From positions 1 to 61,253 of the forward strand of contig CAYNBQ010000008.1 in NCBI GenBank assembly GCA_964395275.1: a stretch of 61,253 nucleotides of DNA, written 5' to 3'. Origin of the DNA: an uncultured Verrucomicrobiota bacterium (GTDB lineage Bacteria; Verrucomicrobiota; CALLYA01; CAYNBQ01). The notes under the pieces were generated by a model, which did no database searches, was not told the DNA's origin, and was given only the letters and a program-made list of their open reading frames with translations. The number at the start of each line of letters is the position of its first letter. The first letter of the stretch is position 1. This document shows, piece by piece, positions 1 to 61,253 of this stretch. The position numbers and the translations under genes are program-made.

Positions 1-13
1 GGCCATGCCGGCG

Positions 14-43
14 AGCATAGGGATGCGGCGGGGCCGGGGTCAA
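14..43 (-). promoter_or_regulatory. sigma70-like promoter for a gene running off the left edge (ATG at 6..4)
   Basis: Minus strand reads TTGACC(43-38)-18bp-TATGCT(19-14)-7nt-ATG. Confidence 0.55.
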
Positions 44-100
44 GGGAGGGCGCCTCTCTTCGGCTCCCGGCGTTGGGCGGCGCGGGCCGCCGGGCTCGGA

Positions 101-754
101 TCATCCCGCGGAGGAAACGATCCGGGCGAAACGCCGTGCCCGTTCAAGGAGCCCGTCCCAGTCGCCCTCTTCGACGGTGCGCCGGTTGACCAGGGCGCTG
201 CCGACGGCCAGGGCGAAGCTGCCCGCGTCCAGGAAATCGGCGGCGGTGTCCAGGTTCACCCCGCCGGTGGGCACGAGCCGCAGCTCCGGCATGGGAGCGC
301 GCAGGGCGCGGATGTAGGCGGGCCCGCCGACATCCGCGGGGAAGACCTTGACGGCGTGGGCCCCGGATCGGGAGGCCCGATGGACCTCGGTCGGGGTGAA
401 GGCCCCCGGGATGACGAGACGGTCGAAGCGCAGGGCGATGTCGACGATTTCCGGATCGAAGACGGGGCTGACGAGGAACTCGGCGCCCTCGAGGATCGAG
501 GCGCGGGCTTCGTCGGCCGTGCGCACCGAGCCGACCCCGATGCAGGTTTCGCGGGGTTTCCGCGCGGCGATTTCCCGGAGGGCGGCCAGGGCGCCGGGCG
601 AGGTCAGGGTCAGCTCGACGAAGCGGATCCCTCCCTCGACGAGGGTGGAGGCGACGCGACGGAGGGCCTCGGCGCGATGAATGCGCACGACGGCGATCAA
701 ACGGTCGGATCGGAGTTTTTCGAAGACGTCGCCTGCGGGCATCGGGGACGGCAT
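101..754 (-). CDS. eda: KDPG/KHG aldolase
   Basis: LIAVVR, GGIRFVELTLTSP, IGVGSV, GAEFLVSP, PGAFTPTE, VKVFPA, PTGGV motifs; GGAGG upstream. Confidence 0.92.
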   Translation of the reverse strand: MPSPMPAGDVFEKLRSDRLIAVVRIHRAEALRRVASTLVEGGIRFVELTLTSPGALAALREIAARKPRETCIGVGSVRTADEARASILEGAEFLVSPVFDPEIVDIALRFDRLVIPGAFTPTEVHRASRSGAHAVKVFPADVGGPAYIRALRAPMPELRLVPTGGVNLDTAADFLDAGSFALAVGSALVNRRTVEEGDWDGLLERARRFARIVSSAG

Positions 755-793
755 GGGACACCTCCTCCCGGTCCGGGACCGGGACGGATGCGG

Positions 794-822
794 AGTCTGC
801 CGGAGAGGGGGCGGGGCGTCAA
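794..822 (-). promoter_or_regulatory. possible sigma70 promoter of eda
   Basis: TTGACG-17bp-CAGACT on the minus strand; the -35 overlaps the stop codon of the upstream TPR gene. Confidence 0.35.
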
Positions 823-1673
823 TCCGGTCGCCGTTCGTCCGACGCGTCGCGCAGGGCGAGGACGCGGTTGTAGACGGCGATCCCCTCGCGGTCGCGGCCG
901 AGTTTCATCAGGCAATGGGCCCTGGCCTGGAGGGCGGGCAGGTAGGTCGGATCCACCTTCTCGGCCTCTTCGAAGCAGCGAAGGGCGTCGTCGAGCCGGC
1001 CGAGGTGGGTGAGGCAGAGTCCGGAGTTGGTGAGGATGACCGGGTCGTGGCGGCGAAGGTGCAGGGCGGCTTCGAAGGCCTCGAGGGCCTCCTCGTACCG
1101 GTGTTCGGCGACGAGTTCCCGTCCGCGGTCGACCAGGGCGGCGGGATCCTCGGGAGGAGACCCGGTGCGGGACGCTGGAGCGGGCGATCCGCCCTCGGGA
1201 GGAGGGCTTTCGCCGTCGAGTGCGGCGGCGCGCGCGGGGGATTTTCCGGCGGGCGCCGGTCCCCCGGATCCGGGAGATTCCGGGGCGGGAGCGCCGGCAA
1301 GCCCGGGGGAGGACGGTTCCGCCGGCGATCGATTGTCGGAGGGAGGGGCCGCCGGGCGATGCGGCGACGGGGGCGGATTCGGGGGGTGCGGCGGGAGGGG
1401 AGTCGCGGGCGGCGGCGGCCGTTCCTCGAGGATCCGAAGGCAGCGGACGGCGAGCAGGAGGATCCCGACGACGGCGAGGATCCCCATGACGACGATGCCG
1501 AGGACCAGGAACCAGGCCAGGGACGCGTAGCGGTCCAGGATGCGGACGGGATCGGGGACGGCGGGAGGGGAAACGGCGGAAGCGGCGCAGGCGATTCGGA
1601 CGCGGCAGAAGGCGGCCGCGGCCGGAATCGCGGCGAGGAATCGATGCGGGACGTGCTGGGGGATCCTCTCCAT
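819..1673 (-). CDS. membrane-anchored TPR protein with Pro-rich linker (284 aa)
   Basis: C-terminal part of the 819..5153 ORF. ATG at 1673 with GGAGGAG upstream; TM segment LAWFLVLGIVVMGILAVVGILLLAV; Pro-rich linker; about 3 TPR motifs (RYEEALEAFEAAL, GRLDDALRCFEEAEKVDP). Confidence 0.82.
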   Translation of the reverse strand: MERIPQHVPHRFLAAIPAAAAFCRVRIACAASAVSPPAVPDPVRILDRYASLAWFLVLGIVVMGILAVVGILLLAVRCLRILEERPPPPATPLPPHPPNPPPSPHRPAAPPSDNRSPAEPSSPGLAGAPAPESPGSGGPAPAGKSPARAAALDGESPPPEGGSPAPASRTGSPPEDPAALVDRGRELVAEHRYEEALEAFEAALHLRRHDPVILTNSGLCLTHLGRLDDALRCFEEAEKVDPTYLPALQARAHCLMKLGRDREGIAVYNRVLALRDASDERRPD

Positions 1674-1770
1674 GGGTCCTGGGCGTCTCCTCCGGGGTCG
1701 CGGCCGGCGCCCTGCGACCCTGATCGCTCGGGGTAGCTGGAAACGTGCCACGCGCGCTCCCCGCGCCGTC

Positions 1771-1799
1771 TTGACCCCGTGTTCGGGCCTCTCTATGTT
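1771..1799 (+). promoter_or_regulatory. sigma70-like promoter of tig-clpP-clpX
   Basis: TTGACC-17bp-TATGTT. Confidence 0.55.
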
Positions 1800-1976
1800 G
1801 AACCATCCCCCGCCGGTGAAGCCAAACTTTCCCTGGGATATCGTTGTGGAAACGCGCGGGATTCCCCTCCTCGAGCGATCCCGATGCGGAGACGATGGGG
1901 GCGCCGGCATGGTCGGAAAAGGGTTGGGACCGCGCGCAGTCCGACTCGAAACCGCGCGCAGGAAGGGTGGACAAGT

Positions 1977-3278
1977 GTGAACGTTCGTGTCGAGAACGGG
2001 GAAGGCTGCCTTCGTTCGGTGAAGTTCGAGCTTCCCGCGGAGGAGCTCGAGAAGGTCCGCGAGACGGTCGTGAACGCCTTTCGCCGGGAGGCGAAGATCA
2101 AGGGGTTCCGGCCCGGCCGGGCGCCGCGGGAGATGGTGGAAAAGCGTTTCGAACGGGAGATCGACGAGGAGACGCAGGAACGGGCGGCGAACCGCGCGTT
2201 CCTGGAATGGTTGAAGGAATCGAACACGGCGCTGGTTTCGTTGATCGGGTTCGAGGACATGCAGTGGCGGCGGGGGGAGCCGTTGAGCTTCACGGCGGAG
2301 GTGGAGGTCGAGCCCGAAGTGCCCCTGCCGTCGTACCGGGGGATCGAGGTGCGCCGGCCCTCCGATCGGGTGAGCGACGAGGAGGTCGAGGCGACGATCG
2401 AGGACTACCGGTCGCGCCAGGCGGATTTCCGGACCGTGGAGGACCGGCCCCTGGGACACGGGGACTTCGCGAGCATCAGCTACACGGGCGTGGTGGACGG
2501 CAAGCCGATCGCCGAGATCGATCCGGAGGCCGGGGTGCTCTCCGAAGGGGAACGCCAGTGGATCGAGATCTCGGACGACAGTTTTCTTCCCGGCTTCGCC
2601 GAGGCCCTGGTGGGGATGTCGCCGGGAGACCGGCGCCAGATCCATCTGGACATTCCCGCGGAATTCGGGCGGCCCCTCCTGGCGGGGAAGAAGGCCTCGT
2701 TCTTCGTGGAACTGGTCGAGATCCGGGAGCGGGTGCTGCCGGCGGTCGACGACGAACTGGCGCGGCGGGCCGGGGCGGAGAATCTCGAGGACTGGAAGGA
2801 GAAGATCCGGGAGTTGATCGGCCGGTTGAAGGAGGCGGAGGCCCGGCAGGCGGTCCGGGGCGAGGTGATCGAACGGCTGCTTGCGGGCGCGGAGTTCCCG
2901 TTGCCGGAGAGCGAACGATCGCGGGAGACCCAACGCCGGATCTACGACATGGTCCGGGAGAGTCAGCAGCGGGGGATCAGCCGGGATACGCTCGAGGAGC
3001 ACAAGGAAGAGCTTTTCGGACACGCGGTGCGTTCGGCGGAACAGCGGCTGCGTCTGCGCTACATCCTGCGGGGCATCGCCCGGGAGGAGAAGATCGAGGT
3101 CGAGGACGCCGAGGTGGACGAGGAGATCCGGAAGATGGCGGAGGCCGAGGGGACGGATCCGGCCGCGCTGCGGGCGGATCTGGAGAAACGCGAGCTGATG
3201 GATGTCCTGCGCCTGGATCTGCTCGAAGCGAAGGCCCTTGATTTCGTGATCGCGAATGCTAGCGTAACCGCCGAGTAG
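1977..3278 (+). CDS. tig: trigger factor
   Basis: Ribosome-binding signature IKGFRPGRAP; FKBP-like domain (FLPGFAEALVGM, LAGKKASFFV); GTG start; precedes clpP. Confidence 0.95.
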   Translation: MNVRVENGEGCLRSVKFELPAEELEKVRETVVNAFRREAKIKGFRPGRAPREMVEKRFEREIDEETQERAANRAFLEWLKESNTALVSLIGFEDMQWRRGEPLSFTAEVEVEPEVPLPSYRGIEVRRPSDRVSDEEVEATIEDYRSRQADFRTVEDRPLGHGDFASISYTGVVDGKPIAEIDPEAGVLSEGERQWIEISDDSFLPGFAEALVGMSPGDRRQIHLDIPAEFGRPLLAGKKASFFVELVEIRERVLPAVDDELARRAGAENLEDWKEKIRELIGRLKEAEARQAVRGEVIERLLAGAEFPLPESERSRETQRRIYDMVRESQQRGISRDTLEEHKEELFGHAVRSAEQRLRLRYILRGIAREEKIEVEDAEVDEEIRKMAEAEGTDPAALRADLEKRELMDVLRLDLLEAKALDFVIANASVTAE

Positions 3279-3287
3279 GGGGTACCG

Positions 3288-3935
3288 ATGGAGGCGAACA
3301 ACCAGATTCTGGTTCCTTACGTGGTCGAGAACACGGCGCGCGGCGAGCGCGGGATGGACATCTGGTCCCGGCTCCTCCGGGACCGGATCATCTTCGTCGG
3401 TACGCCGATCGACGATGCGGTGGCCAACCTGGTGATCGCGCAGATGCTCTTCCTGCAGAGCGACGATCCGGACAAGGACATCCAGCTCTACATCAACAGC
3501 CCGGGGGGATCGGTGACGGCGGGGCTGGCCATCTACGACACGATGCAGTTCCTGCGCTGCGACGTGACGACCTACTGCGTCGGGCAGGCGTCGAGCATGG
3601 GCGCGGTCCTGCTTGCGGCGGGGACCGGGGGCAAGAGGTACGCGCTGCCGAACGCCCGGGTGATGATCCATCAGCCCTGGGGCGGCGTTCAGGGGGCGGC
3701 GACGGACATCAACATCCAGGCCCAGGAGATCCTCCGTCTGCGGGACCGGATCCAGGAGATCCTGGCGAAGCACACGGGGCAGTCGGTCGAGACGATCGCC
3801 CGGGACACCGACCGCGATTTCTTCATGTCCGCCGAGGAGGCGCAGGAGTACGGTCTGATCGACCAGGTCGTCACGGGATCGCAGGAGCAGGACGGGAAGA
3901 AGTCCGATCCCGGGAAGACCGGGAAGAAGAAATAA
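3288..3935 (+). CDS. clpP: ATP-dependent Clp protease proteolytic subunit
   Basis: [28 protein letters not shown] (Ser), MIHQP (His), RDFF (Asp). Confidence 0.98.
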
Positions 3936-3950
3936 GGAAACGGCGGACCG

Positions 3951-5237
3951 ATGGCCAAATCCACCAACGTCACCCGTTGTTCCTTCTGCGGGAAGGGGCA
4001 CGACGAAGTCCGCAAGATGATTGCCGGCCCCGGGGTCTACATCTGCGACCGCTGCGTGGTGGCGTGCAAGACGGTGCTGGACCGCGAGGCGATGTCGAAG
4101 GGGACGGCGGCGGGCGACGACCTGGTCGTTCCCCGGCCGGCGGACATCAAGGCCCAGCTCGACGAGTACGTCATCGGCCAGGACGACGTCAAGAAGGCCC
4201 TTGCCGTTGCGGTGCACAACCATTATCGCCGGGTGCTTTCCGAGCGGGGGTCGGCGATGGATCCGGGGGTCCCGGACGACCTGCGGGACGTGCGGATCGA
4301 GAAGAGCAACATCCTTCTGGTGGGCCCGACCGGGTCCGGCAAGACGCTGTTGGCGCGGACCCTGGCGGAGATTCTCGACGTGCCCTTTTCGATCGCCGAT
4401 GCGACGACGCTGACCGAGGCGGGGTACGTCGGCGAGGACGTGGAGAACATCATTCTGCGCCTCGTGCAGGCGGCGGACTACAACATCGCGAGGGCCGAGA
4501 TCGGGATCATCTACGTCGACGAGATCGACAAGATCGCCCGGAAGACCGAGAACGTCTCGATCACGAGGGACGTCTCGGGGGAGGGCGTGCAGCAGGCGCT
4601 GCTGAAGATCCTGGAGGGAACCGTGGCGAACGTTCCGCCCCAGGGCGGCCGGAAGCATCCGCAGCAGGAGTACCTGCAGGTCGACACGCAGAACATCCTG
4701 TTCATCTGCGGGGGCGCCTTCGTGGGCCTGGAACAGATCATCCGCCGGCGGGTGGGGCGCGGGATGCTGGGGTTCGGAGCCCCCGGCCGGCAGGGCGGGG
4801 ACGCCTCGATGTCGGGGACCGATCTGCTCCGGCTGGCGCAGCCCGAGGATTTCGTGCATTACGGGATGATCCCGGAATTCATCGGACGGCTGCCGGTGAC
4901 CTCGTTCCTCGATTCGCTCGGGGTGGACGAACTGGTGCGGATCCTGGTCGAACCCAAGAACTCGATGGTGCGTCAGTACCGCAAGCTCTTCGCGCTGGCG
5001 GGAGTGGACCTGACCTTCACCCCGGACGCGCTCAAGGAGCTGGCGACGCAGGCGATGCAGCGCGGAACGGGGGCTCGCGCATTGCGTTCGCTGATGGAAA
5101 GCCTGATGCTCGACCTGATGTTCGAGCTTCCATCGAGGGGTGATGTCGATCAATGCGTGATCAACCGGTCGGCCGTTCAGGGCAAGCGGGCTCCGACGCT
5201 GAGGAAGCGGCGGAGCCGGAGCCGGAAGATCGCCTGA
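3951..5237 (+). CDS. clpX: Clp protease ATP-binding subunit ClpX
   Basis: C4 zinc finger CSFC...ICDRC, Walker [13 protein letters not shown] pore loop, DEIDK, RKH loop, LGF loop. Confidence 0.98.
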
Positions 5238-5254
5238 GCGGCGGTGCGGAGCCG

Positions 5255-6694
5255 GTGCGGATCGGACGGAGACGCCTCCTCCTGTCGATCGCCGCCGTCG
5301 GGTCGGCGCTGGGGGTCCTCGGCGCCGCGGAATCGCCGCTGCCGTCCGCGGGACTTCCCGGCCGCGAACCTCCCCCGACGCCGGTGCGCGCGGCGAAGGT
5401 CTACACCTTGGACGACTGCATCCGGCTGGCCCTCAGCCGGAATCCGGACCTCGAACAGGCCCGGGCGCGGGTGGCGCAGATCGACGCGGACGCGATCCTG
5501 GAACGAAGCCGGTTCCTGCCGACGGTCGACATGGTCTACTCGCGGGACTTCTACCAGCCCGAAGAGGGGGACCGGCTCGCCGACACGGTCGGTTCCGTGC
5601 GGTGGCGGCAGCGGATCTTCGAGTTCGGGAAGGATCCCGAAAGCGTCCGGAAGCTGCGGGCGGACCAGCGCGAGGCGCTCTACGCCTACGAGGAATTGCT
5701 GCGGGACGTGATATCGCAGGTGCGGATCGCCTTCTTTTCGCTGCTGCTCAAGGAGGAGCAGCTTGCGCAACGCCGGCAGATCCTGGCGCATTTCCGCAAG
5801 AGGTACGAGGAAGTCGAGGCGCGGTTCGAGAACGGGACCTGGGTCGACCGGACGACGCTGCTGCTGGCGGAATTGAACGTCAAGAACGAGGAGCGGCGCA
5901 TCATCCTCCTGGAACGCGAAAAGCTCCGGATCCGGATCCGGCTGGGCCGGCTGATGTCGATCGATTCCGCCGAGGAGATCGAGATCGACGGCGAACTCCT
6001 TCCGACGGAGGTCGATCTGGAGGAGATCGTGCGGATCGCCCAGGACCGGAGCACGGAGGCGGCGAACGCCCGGGAAGAGGTCTGGGAACGGCAGAGGGAG
6101 CTGAGGCAGCTCGGCTGGGAATTCGCGCCGGACCTTTCGATCGAGGCGGGGATGGCCGGCGGGGACGCGCGCGCGGGCATCAGCCTGACGAACGAGGAGG
6201 AGACCTGGGGGCTGGACCTGAACGCCGAGGGGTTCCTGGATTCGCCGAAGGCGGATTTCCCCCTGGAGAACCGCTTTCCCTCGACGATGCCGGACGACGC
6301 GGAATGGTTCGCGCGCGTGACGGTGACGCTGCCCTTCTTCGAAGGGCTGGCGCGCCGGGGGCGGATCATGAAGGCGCGGGAACGGCTGCGGGAGGCGCGG
6401 GCGCGGTTGAACGCGGTGCTCGACACGGTGGAAGCGGACGTGCGGCGGGCGTACCAGGACCTGATGGAGCGCCGGTCGATGCTGCGCAACTCCGAGGAGA
6501 TCGCGCTCAATTCGGGCGAGACGCTTCGGCTCAAGCAGGAGATCAAGGATCTCCTGCCCGAGCGGGTTTCCGACAACGAGCTGGAAACCTTCCGGGAGCG
6601 TTTCTTCCGCGACCAGGACGCCTATTTCGCCGATCAGGACCGTTTGATCACCGCCGTGGAAGAACTGCGCCGGCTGGCGGGCTGGTTCGAATAG
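5255..6694 (+). CDS. TolC-family outer membrane efflux protein
   Basis: GTG start with GGAG; signal peptide; YTLDDCIRLALSRNPDL, RFLPTVD, VTLPFFEG, DVRRAY OEP-repeat patterns. Confidence 0.8.
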   Translation: MRIGRRRLLLSIAAVGSALGVLGAAESPLPSAGLPGREPPPTPVRAAKVYTLDDCIRLALSRNPDLEQARARVAQIDADAILERSRFLPTVDMVYSRDFYQPEEGDRLADTVGSVRWRQRIFEFGKDPESVRKLRADQREALYAYEELLRDVISQVRIAFFSLLLKEEQLAQRRQILAHFRKRYEEVEARFENGTWVDRTTLLLAELNVKNEERRIILLEREKLRIRIRLGRLMSIDSAEEIEIDGELLPTEVDLEEIVRIAQDRSTEAANAREEVWERQRELRQLGWEFAPDLSIEAGMAGGDARAGISLTNEEETWGLDLNAEGFLDSPKADFPLENRFPSTMPDDAEWFARVTVTLPFFEGLARRGRIMKARERLREARARLNAVLDTVEADVRRAYQDLMERRSMLRNSEEIALNSGETLRLKQEIKDLLPERVSDNELETFRERFFRDQDAYFADQDRLITAVEELRRLAGWFE

Positions 6695-6710
6695 GGAACG
6701 GGGGGAGGCG

Positions 6711-8075
6711 ATGTTCCGGGCGGTGATGGCCAAGGAGTTCCGGCATCACCTGCTCAGCGCGCGGTTCGCCATTTCGGCGGTCCTCTTCCTGATGGTGAGC
6801 GTCACGGGCCTGTTCGTCGTGGGAGGAAGGTACCGGCGGGACCTGGCGATGTACGCCACCGAACAGAGCAAGTGGCGCGATCAGATGGCCGCTTCGGGAA
6901 GCCTGCGGGACCTGGGGATGCTGGGGGTGACGATCGCGCGCCGGCCCCAGCCGGTCTCGATCCTCGGCCGCGGCCTGGAGGAGAAGATGCCCCGCAGCGT
7001 GCAGGTCGCCGTCTACGGGGAACCGACGGGGACGGCGAACCGGTACGTCAATCCGGTTTTCTTTCTCTTCGAATCGCCCGATCTGCTGAACATGATCAAG
7101 ACGGTCGGGACGCTGCTGGCCCTCTTTTTCGTCTTCGACGCGATCTGCGGCGAAAAGGAGGCCGGGACGCTGCGGTTGATCATGGCCCATCCGATCCGGC
7201 GGCACACGTTGCTGCTGGGCAAGTGCGCGGGGGCCTACCTGGCGCTGCTGGTTCCCTTTCTGGTTTCGCTGCTGGCGGCGGCGGTCGTGATGCAGCTCTA
7301 CCCGGACCTGAGACCGGGCGCGGAGGGATGGGTTCGGATCGTCCTGTTCGGCGGGGTCGTCTCGTTGCTGCTGGCCTCCTTTTTCGCCCTGGGACTCTAC
7401 ATCTCGACCCGGAACGAGCGCGCCTCGACCGCCCTGGTGGTGTCCGTGCTGATCTGGGTGGTGCTGGTGCTGGCATGGCCCAACCTGGTGCCGGTGATGA
7501 CCCGTCCGTTCGTGCGGATCCCTTCCGGGGCGGAGATCGCCGAGGAGAAGCGGGCGGTGCACCGCGAGCTGCGCCGCGAGCAGCGGCACCGGGAACGGGC
7601 CGCGGCGGATGAGAAGGAGCGCCAGCGGATTCGCGACGAATACGAACAGCGGATCAACGACGCGCTGGCCCGGGTCGAGCAGCGCCGCCGCCGCCGGATC
7701 GAGACCCACGTGACGATTTCCCGGTCCTTGAGCCGTCTCTCCCCCGCGGCGTGTTTCACGTACGCGGCCACGGAGATCCTGGGCACGGGCGTCGACGACT
7801 ACGGGGATTTCGTGGACGCCGTGGAACGGTACGCCGTGAGCCTGCGCGAGTATTACCGGGAGAAATCCGAGGAGTTGGAACGCTCCCCCCCGCCGGGCGG
7901 CGGCCGGTGGTCGGCGAAGTTCGACATCCGCGACATCCCGCAGTTCGAGTTCGAACCCGTTCCCGTTGCGACGGCCGTGTCCCGGGCCCTGTTCGATCTT
8001 CTCGTGCTTGCGATGACCTTCGTGGTCTTTTTCCTCGGCGCATGGATCGCCTTCCTGCGCTACGACGTGAGGTGA
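6711..8075 (+). CDS. ABC-2 type transporter permease
   Basis: N-terminal KEF motif plus TM; DAICGEKEAGTLRLIMAHPIRR...LLGK signature; several TMs; ends FLRYDVR. Confidence 0.85.
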   Translation: MFRAVMAKEFRHHLLSARFAISAVLFLMVSVTGLFVVGGRYRRDLAMYATEQSKWRDQMAASGSLRDLGMLGVTIARRPQPVSILGRGLEEKMPRSVQVAVYGEPTGTANRYVNPVFFLFESPDLLNMIKTVGTLLALFFVFDAICGEKEAGTLRLIMAHPIRRHTLLLGKCAGAYLALLVPFLVSLLAAAVVMQLYPDLRPGAEGWVRIVLFGGVVSLLLASFFALGLYISTRNERASTALVVSVLIWVVLVLAWPNLVPVMTRPFVRIPSGAEIAEEKRAVHRELRREQRHRERAAADEKERQRIRDEYEQRINDALARVEQRRRRRIETHVTISRSLSRLSPAACFTYAATEILGTGVDDYGDFVDAVERYAVSLREYYREKSEELERSPPPGGGRWSAKFDIRDIPQFEFEPVPVATAVSRALFDLLVLAMTFVVFFLGAWIAFLRYDVR

Positions 8076-8083
8076 GCGCCGCC

Positions 8084-9466
8084 ATGCTTCGCATGCTCGT
8101 CTGGAAGGAATTCACCGGCCATCTGCTCACGGTGCGGTTCCTGGCCTGTCTTCTCCTCTGCCTGACGCTGGGGCTCGCCAGCCTCGGCGTGCTGATGATG
8201 CAGTACGAGATGATCGAGACCCAGGTGCGTCGGGAACGCCTCCGTCATCGGATGGATCTGGACGGGGCGACGCCGGACGACGTCCGCTGGCGCGGGTTCT
8301 TCGTCGACCGCGACAGCCCGGCGCTCCGGATCTTTCACGTGGGGCTGGACGACATGCTCTCCCGCTCGGTCTCGGATTCCGTCTTCTGGGGGCAACGCTA
8401 CGAGAGTTCCCTGAACGCCAACCCCGTCTTCCTCCTTTTCCCCACGCTCGACACGACCTACGTGGTGGGGGTGGTGATGAGCCTGATGGCCTTCGTTCTG
8501 TGCTACGACTCGATCAGCGGCGAGATCGAGGAAGGCACGCTGGCCCTGACCCTCAGTTTCCCCGTTCCGAAGGATCTGCTGCTCCTGTCGAAGTGGATCG
8601 GGGCGGTTCTGGCGGCCGGACTCCCGTTGCTGGTGACCATGCTGACGGGGGTGGCCCTGGTCCTTACCACCCGGAGTTTCCGGCTGGCGCCGGGGGATTG
8701 GGCGGCGGTGGGTGCGGCGTTCGGGGCCGGGATGCTCTATCTCGGGCTGGCCTGCGCGCTGGCGATCTGGATCTCGGCGAGCGTGCGCAACTCGGCCACC
8801 TCCATCGCGGTCCTGCTGTTGATCTGGGTGTTGATGGCGGTGGTGATCCCGAATCTTTCCCCCTACCTGGCGGAATGGATCTCGCCGATCCCGAGCGTGC
8901 AATCGATGGAGAGCGAGAAACAGGAGGCCCGGCGGGCGGTGATGGACGAGTTCTTCGCCCGGTACCGGAAACTGCGGCGCCTGAAGGACCCGGAGGAACG
9001 GGCCAGGCAGCAGGCGGCGCTTCAGCGGGAACTCTCCCGGCGGATCACCGCCGAGCAGGCGCGCATCGAGAATTCCTACCAGCGGCGGCTGGAGGCGCAG
9101 ACGCGGTGGGCCCAGGCGATCTCCCGGCTTTCGCCCTACGCCGCCTTCGTATACGCCGTGACCGCCCTCGGGGACACGGGGATCCGCGCGCGGGAAGAGT
9201 TCTTCGGGGCGGTCAACCGCTACGAACGGATCTTCTACGGATACGTCGACGAGATGATCTCGGCCAACCAGAAGGCGGGCCGGCAGAACTGGGAACCGGA
9301 CGCGGAGAGGATCGATCTGCGCGCGATGCCGGCCTGGGATCCGCCGGGACGTCCCTTCCCCGAACGGGCCGCCGAGGCCTCGGTCGATTTCCTCGAACTC
9401 GGGCTGGGAACGGTCCTCTTCGGGATGCTCGCCCACCGGCGCTTCACGAAACTGCGGTTTCGTTGA
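8084..9466 (+). CDS. ABC-2 type transporter permease (paralog of upstream gene)
   Basis: MLVWKEF; DSISGEIEEGTLALTLSFPVPK...LLSK; same architecture as 6711..8075. Confidence 0.85.
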   Translation: MLRMLVWKEFTGHLLTVRFLACLLLCLTLGLASLGVLMMQYEMIETQVRRERLRHRMDLDGATPDDVRWRGFFVDRDSPALRIFHVGLDDMLSRSVSDSVFWGQRYESSLNANPVFLLFPTLDTTYVVGVVMSLMAFVLCYDSISGEIEEGTLALTLSFPVPKDLLLLSKWIGAVLAAGLPLLVTMLTGVALVLTTRSFRLAPGDWAAVGAAFGAGMLYLGLACALAIWISASVRNSATSIAVLLLIWVLMAVVIPNLSPYLAEWISPIPSVQSMESEKQEARRAVMDEFFARYRKLRRLKDPEERARQQAALQRELSRRITAEQARIENSYQRRLEAQTRWAQAISRLSPYAAFVYAVTALGDTGIRAREEFFGAVNRYERIFYGYVDEMISANQKAGRQNWEPDAERIDLRAMPAWDPPGRPFPERAAEASVDFLELGLGTVLFGMLAHRRFTKLRFR

Positions 9467-9854
9467 GGGCGTGGGCGAAGGCTTCCTCGATGGTCTCTTC
9501 GCCTTCCCGCTCGATGCGATTGTCCTCGTCGAGCACCACGTAGCGGTAGCGGAATCCCGGCAGTTCGCGTTCGTCGACCTCGGCGAAGACGAGCACGACG
9601 ATTCGATCGCCCACGTTGCCGAGCTGGGCCGTGGCCCCGTTCAGGCAGACCATCCTCGATCCGGCCGGCGCGGCGATGGCGTAGGTCTCGAAACGCCGGC
9701 CGTTGGCCATGTTGCCGACCAGGACCTTCTCGAAGGGGAGGATTCCCGTGCGCCGCATCCAGTCGGCGTCGAGGGTCAGGCTGCCCCGGTAGTTCAGGTC
9801 CGTTTCCGTGACGCATGCCCTGTGGATTTTCGCCTTGCAGAGGGTGAGTTTCAT
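9444..9854 (-). CDS. panD: aspartate 1-decarboxylase
   Basis: KAKIHRA, YRGSLTLD self-cleavage site (Gly-Ser), RFETYAI, CLNGA. Confidence 0.95.
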   Translation of the reverse strand: MKLTLCKAKIHRACVTETDLNYRGSLTLDADWMRRTGILPFEKVLVGNMANGRRFETYAIAAPAGSRMVCLNGATAQLGNVGDRIVVLVFAEVDERELPGFRYRYVVLDEDNRIEREGEETIEEAFAHALNETAVS

Positions 9855-10045
9855 CGCGATTCCGTCCGCGGCGCCGCACGACCGCAACGGGATGTTGCCG
9901 GTCCGCGCCGTCTTCCTACCCGGAGCATAGTCCATCCCGCCGCCCCGGGAAAGGGGGGCGGAAAGCTTTCTCTTGGCCATCCTGCGCGATACGGCGTACC
10001 CTTGAGGCCGCCCGGCGGTCCGGGCGCCGGAAAGGAGGAACGGAC

Positions 10046-11200
10046 ATGGACCGGACGCTGAATATCGGTCTGATCGGTTACAAGTTCATGGGGCGGGCGC
10101 ATTCGAACGCGTACCTCAACGTCTCGCGGTTCTTCGACCTGGAGGCGCGGCCGGTGATGAAGGCCGTTTGCGGCCGGACGAAACGCAGCGTGCGCGCGTT
10201 TGCGCGGCGCTGGGGATGGGAGTCCGTGGAAACCGACTGGCGACGGCTGGTGGAGCGCGACGACATCGACGTGATCGACATCACCACGCCGAACGACTCC
10301 CATGCGGAAATCGCCGTCGCCGCGGCGAAGGCCGGCAAGCATGTGCTGTGCGAGAAGCCCCTGGCGATGAACGTCGCCGAGGCGAAGAAGATGGTCGACG
10401 CGGTCAAGAAGGCCCGCGTGGTGAACATGATCTGCCACAATTACCGGCGGGTGCCCGCCGTCGCCCTGGCTCGAAGGCTCATCGAGGAGGGGCGCCTCGG
10501 CACGATCTACCATTTCCGGGGCGTCTATCTGCAGGACTGGATCGTCGATCCCGAGTTCCCCCTGGTCTGGAGACTCCAGAAGGAAAAATGCGGATCGGGG
10601 GTTCACGGCGATCTGAACGCGCACATCATCGACCTCGCCCGGTATCTGGTCGGCGAGATCGCCGAGGTCTGCGGCCTGGAGAAGACCTTCATCAAGACGC
10701 GTCCCCTGCCGAAGGAGACCTCGGGGCTTTCGGCGAGGAAAAGCGCGAAACGGGGCCGGGTGACCGTGGACGACGCGACGCTTTTCCTGGCTCGGTTCCG
10801 CTCGGGCGCGGTCGGTTCGTTCGAGGCGACCCGCTTCGCTCTGGGCCGCAAGAACGGGCAGCGGATCGAGATCAACGGCAGCAGGGGATCGATCGTCTGG
10901 GAACTGGAACGTCTCAACGAGCTGCAGTTCTACAGCGAGGAGGATCCGGAACACGTCCGGGGATTCCGAACGATCCTGGTGACGGAACCCGTGCACGAAT
11001 ATGCCGGGGCCTGGTGGCCTCCGGGGCACATCATCGGTTATGAACACAGCTTCGTCCACACGGTGGCGGACTTCCTCAATGCGGCGGCGAGTCGCAGGAA
11101 GGTGAAACCCGATTTCGTCGACGGTCTGCGGAATCAGCAGGTACTGGAAACGGTGACGAAATCGGCCCGGACACGGCGGTGGGAGAAAATTCCGAAGTAG
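10046..11200 (+). CDS. Gfo/Idh/MocA family NAD(P)-dependent oxidoreductase
   Basis: IGLIGYKFMG, AGKHVLCEKP, GDLNAHIID; AAGGAGG RBS. Confidence 0.92.
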   Translation: MDRTLNIGLIGYKFMGRAHSNAYLNVSRFFDLEARPVMKAVCGRTKRSVRAFARRWGWESVETDWRRLVERDDIDVIDITTPNDSHAEIAVAAAKAGKHVLCEKPLAMNVAEAKKMVDAVKKARVVNMICHNYRRVPAVALARRLIEEGRLGTIYHFRGVYLQDWIVDPEFPLVWRLQKEKCGSGVHGDLNAHIIDLARYLVGEIAEVCGLEKTFIKTRPLPKETSGLSARKSAKRGRVTVDDATLFLARFRSGAVGSFEATRFALGRKNGQRIEINGSRGSIVWELERLNELQFYSEEDPEHVRGFRTILVTEPVHEYAGAWWPPGHIIGYEHSFVHTVADFLNAAASRRKVKPDFVDGLRNQQVLETVTKSARTRRWEKIPK

Positions 11201-13326
11201 AAAACGAACTCCGGGAAGCTCCGGAAGGTCCGCGCGGCGTTTCGATCTCCGTCGAAGACGAGGCGATCGGGCGTTTCCGCAGGCTTGCCTCGGTGCTGCT
11301 GGCCTGTTCGGGAACGGAGCGGTGCGTGCTGGGGCTGCGGCACGCGGACGGCCGGTGGGATCTTTTCGCGGAAGGAAGGGGGGGATCCTGCGCCGCCTCC
11401 GGGATCGAAGAATGGAGGGAGATCGGATCCGCGGAGGAATGCCCCTGGTGGGAGGCGTACCGTTACGGCGACACGGCGAAGGGGCGCTGCGGCTGTCGCC
11501 ACGGTGGATCGGCGCCCGCGGCGCGAACCGTCTGCGTCGCTTCGCCGCTGGTCGTCGGCGGCATCGTCTGGGGAATCCTGCTCTGCGAATATGATCCCGA
11601 CGCGGGGACCGACGAGTTCCTTCTGGTCTCGATGGTCCGTTCCTTCGCCGGGGTGATCGCGGAATCGCTGCGGAGCCGGCCGGCGATCCTCCGCCGGGAT
11701 TTCGATCCCCGCGGCAGGGTCTTCCGCCGCACCGCGACAACGGGAATATCCCCGGATGCGGCCTTCCTGCGCCGGCTGCTGGATCTCGCCTGCGGCGCCT
11801 GCGGGGCCGACAGCGGCGGGCTTGCCCTGCTCGGCCCGGGGATGACCGAGATCATGGTCGTGGCCGAGTATCGGATCGGCTCCTGGATCCTCGGGTTGAA
11901 GGTGCCGCTGGAGAATTCGCACGCCGGACGCGCCTTCCGTGTCGGAGAGGCGATCGCTCTGTCCGGCGAAGAGATCCGGGGGAGCAGCGGCAGGATCGCC
12001 GGGCGGCCCCTCGAGGCGACGGCGGGCGTCCTGGTGCCGCTGCACGAGGGGGACCGGATCGAGGGGCTGATTCTTCTGCTCCGGCGCGCCCGGGACGAGT
12101 CGGACGCCGATTTCTCCGATCTCCAGATGCGGAGCATCCGGACGATCGGCCGGCTGTTGTCGTTGCTCCTGGCGCGCCAGTGGAATGTCCGGGAACGGGA
12201 GGAACAACTGCAGCTGCAGCGGCGGCTGGTCGAGGCGAGCGGCGCCGTGGCCTGGAACCGGTTCGACGCGAACCTGGATCTGGTGTTGAAACATGTGACC
12301 GAAATCGTTTGCACGGATTCGACGGTGGTGCTGCTGCGGCCCCGGGACGATCCGGGCGTGCTGGAGGTCATTGCAACCACGTACACGCCCGAACTGGTCG
12401 GCATGCGGATGCCGCTGGACCGGTCGCTGATCTGGAAAGGGGTCTGCGAGGGGAACGTGTCGATCTTCGGTGCGGAGCAGATCTACGCCCGCGGGTACGA
12501 ACGGCTTGTGAACCTGGGCCGGAAAGTCGCGGGAAGGATCGAAGATATCCTCTGCATGCCGATTTTCATGAGGGGCGAAGTGGAAGGGGCCTTCGTCCTG
12601 GTTCACAGGGAAGGCTCCGTCGAGAGGTTTCACGCGGGGCACGTGGAGGCGCTCCAGCCGATCGTGGAACAGGTCTCGGCGTTCCTGGCGAACTCGCGCC
12701 TGGTGGACGATCTGGACGAGAACCGCCGCCGGCTCCGCGTCCTGCTTCGTGAAACCCATCACCGGATCAAGAACAGCCTGCAGATGCTTTCCTCGATGAT
12801 CGACCTGGAGGAATCCCGGGCGGGGAAAGAGGGCCGTCCGGTGCAACTGGGCCCGATCCGGGACCGCATCCGGAGTGTGGCACGCATCCACGAGATCTTC
12901 TCGCAGGAGGCGGAGGATCGCGTCCCGCTGGGGACGATCCTCGGCGAGGTCGCGCGCGAAGTGTGGGGATCCGGGGAGATCGAGATCGACGTCGGATCCG
13001 GCGCGGACAGGATGCTGACCTCGGAGACGGCCGTGTCGACGGCCCTGATCGCCCACGAGCTGAGTCTCAACGCCCTGAAACACGGGGAAAGGGGGACCTT
13101 CCGCGTGCGGGCCGGGGAAACCGGGGGCTTCTGCGTGGTCAGCTTCGAAAACGGGGTTTCGCCGGGCGGGGAACCGCCCGGGGGCGGAAAGACGGGACTG
13201 CGGCTGGTTCGCGCGATCGCGGAACACGATCTCGGGGGAACGGTGGAATGGGGGATTTCGGGGGAGAAATTCCGTGCGACTTTGAAATTTCCCTGTACAG
13301 GGGAAAAGGGGGACAAGAAGGGATGA
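11179..13326 (+). CDS. multi-GAF sensor histidine kinase, HisKA_2 (PdtaS/EutW-like); start uncertain
   Basis: H-box LRETHHRIKNSLQ, RIRSVARIHE, N-box ELSLNALKHG; GAF-like segments (VLVPLHEGDRIEGLI, LCMPIFMRGEVEGAF); stop overlaps the next ATG. Confidence 0.82.
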   Translation: MGENSEVENELREAPEGPRGVSISVEDEAIGRFRRLASVLLACSGTERCVLGLRHADGRWDLFAEGRGGSCAASGIEEWREIGSAEECPWWEAYRYGDTAKGRCGCRHGGSAPAARTVCVASPLVVGGIVWGILLCEYDPDAGTDEFLLVSMVRSFAGVIAESLRSRPAILRRDFDPRGRVFRRTATTGISPDAAFLRRLLDLACGACGADSGGLALLGPGMTEIMVVAEYRIGSWILGLKVPLENSHAGRAFRVGEAIALSGEEIRGSSGRIAGRPLEATAGVLVPLHEGDRIEGLILLLRRARDESDADFSDLQMRSIRTIGRLLSLLLARQWNVREREEQLQLQRRLVEASGAVAWNRFDANLDLVLKHVTEIVCTDSTVVLLRPRDDPGVLEVIATTYTPELVGMRMPLDRSLIWKGVCEGNVSIFGAEQIYARGYERLVNLGRKVAGRIEDILCMPIFMRGEVEGAFVLVHREGSVERFHAGHVEALQPIVEQVSAFLANSRLVDDLDENRRRLRVLLRETHHRIKNSLQMLSSMIDLEESRAGKEGRPVQLGPIRDRIRSVARIHEIFSQEAEDRVPLGTILGEVAREVWGSGEIEIDVGSGADRMLTSETAVSTALIAHELSLNALKHGERGTFRVRAGETGGFCVVSFENGVSPGGEPPGGGKTGLRLVRAIAEHDLGGTVEWGISGEKFRATLKFPCTGEKGDKKG

Positions 13327-13916
13327 AGGTGCTGGTTGCCGAAGACGATTCCGTGACCCGGCTGGCGATGGCGGGGGTCTTGAGAGACGCGGGGTACGAG
13401 GTCGTGGAGGCCCATGACGGGCTGCAGGCGATCTCCGTGGCCAGGGAGGAAGAGCCGGACGCGCTGGTGATCGACGAACGGATGCCGGGATGCGGCGGAC
13501 TCGAGGCGGTGCGCGAAATCTGTCGCGAACGGAGGCTGCCGGTCCTGCTGGTGACCGCGTATACGGACAAGGCGACCCGTCGCAGCGCCGTCGAGGTCGG
13601 GGTTCACGGTTTCCTGGTCAAGCCGGTCAGCGGCCAGGAACTGTTGCCGGCCCTGGAGACGGCGTGTGCGGCGGCCCGCCGGGAGATGGACTTGACGGAG
13701 GAAGCGCAACGGGCCGGCCGGGCGCTTCGGGAGCGCAGGATCATCGACCGCGCCAAGGGGATCATGATGCGACGCGACGGGATCTCGGAGGAGGAGGCCT
13801 ACCTGGCGATCCAGCGGCGGGCGCGGGGGGAGAATCGCCGGATGGTGGACGTGGCCCGGGAGATTCTCCGGGAGGCCGGGGTGACGATTCCGGGCGAGAC
13901 GCACGGGGAGGCTTGA
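13323..13916 (+). CDS. REC-ANTAR response regulator (PdtaR/EutV-like)
   Basis: Receiver motifs VAEDD, IDERMP, VTAY, LVKP; ANTAR motif RERRIIDRAKGIMM...SEEEAY...MVDVA; ATGA overlap with the kinase. Confidence 0.92.
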   Translation: MKVLVAEDDSVTRLAMAGVLRDAGYEVVEAHDGLQAISVAREEEPDALVIDERMPGCGGLEAVREICRERRLPVLLVTAYTDKATRRSAVEVGVHGFLVKPVSGQELLPALETACAAARREMDLTEEAQRAGRALRERRIIDRAKGIMMRRDGISEEEAYLAIQRRARGENRRMVDVAREILREAGVTIPGETHGEA

Positions 13917-13942
13917 CTCCCGGCGGAAGCTTGCCCTACGTT
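13913..13942 (+). promoter_or_regulatory. possible promoter of the corrinoid-protein gene
   Basis: TTGACT-18bp-TACGTT. Confidence 0.4.
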
Positions 13943-14030
13943 GCGGCGATCCAGCGTGGACAATCAGGCCGGCGCGCACGGGGAATCCGGACCGTGCCCG
14001 GCCGTTCCCGAAGGGGGAGTGGAGGTAAAG

Positions 14031-14723
14031 GTGGCAGATATCGTTACGCCCGAGGAAGAGCAGAAATACTTCCGGGAGACGACCGGGATCCTGCGGGAGA
14101 TGGCCGAGGCCATCATTCAGGGAAAAGCGCCCCTGGCCCGCGAGCTGACCGAGAAGGCGCTGGCCGAGGGGATGTCGCCCGAACAGGTCTTGCAGGGGGG
14201 GCTGATCGCCGGGATGGGCGTGATCGGGGAGAGATTCAAGAACAACAAGGTGTACGTCCCGGAGGTTCTCATTGCGGCGCGGGCGATGAAATCGGGAATG
14301 GAGATCCTGAAACCGGCCCTGAGCGCTTCGGACGTCGAACCGGTGGCGACGATGGTCCTGGGGACCGTCAAGGGCGACCTCCACGATATCGGCAAGAACC
14401 TCGTCGGGATGATGATGGAAGGCGCCGGATTCGAAGTGATCGACCTGGGGATCAACGTCGAGCCGGAGAAGTTCATCAGCGCCGTCCGGGAACACAACGC
14501 CCAGCTCGTCGGAATGAGCGCCCTGCTGACCACCACCATGGTGGGGATGAAGACGACGATCGACGCGATGAAGGAATCCGGGATCTACGACAAGGTCCGG
14601 ATCCTGGTCGGCGGCGCGCCGTTGACGCAGGCCTACGCCGACGAGATCGGCGCCCACGGGTATGCGGCGGACGCCGCCTCCGCAGTGGACATCGCCCGCG
14701 AAATGGCGGGCGCGCCGGGCTGA
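14031..14723 (+). CDS. stand-alone corrinoid (cobalamin-binding) protein, methyltransferase cognate type
   Basis: GTG with GGAGGT; helical cap (GMGVIGERF...YVPEVLIAARAM); base-off DxHxxG motif GDLHDIGKN; GMSALLTTT; VGGAP. Confidence 0.93.
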   Translation: MADIVTPEEEQKYFRETTGILREMAEAIIQGKAPLARELTEKALAEGMSPEQVLQGGLIAGMGVIGERFKNNKVYVPEVLIAARAMKSGMEILKPALSASDVEPVATMVLGTVKGDLHDIGKNLVGMMMEGAGFEVIDLGINVEPEKFISAVREHNAQLVGMSALLTTTMVGMKTTIDAMKESGIYDKVRILVGGAPLTQAYADEIGAHGYAADAASAVDIAREMAGAPG

Positions 14724-14763
14724 TCGATCCCCCGCGGGCGGGGGAAGAAACGGCGCGGGATCC

Positions 14764-15594
14764 TCAGACGACGTCCTGGCGGGTCAGTTCCATCTCCAGC
14801 ATGTCGCCTTCCTTGGCGATCGACAGGATCACCTTGCGCAGCTCGGCGAGGTTCAGTCCCCGTCGAAGGGTCTGGTGGAACATGACGAAGAAATCCCGCC
14901 CGTCGATCTTCCGCACGGCGATCCGTCCGTAGGGGATCGTCAGGTTCCGCCGGAAGACCTGGTCGTATCGTTCCGGGGAGGCGGGGCCGCACTCGGTATA
15001 GACGTAGACGGTCGGTTCGCCTTCCTCGTCGGTCGTGTCGAAGGAGACGACGACCTGCTGGGACCGTCCCCGGTCCAGGGGAATCACGATCCGGTAGAGG
15101 CCTTCGTCGCGTTCGACGGTCGCGTTCGTGCCTTCCGTGCACCGGCGGATGATCTCTTCTTCGGACATCGTCGCCGTATCGGCCGAGCCGAGGGCGTCGA
15201 TATCCGGTCCCGGCCCCGGACTCGGGGCGGCGCCTGTGGCCATCCATTCCCGCCAGGCCCCCGGGTCGGGCGGCAGATCGATCTCCGTGCGGTCCTGCAG
15301 GAGCCGGTGGGCCTGCCCGCGGAGGGCCGGAAGGTTCAGGGCCTCGATCAGGGCCTCCAGCGCGGCGGGATCGTCGATTTCTGCCAGGGTCTGCAGCGCG
15401 CTCCACCGGACGCCTTCGATCGGATGCCGCAGGAGTTCCGCCAGGGCCGGGATCGCCGGGGTTCCGATCGACAGGAGTTCCCGGCGCGCCGCCGGCCGGG
15501 TCCGGAAATCGGCCAGCCGTTCCACGAGATCGGCGATCCACTTTTCGGCGTCGTTCGACGAATGGGCGTTGTCTCGGTCGCTTCGCGTGGCCAT
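14764..15594 (-). CDS. HEAT-repeat protein with C-terminal YbjN/T3SS-chaperone-like domain
   Basis: HEAT motifs AIPALAELLRHP..VRWSALQTLAEI; the C-terminal alpha/beta domain (GRSQQV, CGPA, RNLTIPYGRIAV, IAKEGDMLE) resembles the YbjN/CesT fold (inference). Confidence 0.65.
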   Translation of the reverse strand: MATRSDRDNAHSSNDAEKWIADLVERLADFRTRPAARRELLSIGTPAIPALAELLRHPIEGVRWSALQTLAEIDDPAALEALIEALNLPALRGQAHRLLQDRTEIDLPPDPGAWREWMATGAAPSPGPGPDIDALGSADTATMSEEEIIRRCTEGTNATVERDEGLYRIVIPLDRGRSQQVVVSFDTTDEEGEPTVYVYTECGPASPERYDQVFRRNLTIPYGRIAVRKIDGRDFFVMFHQTLRRGLNLAELRKVILSIAKEGDMLEMELTRQDVV

Positions 15595-15747
15595 CGCCGG
15601 CGTTTCTCCTGTTCTTCCGGGTTTCCCGCGCCCCCGGGAAGCGGGGCGCCGGGCGGTTCATCGTCCGGGATCAGTGAACCGCTTTGCGTCGAATCGGTCA
15701 AGCCGACCGCGGCCGGCGACCGGCGCGGAAGGGGGGCGCCATGGCCC

Positions 15748-15777
15748 TCGACGGGAGGGAATTCTCCGCGCTATGCT
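15748..15777 (+). promoter_or_regulatory. promoter of the amidase gene, possibly leaderless
   Basis: TCGACG-18bp-TATGCT-8nt-ATG(15786). Confidence 0.4.
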
Positions 15778-15785
15778 CCCGGGCG

Positions 15786-16784
15786 ATGAATCGATGGGGT
15801 ACGTCTTTTCTCACGGCGACGGCGGTCTGTGCCTTCCTCCTGGCGCCGCAGGAGGGGGCGGCCGCGACCGGTTGGGACCCGCCGGTCCTTCCCGCGCTCT
15901 CCCTGCGGGGAACGCGTTACGTCAGCGCCCGCTCGATCCGCTCCTTCTACGGGTTCCCGTCGATGCAACGCGGTCGGGAGCGGGTCGTCTTCCGATCGCG
16001 CTGGACGACCCTTTCGATGGAGGCGAAGGAACGCGTGCTGCGGCTCAACGGCGTGCAGGTGTGGATGTCTTCTCCGGCGGTCTGGCACCGGGACGATCTC
16101 TGGATCACCCGATCCGATTTCGAGAAGACGGTCGATCCGCTTCTGCGGGCGAGAATCCCGCAGACGATCCGCCGCTACCGGCACATCGTGATCGACCCGG
16201 GCCACGGCGGCCGGGACGAGGGCGCCCGGTCCGCGGGCGGTCTGAAGGAAAAGACGTTGACCCTCGACGTGGCGCGGATCCTGGCCTCGCGCCTTCGAAG
16301 GGACGGGATGAAGGTCACCCTGCTGCGGACCGACGACCGGGGCATGGAACTCTCGGACCGGACGCGGAAGGCCCGGGGATTGCGCCCCGATCTGTTCGTC
16401 TCGATTCACTTCAATGCGGCGCAGTCCCGCGGCGCCCGGGGGATCGAGACCTATTGCCTGACTCCCGCGGGAGCCGCCAGTACGGCCTCGAGCCGGCCGC
16501 AGAAGAAGAGTTACGCCGGCAACCGGTACGACCGGCAGAACATCCTGCTGGCCTACGAAATCCAGCGGGCCCTGGTCGGGGCCGTCGGGGGAAGCGACCG
16601 CGGGGTGCGGCGGGCGCGATTCTACGTGCTGAAGGAGGCGCCCTGTCCCGCCGTGCTCGTGGAACTCGGATTCCTGACCAACGCGACGGAGGCCTCGCGG
16701 ATCGCGTCGTCCTCGTACCGGACGCTGCTGGCGCGCGCCGTCGAAGCGGGGATCCTTTCCTTCCGGAAGAAACTGGCGCCCTGA
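15786..16784 (+). CDS. N-acetylmuramoyl-L-alanine amidase (Amidase_3)
   Basis: Signal peptide; IVIDPGHGGRD, EK, FVSIHFNA, PAVLVELGFL; alternative ATG at 15741. Confidence 0.9.
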   Translation: MNRWGTSFLTATAVCAFLLAPQEGAAATGWDPPVLPALSLRGTRYVSARSIRSFYGFPSMQRGRERVVFRSRWTTLSMEAKERVLRLNGVQVWMSSPAVWHRDDLWITRSDFEKTVDPLLRARIPQTIRRYRHIVIDPGHGGRDEGARSAGGLKEKTLTLDVARILASRLRRDGMKVTLLRTDDRGMELSDRTRKARGLRPDLFVSIHFNAAQSRGARGIETYCLTPAGAASTASSRPQKKSYAGNRYDRQNILLAYEIQRALVGAVGGSDRGVRRARFYVLKEAPCPAVLVELGFLTNATEASRIASSSYRTLLARAVEAGILSFRKKLAP

Positions 16785-16800
16785 AGCGGATCGTCCCCGG

Positions 16801-17649
16801 TCATCCGGAGGCCAGGCCGTCGAGGAAGGCCTCGGCGCAGTCGGCCAGGGCGGGACCGTATCCGCCCTCGAGCGAGGCGCAGAGGGGAACCCCGAGTTCC
16901 GCGATGCGCGCCCCGATCCTTCCGAAGGTTTCCACTTCGAGGCCCATGTCCGTGAGCGGATCCTCGCGGTGGGCGTCGAATCCCGCGGCGACGACCACGA
17001 GGCGGGGATCGGCCTCGGAGATCCACTCGATGCCCTCGTCGAGGGCCTCGAGGTAGGCCTCGGGACCGGTGCCCCACGGCAGCGGGAAGTTGCGGCAGTT
17101 GTCGCGGGATTCGAGGCCGGTGCCCGGGTAGAAGGGACTCTGGTGAAGCGAGAGGTAGAAGGTGCCCTCGCGCCCGTACAGGATGTTCTGGATCCCGTTG
17201 CCGTGATGGGCGTCGACATCGATCACGGCGACGGGGGAGACCGCCGGCAGGGCCTTCAGAACCGCGATGGCGATGTTGTTGAAATAGCAGAAGCCCATGG
17301 CCTTGCTCCGTTCGGCGTGATGACCCGGCGGACGCGTCAAGGCGAAGGCGATTTCCCCGTTCATGGCGATCTCCGCGGCCCGGATTGCGGCGCCGGCGCT
17401 GCGGCAGGCGTACTCGAAGATTCCCTGGATGGCGGGCGTATCGGGCCCGCCGGAGCGTCCCCGGCGCAGGGCCTGGAGGTAGGTCGGCGAATGGGCGAGC
17501 AGCAGATCCTCGCGCTGGGCGGGCTCCGGTTCCACGAAGGCGAAGCCCCGTTTGCGCAGTCGATCCCGCAGGGCCTTCACGCGCCAGGGGGCCTCCGGAT
17601 GTCCGGGAGCGTCGTAGTGGGGACATTCGGGCGGGAAAACGATCTTCAA
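16801..17649 (-). CDS. Zn-dependent histone deacetylase-family protein
   Basis: TTG start with GGAGGT; HPE, RPPGHHA, GFCYFNN, DVDAHHGNG, YPGTG, GFDAH..DPL, LEGGY. Confidence 0.92.
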   Translation of the reverse strand: MKIVFPPECPHYDAPGHPEAPWRVKALRDRLRKRGFAFVEPEPAQREDLLLAHSPTYLQALRRGRSGGPDTPAIQGIFEYACRSAGAAIRAAEIAMNGEIAFALTRPPGHHAERSKAMGFCYFNNIAIAVLKALPAVSPVAVIDVDAHHGNGIQNILYGREGTFYLSLHQSPFYPGTGLESRDNCRNFPLPWGTGPEAYLEALDEGIEWISEADPRLVVVAAGFDAHREDPLTDMGLEVETFGRIGARIAELGVPLCASLEGGYGPALADCAEAFLDGLASG

Positions 17650-17753
17650 GGCTGGCGGACCTCCGGGATGTCGGCCACACTTTACGATCACGGGGTTCGC
17701 GGACGCAAGGCGGCTTCCTTGACAAGAAAGGGAAACGGCGGCCCAATGGAGGG

Positions 17754-18863
17754 ATGATGGAGAGCGCTTCGGGGGAACGGACCGTTTCACTGGATCTGGG
17801 CGACCGCGCCTACGAAATCGTCGTGGGCGCGGGGATCGGCGGTCGGCTCACATCTTTCTGGACGCAGGAGATGGCCGGCCGCGATGCGGTGGTGATCACG
17901 GACGACCGCGTGGGCCCCCTGTACGCGGGGGCCGTGCGGGAACGGATCGAGGCCGCGGGGGCCCGGTCGATCCTGCTGCAGGTGCCGGCCGGGGAGACCT
18001 CGAAGTCCTTCGCCCGGGTGGAGGATCTCTGCGACCGGATGGCCCGGGCCCGGATCGGCCGGTCGGCGGCGGTGGTCGCCCTCGGCGGCGGGGTGGTGGG
18101 CGATCTGGCCGGGTTCGTGGCGGCCGTCTACATGCGGGGCGTCGACTTCGTGCAGGTGCCGACCACCCTGCTGGCGATGGTGGACAGTTCCGTGGGGGGC
18201 AAGGTGGCCGTCGACCTGGAGAGCGGCAAGAACCTGGCGGGGGCCTTTCACCAGCCGCGGTTCGTGCTGGCGGACCTGGCGATGCTGCGGACGCTTCCGC
18301 GCCGCGAATGGCTTTGCGGCGCCTCCGAGGTCGCCAAGTACGGGGCCATCATGGACGAGGCCTTCTTCCGGCGTCTCGAATCGCTGCCGGAAGGCCTCCC
18401 GGAAACGGGGGAGGAAGGGCTGGCCGGGATCGTGGCGCACTGCTGCGAGCTGAAGGCCGAGGTGGTTCGCGGGGACGAGAGGGAATCCGGGCGGCGGGCG
18501 ATCCTGAACTTCGGGCACACGATCGGCCACGCCCTGGAGAATCTTCTCGGGTACGGAAGGCTGCTGCACGGGGAGGCGGTCGCCGTCGGCATGTGCTGCG
18601 AGGCCGAGTTGGGACGGCGGATCGGCTGGACGGGCGGAGAGGATGTGCGGAGGATTCGGCGGCTCCTGGACCGGTGGGGTCTGCCGACGCGCATTCCCGC
18701 GGACGCGGATCCGGAGGCGCTGATCGACCGGATGCGCCGGGACAAGAAGGCGGCGGGAGGACGGATCCGCTTCTCGCTGCTGAAGGGGATCGGGACGTGC
18801 GAGGTGACCGGGGACCCGCCGGAGGATCTCCTCGGGGAGGTGCTGCGTGTCTGCCGTGAGTGA
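17754..18863 (+). CDS. aroB: 3-dehydroquinate synthase
   Basis: GETSK, LGGGVVGDLAGF, PTTLLAMVDSSVGGK, LNFGHTIGHALE, HGEAV; TTGACA at 17719-17724 upstream. Confidence 0.96.
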   Translation: MMESASGERTVSLDLGDRAYEIVVGAGIGGRLTSFWTQEMAGRDAVVITDDRVGPLYAGAVRERIEAAGARSILLQVPAGETSKSFARVEDLCDRMARARIGRSAAVVALGGGVVGDLAGFVAAVYMRGVDFVQVPTTLLAMVDSSVGGKVAVDLESGKNLAGAFHQPRFVLADLAMLRTLPRREWLCGASEVAKYGAIMDEAFFRRLESLPEGLPETGEEGLAGIVAHCCELKAEVVRGDERESGRRAILNFGHTIGHALENLLGYGRLLHGEAVAVGMCCEAELGRRIGWTGGEDVRRIRRLLDRWGLPTRIPADADPEALIDRMRRDKKAAGGRIRFSLLKGIGTCEVTGDPPEDLLGEVLRVCRE

Positions 18864-19446
18864 ACAGGTCGTGCGGGAATACTTCGAGCTGCACGGGTTT
18901 CTGGTGCGGCAACTGAGGAAATGGGTCGGTCCGCGGGACCGCGTGCGCCTGGAGTCGTCGGCCGATTTCGTCGTCTTTCATCCTGCGGTGAAGAACGCGC
19001 CGAAGGATCTGCCCTTCGAGCTGGACGGCCGATGCGTCGTCCGGATTCCCCGGGCGGCGGTGCTGGTGTTGGGCTGGCATTCGCGCAGGATCTACGCGCA
19101 GGACGTCCGGCCGGGTTCGGAGATCGCGGCGTTCGTGGATCGCGCGAACTCCCTGGCGGACGCCTTCCCCGGGGGCGGCCCCGCGCCGCTGCGAATCCTC
19201 GTGGCGCCCGGGCTGCCCGCGGGCGCGGCCCGGGAGCGGGCCGTGACGGCGCTCCGGGACCGGGGGGTGGAGGGAGTCCTTCTCTTCCCCCGGTTGCTGC
19301 AGGAACTGGTGAGGGGGGTGGAGGTGAACCGGAACTACGTCCGTTCCGATTTCCTGCAGACCCTTCGTCTCCTGAAGACCTACGATCTTCTCCGGGATCC
19401 GCAGCTCGAGTTCTTTCAGCCGAAGCGCGGGAAGAAGCGACGGTGA
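18847..19446 (+). CDS. hypothetical protein, possibly restriction-endonuclease-like fold
   Basis: GTG with GGAGG; overlaps aroB and dprA; the start SEQVVREYFELHGFLV resembles PD-(D/E)xK family N-termini. Confidence 0.7.
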   Translation: MSAVSEQVVREYFELHGFLVRQLRKWVGPRDRVRLESSADFVVFHPAVKNAPKDLPFELDGRCVVRIPRAAVLVLGWHSRRIYAQDVRPGSEIAAFVDRANSLADAFPGGGPAPLRILVAPGLPAGAARERAVTALRDRGVEGVLLFPRLLQELVRGVEVNRNYVRSDFLQTLRLLKTYDLLRDPQLEFFQPKRGKKRR

Positions 19447-20570
19447 ACGACCGGGAAGCCTGGATCATTCTCAACGCCATGAAGAAGGTGGGTCCGGTGC
19501 GGGTTCGGGCCCTGATCGAACGGCTCGGGTCTCCGGCGGCGATCTTCGAGGCCGGGGAACGGGATCTCCGGGCGGCCCCCGGCGTGGGGCCGGAGGCGGC
19601 GTCGTCGATCCTCCGCTGGCGGGAGGAATCGATCGATCCGGCGGCGGAAGAGGCGGCCGCGGCGCGCCTCGGGATCCGGATCGTGGTCCGGGACGAGGAG
19701 GATTACCCGCCGCTGTTGCGGGAAATCCACGATCCGCCGCTGGCCCTGTACGTGCGGGGAACGATCGCGCCGGAGGATCGCCATGCGGTGGCCGTCGTGG
19801 GATGCCGCGGCGCCACGCATTACGGCCGCTCGATGGCCGAACGGATCGCCTCGGAACTGGCCCGCTGCGGGATCTGCGTCGTGAGCGGCCTGGCGCGGGG
19901 GATCGACACGGCGGCCCACCGGGGGGCCCTGCGGGCGTCGGGGCGGACGCTTGCCGTGGTCGGTTGCGGGCTGGATATCTGCTATCCGGCGGAGAACCGG
20001 GATCTGGCGGACCGGATCGCCGGATCGGGCGCGATCCTCAGCGAGTTTCCCCTGGGCACCGCGCCCGAACGGTCGAATTTCCCGATGCGCAACCGAATCA
20101 TCAGCGGCCTTTCGATGGGGGTGGTCGTGGTGGAAGCCGGGGATCGCAGCGGCGCGTTGATCACGGCCGACGAGGCCCTCGCGCAGGGCCGCTCGGTCCT
20201 CGCGGTGCCGGGACGGATCGACAGCCCGAAGAGCCGCGGGACGCACCGTCTCCTCAAGGAGGGGGCCCGGCTGGTCGATTGCGTCGACGACATCCTCGAC
20301 GAATTCGGATGGCTCTTTCGGGGGGCGGCGGCGGCCCGCGGCGGGGCTCCGGCCCCCGCGCCCTCTCTTGCGCCGGAGGAAGAAGCGGTCTACGCATGTA
20401 CCGGGCGGGACCCGGTGGGGATCGATGAAATCATCCGGCGCAGCGGCTTGAACTCGGGAAAGGTTTCCTCCATCCTGCTGCGCCTCGAAATGCGGCGCGT
20501 GGTTCGCCAGCTTCCCGGCAAACGCTTCGTTCGACGCGTACCGTCCGACGAAGACGGGCCGGGAGGATGA
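19443..20570 (+). CDS. dprA: DNA-processing protein DprA
   Basis: YPPLLREIHDPP, VSGLARGID, FPMRNRIISGLS, VEAG..SGALIT; C-terminal wHTH. Confidence 0.96.
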   Translation: MNDREAWIILNAMKKVGPVRVRALIERLGSPAAIFEAGERDLRAAPGVGPEAASSILRWREESIDPAAEEAAAARLGIRIVVRDEEDYPPLLREIHDPPLALYVRGTIAPEDRHAVAVVGCRGATHYGRSMAERIASELARCGICVVSGLARGIDTAAHRGALRASGRTLAVVGCGLDICYPAENRDLADRIAGSGAILSEFPLGTAPERSNFPMRNRIISGLSMGVVVVEAGDRSGALITADEALAQGRSVLAVPGRIDSPKSRGTHRLLKEGARLVDCVDDILDEFGWLFRGAAAARGGAPAPAPSLAPEEEAVYACTGRDPVGIDEIIRRSGLNSGKVSSILLRLEMRRVVRQLPGKRFVRRVPSDEDGPGG

Positions 20571-20595
20571 ATCGCGCCGCCGCCCCGGAAGACCT

Positions 20596-22941
20596 ATGAA
20601 CGAATCTGCAGACGGCGGAAGGAAAGAGCCCGCGAGGGCGAAAACGACCCGGACGGCCCGCCCGCGCAAGGAGAACGCCGGCGGCGGCGGTCGCGCGCTG
20701 GTGATCGTCGAATCGCCCGCGAAGGCCAGGACGATCCACCGGATCCTGGGCAGCGGCTACGAGGTGAAGGCCTCGATGGGCCATATCCGGGACTTGCCGA
20801 CCTCGCGGTTCGGCGTGGACGTCGAGGACGGCTTCAAGCCCAGGTACCAGATCGTGAAGGGACGCAAGAAGCTCGTCGACGAGCTGCGCAAGGCGGCGGG
20901 CAAGGCCGAACGGGTCTTCCTGGCGCCGGACCCCGACCGGGAGGGGGAGGCGATCGCGTGGCATCTCAAGGAGGTGCTGAGCGGGCGCAACGCCGGGGAC
21001 GACGACCGCTTTCTTCGGGTCTCCTTCAACGAGATCACGCCCTCGGCCGTCGAGGCCGCCTTCCGCAGCCCGGGTCGAATCGACATGCGCAAGGTCGACG
21101 CGCAACAGGCCCGCCGGATCCTGGACCGGATCGTGGGCTACCGGATCAGCCCGCTTCTCTGGCGCAAGGTGCGCCGGGGATTGAGCGCGGGAGGCGTGCA
21201 GTCGGTGGCCCTGCGCCTGATCTGCGACCGGGAGCGCGAGATCGAGGCCTTCGTTCCGCGGGAATACTGGACGATCGACGCGGAACTCGAGAGAAATCCG
21301 GGCGAGCGGTTCCGGGCCCGCCTGGCGCGGATCAACGGGGAAAAGCCCGAGATCGGCGACGAAAAGACGGCGATGTCGCTGAAGTCCGCGCTGGAACAGG
21401 CGGACTACACGGTGGTTTCCGTGCAGGAGAAGCCGCGCAAGCGCAATCCGGCGCCGCCCTTCATCACCAGCACGCTGCAGCAGGCCGCCTCCTCGGCGCT
21501 GGGGATGTCGACGAGCCGGACGATGATGATCGCGCAGCAGCTCTACGAGGGGATCGAGCTGGGCGCCCGCGGCAGCGTGGGGCTGATCACCTACATGCGG
21601 ACGGATGCGCCCAGGGTTTCGGCCGACGCCCAGAAGGCCTGCCGGGCCGTGATCCGGGATCGATTCGGCGAGGAGTATCTTCCGGCGCGTCCGCCGGGGT
21701 ACCGCGCGCGGCGCGGGGCCCAGGAGGCCCACGAGGCGATTCGTCCCGCGAACCCCCATCTGCACCCCGATGACGTCAAGCCTTTCCTTTCCCGACAGCA
21801 GCTCGCGCTCTACACGCTGATCTGGAGGCGCTTCGTTGCGAGCCAGATGGCGCCGGCGCGGCTCGTGACGACCTCGGTGGGGATCGAAGCGCGTCCTCCT
21901 TCGGGGGACGATCGCTGGCTCTTCCGCGCGGCGAGCACGCGCGTGGAGTTCGACGGATGGCTGCGGGTGGCGGGCGAGGCCGCGGCGGCCGCCGCGGCGC
22001 GGGCGAAGGAAGGGAAGGCGAAGGACGGGGAGAAGGGGCCGGAAGAGGAGGAGCTGCAGACGACGCTTCCCGATCTGAAGGAGGGGGACGCCCTGCGGCT
22101 CGAGGCCCTGGATCCGCGGCAGCATTTCACCGAGCCGCCGCCCCGCTACACCGAGGCGACCCTGGTTCGGGCCCTGGAGGAGCGTGGGATCGGACGCCCG
22201 AGCACCTACGCGCCGACGATCGCCACCATCCAGAAGCGGAAATACGTGCAGAAGGTCAAGCGACGCCTCATGCCGACGCAGCTGGGCCTGGTCGTCAACG
22301 ACCTGCTGGTGGGCCATTTCCCCGACCTGGTGAACTACGAGTTCACGGCGCGGATGGAGGATCAGCTCGACCGGATCGAACAGGGCGAAGAGGACTGGAG
22401 ACGGCTTCTGTCGCGGTACAACGCCGATCTCGACAAGGCCCTGGAGAAGGCGGCGGCGACGATGCACGATTTCCGCCGGGAGGCGCAGCCGACCGACATC
22501 GTTTGCGACAGGTGCGGCGCGCCGATGGTGATCCGCTGGAGCCGTTCGGGGGAGTTTCTCTCCTGTTCGCGGTATCCGGAATGCAAAAACGCGAAATCGT
22601 TCCACCGGACCGAGGACGGCGGGATCGAGGTGGACGTCGAGGAAACGACCGAGGAGAAATGCGAGAAGTGCGGCAGGCCGATGGTGTTGCGCAACGGGCG
22701 GTACGGCAAGTTCCTGGCGTGTTCCGGGTACCCGGAGTGCAAGAACACCCGGCCGTTGCCCACGGGGGTGGCCTGTCCCCGGCCGGGATGCGACGGTATG
22801 CTCGAGAGGAGGCGCGGCCGGGGAAAGAGGTCATACTTCTACGGTTGCAGTCGTTATCCTGAGTGCGACTACACCGTGCGGTCCCTGGACGACGTTCCCG
22901 CCGATGCAAAGAAGTTCGCCGAAAACCGATCCGACGATTGA
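20596..22941 (+). CDS. topA: DNA topoisomerase I (type IA) with C-terminal zinc ribbons
   Basis: IVESPAKA, GHIRDL, DPDREGE, catalytic ITYMRTD, AQEAHEAIRP, GIGRPSTY; three C4 ribbons. Confidence 0.97.
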   Translation: MNESADGGRKEPARAKTTRTARPRKENAGGGGRALVIVESPAKARTIHRILGSGYEVKASMGHIRDLPTSRFGVDVEDGFKPRYQIVKGRKKLVDELRKAAGKAERVFLAPDPDREGEAIAWHLKEVLSGRNAGDDDRFLRVSFNEITPSAVEAAFRSPGRIDMRKVDAQQARRILDRIVGYRISPLLWRKVRRGLSAGGVQSVALRLICDREREIEAFVPREYWTIDAELERNPGERFRARLARINGEKPEIGDEKTAMSLKSALEQADYTVVSVQEKPRKRNPAPPFITSTLQQAASSALGMSTSRTMMIAQQLYEGIELGARGSVGLITYMRTDAPRVSADAQKACRAVIRDRFGEEYLPARPPGYRARRGAQEAHEAIRPANPHLHPDDVKPFLSRQQLALYTLIWRRFVASQMAPARLVTTSVGIEARPPSGDDRWLFRAASTRVEFDGWLRVAGEAAAAAAARAKEGKAKDGEKGPEEEELQTTLPDLKEGDALRLEALDPRQHFTEPPPRYTEATLVRALEERGIGRPSTYAPTIATIQKRKYVQKVKRRLMPTQLGLVVNDLLVGHFPDLVNYEFTARMEDQLDRIEQGEEDWRRLLSRYNADLDKALEKAAATMHDFRREAQPTDIVCDRCGAPMVIRWSRSGEFLSCSRYPECKNAKSFHRTEDGGIEVDVEETTEEKCEKCGRPMVLRNGRYGKFLACSGYPECKNTRPLPTGVACPRPGCDGMLERRRGRGKRSYFYGCSRYPECDYTVRSLDDVPADAKKFAENRSDD

Positions 22942-23872
22942 GCGTTTCCTGCGGACGCTCGAGGCGGAGCGGGATCTTTCCGCGCATACGTTGCGGGCCT
23001 ACCGGTCGGATCTGCAGGCCTTCCGGGAGCATGCGGCGGAGACCCTTTCCCGCGGGGACGGTTTTTCGTGGATCGACGTGGACTCGATGACGGTCCGTTC
23101 GTACATGGTGCGGCTGCAGCGCGGGAACGTTTCCCGCAGGACGCTCCAGCGCAAGCTGTCGAGCCTGCGGACCTTCTACCGGTTCCTGGTCCGCGAGGAG
23201 ACGGTTCCGGAAAGCCCGCTGGCGGGCGTCCGGGTTCCGGGGATTCCGCGGCGTCTGCCGCGGTTCCTGTCGGTTCCGGAGGTGTCGAGGCTGTTGAAGG
23301 CGCCGGAGAGGGCGGCCGCGCGGGCGGCGGCGAAGGCGAAGACGGACGAGCGGCGCGGGCGGATCGCGTTTCGGAAACGCAGGGACGTCGCGATCCTGGA
23401 AACGATCTACAGCGGCGGGCTGCGGATCGAGGAGGCGGTCGGGTTGAACGACGAGGACGTCGATCTGCTCTCGGATTCGATGAAGGTGCGCGGCAAGAGG
23501 AAGAAGGAGCGGTACTGCCCCCTGGGCGGTCCCGCGGCGGAGGCGCTTCGCGCGTACCTGGAGGTCCGCGCGGAACGGTTCGGCCGCCGGGATCGGGGAC
23601 CGCTCTTCGTGAATCTTCGCGGCGGACGGCTGAGCGCCCGCAGCGTGGAACGCTTCTTCAAGGAGTATCTGGTCGAGGCCGGACTCGATCCCGCCCTCTC
23701 GCCGCACGCCCTGCGGCACAGCTTCGCCACGCACCTGCTCGATGCCGGGGCGGACCTGCGCGCCGTCCAGGAATTGCTGGGACACGCAAGCCTTTCCTCC
23801 ACGCAGGTCTACACGCACGTGACGGCCGAAAGGTTGAAGGAAGTCTATGAGGCGACCCACCCCAGAGCCTGA
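22904..23872 (+). CDS. xerC: tyrosine recombinase XerC/D
   Basis: GLRIEE, HALRHSFATH, LGH, TQVYTH; lies in the dprA-topA-xer cluster. Confidence 0.88.
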   Translation: MQRSSPKTDPTIERFLRTLEAERDLSAHTLRAYRSDLQAFREHAAETLSRGDGFSWIDVDSMTVRSYMVRLQRGNVSRRTLQRKLSSLRTFYRFLVREETVPESPLAGVRVPGIPRRLPRFLSVPEVSRLLKAPERAAARAAAKAKTDERRGRIAFRKRRDVAILETIYSGGLRIEEAVGLNDEDVDLLSDSMKVRGKRKKERYCPLGGPAAEALRAYLEVRAERFGRRDRGPLFVNLRGGRLSARSVERFFKEYLVEAGLDPALSPHALRHSFATHLLDAGADLRAVQELLGHASLSSTQVYTHVTAERLKEVYEATHPRA

Positions 23873-23882
23873 TCCGCGGGTG

Positions 23883-25193
23883 ATGCGCTTCTACGACCTG
23901 GCCGGGCGGGTCGTTTTCGTCGCGCTCCTGCCGTCGATCGTGTGGAAGATGTGGAGACGCGGCAAGTACCGCAAGGGCGTTCGCGAGCGGTTCGGTTCCT
24001 ACGACGCGGCGTTCCGCCGCCGCCGCGATCGATTGCCGGGAGATCCCCTCTGGATCCAGGCCGTCAGCGTGGGGGAAACCGCCTCGGCGCTCCGTTTCCT
24101 GGAAGATGTCCGCCGTGCGTACCCCGGGCTCCCGATCGCCCTGACCACGACGACGACGACCGGCCAGGCGGAGGCGGCGCGCCGCGCGGCCCCGGAGGAT
24201 TTCGTTTTCTACTATCCGCTCGATTTCCGGGGCGCGGTCCGTCGCGCGCTCGACGTGGTCCGGCCCCGGGCGATGGTGATGCTCGAATCGGAGATCTGGC
24301 CGAACATGATCCTCGAATGCCGCCGCCGCGGAATCCCCGTGGCGGTCGTCAACGCCCGGATGTCGGATCGTTCGGCGGGCGGATACGGGCGGTGGCCCCG
24401 TCTCTTCGGCCCGGTTTTCGGATCGCTGGACCTCGTCTGCGCCCAGAGCGGGGAGGACGCGCAACGGCTCGAATCCCTCGGCGTCGATCCGGAGAGGCTG
24501 CACGTCGTCGGCAACCTGAAGTTCGATCTGACCGGGGACGTCGGGACGGATTCCGCGGAGACGGAGGCGGTCCTGCGTTCGGCCGGCGCGGGCGCGGACC
24601 GGACGATCTGGATCGCCGGCAGCACGCACCCGGGAGAGGAGTTCGTCCTGGGGGAGATCTACGGGCGCCTGCGCCGCAGGCATCCCGGCCTGTACCTGGT
24701 CGTCGTGCCCAGGCACGTGGAACGAACGGCCGAGGTCGTTCGGGACCTGCGCCGGACCGGGCTCCGCCCGGTGCTGCGCACCGATCTTCCGCCGGAGGGG
24801 AAGGTCGCGGACGCGGACTGCCTGGTGGTGAACACGACCGGGGAACTCCGCAGGTTCTACCCCTGCGCGGACGTCGTTTTCGTCGGCAAGAGCCTGGTCG
24901 GCCGGGGCGGCCAGAACATCATCGAACCCGCGGTCTGCGGACGTCCGATCTTCTTCGGCCCGCACATGGACAACTTCCGGCAGGTGGCGCGGATCTTCCT
25001 GGATGCCGGCGCCGCCGTGCAGGTGCGCGACGCGGCGGCGCTGGAAAGGGAACTGGACCGCTGCCTCTCGGATCCCGAGGCGGCCCGGGCGCTCGGAGAA
25101 CGGGCGCGGGGCGTCGTCGAAAAGCATCGGGGTGCCTGCTCCCGGACGCTTGATCTCCTTCGGACGCGTTGGGACGGAATCCTGCGCGGATGA
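23883..25193 (+). CDS. waaA: Kdo transferase
   Basis: WIQAVSVGE, TTTTTG, YPLD, ESEIWPN, NARMS, GNLKFD, GSTHPGEE, VPRH, GGQNIIEP. Confidence 0.94.
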   Translation: MRFYDLAGRVVFVALLPSIVWKMWRRGKYRKGVRERFGSYDAAFRRRRDRLPGDPLWIQAVSVGETASALRFLEDVRRAYPGLPIALTTTTTTGQAEAARRAAPEDFVFYYPLDFRGAVRRALDVVRPRAMVMLESEIWPNMILECRRRGIPVAVVNARMSDRSAGGYGRWPRLFGPVFGSLDLVCAQSGEDAQRLESLGVDPERLHVVGNLKFDLTGDVGTDSAETEAVLRSAGAGADRTIWIAGSTHPGEEFVLGEIYGRLRRRHPGLYLVVVPRHVERTAEVVRDLRRTGLRPVLRTDLPPEGKVADADCLVVNTTGELRRFYPCADVVFVGKSLVGRGGQNIIEPAVCGRPIFFGPHMDNFRQVARIFLDAGAAVQVRDAAALERELDRCLSDPEAARALGERARGVVEKHRGACSRTLDLLRTRWDGILRG

Positions 25194-25210
25194 CCGGCGG
25201 CCGCCGCCGG

Positions 25211-26320
25211 TCAGGTCGAGAGGATTCGGCGGCTTTCGTCCAGGAAGATGCCCTGGAGATTCATGCGCAGGGCCTCGGGGTTCGAGGCGCGTGCCAGCGC
25301 GTCGTCCTCGGTGATCATCCCTTCCTGCACCAGCTTGTAGAGGGCCTGGTTGAAGGTCTGCATGCCTTCCTCGCCGCCGGTTTCGATGGCGGCCCAGAGC
25401 TTCTCCAGGCGGTTTTCCTCGATGAGCTTCCGCACCGTGGCGCTGTTGGTCATGATCTCCACGGCCGGCACGACCCCTTCGCTCGCCGCCCGGGGGACCA
25501 GGCGCTGGCAGATCACCGCCCGCAGGGTCATCGCCAGGGACATGCGGATCTGTTCGCGCTCGGCGTGCGGGAAGAAGTCCAGGATGCGGGTGACCGACTG
25601 GGAGGCGGTCGTGGTGTGAAGGGTCGTGAGCACCAGGTGCCCGGTATCCGCGGCCGCGAGGGCGGCCATGAAACTAGAGGCGTCGCGCATCTCGCCGATC
25701 ATGATGACGTCGGGATCCTGCCGCAGGATATGGGTCAACGCCGCGTCGAACGACTGGGTGTCGAGGCCGACCTCGCGCTGTTCGATCACGCTGGCCTCGT
25801 CGATGAAGAGGTATTCGATCGGATCCTCGATCGTGATGATGTGGCGTTTCTGGGTGCGGTTGATGTGCTGGATCATGGCGGCCAGCGTGGTCGACTTGCC
25901 GCAGCCGGTCGTGCCGCTGACGATGACGATTCCGCGCGGCGAAAGCGCGATTTCCATGAGCTGTTCCGGAAGGTTCAGCTCGGGGATGCTGGGGATCTCC
26001 GTCTTCACGTGTCGCATGGCCATGCAGACGGTGCCCTTCTGCATGAAGACGTTGCAGCGGAACCGGCCGATCCCGTCGAAGACGAACGAGAAGTCCGCTT
26101 CCTTGATTTCGTCGAACCGTTCCCGCAGGTGCGGAGGAAGGGCCGCTTCGGCGATGCCGTTGAGTTCCTCCTCGGTGACGATCTCGGACTCGATCGTGTA
26201 GAGGTCGCCGGAGATCCGCAACAGCAGCGGGGCGTCGGCCTTCAGATGGATGTCCGAGGCGCCCATGCGCAGGGCGAGTTTCAGAAGAGGCTGCAGTCGG
26301 GACAGAGGGTCGGTAGACAT
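25211..26320 (-). CDS. type IV pilus retraction ATPase (PilT/PilU family)
   Basis: ASDIHL, Walker A GTTGCGKST, TIEDPIE, RQDPDVIMIGEMRD, TGHLVLTTLH, GMQTF; AIRNLIRE is replaced by TVRKLIEE. Confidence 0.92.
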   Translation of the reverse strand: MSTDPLSRLQPLLKLALRMGASDIHLKADAPLLLRISGDLYTIESEIVTEEELNGIAEAALPPHLRERFDEIKEADFSFVFDGIGRFRCNVFMQKGTVCMAMRHVKTEIPSIPELNLPEQLMEIALSPRGIVIVSGTTGCGKSTTLAAMIQHINRTQKRHIITIEDPIEYLFIDEASVIEQREVGLDTQSFDAALTHILRQDPDVIMIGEMRDASSFMAALAAADTGHLVLTTLHTTTASQSVTRILDFFPHAEREQIRMSLAMTLRAVICQRLVPRAASEGVVPAVEIMTNSATVRKLIEENRLEKLWAAIETGGEEGMQTFNQALYKLVQEGMITEDDALARASNPEALRMNLQGIFLDESRRILST

Positions 26321-26670
26321 TGGGACGTCTCCCGGATGAGGTCGTAGACCTCGGGTTCCAGGTCAATGAAATACAAGGCCACCTTGTGGCCGTCGTCGAC
26401 CGGGTCGCACTGCACGACGATTCCCTGGAGATGGAGGGTGCGGGCGGGAAGATCCTTGCGCTCGTCGGGGAGGTCGACGTCGATCTGGATCATCGAATAG
26501 GGTTCGAGGCGCGTCTCCGATCGGAACTGGATGCCCAGGGGACAGAGCCGGAATCCGGTGCCCGGCTTGGGGGCGTCGGCGCCGGTGAGTTGCACATGGA
26601 CGTCCCGGAAGGGGGACTTCATCCGCTCCTGTCGGGGGGAAGGGCCTTTCGAACTGGGTTGATCGTCCAT
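26281..26670 (-). CDS. small PilZ-like beta-barrel protein with C-terminal CxxC
   Basis: LCPLGIQF, LQGIVVQC, HKVALYFIDL pattern resembles PilZ; strong promoter directly upstream. Confidence 0.6.
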   Translation of the reverse strand: MDDQPSSKGPSPRQERMKSPFRDVHVQLTGADAPKPGTGFRLCPLGIQFRSETRLEPYSMIQIDVDLPDERKDLPARTLHLQGIVVQCDPVDDGHKVALYFIDLEPEVYDLIRETSQCLPTLCPDCSLF

Positions 26671-26711
26671 GGGGGAGCTTTTTGCGTATGGGTTCCGTGA
26701 AGATCTGCAGG

Positions 26712-26740
26712 AACCTACCGGGGCCTTTCGGCGGTGTCAA
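26712..26740 (-). promoter_or_regulatory. sigma70 promoter of the PilZ-like/pilT unit
   Basis: TTGACA-17bp-TAGGTT. Confidence 0.6.
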
Positions 26741-26757
26741 ACCGTTGCGCGGCCCGA

Positions 26758-27864
26758 TCATCGGACCCGGTAGAGAAGCAGGATTCCGCCTGCGCCGAAG
26801 AGGAGATTCGGCAGCCATCCCGCGATCCACGGGGGGATCGTTCCGCTCTTGCCGAGGGCGAAGGCGGTCTGCACGGCGAAGTAGTAGACGACGACCACGC
26901 CCACGGCGGAAGCGACCCCCAGCGCCGCGCCCCGACGGTTGGTCCGCACGCCGCAGGGGATCCCGATCAGGATGACCATCAGGCAGGTCCAGGGCGAGGC
27001 GAGCCGGTAGTGCAGCATGGTGCTGGCACGCCGCCACTTGATGTCGTCGTCGCGTCCGTGCATCTCGAGATAGGAGAGCAGTTCCATCGACGAGAGTTTC
27101 TCGGGTTCGCGTTCCACGCGGATCTCGTTCAGGAAGAGGTTCGGATCCTCGGTCAGGTCCACCATCTCGCGCTTCTGGAAGGTCGGTTTGCGGCTCCTGC
27201 CCTGCACGGGCAGGCCGTTCTCGTTGTAGGGCTGGACGATCCCGTCGAAGAACCACCACCGGCCGTCGCGGTAGACGGCGGACTCGGCGCGGGCCGTCCA
27301 GACCTTCCGGCCGCTCGGATCCTCCTGGGTGACCTCGATTTCGCCGGTCTTCCCGGTTTCCGGGTCGAAATCGCGGATCAGCCAGGTTCGCCGGTCGCGC
27401 TGGTTCCGGATCCCGAGGACCTCGACCCGCCGGAAGACGGGTTCGTCGGGATGCTCGAGGGTCCGGACGAAACGCTCGGTCCTGCGCATGGTCGTCGGCA
27501 CCACCAGTTCGTTCAGCAGGAGCATCGCGATGCTGAAGAGGAATCCGACGATCAGCAGCGGCTGGGCGATCCGCACGACGCTGATCCCGCTGGAACGCAT
27601 CGCGGTGATCTCGTTGTTCCGGGCGAAGATGGCCATGCAGTAGAGGATGGCCAGCAGCAGGGCCCAGGGCATGATCACCACGGTCGTGTAGGGCAGCAGC
27701 ATGACGTAGTACCAGGCGATGTAGCCGGCCTTGATGCTGTGCTGGATGAAGTCCGGCAGGTTGTCGAAGAGATCGTAGACGACGAAGATCATGATCAGCG
27801 CCGTGATGCAGTAGAAAAACGGCACCAGGAATTCCCGTAGGACGTGTCGATCGAGGATCTTCAC
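26758..27864 (-). CDS. LPS export permease, LptF/LptG family
   Basis: MKILDRHVLREF, NEITAMRSSGIS, periplasmic jellyroll region, IPPWIAGWLPN; six-TM layout. Confidence 0.9.
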   Translation of the reverse strand: MKILDRHVLREFLVPFFYCITALIMIFVVYDLFDNLPDFIQHSIKAGYIAWYYVMLLPYTTVVIMPWALLLAILYCMAIFARNNEITAMRSSGISVVRIAQPLLIVGFLFSIAMLLLNELVVPTTMRRTERFVRTLEHPDEPVFRRVEVLGIRNQRDRRTWLIRDFDPETGKTGEIEVTQEDPSGRKVWTARAESAVYRDGRWWFFDGIVQPYNENGLPVQGRSRKPTFQKREMVDLTEDPNLFLNEIRVEREPEKLSSMELLSYLEMHGRDDDIKWRRASTMLHYRLASPWTCLMVILIGIPCGVRTNRRGAALGVASAVGVVVVYYFAVQTAFALGKSGTIPPWIAGWLPNLLFGAGGILLLYRVR

Positions 27865-28015
27865 AGCAGGATCATCTTCCGGCGTCGCCGCCCCCCGCGC
27901 CGCCGGCGGGAGAGGATGCCGTTGCAGCTACGTAGCGGTTGCGGGCCCGACTTGCAAGCGCCGTCGATGATATCCCCCCGGCCGCGGGAACGGATCGGCG
28001 ATGCGGAACCGTCGC

Positions 28016-29062
28016 CTACGGCGAAAGGGCGCTGGTGCGGTAGGTGGCCCGCTCGACGCGGCTGAACCCCTCGCGCCGGTTCAGGATGCCGAGAATGAAA
28101 CCGGGGGTCTTCTGGCTGCGGAGGTCCATTCTCCGGTTGTATTCTACGGCGATCTCGCGGTAGTGCATCGGGCGTCCCGCGTCGCGCAGGATCGAGGCGA
28201 TGATCCAGTGGGCGCTCTGGGCGGGGATGAAGAAACGGCCGTCGAGGGTACCGCTGATCTCCCGGTGGCCGCGCAGGATGCAGCCGACGAGCTTGAGCCG
28301 GTCCACGGAATCGGGAAGTCCCGCCAGGGAAGGTTCGAGTCGATCGAGGATTTCCTCGACGCGGCGCGGCGGCATCGGCTTCTGCAGCTCGCACAGCACG
28401 GCGTCTTCGACGGCGGCGAGTTCGGATTCCGGCAGGGAGCAGGCGTAGGTCTCCCGGCAGGAGATCCGGCCCGTCCACGGCACGAAGAGCCGCAGGACCG
28501 ACATCGGACGGTATCCGGCCGTTTCCTCCGCCCGGTGCAGCTGTTCGATCTCCACGCTGTCGCAGATCCCCCCGCGGGCGTCGAGCCATCCGGCGAAGAA
28601 GGCCGCGAACTCGCGGGCGAAGGCCATGCAGATCTCGCTGCGCATCCGTTCCCAGGCGGCTTCCTCGATCTGGCGGATCCGCTCCCGGGTGCGGCCGATC
28701 AGCTCGCCGATGGCCTGCAGGGTCATCGGTTCGCCCCGTTCGGCGAGGGGAAGCGCGTAGCGGTGTTCGATGACGAAGAGCATCGACGGATCGAGGAAAC
28801 GGCGGAGCAGGTCGCGCACGGAGCGGATCGTCATCCGTCCCCGCTGGATCCGGGCCGTCATCTCGAAGAACTCCCGGATCTTGCGGAGCGACGTCCGCCC
28901 GAGGCTGCGCAGGGCGAGCAGCTCCTGGTCGGACATCCGGCGCAATTCGCCGATGGTGTGGACGTGGACCCGGGCCAGGCCGTTGCAGGCGCGATGCGGC
29001 AGTCCGGCCCGATCGACGGCCCAGGAATCAATCGTTTGACGTGAGAGGTGAGGCGTCGCCAT
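28016..29062 (-). CDS. alpha-CTD-like + sigma70 region 4 + HARE/delta-like wHTH protein (348 aa)
   Basis: LPHRACNGL...TIGEL...ELLALRSLGRTSLRKI (alpha-CTD); TLQAIGELIGRTRERIRQIE (sigma r4.2); ILRDAGRPMHYREI...FSRVERATY (wHTH); ATG with AGGAG upstream. Confidence 0.8.
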   Translation of the reverse strand: MATPHLSRQTIDSWAVDRAGLPHRACNGLARVHVHTIGELRRMSDQELLALRSLGRTSLRKIREFFEMTARIQRGRMTIRSVRDLLRRFLDPSMLFVIEHRYALPLAERGEPMTLQAIGELIGRTRERIRQIEEAAWERMRSEICMAFAREFAAFFAGWLDARGGICDSVEIEQLHRAEETAGYRPMSVLRLFVPWTGRISCRETYACSLPESELAAVEDAVLCELQKPMPPRRVEEILDRLEPSLAGLPDSVDRLKLVGCILRGHREISGTLDGRFFIPAQSAHWIIASILRDAGRPMHYREIAVEYNRRMDLRSQKTPGFILGILNRREGFSRVERATYRTSALSP

Positions 29063-29202
29063 CTTCGGAAGGCTCCTCTCCGGCCGGATCCCGGCCTTTC
29101 GACTCTCTTCGAACATGGCATGGTGCCGGATCCGGCGATGCGGTGTCAAGGGTTTTGACGCGATTCCCGCGGATTTTCCTCCCGGCCGCGGCGGGCGGCG
29201 GG

Positions 29203-29231
29203 TTGACCGCCGGGAACCGGACTTCTATAAT
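29203..29231 (+). promoter_or_regulatory. near-consensus sigma70 promoter of the gap operon
   Basis: TTGACC-17bp-TATAAT. Confidence 0.8.
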
Positions 29232-29309
29232 CGACGACTCACGTCTCCCGCGGGGGCGGATCGGGTCCCCGTCGTTCCGGATTGCGTGCGCAACCCATCT
29301 GTCTGTTGA

Positions 29310-30332
<1,023 letters not shown>

Positions 30333-30343
30333 GCGACGGACTC

Positions 30344-30370
30344 GGGGGGCCGTCTCCGCGGCGGCCCCCC
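30344..30370 (+). other. GC-rich hairpin between gap and pgk
   Basis: GGGGGGCCGT-loop-GCGGCCCCCC; no U tract, so more likely mRNA-stabilising than a terminator. Confidence 0.45.
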
Positions 30371-30396
30371 CGGGATTCGAACGGCGAAAGGCGACG

Positions 30397-31587
30397 ATGA
30401 AGAAGCTGAGCATTCGACAGATCGATCCGGCGGGCAAACGGGTCCTGGTCCGGGTGGATTTCAACGTTCCGCTGACCGACGACGGGAAGGTGAGCGACGA
30501 CACCCGGATCCGCGCGGCCCTGGACACGATCCGGTACCTGGTGGATGCGGGGGCCCGGGTGATCCTGGCCAGCCACCTCGGCCGGCCCAAGGGCAAGGCC
30601 GACCCGAAATACAGCCTGCGTCCGGTCGCCGAGAGGCTTTCCGAGCTTCTGGGGAAACCCGTGACGATGGCCCCCGATTGCATCGGCCCGGAGGTGGAGG
30701 CCCTCGTCGAGCGGCTCGGGCCGGGCGACGTGTTGTTGCTGGAGAACGTGCGGTTCCATCCGGAAGAGACCGCGAACGACGAGGAGTTCAGCCGCAGGCT
30801 GGCGGCCCTGGCCGATCTCTACGTCAACGACGCCTTCGGAAGCGCCCACCGCGCCCACGCGTCCACCGCGGGCGTGGCGGCGTTCGTCGATCAGGCCGCG
30901 GCCGGGTTCCTCCTGGAGAGGGAACTGGAGTATCTGGGCAAGGCGATCGCGGACCCGAAGCGGCCGTTCTGGGTCCTGCTCGGGGGCGCGAAGGTCTCCG
31001 ACAAGATCGGCGTGATCGAGAATCTCCTGCAGAAGGCCGACGGATTCATCATCGGCGGGGCCATGGCCTACACCTTTCTGAAGGCGCAGGGACATTCGGT
31101 CGGGGACAGCCTGGTCGAAGACGACAAGCTCGACCTCGCCCGGGCGACCCTGGCCAGGGCGAAGGAACGGTCGGTTCCCTTCCTGCTGCCGGAAGATCAC
31201 GTGATCGCCGACGGCCTCGAAGACGACGCCACGGTGAAGACGACCGACGGTCCGGACATCCCGGACGGATGGATCGGGCTGGACATCGGCCCGAAGACGG
31301 CGGCGACCTACGCGGCCCGCGTCGCGGACGCCGCGATGGTCGTCTGGAACGGACCGATGGGCAAGTTCGAGACCGACGCCTACGCCGCCGGGACGGTGGC
31401 CGTGGCCAGGGCCGTGGCGGAATCGGCGGCGGTGTCGATCATCGGCGGGGGGGATTCGGTCAAGGCGATCCACAAGGCGGGACTTGCGGACCGGATCACC
31501 TTCATTTCGACGGGCGGCGGCGCCTCGCTCGAGCTGCTCGAGGGCAAGGAATTGCCCGGGGTGGCCGCGTTGACCGACGCCGGGTGA
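30397..31587 (+). CDS. pgk: phosphoglycerate kinase
   Basis: [35 protein letters not shown]. Confidence 0.99.
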
Positions 31588-31621
31588 TTCCGGCGCCGGG
31601 GGCCGGTCCGAAAGGAAGACG

Positions 31622-32380
31622 ATGCAGCGCACCACGATCATTGCGGGCAACTGGAAGATGAACAAGACGCCCGGCGAGGCCGTCGAGCTGGCCGGGGCGC
31701 TGAAGGAACGCCTGGGGACGACGACGGATCCCGAGATCGTCGTCTGCCCGTCGTTCACGGCCCTGGTCCCCGTGGCCGAGGTCCTGGCCGATACGGCGAT
31801 CCGGCTCGGCGCGCAGAACATGCATCCCGCGCCGGAAGGCGCCTACACGGGCGAAACCAGCGCGGGCATGCTCCTGGCGGCCGGATGCCGGGACGTCATT
31901 CTCGGGCATTCGGAGCGGCGGCACGGGTTCGGCGAGGACGACGCGTTCGTCAACGCCAAGACGCTGGCGGCCCTGGAAGCGGGGCTGCGGCCGATCGTCT
32001 GCGTCGGCGAGACCCTGGAGGAACGCGAGAAGGGCGCCACCTTCGACGTGGTCCTCGGGCAGGTCGAGGGCAGCCTGCGGGACGTGCCGCCGGAGCGGGC
32101 CGCGTCGCTCGTGGTCGCCTACGAACCGGTCTGGGCCATCGGCACGGGCCGTACGGCCACTCCCGAACAGGCCCAGGAGGTTCATGCGGCGATCCGGGGA
32201 CGGATCGGAGAGATCTTCGGGGAAGAGGTCGCCGGGGCGATGCGCATCCTTTACGGCGGCAGCGTGAAACCGGAGAATGCGGCGGAACTGCTGGGACAGG
32301 CGGATATCGACGGAGCGCTCGTCGGCGGGGCCAGTCTGAAGGCGGACGCCTTTGCGGCGATCGCCGATGCGGCCCGGTGA
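31622..32380 (+). CDS. tpiA: triosephosphate isomerase
   Basis: AGNWKM, GHSERR, AYEPVWAIGTG, YGGSV, LVGGASL. Confidence 0.99.
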   Translation: MQRTTIIAGNWKMNKTPGEAVELAGALKERLGTTTDPEIVVCPSFTALVPVAEVLADTAIRLGAQNMHPAPEGAYTGETSAGMLLAAGCRDVILGHSERRHGFGEDDAFVNAKTLAALEAGLRPIVCVGETLEEREKGATFDVVLGQVEGSLRDVPPERAASLVVAYEPVWAIGTGRTATPEQAQEVHAAIRGRIGEIFGEEVAGAMRILYGGSVKPENAAELLGQADIDGALVGGASLKADAFAAIADAAR

Positions 32381-32423
32381 AAAGGGAAATCGCGCGGTCC
32401 CGATTTCGTAGGAGAATGGAAAC

Positions 32424-32888
32424 ATGCTGACGGCACTCGTCATCTTTCTGACCGTCGCCCACGTGCTGACCTCCGTACTGCTGATCGTGGTGATCCTGAT
32501 GCAGGCCTCGAAGGAGGCCGGCGGATTCGGGGTCACCTTCGGCGGCGGCGCCACGGAAACGGTCTTCGGATCCCGGGCGGGGAACGTTCTGACCAAGGCG
32601 ACCGTTGTGCTCGCCTCCGTTCTGCTGGTAACCACGCTTTCGCTGGCGAAACTGGCGCCTCTGCGCGCGCACGCGGCCTTCACGGCCCCGGCGCCGGTGA
32701 ACCTGGCGCCGGAGGCCCCGCCGACCGGGGAAGGCGAAGTCCCGCCGCCGGCCGAAGCCGCGCCCGGCACGACGGAAGCGGCCCCGCAGCCCGCTCAGGA
32801 TGCTGCGGCGCCCGCCGAGGCCGCCCCGGCGGAGGTGTCGGTGGACGTGCAATCGCAAGGGGAGCCGGAGACCCCGACCGCGCCGTAA
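32424..32888 (+). CDS. secG: preprotein translocase SecG with Ala/Pro/Glu-rich tail
   Basis: Two TMs around GGFGVTFGGG..VFG; LTKAT; follows tpiA. Confidence 0.9.
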   Translation: MLTALVIFLTVAHVLTSVLLIVVILMQASKEAGGFGVTFGGGATETVFGSRAGNVLTKATVVLASVLLVTTLSLAKLAPLRAHAAFTAPAPVNLAPEAPPTGEGEVPPPAEAAPGTTEAAPQPAQDAAAPAEAAPAEVSVDVQSQGEPETPTAP

Positions 32889-32942
32889 CCGGGTGTGCGT
32901 CCCGACGCTTACGGAATGTCGGGGATCCGAACCGAGATCACG

Positions 32943-34730
32943 ATGCGGACCGCCCGCGGGACCCCGAAGGTTCCGTGGGCGGTCGTCGTTTCTCTCGGTT
33001 GGCTCTGCTGCGGATCGGTCGTGTTCGCGGACGCGCCCCCGTCGACGATCCGCCTGCCCGCGGCCCGCGTGGCGGGCCTGGATCCGGCGCGCGTCAGCGA
33101 TGTGGCCTCGATCTCGGCGTTGAGCCTCGTCTACGAGGCCCCGTACCGGTACGCGTACCTGGCGAGACCCTACCGGCTGGAACCGGCCCTGGCGGCCGAC
33201 CTGCCCCGGGTTTCGGAAGACGGGCTGACCGTCCGGATCCCGATGCGCGCCGGGATCCGGTTCCAGGACGATCCCTGTTTTCCCGGCGGCCGGGGCCGGG
33301 AGGTGGAGGCGTCGGACCTGGTCTGTTCGCTTCTGCGCGTCGCCGATCCCCGGACGCAGTCGCCCGGGACCTGGACGCTGCGGGACCGGATCGTCGGATT
33401 GGAGGAATGGCGCCGGAAGATCCTGGTTCATCCGGAGGAACCGGTTCCGGAGGAGATCGAGGGGTTGCGCGCGGTCGATCGGCGGACCGTGGAGATCCGG
33501 CTCACCGAACCCTATCCGCAGCTCGGCTGGATCCTGGCGATGAACTACGCCTGCATCGTTCCGCGCGAGGCGGTCGAGACCTACGGCGACGACCTGATGA
33601 ACCGGGCCGTCGGCACCGGTCCGTTCCGGCTCGTCGAATGGCGCCGGAACTACCGGATGATCTTTGAACGGAATCCGGACTGGGGCCCGGGCGGACGCGA
33701 GGTGCGCTATCCGTCGGAGGGGGAACCCGGAGACGCCGCCGAAGGTCTTCTCGCGGACGCCGGCCGGCTCCTGCCGCTGAGCGATCGCGTCGTCTTCCAC
33801 GTCGTGGGCGACCCCGCGACCTCCTGGCTGATGTTCCTGGCGGGGGAGCTGGACGCCTCCGGGGTGTCGCGCGACAACTTCGGCGCGGTCCTGACCGAGC
33901 AGCGTTCCCTGACCCCCCGTCTGCAGGCGCGCGGGATCCGCCTGATGCAGAGCCCCCAGATGTCGACCATCTACATCGGGTTCAACATGGACGACCCGGT
34001 GGTCGGGACCAACCGCGCCCTGCGCCGGGCCGTGAGTTGCGCCATCGACATCGACCGCTACATCGCCTTCTACGAGAAGGCCATGATTCCCGCCAACGGC
34101 CCGGTTCCGCCGGGGATCCCGGGATCCCTGGCGGACCGGCCGCGGCGATGGGACTTCGATCTCGACCGGGCGCGCCGTTTCCTGCAGGAGGCGGGCTATC
34201 CGGACGGGATCGATCCCGCCACGGGGAAACGGCTGCGGTTGTCGATCGAGATCGCCGACGCGCCCAGCGCCGAACAACGCCAGTCGGTGGAACTCCTCGC
34301 GGACGACCTGGACCGCATCGGGATCGTCCTGACGGCCAACTACAGCAGCCGTCCCGCCTTCTTCGAGAAACTCCGCCGCAGGCAGTTCCAGCTCTGCCGG
34401 CTTTCCTGGGTGGCGGATTATCCGGACGCCCAGAATTTCCTGCAGTGTTTCTACGGGCCGAACCACAGCCCGGGGCCGAACCGGACGAATTACGAGAACC
34501 CGGAGTTCGACGATCTCTACGACCGGGCGCGCACGATGCCCGACGGCCCCGAGCGCACGGCCCTCTACGAACGGATGGGGGAGATCGTGCTGGACGACTG
34601 TCCCTGGGTCTTCCTCTCGCATCCGCTCGGCTTCAGCCTCTACCAGCCGTGGGTGCGCAACGTGAAGCCCCACGATTTTCTCTACGGCACGCCGATGTTC
34701 TGGCGGATCGACCGGGAGGACGATCGATGA
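32943..34730 (+). CDS. ABC transporter substrate-binding protein, family 5 (OppA/DppA-like)
   Basis: LDP, GTGPF, YIGFNM, LRRA, WVADYPD; signal peptide; start approximate. Confidence 0.9.
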   Translation: MRTARGTPKVPWAVVVSLGWLCCGSVVFADAPPSTIRLPAARVAGLDPARVSDVASISALSLVYEAPYRYAYLARPYRLEPALAADLPRVSEDGLTVRIPMRAGIRFQDDPCFPGGRGREVEASDLVCSLLRVADPRTQSPGTWTLRDRIVGLEEWRRKILVHPEEPVPEEIEGLRAVDRRTVEIRLTEPYPQLGWILAMNYACIVPREAVETYGDDLMNRAVGTGPFRLVEWRRNYRMIFERNPDWGPGGREVRYPSEGEPGDAAEGLLADAGRLLPLSDRVVFHVVGDPATSWLMFLAGELDASGVSRDNFGAVLTEQRSLTPRLQARGIRLMQSPQMSTIYIGFNMDDPVVGTNRALRRAVSCAIDIDRYIAFYEKAMIPANGPVPPGIPGSLADRPRRWDFDLDRARRFLQEAGYPDGIDPATGKRLRLSIEIADAPSAEQRQSVELLADDLDRIGIVLTANYSSRPAFFEKLRRRQFQLCRLSWVADYPDAQNFLQCFYGPNHSPGPNRTNYENPEFDDLYDRARTMPDGPERTALYERMGEIVLDDCPWVFLSHPLGFSLYQPWVRNVKPHDFLYGTPMFWRIDREDDR

Positions 34731-36076
34731 TCCGGTACGCGATCCGCCGGATCTGGCAGGCGGTGCCGACCGTCTTCGGGGTCGCCCTGGTGACGTTCGT
34801 TCTGTTCAACGTCGTCGGCGGCAGTCCCGCGCTGCAGGTTCTCGGGCCGCATGCCTCCGCCGCCTCGATCGAGGAGTTCAACGAGGTGCGCGGGTACAAC
34901 AAGCCGCTCTTCTGGGGGCGCTGGGTGCCGACCGAGGCCCTCCGTCCGGAATCGTTCCGCCGCCGCAGCCCCGGCTGGTTCCGTTCGGAGGACGTCCGTC
35001 ACGATCCCGGCGACGGGGCCCGCGCGCCGGGGTGCCTCGTTCTGCGGGCCGGCGACGCCGGGGTCCGGTACGAGGTTCCGCTGGGGTTCGATCTGCTGCC
35101 GGAGACGACCTATCGATTCCGGTTCTCGGCGCGGACCGAGGGCGGATCTTGGAAACTGGTCGTCGACGAAGGGCCGGAAACGGTCGTCCGCACGATCGAT
35201 TCGCCCGGGTGGACCGCCCGGGAGGTGGTCTTCCGCACGGGCCCGGCGGCGCGGCCGGCCTCGATCCGGTTCGAAGGCCGCGGCGGGGAACTCCGCCTGG
35301 ACGACGTCTCCCTCGACCGGGGCGTGGACCGCCCGTGGGATTCGCAGTTCCTCTTCTACCTGCGGCAGATCGTCACCTTCGATTTCGGCACGTCGCACGA
35401 GACGCACCAGAGCATTTCGCGGCTGGTCGCCGCGGGGATCGGCCCCTCGCTGGCGCTGACGGTGCCGATGTTCGTGATCGGGCTCGTCGTGGCCGTGGCG
35501 GTTTCGCTGGTCTGCGCCTTCCAGCGGGGCCGCTGGCCGGACCGGCTGATCCTGGTCCTGTCGGTCGCCCTGATGAGCGTGAACTACCTCGTCTACATCA
35601 TCGTCGGACAGTACCTGCTGGCCTACCGGATGCGGCTTTTTCCGATCTGGGGTTTCGAGTCCGTGCGGTACCTCTTCCTGCCGGTGTTGATCGGCGTGAT
35701 CAGCGGGCTGGGCGCCAACGTGCGTTTCTACCGCACGGTGATGCTCGACGAGGTCAACCAGGACTACGTCCGCACGGCCCGTGCGAAGGGATGCGGACAG
35801 GGGCGGGTGATGTTCGCGCACGTGTTGCGCAACGCGATGATCCCGATCCTGACCCAGGTGGTCGTGGCCCTGCCGTTCCTCTACACGGGCAGCCTGCTGC
35901 TGGAGAACTTCTTCGGGATCCCCGGGCTGGGGCACATGGCCTACAACGCGATCCAATCGTCGGATTTCGACATCATCAAGGCCTACACCTTCGTCGGAAG
36001 CCTCCTGTTCGTCGCCGCCAATCTCCTGACCGACCTGCTTTACGCGATGGTCGACCCGAGGGTCCGTTTGCGATGA
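34727..36076 (+). CDS. oppB: OppB/DppB-like permease with a large inserted domain
   Basis: MIRYAIRR, FDFGTS, DYVRTARAKG, ENFFGIPGLG, DLLYAMVDPRVR; 449 aa. Confidence 0.88.
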   Translation: MIRYAIRRIWQAVPTVFGVALVTFVLFNVVGGSPALQVLGPHASAASIEEFNEVRGYNKPLFWGRWVPTEALRPESFRRRSPGWFRSEDVRHDPGDGARAPGCLVLRAGDAGVRYEVPLGFDLLPETTYRFRFSARTEGGSWKLVVDEGPETVVRTIDSPGWTAREVVFRTGPAARPASIRFEGRGGELRLDDVSLDRGVDRPWDSQFLFYLRQIVTFDFGTSHETHQSISRLVAAGIGPSLALTVPMFVIGLVVAVAVSLVCAFQRGRWPDRLILVLSVALMSVNYLVYIIVGQYLLAYRMRLFPIWGFESVRYLFLPVLIGVISGLGANVRFYRTVMLDEVNQDYVRTARAKGCGQGRVMFAHVLRNAMIPILTQVVVALPFLYTGSLLLENFFGIPGLGHMAYNAIQSSDFDIIKAYTFVGSLLFVAANLLTDLLYAMVDPRVRLR

Positions 36077-37077
36077 AGACGGCGATCGAACATGCGCCGT
36101 CGGCCCCCGCCGACGGGATCGAGGCCCGGTCGCTCTGGGCGGACGCGCGGCGGCGGTTGCGGCGCAACCGGCTGGCGATGGCCGCGCTCGGGGTGATTGT
36201 TCTGTACACGATGATCGCCGCCGCCGGCGAGGTGCTGTACCTGCGGTACCGGGCCCTGGACCGGACGCCGCCCTACAACGTCACCGATTTCGATCACCGG
36301 TACGAGGCGCCGTCCCCGGCGCATCCCCTGGGGACCGACGGGCTGGGCCGGGACGTCCTGCTGCGGACCCTGCAGGGGGCGCGGATCGCCTTCGTGGTCG
36401 GGTTGGGGACCTCGGCCGTGGCGATCCCGATCGCGGTTCTCCTCGGGGCCTTTTCGGGGTATTTCGGGGGCAGGATCGACGACCTGATCGTCTGGTTGTA
36501 TTCGACGTTCGCATCGATCCCGGGCCTGTTGCTGATTCTCGCCGTCTCGATGGTGTTGCGCCAGTGGATGAGCCGGATGCAGGCCGCGGGCGGGTGGCTC
36601 GGCGGGTTCGTCGGCGGCGTGGACGGGTTCCTCGGGCCGGGGCTGCTGGCGGTCTGCCTGGGCATCGGTCTGACCACCTGGGTGGGGCTCTCGCGGCTGA
36701 TCCGCGCGGAGTTCATCAAGCATCGGGAACGGCCCTACGTGCTGGCCGTGCGGGGGTTGGGCGCGGGCCCGTTCCGGGTGATGTTCGTGCACATCCTGCC
36801 GAACGTCTTTCATCTGGTGGTCATCAACTTCACCCTGCGGTTCGGGGCGGCGATCATGACGGAGGTCATCCTCAGTTTCTTGGGCATCGGGGTGCAGGGC
36901 GAGCCGAGCTGGGGGATCCTCATCTCCAACGCCAAGCTCCGGCTCTGGCAGGGGGTTTGGTGGGAACTGGCGGGACCGTCGGTGGCGATCTTCCTGATCG
37001 TGCTGGCCTTCAACATCTTCGGGGACGCCCTGCGCGACGCGCTGGACCCGAGGCTGCGGGGGGTGTCGGAGCCGTGA
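36073..37077 (+). CDS. oppC: OppC/DppC-like permease
   Basis: [37 protein letters not shown]. Confidence 0.9.
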
Positions 37078-38069
37078 CGAACCCGAAGAACGGGCCCCTG
37101 CTGGAGGTGAGGGATCTGGATCTCTCGTTCGACACGGGGGAGGGCACGACGCGGGTGTTGCGGGGCGTGGGGTTCGAACTGCGCCGCGGCGAGCGGATGG
37201 CGCTGGTCGGCGAGAGCGGCTGCGGCAAGACGGTCACCGCGCTTTCCCTGGCCCGTCTCCTGCCCGAACCGCCCGCCCGATGGATCGGGGGATCGATCCG
37301 GTTCCGCGGGGAAGAGGTCCGGGAGATGTCCCCGCCGGCGTTGCGGCGGCTGCGGGGCGCCGGCATCGCCTACATCTTCCAGGAACCGGCGTCGTCGTTG
37401 AACCCCGTGATGCGGATCGGGGCGCAGATCGTGGAGGCGATCCGGGTGCACCGGCCGGTCTCCCGGTCGGCGGCGCGGGGCGAGGCGGCGGACCTGTTGC
37501 GTTCGGTGGGGATTCCGGACCCGGAACGGAGGATTCGCTCGTGGCCGCACGAGCTCAGCGGGGGGATGCAGCAGCGGGTGATGACGGCGATGGCGCTGGC
37601 GCCCCGGCCGGATCTGCTGGTGGCGGACGAACCGACGACGGCCCTGGACGTGACGATCCAGGCGCAGTTGCTGGATCTGCTGGCGGAACTCTGCGCCCGG
37701 CGCGGGATGTCGTTGCTTCTGATCACGCACAACCTGGGGATCGTGGCGGGGCTGTCGGAGAAGGTCGCCGTGATGTACGCGGGAACGATCGTCGAGGAAG
37801 GCCCGACGCGCCGCGTTCTGGAACGGCCGGCGCACCCCTACACGCGGGCGTTGCTGCGCGCGATTCCGCGGTTGGGCCGCCGGGGCGAACGTCTGGATCC
37901 GATCCCGGGCATGGTGCCGGACCCGGCGCGGATGCCTTCGGGCTGCGCGTTTGCGCCCCGCTGTCCGGCGGCGCGGCAGGAGTGCGGAACGCGGCCGCCG
38001 CCGTGGCTCTTCGTCCGCGAGGAGGAGAAATGGAGAGTTCGATGCCCCTTCTGGAAGTCCGGGCCCTGA
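37074..38069 (+). CDS. oppD: peptide ABC transporter ATPase
   Basis: [37 protein letters not shown]-terminal Cys motif. Confidence 0.92.
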
Positions 38070-39004
38070 ACGTCGTCTTCCGAATCGCCCGGAAGACGGT
38101 CCTGCGGGCGGTGCGCGGCGTCGATCTCTCGATCGGGGCGGCGGAGGTCGTCGGCCTGGTCGGCGAGAGCGGCTGCGGCAAGACGACGCTGGGCCGGGCG
38201 ATCGCCGGGCTGACGCCGATCGCGTCCGGCCGGGTGCGGTTCGAAGGGGCGGACCCGACCCGACTGCGGGGGGCGGCGCGCCGGCGGTTCCGGCGGCGGG
38301 TCCAGATGATCTTCCAGGATCCGTACGGTTCGTTGAATCCGCGGATCTCGGTCGGCCGGGCGATCGAGGAACCGCTGGCGATCCACCGGATCTTTCCGAC
38401 GCGCGCGGAACGCCGGAGGAGGGTGGCGGAGCTGCTCGAGGCGGTCGGCCTGGACGGATCGGCGGCGCCGCGGTTCCCGCACGAGTTCAGCGGCGGCCAG
38501 CGGCAGCGGATCGGGATCGCGCGCGCGCTGGCGGTGGATCCGAGGCTGATCGTGGCGGACGAACCGGTTTCGGCGCTGGACGTCTCGGTGCAGGCCCAGA
38601 TCGTGAATCTGCTGATGGAACTGAAAGAAACGCGCGGTCTGAGCTATCTGTTCATCTCTCACGATCTGGCCGTGGTGGAACATCTCAGCGACCGGATCTT
38701 CGTAATGTACCTGGGACGAATCATGGAAGAGATCCCCGCGGACCATCTCACGACCGGCGCGCTGCATCCCTACACGCGCGCCCTGCTTTCGGCGGTGCCT
38801 TCGCCGGACCCGGCGGACGGTGTGCGTCGGATCGTGCTGGAGGGAGACGTGCCTTCGGCGGTGAACCCGCCCGCGGGGTGTCCGTTTCATCCGCGTTGTC
38901 CGATGGCCGTTGAACGGTGCCGCCGGGAAATCCCGGAGCTGCGCGCGATCGATCGGGGGCACCGGGCGGCCTGTCACTTCGTCGGCGCCGGGGAATCGGA
39001 TTGA
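38030..39004 (+). CDS. oppF: peptide ABC transporter ATPase
   Basis: [45 protein letters not shown]. Confidence 0.92.
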
Positions 39005-40221
39005 TGAAGACCGGGTTCGAACGGCTGGCGGTCGACCCGGGGACCGGGGCGCGGCGCGGCCGGCTGCACACGGTCCATGGGATCGTCGAGACTCCGGTTT
39101 TCATGCCGGTCGGCACGCGCGGCACGGTGAAGGCCCTTTCCCCGCGGGAGCTGCGGGAACTGGGCGTGCAGATCGTCCTGGGCAACACCTACCATCTCTC
39201 GCTGCGTCCCGGGTCGGACACGATCCGGAAACTGGGCGGGTTGCACCGGTTCATGGGATGGGACGGGCCGATCCTGACCGACAGCGGCGGGTACCAGGTC
39301 TTCAGCCTGGAATCCCTGCGCAGGATCACGGCCGAGGGGGTGCATTTCCGTTCCCACATCGACGGTTCCCCCCATTTTCTCGGGCCGGAGGAGGCGATGC
39401 GGATCCAGGCCGATCTCGGTTCCGACATCGCGATGGTCTTCGACGAATGCACGCCGTATCCCTGCGACCGGGAAACGGCTTGCGCGGCGGTGGATCGGTC
39501 TCTAGCATGGGCGGCTCTTTGCAGAACGGCTCCGCGACCGGCGGGGCAGATGGTCTTTGGCATCGTGCAGGGCGGCCTGCACGCGGATCAGCGGCGGCGC
39601 TGCGCGGAGGCCCTCGCGGAGATGGGCTTCGACGGCTATGCCGTGGGAGGGTTGAGCGTCGGGGAATCCGAGGAGGAGATGTACGCGGGACTCGAGATGT
39701 CGGTCCCGTGGCTGCCCGAGGATCGGCCGCGCTACCTGATGGGCACCGGGACGCCCGGGCAGATCGTGGCCTCGGTGGCGCGGGGCGTCGACATGTTCGA
39801 CTGCGTCTTGCCGACCCGGCTCGGGCGCAACGGGACGGCGTACACCGCCGCGGGGACGATTCCGATCAAGGCCGGGCGGTTCCGCGAGGATCCGCGGCCG
39901 ATCGAGGAAGGATGCGCATGTGAAGCCTGCCGGGGATTCAGCCGGGCCTACATCCGGCATCTCTTCAACACCGGGGAGATCCTGGGACCGCGGCTTCTGA
40001 CGCTGCACAACATCCACTTCTACATGAAACTGATGCGGGCCGTGCGCCGCGCCGTCGAACGGGGCGATTACGCGCGGTTCGCGAAGAGCTTCGCCGAAGG
40101 CGGGGCCGCGGACCTCCTCGCGGAAGAAGAGGAGACCCCGGCGCCGGCCCGCGGCGGGCGTGCGGGGGAAGACGCCCGGGGGCCTTCGGCCTCCGGCAGG
40201 GGGAGAACGTTCCATGGATGA
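39004..40221 (+). CDS. tgt: queuine tRNA-ribosyltransferase
   Basis: TPVFMPVGT, NTYHL, TDSGGYQV, GIVQGG, DMFDCV, CxCxxC...H zinc site. Confidence 0.97.
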   Translation: MKTGFERLAVDPGTGARRGRLHTVHGIVETPVFMPVGTRGTVKALSPRELRELGVQIVLGNTYHLSLRPGSDTIRKLGGLHRFMGWDGPILTDSGGYQVFSLESLRRITAEGVHFRSHIDGSPHFLGPEEAMRIQADLGSDIAMVFDECTPYPCDRETACAAVDRSLAWAALCRTAPRPAGQMVFGIVQGGLHADQRRRCAEALAEMGFDGYAVGGLSVGESEEEMYAGLEMSVPWLPEDRPRYLMGTGTPGQIVASVARGVDMFDCVLPTRLGRNGTAYTAAGTIPIKAGRFREDPRPIEEGCACEACRGFSRAYIRHLFNTGEILGPRLLTLHNIHFYMKLMRAVRRAVERGDYARFAKSFAEGGAADLLAEEEETPAPARGGRAGEDARGPSASGRGRTFHG

Positions 40222-40558
40222 GATGATTCTGAATGTCGCGGGGACGCTCGGGGCGGCGCAGGGGCAGTCGGCGCCGCCTCCGTGGGCGTCGATGGTGCCG
40301 CTGGTCCTTCTCTTCGCCGTTTTCTACTTTCTGCTGATCCGGCCCCAGCAGAAGCGCCAGAAGGAGCATCAGCAGATGCTCGAATCCATCCGCAAGGGCG
40401 ATCAGATCGTCACGTCCGGCGGATTGCTCGGCGTGGTGACCAACGTGAAGGAGAACACCTTCACGGTGCGCATCGCCGACGGGGTGAAGGTGGAGATCAC
40501 CAAGAACTCCGTCGCCAGCGTGACGCGGCCTGCGGGTGGAGAGGAAAGAACGTCGTAG
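40214..40558 (+). CDS. yajC: preprotein translocase subunit YajC
   Basis: FYFLLIRPQQKRQKEH, KGDQIVTSGGL; lies between tgt and secD. Confidence 0.95.
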   Translation: MDEMILNVAGTLGAAQGQSAPPPWASMVPLVLLFAVFYFLLIRPQQKRQKEHQQMLESIRKGDQIVTSGGLLGVVTNVKENTFTVRIADGVKVEITKNSVASVTRPAGGEERTS

Positions 40559-40615
40559 GATCCGGTCGGCGCCGGTCCTCGAACCGAACCGTTGAATGGA
40601 AGAAACGAAAAAACG

Positions 40616-43087
40616 ATGAACAAGGCCCTTATCTGGAAAACGATCGTGATCGCCGTGGTCCTGGTCGCCTGCGTGGCGGCCGTCTACCCGCCGGGCGGGA
40701 AGGATTTCCTCGTGGTCTTCGAGAAGAGCGCGCGGAACCAGGACGCGGTTCTCCAGCAACTCATCGCCGACACGCGCGCGGCGGTCCAGGATTCCGGCAA
40801 GGACCCGGGAATCGTCCTGCGCAACCTGGCCGAGGAGCGGGATGTCGATCTGACCCGCTATTTCCCGAAGTTCAAGGACAACCGGCAGGTGATCGCCTAC
40901 ATCCACAAGAAGTCGGCGCCCCGGATCCGCCTCGGCCTCGACCTGCGCGGCGGAACGGAGTTCGTCCTTCGGGTGAAGACCGAGGAGATCCGCGACAAGT
41001 CCGCCCTGCAGGACGCGCCGCAGCGGGCCCTGGAGATCATCCGCAACCGCGTCGACCAGTACGGCCTGGCGGAACCGGAGATCTACCGGGAGGGCGCCGA
41101 CCGGATCATCGTGAAACTCCCCGGCGTCTCCGAGCTGGAGAAGGAAGCCGTCCGCGATCTGCTGAAGCGGGCCGCCTACCTGGAATTCCGGATGGTGCAC
41201 GAGTCGAACGACTGGCTCGTGGCGCACATGAAAGACCCCGATTTCGTTCCCCCGGCCGGGTACGAAAAGAAGAAGCTCGTCGAGGAACACCTCGGCGAGA
41301 AGACCGAGGAAATCCTCTGGGTCGAGATCCGCCCGGAACTCACGGGCCAGTATCTCAAGAACGCCGGCATCGAATACCAGATGACCGGGACCCCCTACGT
41401 GACGCTCTCCTTCAACCGGAAGGGGGCGATTCTCTTCGCCAACACCACCCGGAAATACGCGCCCGGCGGGACGATGAACCCGGGCCGGGTCGGACGGCGC
41501 ATGGCGATCGTTCTCGACGGAAAGGTCTATTCGGCGCCCGTGATCGAGGAGGAGATTCCGGGAGGGGAGGCGATCATCCGGGGGTCCTTCAGCCAGGAGG
41601 AGGCCCAGGCGCTTTCGATCGTCCTGCGCTCGGGCGCCCTGCCCGCCCCGATCGAGATCATCGAGGAACGGGGCGTGGATCCCTCCCTGGGACGCGAGAG
41701 CGTGCGGGGCGGGCTGATCGCCGGGTTGTCCGGCATGGCGCTGGTGATGGTGTTCGTGCTGGTCTACTACATGCTCGCGGGGATGCTGGCCGACGGGGCG
41801 TTGATCATGAACATCGTCCTGATCTTCGGCGTGCTGGCGCTCTTCCGGCCGAATCTCACCCTTCCGGGCATCGCCGGGATCATCCTGACGATCGGCATGG
41901 CGGTGGACGCCAACGTGCTGATCTACGAGCGGATCCGCGAGGAACAGGCCGCGGCCAAGAGGATCCGCAGCGCGATCTTCGCCGGATACGAGAAGGCGTT
42001 CTCGACGATCTTCGACGCGAACGTGACGACGCTGCTGACGGCGGTGATCCTCGGATACTTCGGATCGGGTCCGGTCCGGGGGTTCGCGATCACCCTGAGC
42101 GTCGGGATCCTGGCCAGCATGTTCACGGCCCTGGTGGTCACCCGCGTCGGGTTCGAATGGCTGCTGGAGTTCAACCTGGTCAAACGGCTGCGGATGCTGT
42201 CGTTGATCCGCAACCCCAGCTTCGACTTTCTCGGCAAACGGAAGCTGGCCTTCGGACTGTCCCTGCTGCTGATCGTGGTCGGCATGGTCGTCTTCGCCAT
42301 GCGGGGCGACGACAACTTCGGGGTCGATTTCACCGGCGGCGTGGCGGTGACCTTCAGCGTCGACAGGACCGTGCCGGCGAACGAGATCGAGAAGACCCTC
42401 GTGGACGCCGGGCTGACCAAGATCCGTGTCCAGTACAAGAAGAACACCGAGGGAATGCACCTGGTGGAGATCCGCACGCCGAACCAGGACGAGGCCGAGA
42501 AGATCGACGACATCCTGGTCGCCCGGTTCCCGGACGTCGGGTTCAGCCGCCAGCAGCTCGACATCGTCGGGGCGACCGTCGGGAAGGAACTCCGCAAGAA
42601 GGCGGTCTGGGCGATGGCGTTGTCCCTGGTGGGGATCCTCATCTACATCTCGTGGCGATTCGAGTTCGCCTTCGCGATCGGGGCGATCGTGGCGCTGGCC
42701 CACGACGTGTTGATCACGCTGGGGGCGATCGCCGTCACCGGCCGGTACCTGTCGCTGCCGCTGCTGGCGGCGCTGCTGACGATCATCGGGTATTCCCTGA
42801 ACGATACGATCGTCGTCTTCGACCGGATCCGCGAGGACATGGCCATCTCGGGGAAGCGGAAGTCGCTGATCGACCTCATGAACCAGAGCATCAACGAGAC
42901 GCTCAGCCGGACGCTGATCACCTCGCTGACGACGTTGCTCGTGGTCCTGACGCTCTACCTCTTCGGCGGCGGGGTGATCAACGATTTCGCCTTCGCGCTG
43001 CTGGTCGGCATCGTGGTCGGCACGTATTCGTCGATCTTCGTCGCCAGCCCGGTCGTCCTGCTGATGCACCGCGAGAAGAAGAAATAA
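40616..43087 (+). CDS. secDF: fused protein translocase subunit SecDF
   Basis: SecD motifs LGLDLRGG, AIVLD, GMAVDANVLIYERIRE; SecF motifs GVDFTGG, HD, GYSLNDTIVVFDRIRE. Confidence 0.96.
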   Translation: MNKALIWKTIVIAVVLVACVAAVYPPGGKDFLVVFEKSARNQDAVLQQLIADTRAAVQDSGKDPGIVLRNLAEERDVDLTRYFPKFKDNRQVIAYIHKKSAPRIRLGLDLRGGTEFVLRVKTEEIRDKSALQDAPQRALEIIRNRVDQYGLAEPEIYREGADRIIVKLPGVSELEKEAVRDLLKRAAYLEFRMVHESNDWLVAHMKDPDFVPPAGYEKKKLVEEHLGEKTEEILWVEIRPELTGQYLKNAGIEYQMTGTPYVTLSFNRKGAILFANTTRKYAPGGTMNPGRVGRRMAIVLDGKVYSAPVIEEEIPGGEAIIRGSFSQEEAQALSIVLRSGALPAPIEIIEERGVDPSLGRESVRGGLIAGLSGMALVMVFVLVYYMLAGMLADGALIMNIVLIFGVLALFRPNLTLPGIAGIILTIGMAVDANVLIYERIREEQAAAKRIRSAIFAGYEKAFSTIFDANVTTLLTAVILGYFGSGPVRGFAITLSVGILASMFTALVVTRVGFEWLLEFNLVKRLRMLSLIRNPSFDFLGKRKLAFGLSLLLIVVGMVVFAMRGDDNFGVDFTGGVAVTFSVDRTVPANEIEKTLVDAGLTKIRVQYKKNTEGMHLVEIRTPNQDEAEKIDDILVARFPDVGFSRQQLDIVGATVGKELRKKAVWAMALSLVGILIYISWRFEFAFAIGAIVALAHDVLITLGAIAVTGRYLSLPLLAALLTIIGYSLNDTIVVFDRIREDMAISGKRKSLIDLMNQSINETLSRTLITSLTTLLVVLTLYLFGGGVINDFAFALLVGIVVGTYSSIFVASPVVLLMHREKKK

Positions 43088-43103
43088 CCGGGGGCGCGTC
43101 GGC

Positions 43104-44840
43104 ATGATTCCGCGGCCGGCGGTTCGCTGGGCATTGCCTCCCGAGGGGGGGATGCCCGGCGCCGGCCGTCTCGCCGGGGAGCTAGGAATCCCGCGGCCGG
43201 TCGCCGAGGTGCTGATCGGCCGGGGACTGGCGGATCCGTCGGCCGCCGCGGATTTCCTGGAACCCCGCCTGGCCTCGCTTTCTCCGCCGGAGGCGATCGC
43301 GGGGATGCCCGAGACCGCGGACGCCGTCGAATCGGCCCTGCGGTCGGGACGCCGGATCGCCGTCTTCGGCGACTACGACGTGGACGGCGTGACGGCGGCG
43401 GCGCTGGCCGCCTCCGTCCTGCGCCGGCTGGGAGGGGACGTTCGCGTCTTTCTGCCGCTGCGCGCCGAGGAAGGGTACGGACTGTCGGCGGAGGCCCTGC
43501 GACGGTGCGTGGAAGAGACCGGCGCGGATTTCGTCCTCACCGTCGATTGCGGGATCCGCGCCGAGGACCGGGTGCGGGAGGCGGCGGGGCGCGGGATCGA
43601 CGTGGTCGTCACCGATCATCACGATCCTCCGGAGAACCTGCGTCCGGCGGGGCCGGTGCTGAATCCGAAACTCGGCGCGCCGGCGGGGGCGGAATCCCTT
43701 TCCGGGGTGGGCGTCGTCTTCAAGCTGGCCCACGCCCTCGTCGCGCGGGCGCGGCGCCGGGGCGATCCGGCGGGTTCGGAGATCGATCTGCGGCAGGAAC
43801 TCGACCTGGTGGCCCTCGGCACGGTGGCCGACGTGGTTCCGCTGCTCGGGGAGAACCGCGTCCTGGTGCGCCACGGGCTGCGCCGGCTGGAGAACACCCC
43901 GAGAATCGGGTTGCGGGTTCTGATCGAGAAGGCCGGGATCCGCCCGCCGTTCCGGACGCACCACGTCGGGTTCGGCCTGGCGCCGCGGCTCAACGCGATG
44001 GGACGGCTCGACGATGCGACGGCCTCGTTGCGCCTGCTCGAAGAGGAAGATGCGGACGTCGCGGGGGAGATCGCTTCCCGTCTCGAGGGGAAGAACCGGG
44101 AACGCCGCGAGCTGGAGGAGACGGTGACGCGGCAGGCCGAAGAGGAGATCGCCCGGGTGTACGGGGACCGGCGGCCCGCGGGCATCATCGTGGGGCGCAG
44201 GGGATGGCATCCGGGGGTGGTGGGAATCGTCGCATCGCGGCTGGCCCGCAGGTTCTATCTGCCCGCGTTCGTCCTTTCCCTGGATGACGAGGGAATGGCG
44301 AGGGGCTCCGGTCGATCGGTGCGGGAGGTTCCCCTGGTGGACCGGCTGCGGGAATGCGGGGACGTCTTCGAGAGATTCGGGGGACATCCGATGGCGGCGG
44401 GCGTGACCCTGCGGGCGGACCGGATCGGGGAATTCCGGCGGCGGTTCGAGGCGGCGGTCTCGCGGCGGACGGATCCGGCGGAGCTGGCCCCTACGGTGCG
44501 GGTCGAGTCGGTCGTGCGGATCGACGACCTGTCGATGGATCTGCTGGAGGAGATGGAGAAGCTGCGCCCGTTCGGTTCGGGAAACCCCGAGCCGGTCTTC
44601 GGGCTGAGAGACGTCCGCGCCTTCGACGTGCGCCCGATGGGGCGCGAGGGGCGGCACGTGCGCCTGCGGATCCGGGACGACTGCGGGGAGATCGGGGCCG
44701 TGGCCTGGAACCGGGATCCGGCGGATTTCGCCTCCGACCGACTGGACGTGGCCGTCCGGATCCGCGCGGACACGTACCGGGGACCGGGGGAAATCCGGCT
44801 CGAGGTGGAGGCGGTCCGGCCCGCCGGACGAAGGGCGTAG
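43104..44840 (+). CDS. recJ: ssDNA-specific exonuclease RecJ
   Basis: GDYDVDG, TVDCG, TDHH, GTVADVVPL, PRLNA.GR, GSGRS, GGHPMAAG. Confidence 0.96.
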   Translation: MIPRPAVRWALPPEGGMPGAGRLAGELGIPRPVAEVLIGRGLADPSAAADFLEPRLASLSPPEAIAGMPETADAVESALRSGRRIAVFGDYDVDGVTAAALAASVLRRLGGDVRVFLPLRAEEGYGLSAEALRRCVEETGADFVLTVDCGIRAEDRVREAAGRGIDVVVTDHHDPPENLRPAGPVLNPKLGAPAGAESLSGVGVVFKLAHALVARARRRGDPAGSEIDLRQELDLVALGTVADVVPLLGENRVLVRHGLRRLENTPRIGLRVLIEKAGIRPPFRTHHVGFGLAPRLNAMGRLDDATASLRLLEEEDADVAGEIASRLEGKNRERRELEETVTRQAEEEIARVYGDRRPAGIIVGRRGWHPGVVGIVASRLARRFYLPAFVLSLDDEGMARGSGRSVREVPLVDRLRECGDVFERFGGHPMAAGVTLRADRIGEFRRRFEAAVSRRTDPAELAPTVRVESVVRIDDLSMDLLEEMEKLRPFGSGNPEPVFGLRDVRAFDVRPMGREGRHVRLRIRDDCGEIGAVAWNRDPADFASDRLDVAVRIRADTYRGPGEIRLEVEAVRPAGRRA

Positions 44841-44868
44841 CCGAGGGGGACCGGAAACGCGGGGCGGG

Positions 44869-45096
44869 TCAGGCCTTGGCGACCCTGCCCGACTTGATGC
44901 ACCGGGTGCAGACGCGGAGGGTCTTGGTCGCGCCGTTGACGCGGACCTTGATGCGCTGGAGATTGGGAAGGAAACGGCGGCGGTTCACGCCGGTGGTGTG
45001 CAGGCCGATTCCGCCCTTCTTCTTGGCCAGACCCCGTCTGGTGATGCTGTTGCCGGTGGCGGGGCCTTTCCCGCAGATATCGCATACCTTGGACAT
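44869..45096 (-). CDS. rpmB: 50S ribosomal protein L28
   Basis: MSKVCDICGK, RRFLPNLQ, VCTRCIK. Confidence 0.95.
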   Translation of the reverse strand: MSKVCDICGKGPATGNSITRRGLAKKKGGIGLHTTGVNRRRFLPNLQRIKVRVNGATKTLRVCTRCIKSGRVAKA

Positions 45097-45176
45097 GACA
45101 AGCTCCTGTATCCGTGCATCGGCGAACCGTTCGAAGAAGCGCCGGCCCGACGTTCCCTGAGCACGAGGGAAGGCGT

Positions 45177-45205
45177 ATCATAGGGCCCCGCGGGGGTTGA
45201 ATCAA
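45177..45205 (-). promoter_or_regulatory. sigma70 promoter of rpmB
   Basis: TTGATT-17bp-TATGAT. Confidence 0.6.
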
Positions 45206-45230
45206 GAGGTGCCGGGGGAAAAGAGGGGCG

Positions 45231-45875
45231 ATGAGAATCACCGGCGGATGGGCGAAAGGGATGCGCCTGACCGTGCCGCGGGGGGAACGGACCCGGCCGA
45301 CGACGGACCGGGTGCGGGAGGCCCTTTTCTCGTCGCTGGGGCGGAGGGTGTCCGGGGCCGAGGTGCTGGATCTCTATGCGGGCAGCGGCAGCCTGGGGTT
45401 GGAAGCGGCCGGGCGGGGCGCGCGATCGGTCGTCTTCGTCGAACGGGATCCCCGGGTGTTGCGGATCCTGCGGGCCAACGTCGAGGAACTGGTCCGCCGC
45501 GGTTTTTCCCGCGAAGGGATCGAGATCATGCGCGCGGAGGTCCGGGACGCGTTGCGCCGCCTGGAGCGCGCCGGAAGATGTTTCGACCTGATCTTCGCCG
45601 ATCCTCCCTACGCATCCGGGGAAGCGGCCGGGGTCGTCGAGTCGGTGGCGGCGCGGGGTCTCCTCGGGCGGGGGGGGCGACTGGTGGTGGAACACGGGGC
45701 CGGCGGGGCGCCGGAAACCGTTGCCGGGCTGGACGTCGTCCGCCATCATCGGTATGGAAGCACGGAACTGACGATCTACCGCCCGGCGGAGACCGTGCCG
45801 GTTCCCGGGGAGGGCGCCCGCGTCTCCCGGTCGGACCGCGCGGGGCCGGTACCGGGGACCGGACAGGAAACCTGA
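45231..45875 (+). CDS. rsmD: 16S rRNA m2G966 methyltransferase
   Basis: MRITGG, TRPTTDRVREALF, LDLYAGSGSLGLEA, DPPY. Confidence 0.93.
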   Translation: MRITGGWAKGMRLTVPRGERTRPTTDRVREALFSSLGRRVSGAEVLDLYAGSGSLGLEAAGRGARSVVFVERDPRVLRILRANVEELVRRGFSREGIEIMRAEVRDALRRLERAGRCFDLIFADPPYASGEAAGVVESVAARGLLGRGGRLVVEHGAGGAPETVAGLDVVRHHRYGSTELTIYRPAETVPVPGEGARVSRSDRAGPVPGTGQET

Positions 45876-45889
45876 AGAGAATCATTGTC

Positions 45890-46387
45890 ATGGCCGAAAC
45901 AGCGCTCGCCGTCTACCCCGGAACCTTCGATCCCGTCACCAACGGACATCTCGACGTCATCGAACGGGCCGTGCGGACCTTCGGACGCCTCATCGTGATG
46001 GTCGCGACGAACCCGCGGAAGAAGCCCCTTTTCAGCATCGACGAACGGATCGAGATGTTGCGGGAGAACGTGACGCATCTGCCCGACGTCGAAATCGACC
46101 GGCACGGGGGATTGCTGGTGGACTATCTGCACAAGCGGGGCGCCACGGTCATCGTGCGGGGGTTGCGGGCGATCTCGGACTTCGAATTCGAGTTCCAGAT
46201 GGCCCTGATGAATCGGAAGCTGGCCCCGGAGATCGAAACGTATTTCCTGGTGCCGGACGAGGCCTACACGTACCTGAGTTCCAGCGTCGTGCGCGAGATC
46301 GCGCGACTTGGGGGGGACATCGCGCCCTTCGTCCCCGAGGGGATCATCGAGCGGATTCGAAAACGGGTGAGGGCCGAGCCGTGTTGA
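45890..46387 (+). CDS. coaD: phosphopantetheine adenylyltransferase
   Basis: YPGTFDPVTNGH, RGLRAISDFEFE, SSSVVRE. Confidence 0.97.
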   Translation: MAETALAVYPGTFDPVTNGHLDVIERAVRTFGRLIVMVATNPRKKPLFSIDERIEMLRENVTHLPDVEIDRHGGLLVDYLHKRGATVIVRGLRAISDFEFEFQMALMNRKLAPEIETYFLVPDEAYTYLSSSVVREIARLGGDIAPFVPEGIIERIRKRVRAEPC

Positions 46388-46851
46388 TCGTCCTGGATCC
46401 GAAGATCCTGGGCCGGGACCTCGAGGCGGAGCTGGCGGGCGAGGTCCCGTCGGACGGTTTCGGGATGGAAGGGGAAGATTCCCTGCGCTTCGAGGCCCCG
46501 GTGCGCTACCGGCTCCGCGTCCAGCGGACGGGCCGGGATCTCCTGGTGACGGGCACGCTGGAGACGGTCGTGCTCATGGTCTGCGACCGGTGCGCGGAAT
46601 GGTTCGAGATGCCAGTGCGCGTCGGATCGTTCCTGCGCATGTTCGAAGGGGCCGTCGGGGCGGGACCGGTGGATTTGACCCCGATGATCCGCGAAGATAT
46701 GATTCTCGCGCTGCCTCACAAGGTTCTCTGCCGGGACGACTGCAAGGGGTTGTGTTCCACCTGCGGCGCGAATCTCAACGACGGACCTTGTGACTGTAAA
46801 CGTGACGAAGGCGGTTCCCCCTGGGCGGCCCTCGACTCCCTGGAGTTGTAG
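46381..46851 (+). CDS. YceD/DUF177 family protein
   Basis: CDRC, LP.KVLC..DCKGLC..CG.NLN...CDC; upstream of rpmF. Confidence 0.9.
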   Translation: MLIVLDPKILGRDLEAELAGEVPSDGFGMEGEDSLRFEAPVRYRLRVQRTGRDLLVTGTLETVVLMVCDRCAEWFEMPVRVGSFLRMFEGAVGAGPVDLTPMIREDMILALPHKVLCRDDCKGLCSTCGANLNDGPCDCKRDEGGSPWAALDSLEL

Positions 46852-46949
46852 GGGTTTTCCGGAGGGAACGCGTCGGGTTCTGTATTTGTGTTGTTGTGCG
46901 GCGGCGGATCCGGGAGTTCGAACCGCCCCTTTCCCACAGGAGTCCCGTC

Positions 46950-47138
46950 ATGGCTGTACCCAAGAAGCGGAAATCCAGGATGAAGGTCCGAAAGCGGCGG
47001 GCGGCCAACCGCCCGGCGGCCCCCGGGCTCTCCGTTTGCCCGAGCTGCGGCGAACCGAAACTCCCGCACAGGGTCTGTCTCGCTTGCGGCACCTACAACG
47101 GCCGGCAGGTCATCACGATCGAGGTCGACGAGGACTGA
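46950..47138 (+). CDS. rpmF: 50S ribosomal protein L32
   Basis: MAVPKKRKS, CPSCGE.KLPHRVC..CG.Y.GR. Confidence 0.96.
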   Translation: MAVPKKRKSRMKVRKRRAANRPAAPGLSVCPSCGEPKLPHRVCLACGTYNGRQVITIEVDED

Positions 47139-47156
47139 CCGGAATCCCCTTGCGAG

Positions 47157-48170
47157 ATGAGAGTCGCCGTGGACGCCATGGGGGGCGATTACGCCCCCGA
47201 GGCCGTCGTGTCCGGGTCGGTCGAGGCCGTCCGGAAATACGACGGGATTCGGGAACTGATCCTGGTCGGAGACGCCGAACGGGTCCGGGCCGAACTGTCG
47301 CGCCATGAGCATCCGGCCGAACGGGTCCGGGTGGTCCACGCCTCGCAGAAGGTCGAGATGGGGGAGAGCCCGACCCTGGCCCTGCGCCGCAAGAAGGATT
47401 CGTCGATCGCGCGCGCGGTGGACCTGGTGAAGAAGGGGGAGGCCGAGGCCGTGGTGTCGGCCGGGAACACGGGAGCCGTGGTGGTGGCCACCAAGATCAA
47501 ACTCCGCACGCTGGAACAGGTCCTCCGCCCGGCCATCGGAACGTTTCTGCCTTCCCCCCAGGGCGGGTTCCTGTTGATCGACGCGGGCGCGAACATCGAT
47601 TGCAAGGCCGACCACCTCTTCCAGTTCGCCGTGATGGGATCGATTTTCGTACACGAGGTGATCGGTCGCCCCGACCCGAAGATCGGCCTGTTGAGCATCG
47701 GGGAGGAGGAGGCCAAGGGGAACGACCTGACCCGCGGCACCTTCGCGATGCTGGAACGGGCCCCGTTGAACTTCGTGGGGAACGTCGAGGGACGGGATCT
47801 GTTCGAGAGGAACGTCGACGTCGTCGTCTGCGACGGGTTCGTCGGCAACGTCGTCCTGAAGACCAGCGAGAGCGTCGCCTCGGCCATGCAGCGGTGGCTC
47901 CGGGAGGAGCTGACCCGCAATCCGGTGCGGATGCTGGGCGCCGCGCTGGCCCGAGGGGCGTTCCGCTCGATCGCGCGGCGCGGGGATTACGCCGAGTACG
48001 GGGGGGCGCCCCTGCTCGGGATCCGGGGGACGTGCATCATCGCCCACGGTTCCTCTTCGCCCAAGGCCATCTGCAACGCCATCCACGCCGCGCTTCGCTA
48101 CGAGAGCCACGAGGTGAACCGGCGGATCAGCGAAGAACTGGAACGTGCTTATGCCGCGCTGCGCTCCTGA
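47157..48170 (+). CDS. plsX: phosphate acyltransferase PlsX
   Basis: AVDAMGGDYAP, SAGNTGA, DAGAN, GEE..KG, CDGFVGN. Confidence 0.96.
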   Translation: MRVAVDAMGGDYAPEAVVSGSVEAVRKYDGIRELILVGDAERVRAELSRHEHPAERVRVVHASQKVEMGESPTLALRRKKDSSIARAVDLVKKGEAEAVVSAGNTGAVVVATKIKLRTLEQVLRPAIGTFLPSPQGGFLLIDAGANIDCKADHLFQFAVMGSIFVHEVIGRPDPKIGLLSIGEEEAKGNDLTRGTFAMLERAPLNFVGNVEGRDLFERNVDVVVCDGFVGNVVLKTSESVASAMQRWLREELTRNPVRMLGAALARGAFRSIARRGDYAEYGGAPLLGIRGTCIIAHGSSSPKAICNAIHAALRYESHEVNRRISEELERAYAALRS

Positions 48171-49191
48171 GAAGATCGAACGGCTCCGCCGGGAGAGGAA
48201 ACTCCGGCCCGTGGTCATCGCGGGGACCGGCCGCTTTCTGCCGGAACGGATCCTGACCAACCACGATCTCGAAGAGATGGTGGAGACCTCCGACGAATGG
48301 ATCGTCACCCGAACCGGCATCCGGGAACGCCGGATCGCCGGGGAGGGCGTGGCGACGTCCCATCTCGGGACCGAAGCGGCCCGTCGGGCGCTGGAGGCGG
48401 CGAAGGTCGATCCGGCGGAGGTCGAGATGATCATCGTGGCCACGATCACGCCCGACATGGTGTTCCCGGCCACGGCGTGTCTCGTCCAGGATCGGATCGG
48501 CGCCCCCGGGGCGGCGTGCTTCGATCTGGAGGCCGCCTGCTCGGGGTTCGTCTACGGCCTGGACGTCGGCGCCCAGTTCATCGCCACGGAATCCATGGAC
48601 ACGATCCTGGTGATCGCCGCCGAGAAGATCTCGGCGATCGTGGATTGGAACGACCGGGGCACCTGCGTGCTGTTCGGAGACGGCGCGGGCGCGGCCGTGC
48701 TCCGTCCTGCGGAGAAGGGATCCCCTTCGCTGGGGATCCTGGCGACCTGTCTCGGTTCCGACGGCGGCCAGGCCGACATCCTCAAGCTGCCCGGGGGCGG
48801 ATCGCTCCACCCCGCGTCGGAAGAAACGGTCCGCAAGGGGATGCACTACCTCCAGATGGCCGGCCGCGGCGTTTTCCGCCAGGCGATCCAGGCGATGGCC
48901 CAGGCCGCGGAGAACGTCCTGGAGAAGACCGGGCTGGACGTCGACGACATCGACTGGGTGATCCCGCACCAGGCGAACATCCGGATCATCCAGGCGATCA
49001 GCGACAAGCTCGGGATCCCTCTGGATCGCTTCTACAACAACGTGGATCGCTACGGGAACATGTCGGCCGCGACGGTGCCGGTGGCCCTCGACGAGGCCGT
49101 TCGGGAAGGACGAATCCGGACCGGAGACCTCGTGCTCTTCCTGGTTTTCGGAGGCGGGCTGACCTGGGGCGCCACCCTGGTGCACTGGTAG
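48151..49191 (+). CDS. fabH: beta-ketoacyl-ACP synthase III; start uncertain
   Basis: AACSGF, LFGDGAGA, PHQAN, YGNMSAA, FGGGLTWG. Confidence 0.96.
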   Translation: MPRCAPEKIERLRRERKLRPVVIAGTGRFLPERILTNHDLEEMVETSDEWIVTRTGIRERRIAGEGVATSHLGTEAARRALEAAKVDPAEVEMIIVATITPDMVFPATACLVQDRIGAPGAACFDLEAACSGFVYGLDVGAQFIATESMDTILVIAAEKISAIVDWNDRGTCVLFGDGAGAAVLRPAEKGSPSLGILATCLGSDGGQADILKLPGGGSLHPASEETVRKGMHYLQMAGRGVFRQAIQAMAQAAENVLEKTGLDVDDIDWVIPHQANIRIIQAISDKLGIPLDRFYNNVDRYGNMSAATVPVALDEAVREGRIRTGDLVLFLVFGGGLTWGATLVHW

Positions 49192-49213
49192 GGGAAGGGG
49201 GGGAGGGAGCCGA

Positions 49214-50170
49214 ATGGGTTCGTCACTCGATCGCGCCGTCTGGCTCTTCGCCGGTCAGGGCGCGCAGGAAGTCGGCATGGGCCGTTCCCTGGCGGAGGAT
49301 TTCCCGGCGGCCCGGGATCTCTTCGCCGAGGCGGACCGTGTCCTGGGGTTTCCGATCTCCCGGCTCTGTTTCGAAGGGCCCGAGGAGGAGTTGACCCGCA
49401 CCGAGAACTGCCAGCCTGCCCTGTTCGTCGCCTCGCTCGCGGCGTTGGCGGCCTGGAGGGAACGGGTCGATCCGCCGCAACCGGCGGCCGCCGCCGGGCT
49501 CAGCCTCGGCGAGTTCTCGGCGCTGGCGGCCGCGGGGGTGTTTTCCTTCGAGGACGGCTTGCGGCTGGTGCGGCTTCGGGGGCGGCTGATGCAGGAGGCG
49601 TGCGACCGCGTCGAGGGGGGGATGGCGGCGGTGATCGGGCTGGCGCCGGAGGCGGTCGAGGCCGTGGCCGCGGAGGCCGGCGTGGACGTGGCCAACCGGA
49701 ACGCCCCCGGGCAGATCGTTCTCTCGGGGCCGAAGGAGGCCGTCGCGCGCGCCGCCGAGCTGGCGCGCGCGCGGGGGGCGCGCCGGGCCGTCATGCTCGA
49801 CGTGGCCGGCGCGTATCATTCCCGCTGGATGGAACCGGCGGCGAAGGGATTGGAATCGGCCCTGGCCGGCGTGGAGATGCGGCCCCCGGCCTTTCCGGTG
49901 GTCTGCAACGTGACCGCGCAGCCCGAGACGGATCCGGAAACCTTCCGGGTTTCCCTGGTCCGGCAGCTCGTTTCGCCGGTGTTGTGGGAGGATTCGATGC
50001 GGTCCTGCCTGAAGCGTAACTGGGGTCCGTACCTGGAGTTCGGACCCGGGGGCGTGCTTGCCGGGCTGCTGCGCAGGATTGACAGGAACGCCGAGGCCCA
50101 TACGATCGGAGCTTCGCGGGAGGTGGCCGCGGCGGCGGAAGTCTTCGCGGCGGAATCGGGGGAGCGTTGA
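49214..50170 (+). CDS. fabD: malonyl-CoA:ACP transacylase
   Basis: FAGQGAQ, GLSLGE, RGRLMQ, GAYHS, EFGPG. Confidence 0.96.
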   Translation: MGSSLDRAVWLFAGQGAQEVGMGRSLAEDFPAARDLFAEADRVLGFPISRLCFEGPEEELTRTENCQPALFVASLAALAAWRERVDPPQPAAAAGLSLGEFSALAAAGVFSFEDGLRLVRLRGRLMQEACDRVEGGMAAVIGLAPEAVEAVAAEAGVDVANRNAPGQIVLSGPKEAVARAAELARARGARRAVMLDVAGAYHSRWMEPAAKGLESALAGVEMRPPAFPVVCNVTAQPETDPETFRVSLVRQLVSPVLWEDSMRSCLKRNWGPYLEFGPGGVLAGLLRRIDRNAEAHTIGASREVAAAAEVFAAESGER

Positions 50171-50172
50171 CC

Positions 50173-50919
50173 ATGGGCAGGATGTTGCAGGATCAGGTCG
50201 CGATCATCACGGGCGCGGGAGGCGGGATCGGACGGGCGATGGCCCTGCGCTTCGCCGCCGAGGGAGCCCGGATCGCCTGCGTGGACCTTGCGGAAGGACC
50301 GGTGAAGGAGACCGCCGAGGCGGTTCGAGCCGCCGGGGCGGAGGCCCTCGAGGCCGTCGCCAGCGTGACCGATCCGGCGCAGGTGAAGGAGACGGTTGCC
50401 GGGGTCCTGGAACGCTGGAACCGGATCGACATCCTGGTGAACAACGCCGGGATCACCCGGGACGGTCTGCTGATGCGGATGAAGGACGAGGACTGGCACG
50501 CGGTGATCGACGTGAATCTCAACGGGGCCTTCCTGATGTCGCGCGAGGTCATCCGTCCGATGATGCGGGCCCGCTCCGGCCGGATCATCAACATCAGTTC
50601 GGTGATCGGTCTGATGGGCAACGCGGGCCAGTGCAACTACGGGGCGTCGAAGGCGGCCCTGATCGGGTTCACGAAATCCCTGGCCCGGGAGATGGCCGGC
50701 CGGAACATCCTGGTCAACGCGATCGCCCCGGGGTTCATCGAGACGGCGATGACGGCGAAACTGGGGGAGGATGCGAGGAACGAGTTGCTGAGCCGGATTC
50801 CGTTGGCGCGGCTGGGGCAACCGGAGGATATCGCCCGCGCGGCGCTCTTCCTTGCGGGGGAATTGTCTTCGTATGTGACAGGAACCGTCGTGAACGTCAG
50901 CGGCGGCATGGTGATGTAG
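50173..50919 (+). CDS. fabG: 3-oxoacyl-ACP reductase
   Basis: [26 protein letters not shown]. Confidence 0.96.
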
Positions 50920-50986
50920 CCGGATCCGGAGATCGCGGCTCCCCCCGGGGGAGGAGATCCCGGCAACCAGCCAGGAGGAACCGAGT

Positions 50987-51232
50987 ATGGAGACTGCGGA
51001 AAAGGTCAAAGAGATCATCGTGGAACAGTTGGGCGTGAATCCCGACCAGGTGAAGCCCGAGGCGAAGTTCGTGGAAGACCTCGGCGCGGATTCCCTGGAT
51101 GTCGTGGAACTGGTCATGGCGTTCGAAGAGGCCTTCGGCGCCGATATCCCCGACGAGGACGCCGAGAAGCTGACGAGCGTCGGGGACGTGATCGCCTACA
51201 TCGAGAAGAAGACCGAGGGATCGGACGGCTGA
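50987..51232 (+). CDS. acpP: acyl carrier protein
   Basis: [18 protein letters not shown]. Confidence 0.98.
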
Positions 51233-51276
51233 TCCCCCGGTCCCGGACGGGTTCCGGGGAAGCGGGACGGGGTTTC

Positions 51277-52518
51277 ATGAGCGAACGCAGGGTGGTGATC
51301 ACCGGGCTGGGAACGGTGTCGTCTCTGGGCACGGGGATCGACGAATTCTGGTCGAGCCTCGTCGAGGGACGATGCGGGATCACCCGTGTGCGGGGGACGG
51401 ACGTCGAGCGGTTCGATACCAAGATCGCCGCCGAGATGCCGGATTTCGACGTCTCGCGATGGTTAACGCCGCGGGAAGTCCGCCGGCTGGACCGCTTCTG
51501 CCATTTCGCGGTGGCGGCGTCGGATCTGGCGATCGAAGACGCCGGCCTGGATCCCGGGAAGCTGGATCCGAACCGCGTGGGGGTCATCGTCGGATCCGGG
51601 GTCGGCGGTCTGGGGACCCTGGAAACCCAGTACGATCTGCTCGAGGAAAAGGGCGCCCGGCGGGTTTCCCCCTTCATGATCCCCATGATGATCGTGAACA
51701 TGGCCTCGGGGTTCATTTCGATCCGGCACGGGTACCGCGGTCCGAACATGTGCGTGACGACCGCTTGCGCCACCGCCTCGCATTCCATCGGCGAATCCTT
51801 CCGGCTCATCAAGCACGACAACGCCGACGTCATGATCGCCGGGGGCGCCGAAGCGCCGCTGACCGCCCTCGGCTTCGCGGGGTTCTGCGCCATGAAGGCC
51901 ATGAGCACCCGCAACGACGAACCCGAAAAGGCGAGCCGCCCCTTCGACCGCGAACGGGACGGATTCGTCATGGGCGAGGGCGGAGGGGTCGTCGTGCTGG
52001 AGGAGATCGAGCACGCCCGGAAACGGGGGGCGCGCATCTACTGCGAACTGGCCGGCTACGGCGCCACCGGCGATGCGTATCACATCACCCAGCCGGCCCC
52101 CGGCGGCGAAGGCGCCGCCCGGTGCATGCGGGAGGCCATGGAAGAGGCGCAGCTCGATCCGGCCGATCTGGACTACATCAACGCCCACGGCACCTCGACG
52201 CCCCTGAACGACCGTTTCGAGACCGAGGCGATCAAGGCCGTCCTCGGCGAGCACGCCTACCGCGTGCCGGTCAGTTCCACGAAATCCATGACGGGACATC
52301 TCCTCGGGGCCGCGGGCGGGATCGAGGCCGCCGCCTGCGCCAAGGCCCTGCAGGAAGGCATCATCCCGCCCACGATCAACTACGAATATCCGGATCCGGA
52401 CTGCGATCTGGACTATGTTCCCAACGAAAGCCGCAGCCGGAAGATCCGCACCGCCCTGAGCAACTCGCTCGGGTTCGGCGGACACAACGCCACCCTCGTG
52501 CTGCGCGGCCTGGAATAG
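51277..52518 (+). CDS. fabF: beta-ketoacyl-ACP synthase II
   Basis: [26 protein letters not shown]. Confidence 0.97.
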
Positions 52519-52615
52519 CGTCCCCCGGCCTTCCGCAACGGGGAGGGCGACGACGACGAATCCCGTTTCCCCCGCGGGACGCGGAGATGCGGGAAGAGAA
52601 CGAAGGAACGAGACG

Positions 52616-52816
52616 ATGAAAAAAGGGATCCATCCCGAATACTACGAGACGACGATCACGTGCGCCTGCGGCGCTCAGTTCAAGACGCGCGCGACCGTGA
52701 AGGATCTGAAGGTGGACATCTGTTCGAAGTGCCATCCCTTCTTCACGGGACAGCAGAAGTACGTCGACACCGCGGGCCGCGTGGAACGGTTCAAACGGCG
52801 TTACGGCCTGAAATAG
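52616..52816 (+). CDS. rpmE: 50S ribosomal protein L31 (zinc-binding type)
   Basis: [29 protein letters not shown]. Confidence 0.97.
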
Positions 52817-52846
52817 AAGCGGCCCCGCGGAGCCGTTCGAGAGCGC

Positions 52847-53920
52847 ATGATTCCCCCGGTCGAAAAGATCCGGGCGCGGCTCGAGGAGATCGAGGGCGCC
52901 CTGGGCGATCCCGGGGTGCATTCCCATCCCGATCGCTACCGGGAACTGGCCCGGGAACATTCCCGGATCAGCGCCCTGCTCCGGGACATGGAGTCTCTCG
53001 AAGAGGCCGAGATGCAGCTCGCCGAGAACCGGCGCCTGCTCCAGGAACCCGCGGAGGATCCGGAGTTCCTCGAACTCGTGCGCAGCGAGGTCGAGGAACT
53101 GGAACGACGCGTCGAGAAACTGCGCGGCGCCGTGCGGCGCGGGCTCGTTCCGCCGGATCCGAACGACGATCGCAACACGATCGTCGAGATCCGCGCCGGA
53201 ACCGGCGGGGAGGAGGCCGCGCTTTTCGCGGGCGATCTCTACCGGATGTACCAGCGCTATGCGGACTCCCGGGGCTGGAAGGTCGAACCGCTCTCGATCA
53301 GCCCGTCCGACCTGGGCGGGTTCAAGGAGATCGTCTTCGGCGTGCAGGGCTCCGGCGTCTATCGCCGGCTGCGGTACGAGAGCGGCGTGCACCGCGTTCA
53401 GCGGATCCCGGTGACCGAAACCGGGGGGCGGATCCACACCTCCACGGCGACGGTCGCCGTGCTGCCGGAGGCCGGAAAGGTGGAGATCGACATCCCCGAA
53501 AAGGATCTCCGGATCGACGTCTTCCGGTCGTCCGGACCGGGCGGCCAGAGCGTGAACACCACGGATTCCGCCGTGCGGATCCTGCACATCCCCACCGGAC
53601 TGATCGTCCAGTGCCAGGACGAGAAATCCCAGTTGCGCAACAAGGAAAAGGCCCTGCGGGTGTTGCGGGCCCGGCTGCTGGAACACCGGGCCGCCGAGGA
53701 ACGCGAACGGACGGCCGCCGACCGGCGCGCCCAGATCGGGTCGGGCGACCGCAGCGAACGGATCCGGACCTACAACTTTCCGCAGAACCGCGTCACGGAT
53801 CACCGGATCGGCCTGACGCTGCACGGCCTGACCGACGTGCTCGAAGGCGGTCTCGATCCCCTGATCGACGCCCTCATGGAAGAGGATTACAGAACGCGGC
53901 TGACGAACGCCTCGGTCTGA
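52847..53920 (+). CDS. prfA: peptide chain release factor 1
   Basis: RIPVTE (PxT), SGPGGQSVN (GGQ), RTYNFPQ. Confidence 0.98.
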
Positions 53921-53921
53921 T

Positions 53922-55283
53922 TCAGCGCTTCTTCGCCCGGCGCATCGCCTTGCGCAGGCCGGCCGCCCCGCCGAACCCCCTCGGCACGCCCCCGCGCCCG
54001 CCGCCCATCTGCCGCAGGGCGCGTTTCATCATCGTGAACTGTTTGATGAGCTGATTGACCTCCGCCACGGTCGTCCCGCTGCCGCGGGCGATTCTCCGGC
54101 GCCGGCTGCCGTTGAGGATCTCGGGGCGGCGGCGTTCCTCGGGGGTCATGGACCGGATGATCGCCTCGACGTGGACCAGGTCGTTCTCCCCGAGATCGCT
54201 CTCGGGGATCTTCGGCATGCCCGGAAGCATCCCGAGCACCTCCCGCATCGACCCCATCTTGCGGACCTGCTGGAGCTGATCCAGAAAGTCCTCGAGGTTG
54301 ATCGTGTTGCGCCGGAGCTTTTCCTCCATCCGCCGGGCGGAATCCTCTTCGATCGTTTCCTGCGCCCGTTCGACCAGGGAGAGGACGTCGCCCATTCCTA
54401 GAATCCGGGAGGCCATCCGGTCCGGATGAAAGGGCTGGAAGGCGTCGATCTTCTCCCCCGTGCCGACGAACTTGATCGGACGACCGGCGGCTTCCCGCAT
54501 CGACAGCGCCGCGCCGCCCCGGGCGTCGCCGTCGAGCTTCGTCAGGATGATCCCGGTGAGCCCGAGCGCCTCGTGGAAACGGCCGGCGATCGCCACCGCT
54601 TCCTGGCCGGTGGCGGCGTCCGCGACCAGCAGGATCTCGTGGGGACGGATCGCCTCCCGGATCCGGACGAGCTCGTCGACGAGATCCTCGTCGATGTGGA
54701 GGCGGCCCGCCGTGTCGACGATCACCAGGTTGCGGCCTTCCTCCCGCGCGCGCCGCACGCCCGCTTCGGCGATCGCCACCGCGTCCTTTCGACCGCGGTC
54801 GCAATGCACGGGAACGTCGATCTGCCGGCCCAGGGTCTCGAGCTGGTCGACGGCCGCCGGACGGTAGACGTCGCAGGCCACCAGCAGCGGGGAACGGCCC
54901 TTCCGTTTCTTCGCCCACAGCGCCAGTTTCGCCGCCGTCGTCGTCTTGCCGCAGCCGTGGAGCCCGGCAAGCAGCACCACGGCGGGGTTCGCGGAAAGAT
55001 CGAGTTCGGCGCTCTCCCGGCCGCCCATCAGTTCCGTCAGCTCGTCGTGAACGATCTTCACGAACTGCTGCCCGGGGGTGACGCTCTTCAACACGTCCTG
55101 CCCGCGGCATCGCTCCGCCGTGCGCCGGACGAAATCCCTGGCGATCCGGAAATTCACGTCGGCTTCGATCAGCGCCATGCGGATCTCGCGCATCGCCTCG
55201 GAGATGTTCTTTTCGTCGATGACCCCCCGGCCCCGCAGCTTGCGGACGACGCCCTGGAGCCGCTCGGAAAGCGTGTCAAGCAC
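53922..55283 (-). CDS. ffh: signal recognition particle protein
   Basis: ALIEADV, GLHGCGKTT, DTAGR, TKLDGDARGG, M-domain SMT..ER, RIARGSG. Confidence 0.98.
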   Translation of the reverse strand: MLDTLSERLQGVVRKLRGRGVIDEKNISEAMREIRMALIEADVNFRIARDFVRRTAERCRGQDVLKSVTPGQQFVKIVHDELTELMGGRESAELDLSANPAVVLLAGLHGCGKTTTAAKLALWAKKRKGRSPLLVACDVYRPAAVDQLETLGRQIDVPVHCDRGRKDAVAIAEAGVRRAREEGRNLVIVDTAGRLHIDEDLVDELVRIREAIRPHEILLVADAATGQEAVAIAGRFHEALGLTGIILTKLDGDARGGAALSMREAAGRPIKFVGTGEKIDAFQPFHPDRMASRILGMGDVLSLVERAQETIEEDSARRMEEKLRRNTINLEDFLDQLQQVRKMGSMREVLGMLPGMPKIPESDLGENDLVHVEAIIRSMTPEERRRPEILNGSRRRRIARGSGTTVAEVNQLIKQFTMMKRALRQMGGGRGGVPRGFGGAAGLRKAMRRAKKR

Positions 55284-56559
55284 CGGTCGATCCCTCCGAG
55301 GCGTCCGGAACCCTTCGGATCTCCGCGCCGAGCGAACCGAGCCGTTCGTCGATCCGTTCGTAGCCGCGGTCGATGTGGTAGATCCGGTGGACCGAGGTCG
55401 TGCCGTAGGCCGCCATGCCCGCCATCACCAGGGCGGCGCTGGCCCGCAGGTCGGAGGCCATCACGTCGGCGCCGCTGAGCCGTTCCACCCCGCTGGAGAT
55501 CGCGCTGCTGCCTTCCACGGCGATCCGGGCGCCCATCCGGTTCAACTCCGGCACGTGCATGAACCGGGAAGGAAAGATCTTTTCGGTGATGATGCTGATT
55601 CCGTCGGTCAGCGCCATCAGGGCCGTCATCTGGGCCTGGAGATCCGTCGGGAAGCCGGGGTAGGGCATGGTGATGACGTCGATCGGCCGCAGGGGGCCGT
55701 TGCGCCGGCAGAGGATCCAGTCCCGTCCGCTGCGGACCTCGACCCCGGCGGCCTGCAGCTTGTCCAGCACCGCCGCCAGGTGCACGGGACGCACGTCGGT
55801 CACCCGCACGCCTCCTCCGGTCATCACCCCCGCCATCAGGAAGGTCGCCGCCTCGATCCGGTCCGGGATCACCGCGTGCGACGCGCCGTGCAGCTTGCGC
55901 ACCCCGCGGACGAAGAGCGTCGGCGTGCCGACCCCCTCGATCTGCGCCCCCATCGACCGGAGGAAGCGGCAGAGATCCTCGATCTCCGGTTCGCAGGCCG
56001 CCCCGACGATCGTCGTCTCCCCCGGGGCCAGCGTCGCCGCCATCAGGACGTTGGCCGTGCCCGTGACCGTCGAACCGTACCGGCCTCCCAGGAAGATGTC
56101 CGTCCCCGAGAGCTCGCTCGGATCCACCGCCACGTAGCCGGCCTCGACGCGGATCCGCGCGCCGATCGCCCGCAGGCCCTTCAGGTGCAGGTCGATCGGG
56201 CGGTCGCCGATCACGCAGCCTCCGGGCATCGACACCCGCGCCTGGCGCATGCGGCCCACCAGCGGTCCGAGTACGCAGACCGACGCGCGCATCTTGCGCA
56301 CGATGTCGTACGGAGCGAACGGCTCGATCTCCCGGGCCTGCACCCGCACCACGTTCTTTTCGAAGGAGGTCTCGGCGCCCATCGCCTCCAGCAGACGCAG
56401 CATCGAATGCACGTCGCGCAGGTCCGGCACGTTGCGGATCTCGCACGGTTCGTCCGTCAGCAGACAGGCCGCCATGATCGGCAACGCGGCGTTCTTCGCG
56501 CCGCTGACCCTCATGTCCCCATGGAGGGGCCGTCCCCCCTCGATCACGAACTTGTCCAT
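55276..56559 (-). CDS. murA: UDP-N-acetylglucosamine 1-carboxyvinyltransferase
   Basis: SGAKNAALP, PGGCVIG.RP (Cys retained), DRIE, YPGFPTD.Q, DLRA. Confidence 0.98.
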   Translation of the reverse strand: MDKFVIEGGRPLHGDMRVSGAKNAALPIMAACLLTDEPCEIRNVPDLRDVHSMLRLLEAMGAETSFEKNVVRVQAREIEPFAPYDIVRKMRASVCVLGPLVGRMRQARVSMPGGCVIGDRPIDLHLKGLRAIGARIRVEAGYVAVDPSELSGTDIFLGGRYGSTVTGTANVLMAATLAPGETTIVGAACEPEIEDLCRFLRSMGAQIEGVGTPTLFVRGVRKLHGASHAVIPDRIEAATFLMAGVMTGGGVRVTDVRPVHLAAVLDKLQAAGVEVRSGRDWILCRRNGPLRPIDVITMPYPGFPTDLQAQMTALMALTDGISIITEKIFPSRFMHVPELNRMGARIAVEGSSAISSGVERLSGADVMASDLRASAALVMAGMAAYGTTSVHRIYHIDRGYERIDERLGSLGAEIRRVPDASEGSTGA

Positions 56560-56590
56560 CGCGTCTCTCCCGGGATCCGCCCGGATCCGC

Positions 56591-57454
56591 TCACCGAACC
56601 GCCGTCACAACCCGCTCGACCCCGGCGTAATCCCGCGTCCGTTCCACGCGCGGGAATCCCGCCTCCCGGAGCATCGATTCCACCGCCGCGGACTGCCCGG
56701 CGCCCACCTCGAACGCGGCGAACCCGCCTTCGACAAGGATCCTCGCCGCCGCCGGAATCATCCGGCGATAGGCCTCCAGACCGTCTTCGCCGCCGTCCAG
56801 GGCCGCGCGGGGTTCGAAGTCCCGGATCTCGCGCGCCAGTCCGGAAAGCTCCCCCGTGCGAACGTACGGAGGATTCGACACGATCGCCAGTACTTCCCGG
56901 CTTCCTTCCCGCAAAAAGGTCAGCAGATCGCCCCGGATCGGTCGGACCCGCTCTTCCAGGCCGTGGTCCCGAAGGTTTTCCGCCGCCAGCGCCAACGCCT
57001 CTTCGCTCGAATCCGTCGCCGCCACCCGGATTCGCGGCCGCGCCAGCGCCAGCGCCGCCGCCAGCGCGCCGCATCCCGTGCCGACATCGATCACCCATCC
57101 CGAGGCGTCCGCGGGAATCCGCTCCAGGACCCGTTCCACCAGGATCTCGGTCTCGGGACGGGGGATCAGCGCGCGACGATCCACCCGGAGACGGTGTCCG
57201 CAGAATTCCACGCTCCCCACGATGTACTGCGTCGGTTCGCCCCGCACGCGGCGGCGGACCATCTCCCGCAGCGGCTCCAATCTTTCGGCCGGCACGGTTT
57301 CCTCGAACCTCAGGTAGAGTTCCAGGCGCGGAATGCCGAGCTGCTCCGACAGGAACCATTCCGCCGTGCGCCGCGGGGATTCCACGCCGCGCTCCTCGAG
57401 GTACGAGGAGATCGTCCGCAGGAGTTCCAGGATCGTGGGAGGCGGCCTTTCCAT
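56591..57454 (-). CDS. prmC: release factor glutamine methyltransferase
   Basis: C-terminal part of the 56591..58537 ORF; ATG at 57454; GEPTQYI.G, LIPRPETE, DVGTGCG, SNPPY, ALDGGEDGL. Confidence 0.95.
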   Translation of the reverse strand: MERPPPTILELLRTISSYLEERGVESPRRTAEWFLSEQLGIPRLELYLRFEETVPAERLEPLREMVRRRVRGEPTQYIVGSVEFCGHRLRVDRRALIPRPETEILVERVLERIPADASGWVIDVGTGCGALAAALALARPRIRVAATDSSEEALALAAENLRDHGLEERVRPIRGDLLTFLREGSREVLAIVSNPPYVRTGELSGLAREIRDFEPRAALDGGEDGLEAYRRMIPAAARILVEGGFAAFEVGAGQSAAVESMLREAGFPRVERTRDYAGVERVVTAVR

Positions 57455-57599
57455 GGTTTCTCCGGATTCTCTTGCCGGCGGACCGCCGCCGGGGAGCCGT
57501 ATCCTACCCTCCGTATCGCGTCCCGGCGACGTTCTCCGCCGTTCCGGCCGAAAATTCGACCGGCGATCCTTCCCTCGCAGGGGTCGACGGCCCTCCACC

Positions 57600-57627
57600 T
57601 TGACCCCCCGAAGGGGGTTGCTACAGT
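57600..57627 (+). promoter_or_regulatory. promoter of tatAC with extended -10
   Basis: TTGACC-16bp-TACAGT with TG directly upstream of the -10; the spacer is itself an inverted repeat (CCCCC-GAA-GGGGG). Confidence 0.5.
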
Positions 57628-57716
57628 GGGTTTCGTTCCTCCGGAACGGCGGAGACCGCGGTGGGGATCCACGCGCTGCGCCTCGGGATCCCGCGCCGGG
57701 GATGAGGATGATCCGC

Positions 57717-58022
57717 ATGGCATGTCTTGCATTCATTCCGGGAACCACGGGCGGCGGGGAAATGCTCGTCATCTTCCTGGTCGTCCTGCTGCTCTTCGGG
57801 GCGGAGAAGATCCCCGAGGTCGCCCGGGGACTGGCCCGCGGACTCCACGAGTTGCGAAAGGCCAGCCGCGAGGTGCTCGACGAAATCCGGTCGCTGACCG
57901 AGGAACCGCCGCCGGCTTCGTCTCCTGAAGCGAAGGCGAGGCCCGCCGCCGACGAAGAGAGCGTCGATCCGGGGACCGAACCGCCGTCCCCGCGCGATTC
58001 GGGTTCGGGACTCGCGGGCTGA
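57717..58022 (+). CDS. tatA: Tat translocase TatA-family subunit
   Basis: GGGEMLVIFLVVLLLFGAEKIPEVARGL; start uncertain. Confidence 0.88.
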   Translation: MACLAFIPGTTGGGEMLVIFLVVLLLFGAEKIPEVARGLARGLHELRKASREVLDEIRSLTEEPPPASSPEAKARPAADEESVDPGTEPPSPRDSGSGLAG

Positions 58023-58028
58023 GGTCGC

Positions 58029-58832
58029 ATGGAACCCCCGCTGCGCAAGGCCGCTCCCCCGGAGGAATCCGACGCGTACGAGCCGCAGGAGGTCAAGCCG
58101 TTTCTTGAGCACCTCGAGGATTTCCGCCGGACGATCCTCCAGGTGCTCGCGGTGACGGGCGCGGGGATGGTGCTCACCTTTCCCGTGGCGCCCTGGATCA
58201 TGCGGCTGGCCATGGAACCGCTGGCCCGGGTCGTCCCGGATCCGACGCAGTTCCTCCGGATTCGAGACCCGACCGGCGCGATCGTCATGGCGATGAAGCT
58301 CTCGCTCTGGGGAGGGCTTGTCCTGACGCTGCCGATTTCCCTGGCGATCATCGCGCGGTTCGTCGTCCCCGGGCTTACGAGGCGGGAACGGTTGATCTTC
58401 CGCCGGGGACTCGTTCTGGGAACCGGATCCTTCCTGGCGGGGGTGATCTTCTGCCAGTTCGTGGTGATGCCCAAGGCCCTGCTGGTGCTGATCAAGGCGC
58501 ACGAATGGATGGGGGTGCAACCGGACTGGTTCGCCAATTTCTACATCACCTTCGTATTGCGCCTGAACGTCGGGTTCGGCCTGGCATTCGAACTGCCGCT
58601 GATCCTCCTGCTGCTCGTGCGGCTCGGGGTGGTGACGCGGGCACAGCTCATTGCGAAACGGCGCCATGCGATCGTCGTCATCTTCATTCTGGCGATGCTG
58701 CTCACCCCGCCGGATCCGGGTTCGCAGATCATGATGGCGGTGCCTCTGATCCTTCTCTACGAGGGATGCATCTTCTTCGCCCGGATCGTCGAACGCCGTC
58801 GGGAAGCGGATGCCCGGCGGGAATCGGCCTGA
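58029..58832 (+). CDS. tatC: Tat translocase TatC
   Basis: FLEHLEDFRR, FVVPGL..RE, GLAFELP, TPPD..SQ..MAVP..LYE. Confidence 0.95.
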   Translation: MEPPLRKAAPPEESDAYEPQEVKPFLEHLEDFRRTILQVLAVTGAGMVLTFPVAPWIMRLAMEPLARVVPDPTQFLRIRDPTGAIVMAMKLSLWGGLVLTLPISLAIIARFVVPGLTRRERLIFRRGLVLGTGSFLAGVIFCQFVVMPKALLVLIKAHEWMGVQPDWFANFYITFVLRLNVGFGLAFELPLILLLLVRLGVVTRAQLIAKRRHAIVVIFILAMLLTPPDPGSQIMMAVPLILLYEGCIFFARIVERRREADARRESA

Positions 58833-58847
58833 CCACGCCGCGCGACG

Positions 58848-58915
58848 CTGGAGGGACTCCCTTCGTGTCGTGCGTTCCGGCGGTTTCTTGCTCCGCACGA
58901 AGGCGGACCCTCCAG
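58848..58915. repeat. imperfect inverted repeat, REP/REPIN-like stem-loop
   Basis: CTGGAGGG-actcc-CTTCGTG ... CACGAAG-gcgga-CCCTCCAG. Confidence 0.5.
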
Positions 58916-59030
58916 GGGGGATCTGGACGGCAACGGGACGGGTCGAAAACCCTTGCGCAACAAGACCCGATTGTCGAACCTCGGCCCGATCGATGCCCGA
59001 GAAGTCCTTCCAGGAATCGAGGACGAACCG

Positions 59031-60380
59031 ATGAGAAACCCGCACCCGGCCGCCGTCGCCGTGATCCTCCTTGCGGCCGCAATCGTTTCCGTCGCCGGCG
59101 CGCCCGTGCCGGGGGTGGATCTGCCGCCGTTCGGCGCCCAGAGCGTCTGGCCGAACAACCCGGATCTGGTCACCATCCTCGATCGGATGCAGGAGGCCGG
59201 CATCCGCTGGGGCCGCTTCGATCTCTGCTGGTGGAGCATCTGCGAGCAGCCGGTCGGCACGTACGATTTCGTCAGTCCGAACTACCCGGGCTACGAAAAC
59301 TGGAACACCGACCGGGCGATCCAACTCATGCGCGACCGGGGCATCGAACCATTCCCGATCCTCTGCTACGGGCATCCGAACTACGACGGCGGCGACGGTC
59401 CCTACAGCCCGGCGGGACGAACCGCCTTCGGCAACTACTGCTACGCGGCCGCGTCGCGGTACCGCAATTCCGTCTCCTACTGGGAGATCTGGAACGAGCC
59501 GAACCTGGAATTCTTCTGGTCGCGAACGCCGGATCCGGAGGACTACGCCCTGCTGGCGCAGGTGGCCGCCGCGCGGATCCGACAGGCCAACCCCGACGCG
59601 ATCGTCGCGGGCGGCGTCACCTCCGGCATCGATCTGGGATTCCTCGACACGGCCTTCCAGTACGGATTGCTGGACGCCGTCGACATCATCACCGTGCATC
59701 CGTACCGGATCGCGGCTCCCGAAACGATCAACGGCGAGATCTCGACGCTGCGTTCGATGATCGCCTCCCACACCACCCGGTCGATCGACGTCTGGACGGG
59801 GGAGTGGGGATACGACACCGCCTGGACCGAGGTGACCCCCCTCAGCCAGGCGAAATGCCTGGGACGGATGATGGTCAACAACCTCTCGATCGACATCGGG
59901 TTGTCGATCTGGTTTTCCACCCATCCCTACACGGAACATTCGCCGACGGATCCCGGATGGGGCTTGCTCGACTACTCGTACGGCAGGCGGCCGAGTTTCT
60001 ACGCCATGCGGACGGTCAACGAGCGGCTCGGCGCCCCCGTGGCGGTCGCCGCGGATCCGATCGCCGTGACCCTGATTCCCTCGGTGCCGGACCAGCGCGT
60101 CGCCGTCTTCGAACGCGGCGACGACGCCCGCCAGACGATCGTGATCTGGATGGCGCGCTGGCCCCTGTCCGATTCCTACGCCGGGCAGACCACCACCGTG
60201 CGGCTGGGCATCACGGACTACGCGGAAATCTCCGCCTGGGACGGTCTGGACGGGGATGCGATTCCCGTTTCCCCGGTGCGCGTGGGCGACCGGATCGAAT
60301 TGCGCGGCTTCCGCGTGCACGATTACCCGGTGTACATCGACGTCGACCGCGCGGGCCCGAACATGCTGACCGTTTACTGA
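59031..60380 (+). CDS. secreted clan GH-A glycoside hydrolase (GH39/GH5-like)
   Basis: Signal peptide; WEIWNEPN (acid/base), TVHPY, WTGEWGY (nucleophile); C-terminal beta domain. Confidence 0.82.
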   Translation: MRNPHPAAVAVILLAAAIVSVAGAPVPGVDLPPFGAQSVWPNNPDLVTILDRMQEAGIRWGRFDLCWWSICEQPVGTYDFVSPNYPGYENWNTDRAIQLMRDRGIEPFPILCYGHPNYDGGDGPYSPAGRTAFGNYCYAAASRYRNSVSYWEIWNEPNLEFFWSRTPDPEDYALLAQVAAARIRQANPDAIVAGGVTSGIDLGFLDTAFQYGLLDAVDIITVHPYRIAAPETINGEISTLRSMIASHTTRSIDVWTGEWGYDTAWTEVTPLSQAKCLGRMMVNNLSIDIGLSIWFSTHPYTEHSPTDPGWGLLDYSYGRRPSFYAMRTVNERLGAPVAVAADPIAVTLIPSVPDQRVAVFERGDDARQTIVIWMARWPLSDSYAGQTTTVRLGITDYAEISAWDGLDGDAIPVSPVRVGDRIELRGFRVHDYPVYIDVDRAGPNMLTVY

Positions 60381-60450
60381 ACCTCTTCTCGCTTCGTTCG
60401 GCGGCGGCCGCCGGATAGAATCGCCTGCAATCCACGGGAGGAAACCGTCC

Positions 60451-61253
60451 GTGCCGACCCAGTATCCGAACATTCTTTTCATCATGTCCGACGATCATGC
60501 CGCTCATGCCATGAGCTGCTACGGCAGTCGGATCAACGAAACGCCGAACCTGGATCGAATCGCCGCCGGCGGCATGCGGTTCGACAACTGCTTCTGCACG
60601 AACTCGATCTGCACTCCGAGCCGGGCGACGATCCTGGCCGGTACGTACAACCACGTCAACGGCGTCACCACCCTCGGGACGATGATGGACAACCGCATCC
60701 TCACCTTCCCGAAGCTCCTGCGGGAACGGGGATACCAGACGGCCGTGATCGGGAAATGGCACCTGGGCCAGGGGCCGAAACACGAACCGACCGGGTTCGA
60801 CTACTGGAACGTCCTGCCGGGCCAGGGGCTCTATTACGACCCCGAGATGATCGAGATGGGCGAGAAGAAAATCCGCCCCGGGTACGCCACCGACATCATC
60901 ACCGAGGACAGCCTCGATTTCCTCCGCCGCCGCGACCCGTCGCGTCCGTTCTGTCTTCTGTGCCACCACAAGGCGCCGCATCGCCCCTGGGAACCCGAGA
61001 AACGCTTCATGAGCCTTTACGAGGGCGAGGAGATCCCGGAACCGGAAACATTCCACGACGATTACTCCGACCGGGCCCGCGCCGCCGCGGAGGCGAAGAT
61101 GCGCGTCGACCGCGATCTCCTGCCGGTGGACGTCAAGCAGCCGGTCCCGGAAGGGCTCGGACCGGCGGAGCGCAAGAGCTGGTACTACCAGCGGTACATC
61201 AAGGATTACCTGCGCTGCATCGCGGCGGTGGACGAAGGGGTCGGCAGGCTTCT
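60451..61253 (+). CDS. formylglycine-dependent sulfatase (GlcNAc-6-sulfatase-like), truncated by the window edge
   Basis: Not in the ORF track because it has no stop. Manual translation gives MPTQYPNILFIMSDDH...NSICTPSRATIL...GKWHLG...HHKAPH; GTG with GGAGGA; TAGAAT at 60416-60421. Confidence 0.92.
   Translation, partial: MPTQYPNILFIMSDDHAAHAMSCYGSRINETPNLDRIAAGGMRFDNCFCTNSICTPSRATILAGTYNHVNGVTTLGTMMDNRILTFPKLLRERGYQTAVIGKWHLGQGPKHEPTGFDYWNVLPGQGLYYDPEMIEMGEKKIRPGYATDIITEDSLDFLRRRDPSRPFCLLCHHKAPHRPWEPEKRFMSLYEGEEIPEPETFHDDYSDRARAAAEAKMRVDRDLLPVDVKQPVPEGLGPAERKSWYYQRYIKDYLRCIAAVDEGVGRL

Follow-up and report, generated by a model that had tools for sequence, protein, structure and literature searches.

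The window, meaning here the whole stretch of 61,253 nucleotides that was analysed, carries on its minus strand a gene whose product joins several RNA-polymerase-like modules. The original prediction had placed one such protein at 28016-29062, and this held: the coding sequence is intact over 348 codons and the domains were recovered from it. The features of the locus are as follows.

28016-29062, minus strand: coding sequence of the protein under study, an intact open reading frame of 348 codons plus stop, with the stop codon included.
28853-29041, minus strand: alpha-CTD-like (HhH)2 domain, residues 8-70 (Pfam E 2e-10; fold match 1z3e_B; R24 corresponds to E. coli R265).
28637-28822, minus strand: sigma-70 region 4 (4.1 and 4.2), residues 81-142, with TRERIRQIE at 125-133 (Pfam, PDB profile, RpoD alignment, fold Z about 7).
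28433-28636, minus strand: long helix and first winged helix (WH1), residues 143-210, mildly acidic (AlphaFold2 models, tandem winged-helix matches, charge).
28226-28432, minus strand: second winged helix (WH2), residues 211-279, the least conserved domain (AlphaFold2 models, conservation, fold matches).
28028-28225, minus strand: third winged helix (WH3), assigned to the HARE-HTH type, residues 280-345, basic (Pfam below cut-off, hhalign, fold Z 7.2-7.4, charge +4.3).
29073-29080, minus strand: Shine-Dalgarno-like GAGAGGAG, read from the sequence.
29144-29149, minus strand: perfect TTGACA, 87 nt upstream of the ATG; it is probably the -35 element of the promoter that serves this gene.
26758-27864, minus strand: lptF/lptG-family permease gene, 152 nt downstream of the gene under study and on the same strand (Pfam E 5e-73).

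A longer version of the reading frame (377 aa) begins at a TTG at 29149, but this TTG is part of the -35 hexamer TTGACA. The ATG at 29062 agrees with the N-termini of the closest homologues and is preceded by GAGAGGAG, and it was therefore taken as the start. The resulting protein of 348 aa has no enzymatic domain.

Pfam matched RNA_pol_A_CTD at residues 13-64 (E 2e-10, 40.7 bits against a cut-off of 23.8) and Sigma70_r4 at residues 97-141 (E 3.1e-9, 36.6 bits against 24.1). HARE-HTH (PF05066) was matched at residues 287-342 (E 2.5e-4) with 21.8 bits, which is under the required 25.9. Sigma regions 2 and 3 (Sigma70_r2/r3) gave no Pfam match in the protein at E<=10. When a profile of the family was compared with PDB sequences, the complete region 4 of primary sigma factors was matched (4.1 and 4.2, residues 81-154, E 4e-14), together with the alpha-CTD (E 1e-8). 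NCBIfam recognised only the C-terminus of alpha and the C-terminus of sigma, far under all full-length cut-offs. The domain order of the protein is alpha-CTD, sigma region 4 and three winged helices.

The identity of the last winged helix was given by homology. With Pfam, HARE-HTH reached E<=0.01 in only 2 of the 82 family members. The family was aligned by hhalign with P0029, a 353-aa relative containing sigma region 4 and HARE-HTH, and residues 288-346 fell on residues 232-290 of P0029 (99% probability, E 6.9e-18). This stretch of P0029 is exactly what Pfam calls HARE-HTH there (40.9 bits, over the cut-off), which is why WH3 was called HARE-type. As judged from sequence homology, WH3 is a HARE-type domain, and it was not singled out by fold comparison: against solved structures it matched many generic winged helices (Z 6-7.4, the best at 7.2-7.4), and a chain of Staphylococcus RNA polymerase, 8x6g_E, which we guess to be the delta subunit, scored lower (Z 5.9).

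The whole chain was predicted by AlphaFold2 with high confidence (pLDDT 96.8, pTM 0.91, from an alignment of 82 sequences). The evidence on fold rests on VIA-align searches. Residues 8-70 matched alpha-CTD structures, best 1z3e_B (Z 10.4, rmsd 1.1 over 63 residues) and then 4mex_A (Z 9.6), and residues 79-158 resembled sigma region 4 (7vpd_F, Z 7.2; 4xln_F, Z 7.1). The C-terminal half, modelled alone, reached a pLDDT of 95.3 and matched tandem winged-helix arrays, namely UFL1/DDRGK1 (Z 8.2, 176 residues), SelB WH2-4, Dcc1 and Stn1. Foldseek agreed on the alpha-CTD and sigma region 4, but gave no match at E<=0.001 for the whole-chain model or the C-terminal-half model. In the AlphaFold2 model, the linker between the alpha-CTD and region 4 is about 10 residues long and the chain stops 3 residues past the last strand. 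The model points to a single rigid five-domain body rather than beads on a string.

The N-terminal domain was compared with E. coli RpoA (reference taken from NC_000913.3). BLASTP aligned residues 16-66 with RpoA 257-307 without gaps, so that R24 corresponds to R265, N27 to N268, G55 to G296 and S58 to S299. K298 is replaced by T57, and D259 and E261 by R18 and G20; K298 and the 261 determinant are lost. Residues 114-140 aligned with E. coli RpoD 572-598, where T125-E133 correspond to T583-E591 and both proteins read TRERIRQIE. The RpoD of the window genome has the same recognition helix, and its RpoA has a normal alpha-CTD. The R265, N268, G296 and S299 positions and those of TRERIRQIE are, as we take it from textbook knowledge, the UP-element and -35 contact residues.

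Conservation was followed in 82 family members, which are about 30% identical to the window protein. The equivalent of alpha R265 was kept in all 82, that of G296 in 78 and that of S299 in 69 (with threonine in 11 more). The equivalent of N268 was kept in only 50, with histidine in 21; K298 was not conserved, and the E261 position was glycine in 81. In the sigma module, the equivalents of R584 and R586 were kept in 82/82, and those of E585, R588 and Q589 in 81/82 each. The RYGL motif of region 4.1 is present, and its R101 was found in 82/82. In WH3, N309 was kept in all members and Y341 in 80. The alpha-CTD and sigma region 4 were the most conserved domains among the 82 members and WH2 the least, and the DNA-contact residues were the most conserved positions of all. 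TRERxRQ was present in 115 of the best 150 database representatives. The mean net charge over family members was +2.6 for the alpha-CTD, +2.0 for sigma region 4 and +4.3 for WH3 (never negative), and it was -1.1 for WH1 and -1.3 for WH2.

These results agree with most of what had been claimed for the protein. The original prediction had read an alpha-CTD at the N-terminus with the equivalents of R265, N268, G296 and S299 kept, a sigma-70 region 4 with an intact TRERIRQIE, a C-terminal winged helix of the HARE kind, and no sigma region 2. Profile searches recovered all three domains, HARE-HTH through profile-profile alignment with Pfam itself staying below its cut-off, and the residues named are those of the E. 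coli proteins. The count of three modules needs to be corrected, since the two middle winged helices (residues 143-279) had been overlooked; AlphaFold gave the confident fold that was looked for, as a rigid body of five domains instead of three beads.

An exhaustive HMMER search over 1.84 billion representatives gave 795 hits at E<=1e-3; 165 of them passed E<=1e-10 and 51 passed E<=1e-30. Among the best 150 representatives, 94 are 300-399 aa long, 22 are shorter and 34 are longer, and full-length matches were obtained to more than 90 representatives of 300-399 aa. Ten relatives were scanned for domains. Eight of them are 517-1878 aa long and carry 2-4 matched alpha-CTD stretches ahead of sigma region 4; in three of these eight, HARE-HTH is over the Pfam cut-off. 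One of the ten, P0142, is fused to Mrr_cat_2 (an Mrr-type nuclease), ResIII helicase and HA domains. NCBI names members either 'DNA-directed RNA polymerase subunit alpha C-terminal domain-containing protein' or 'hypothetical protein'. In the ESM Atlas, clusters with the alpha-CTD/sigma-4 pair are named hypothetical and occur most often in Verrucomicrobiota and Kiritimatiellota; longer forms come from Pseudomonadota, Bacillota and Planctomycetota.

Among 401 sampled genomes from the window's phylum, 10 gave a strong match over the full length (E<=1e-82), and 8 genomes of one family (f17) gave a more distant full-length match. In one further genome (G283) the gene lies in two pieces at two contig ends, and the apparent split was put down to an assembly break. 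The remaining matches at that threshold cover just region 4 or the alpha-CTD and presumably come from ordinary sigma factors or from proteins with an alpha-CTD. A contig scan with the sigma-helix pattern alone gave nothing on distribution, as all 62 confirmed loci among the matches listed were partial sigma region 4. No match to the protein was found in phages, and plasmids gave one partial sigma-factor match and no full-length match.

Other free-standing uses of these modules were also seen. The window genome encodes a paralogue of 208 aa (contig C19, L122, 5863-6489, minus strand) with just an alpha-CTD and a sigma region 4 (Pfam E 3.8e-7 and 8.9e-7), the helix TRERTRQLQ and no winged-helix array; from their translations, the reading frames beside it resemble folE and miaB. 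P0017-P0032 are proteins of about 440 aa in which numerous TPR repeats are combined with an alpha-CTD, and some of them are named 'DNA-directed RNA polymerase subunit alpha' by JGI.

The HARE-HTH domain was reportedly defined by Aravind and Iyer in 2012. In the literature covered by full-text searches there was no paper on the alpha-CTD/sigma-4/WH/WH/HARE architecture. These searches found no assigned function either, as had been stated before. The window protein is the short chromosomal form of an uncharacterised superfamily built from known domains. The family is large, carries generic database names only and appears never to have been studied.

Downstream of the gene and on the same strand lie the lptF/G gene, a reading frame of 129 aa without a Pfam family (26281-26670, minus strand) and a gene for a PilT-type ATPase. 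No terminator-like site was found on the minus strand of the spacer between the gene and lptF/G, and the two are possibly co-transcribed. Upstream and divergent are gap, pgk, tpi, secG and a solute-binding protein gene, followed further on by waaA and a XerC/D-type recombinase gene. The small 129-aa frame recurs in three other loci (L105, L106 and L111) at 27-37% identity, with a TTGACA in the same place; in the window this perfect TTGACA (26735-26740, minus strand) lies just past lptF/G and ahead of the small frame, with pilT following.

Among the 10 loci with a strong full-length match (window included), 8 have lptF/G on the same strand and no more than 1.6 kb away, and in six the spacing is 60-220 nt. 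It is absent near the gene in G289 and G298, the contig of the latter ending 1.7 kb downstream. The full order of pilT, small frame, lptF/G and the gene itself, divergent from gap-pgk-tpi, is kept in 4 of the 10. The head-to-head arrangement with gap had been pointed out before, and it is as described in the window; synteny with gap in relatives extends to these four loci, and lptF/G is the commoner neighbour. Between the same loci the identity of the protein is only 26-35%, compared with 56-61% for PilT, 54-57% for Pgk and 33-40% for LptF/G.

In the distant f17 clade the gene follows that of a fumarase-class lyase in the three loci looked at and is not beside lptF/G. The two frames overlap by 4 nt in two of these loci (L118, 4361-5953 and 5950-7038; L119, 4520-5953 and 5950-7017), which suggests translational coupling. 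Neighbours across loci are lptF/G, gap-pgk-tpi, IleRS-like, TrkA and fumarase-class genes, and no defence, nuclease or mobile gene was found beside any copy looked at, in the window or in the other loci examined. In this lineage the gene sits on the chromosome and is inherited vertically.

In 8 of the 10 orthologous loci the gene is preceded, at a distance of 38-135 nt, by a perfect TTGACA. As read from the printed sequences, this TTGACA often comes after A/T-rich sequence and is followed about 17 nt later by a hexamer of the TAG..T type. The gene is probably expressed from a strong sigma-A promoter, to judge from these elements. The conserved TTGACA could also be a site to which the protein itself binds, and ordinary strong expression explains it equally well. 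On both strands the window contains 5 TTGACA against 7.8 expected from shuffles, and the 3.84-Mb genome contains 242 TTGACA/TGTCAA. The hexamer may be avoided outside promoters, judged against shuffled sequence. A near-consensus sigma-70 promoter on the plus strand (TTGACC-17-TATAAT, 29203-29231, 11/12 matches) stands about 100 nt before gap, back to back with the gene's TTGACA.

At about an even chance, we infer that the protein is a DNA-binding regulator which reads -35/UP-like sites without melting DNA; DNA binding, the sequence that is read and the regulatory outcome are all deduced. The helix-turn-helix of sigma region 4 would read a TTGACA-type hexamer in the major groove with the residues of the primary sigma, and the alpha-CTD would put the arginine equivalent to R265 into a nearby minor groove. 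WH3 may supply a third contact, with WH1 and WH2 serving as spacers between sigma region 4 and this basic HARE-type domain. Since sigma regions 2 and 3 are absent, the protein is not expected to melt DNA or to hold core polymerase as a sigma factor does, and it would for this reason act as a regulator that covers or marks sites resembling the upstream half of a promoter.

The pattern of conservation is in line with this reading. Ordinary operator-specific regulators vary their recognition helices. The present family evolves fast, as the low identity of the protein between loci against that of PilT and Pgk indicates, and an invariant recognition helix in such a family argues for one universal target instead of diverging operators. 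The obvious candidate for this putative target is the consensus -35/UP architecture. The near-invariant DNA-contact residues fit a predicted reader of promoter-like DNA that is unable to melt it. Several points count against a DNA reader. K298 is lost and N268 is kept in only 50/82, the conserved sigma-4 residues could serve a conserved protein partner, and the HARE-HTH domain of delta subunits binds polymerase and not DNA.

More tentatively, the protein may be a general transcription factor of a new type, specific to the lineage. Its alpha-CTD and sigma region 4 would form a soluble reading head on a winged-helix scaffold, which would occupy consensus -35/UP promoters genome-wide and compete with the sigma-A holoenzyme or pre-mark sites for it. 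The same head may serve in other settings as the part with which defence systems sense DNA.

It is rather unlikely that the protein is instead an accessory factor bound to RNA polymerase, with sigma region 4 docked to the tip of the beta flap or elsewhere on the core, and/or with the HARE domain on the core as in delta, travelling with the polymerase or modulating it, for example as a surrogate of or competitor for sigma region 4. Such a factor would suit a region 4 that is complete, including the RYGL of 4.1 (R101 in 82/82), and closest to that of primary sigma factors; it would also suit a WH3 of the HARE type like delta, with its fold match to the Staphylococcus polymerase chain, and the housekeeping character of every genomic context. 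Pure protein docking, however, needs none of the strictest residues, which are those of the DNA-reading region 4.2 and R265. There is no delta-like acidic tail, and D259 and E261, with which the E. coli alpha-CTD contacts sigma, are lost, E261 being glycine in 81/82.

Docking of the whole protein with a 135-aa flap gave a score of 0.01 against a mark of 0.32; it was run without controls and speaks neither for nor against contact with the beta flap. The earlier suggestion that the protein could compete for the flap gained no support. As the rpoB of the window genome is assembled for no more than its first ~440 residues, the flap used in docking was taken from G001, the sole genome belonging to the same class. 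The flap tip region is identical in 5/5 flaps aligned. The partial rpoB lies at the end of contig C171 (4248 bases), and the flap part was found in none of the 226 contigs.

We consider it quite unlikely that the protein serves as an adaptor through which an unlinked partner recognises DNA, or that it reads modified DNA; it would then direct some enzyme activity or structural function to DNA that is promoter-like or modified. The longer relatives, with 2-4 alpha-CTDs, share the core of sigma region 4, winged helix and HARE, and P0142 is fused to Mrr_cat_2, ResIII helicase and HA domains. PMC12839542 mentions fusions of HARE-HTH to restriction endonucleases in conflict systems. Against this stand the loci examined, where no nuclease, methylase or defence gene lies beside the gene. 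Phages gave no match and plasmids no full-length match, and gene order is conserved across families, unlike that of an accessory island.

A dedicated local regulator of the adjacent lptF/G (outer-membrane LPS transport), instead of a general promoter reader, is very improbable. In its favour, the same-strand adjacency in 8/10 loci survives rearrangements on both flanks, with 60-220 nt between the genes in six, and waaA is nearby. Against it, the adjacency may simply be inherited gene order, the three f17 loci looked at have the gene after a fumarase-class gene, and the reader of a gene-specific operator needs no recognition helix identical to that of the primary sigma.

Promoter recognition by the alpha-CTD and sigma region 4 is textbook knowledge, but only for these modules as parts of the polymerase. 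A free-standing conserved protein that keeps the DNA-reading residues suggests that the reading head is also used outside the polymerase, and this could be a new way of controlling or marking promoters. With a large family, a confident fold and obvious point mutants, the protein is an easy and potentially rewarding target for experiments.

We compared the protein with the systems from which its modules are known. With the primary sigma factors (RpoD/SigA) it has in common the complete 4.1 and 4.2 fold and a TRERIRQIE identical to that of E. coli RpoD and of its own genome's RpoD. Regions 1.2, 2 and 3 are absent, and with them the means to recognise a -10 element and to melt DNA as well as the main surface for binding core; its region 4 has an alpha-CTD on one side and three winged helices on the other. 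A sigma factor of the sigma-70 family was rejected on the presence of region 4 without regions 2 and 3 (E<=10), and NCBIfam sigma models gave 16-31 bits against cut-offs of 240-800. With RpoA it shares the alpha-CTD fold (1z3e_B) and the equivalents of R265, G296 and S299; the N-terminal dimerisation and assembly domain of alpha is missing, and K298 and the 261 determinant are lost. RpoA itself was rejected, as only the CTD was matched (TIGR02027, 30.8 bits against a cut-off of 227.8); the true rpoA of the window genome is on contig C3.

HARE-HTH domains are found in RpoE, the delta subunit of Gram-positive RNA polymerase, and in ASXL proteins, and WH3 aligns to the cut-off-passing HARE-HTH of a relative. 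In delta the HARE-HTH is N-terminal and a long acidic tail makes up the C-terminus, whereas the predicted HARE-type domain here is C-terminal, is followed by no acidic tail and falls short of the Pfam cut-off. RpoE was rejected on the C-terminal position of this domain, just after which the chain ends at residue 348. Membership of an anti-phage defence system found no footing in the neighbours of the window and of the loci examined, which are all housekeeping genes and include no defence gene.

The closest likeness is to the uncharacterised (alpha-CTD)n/sigma-4/WH/WH/HARE proteins, whose core order the protein shares and of which it is a member, according to the AlphaFold2 models, the full-length matches and the domain scans of relatives. 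Its own subfamily is about 350 aa long, has one alpha-CTD and is chromosomal with housekeeping synteny, whereas some longer relatives have 2-4 alpha-CTDs and enzyme fusions. In initiation complexes of the PDB 3N97 family, which we take to show the alpha-CTD and sigma region 4 side by side on UP/-35 DNA, the same two modules jointly read the upstream half of the promoter. There the modules belong to the polymerase, whereas in the window protein a single chain carries both of them and no other polymerase parts accompany them.
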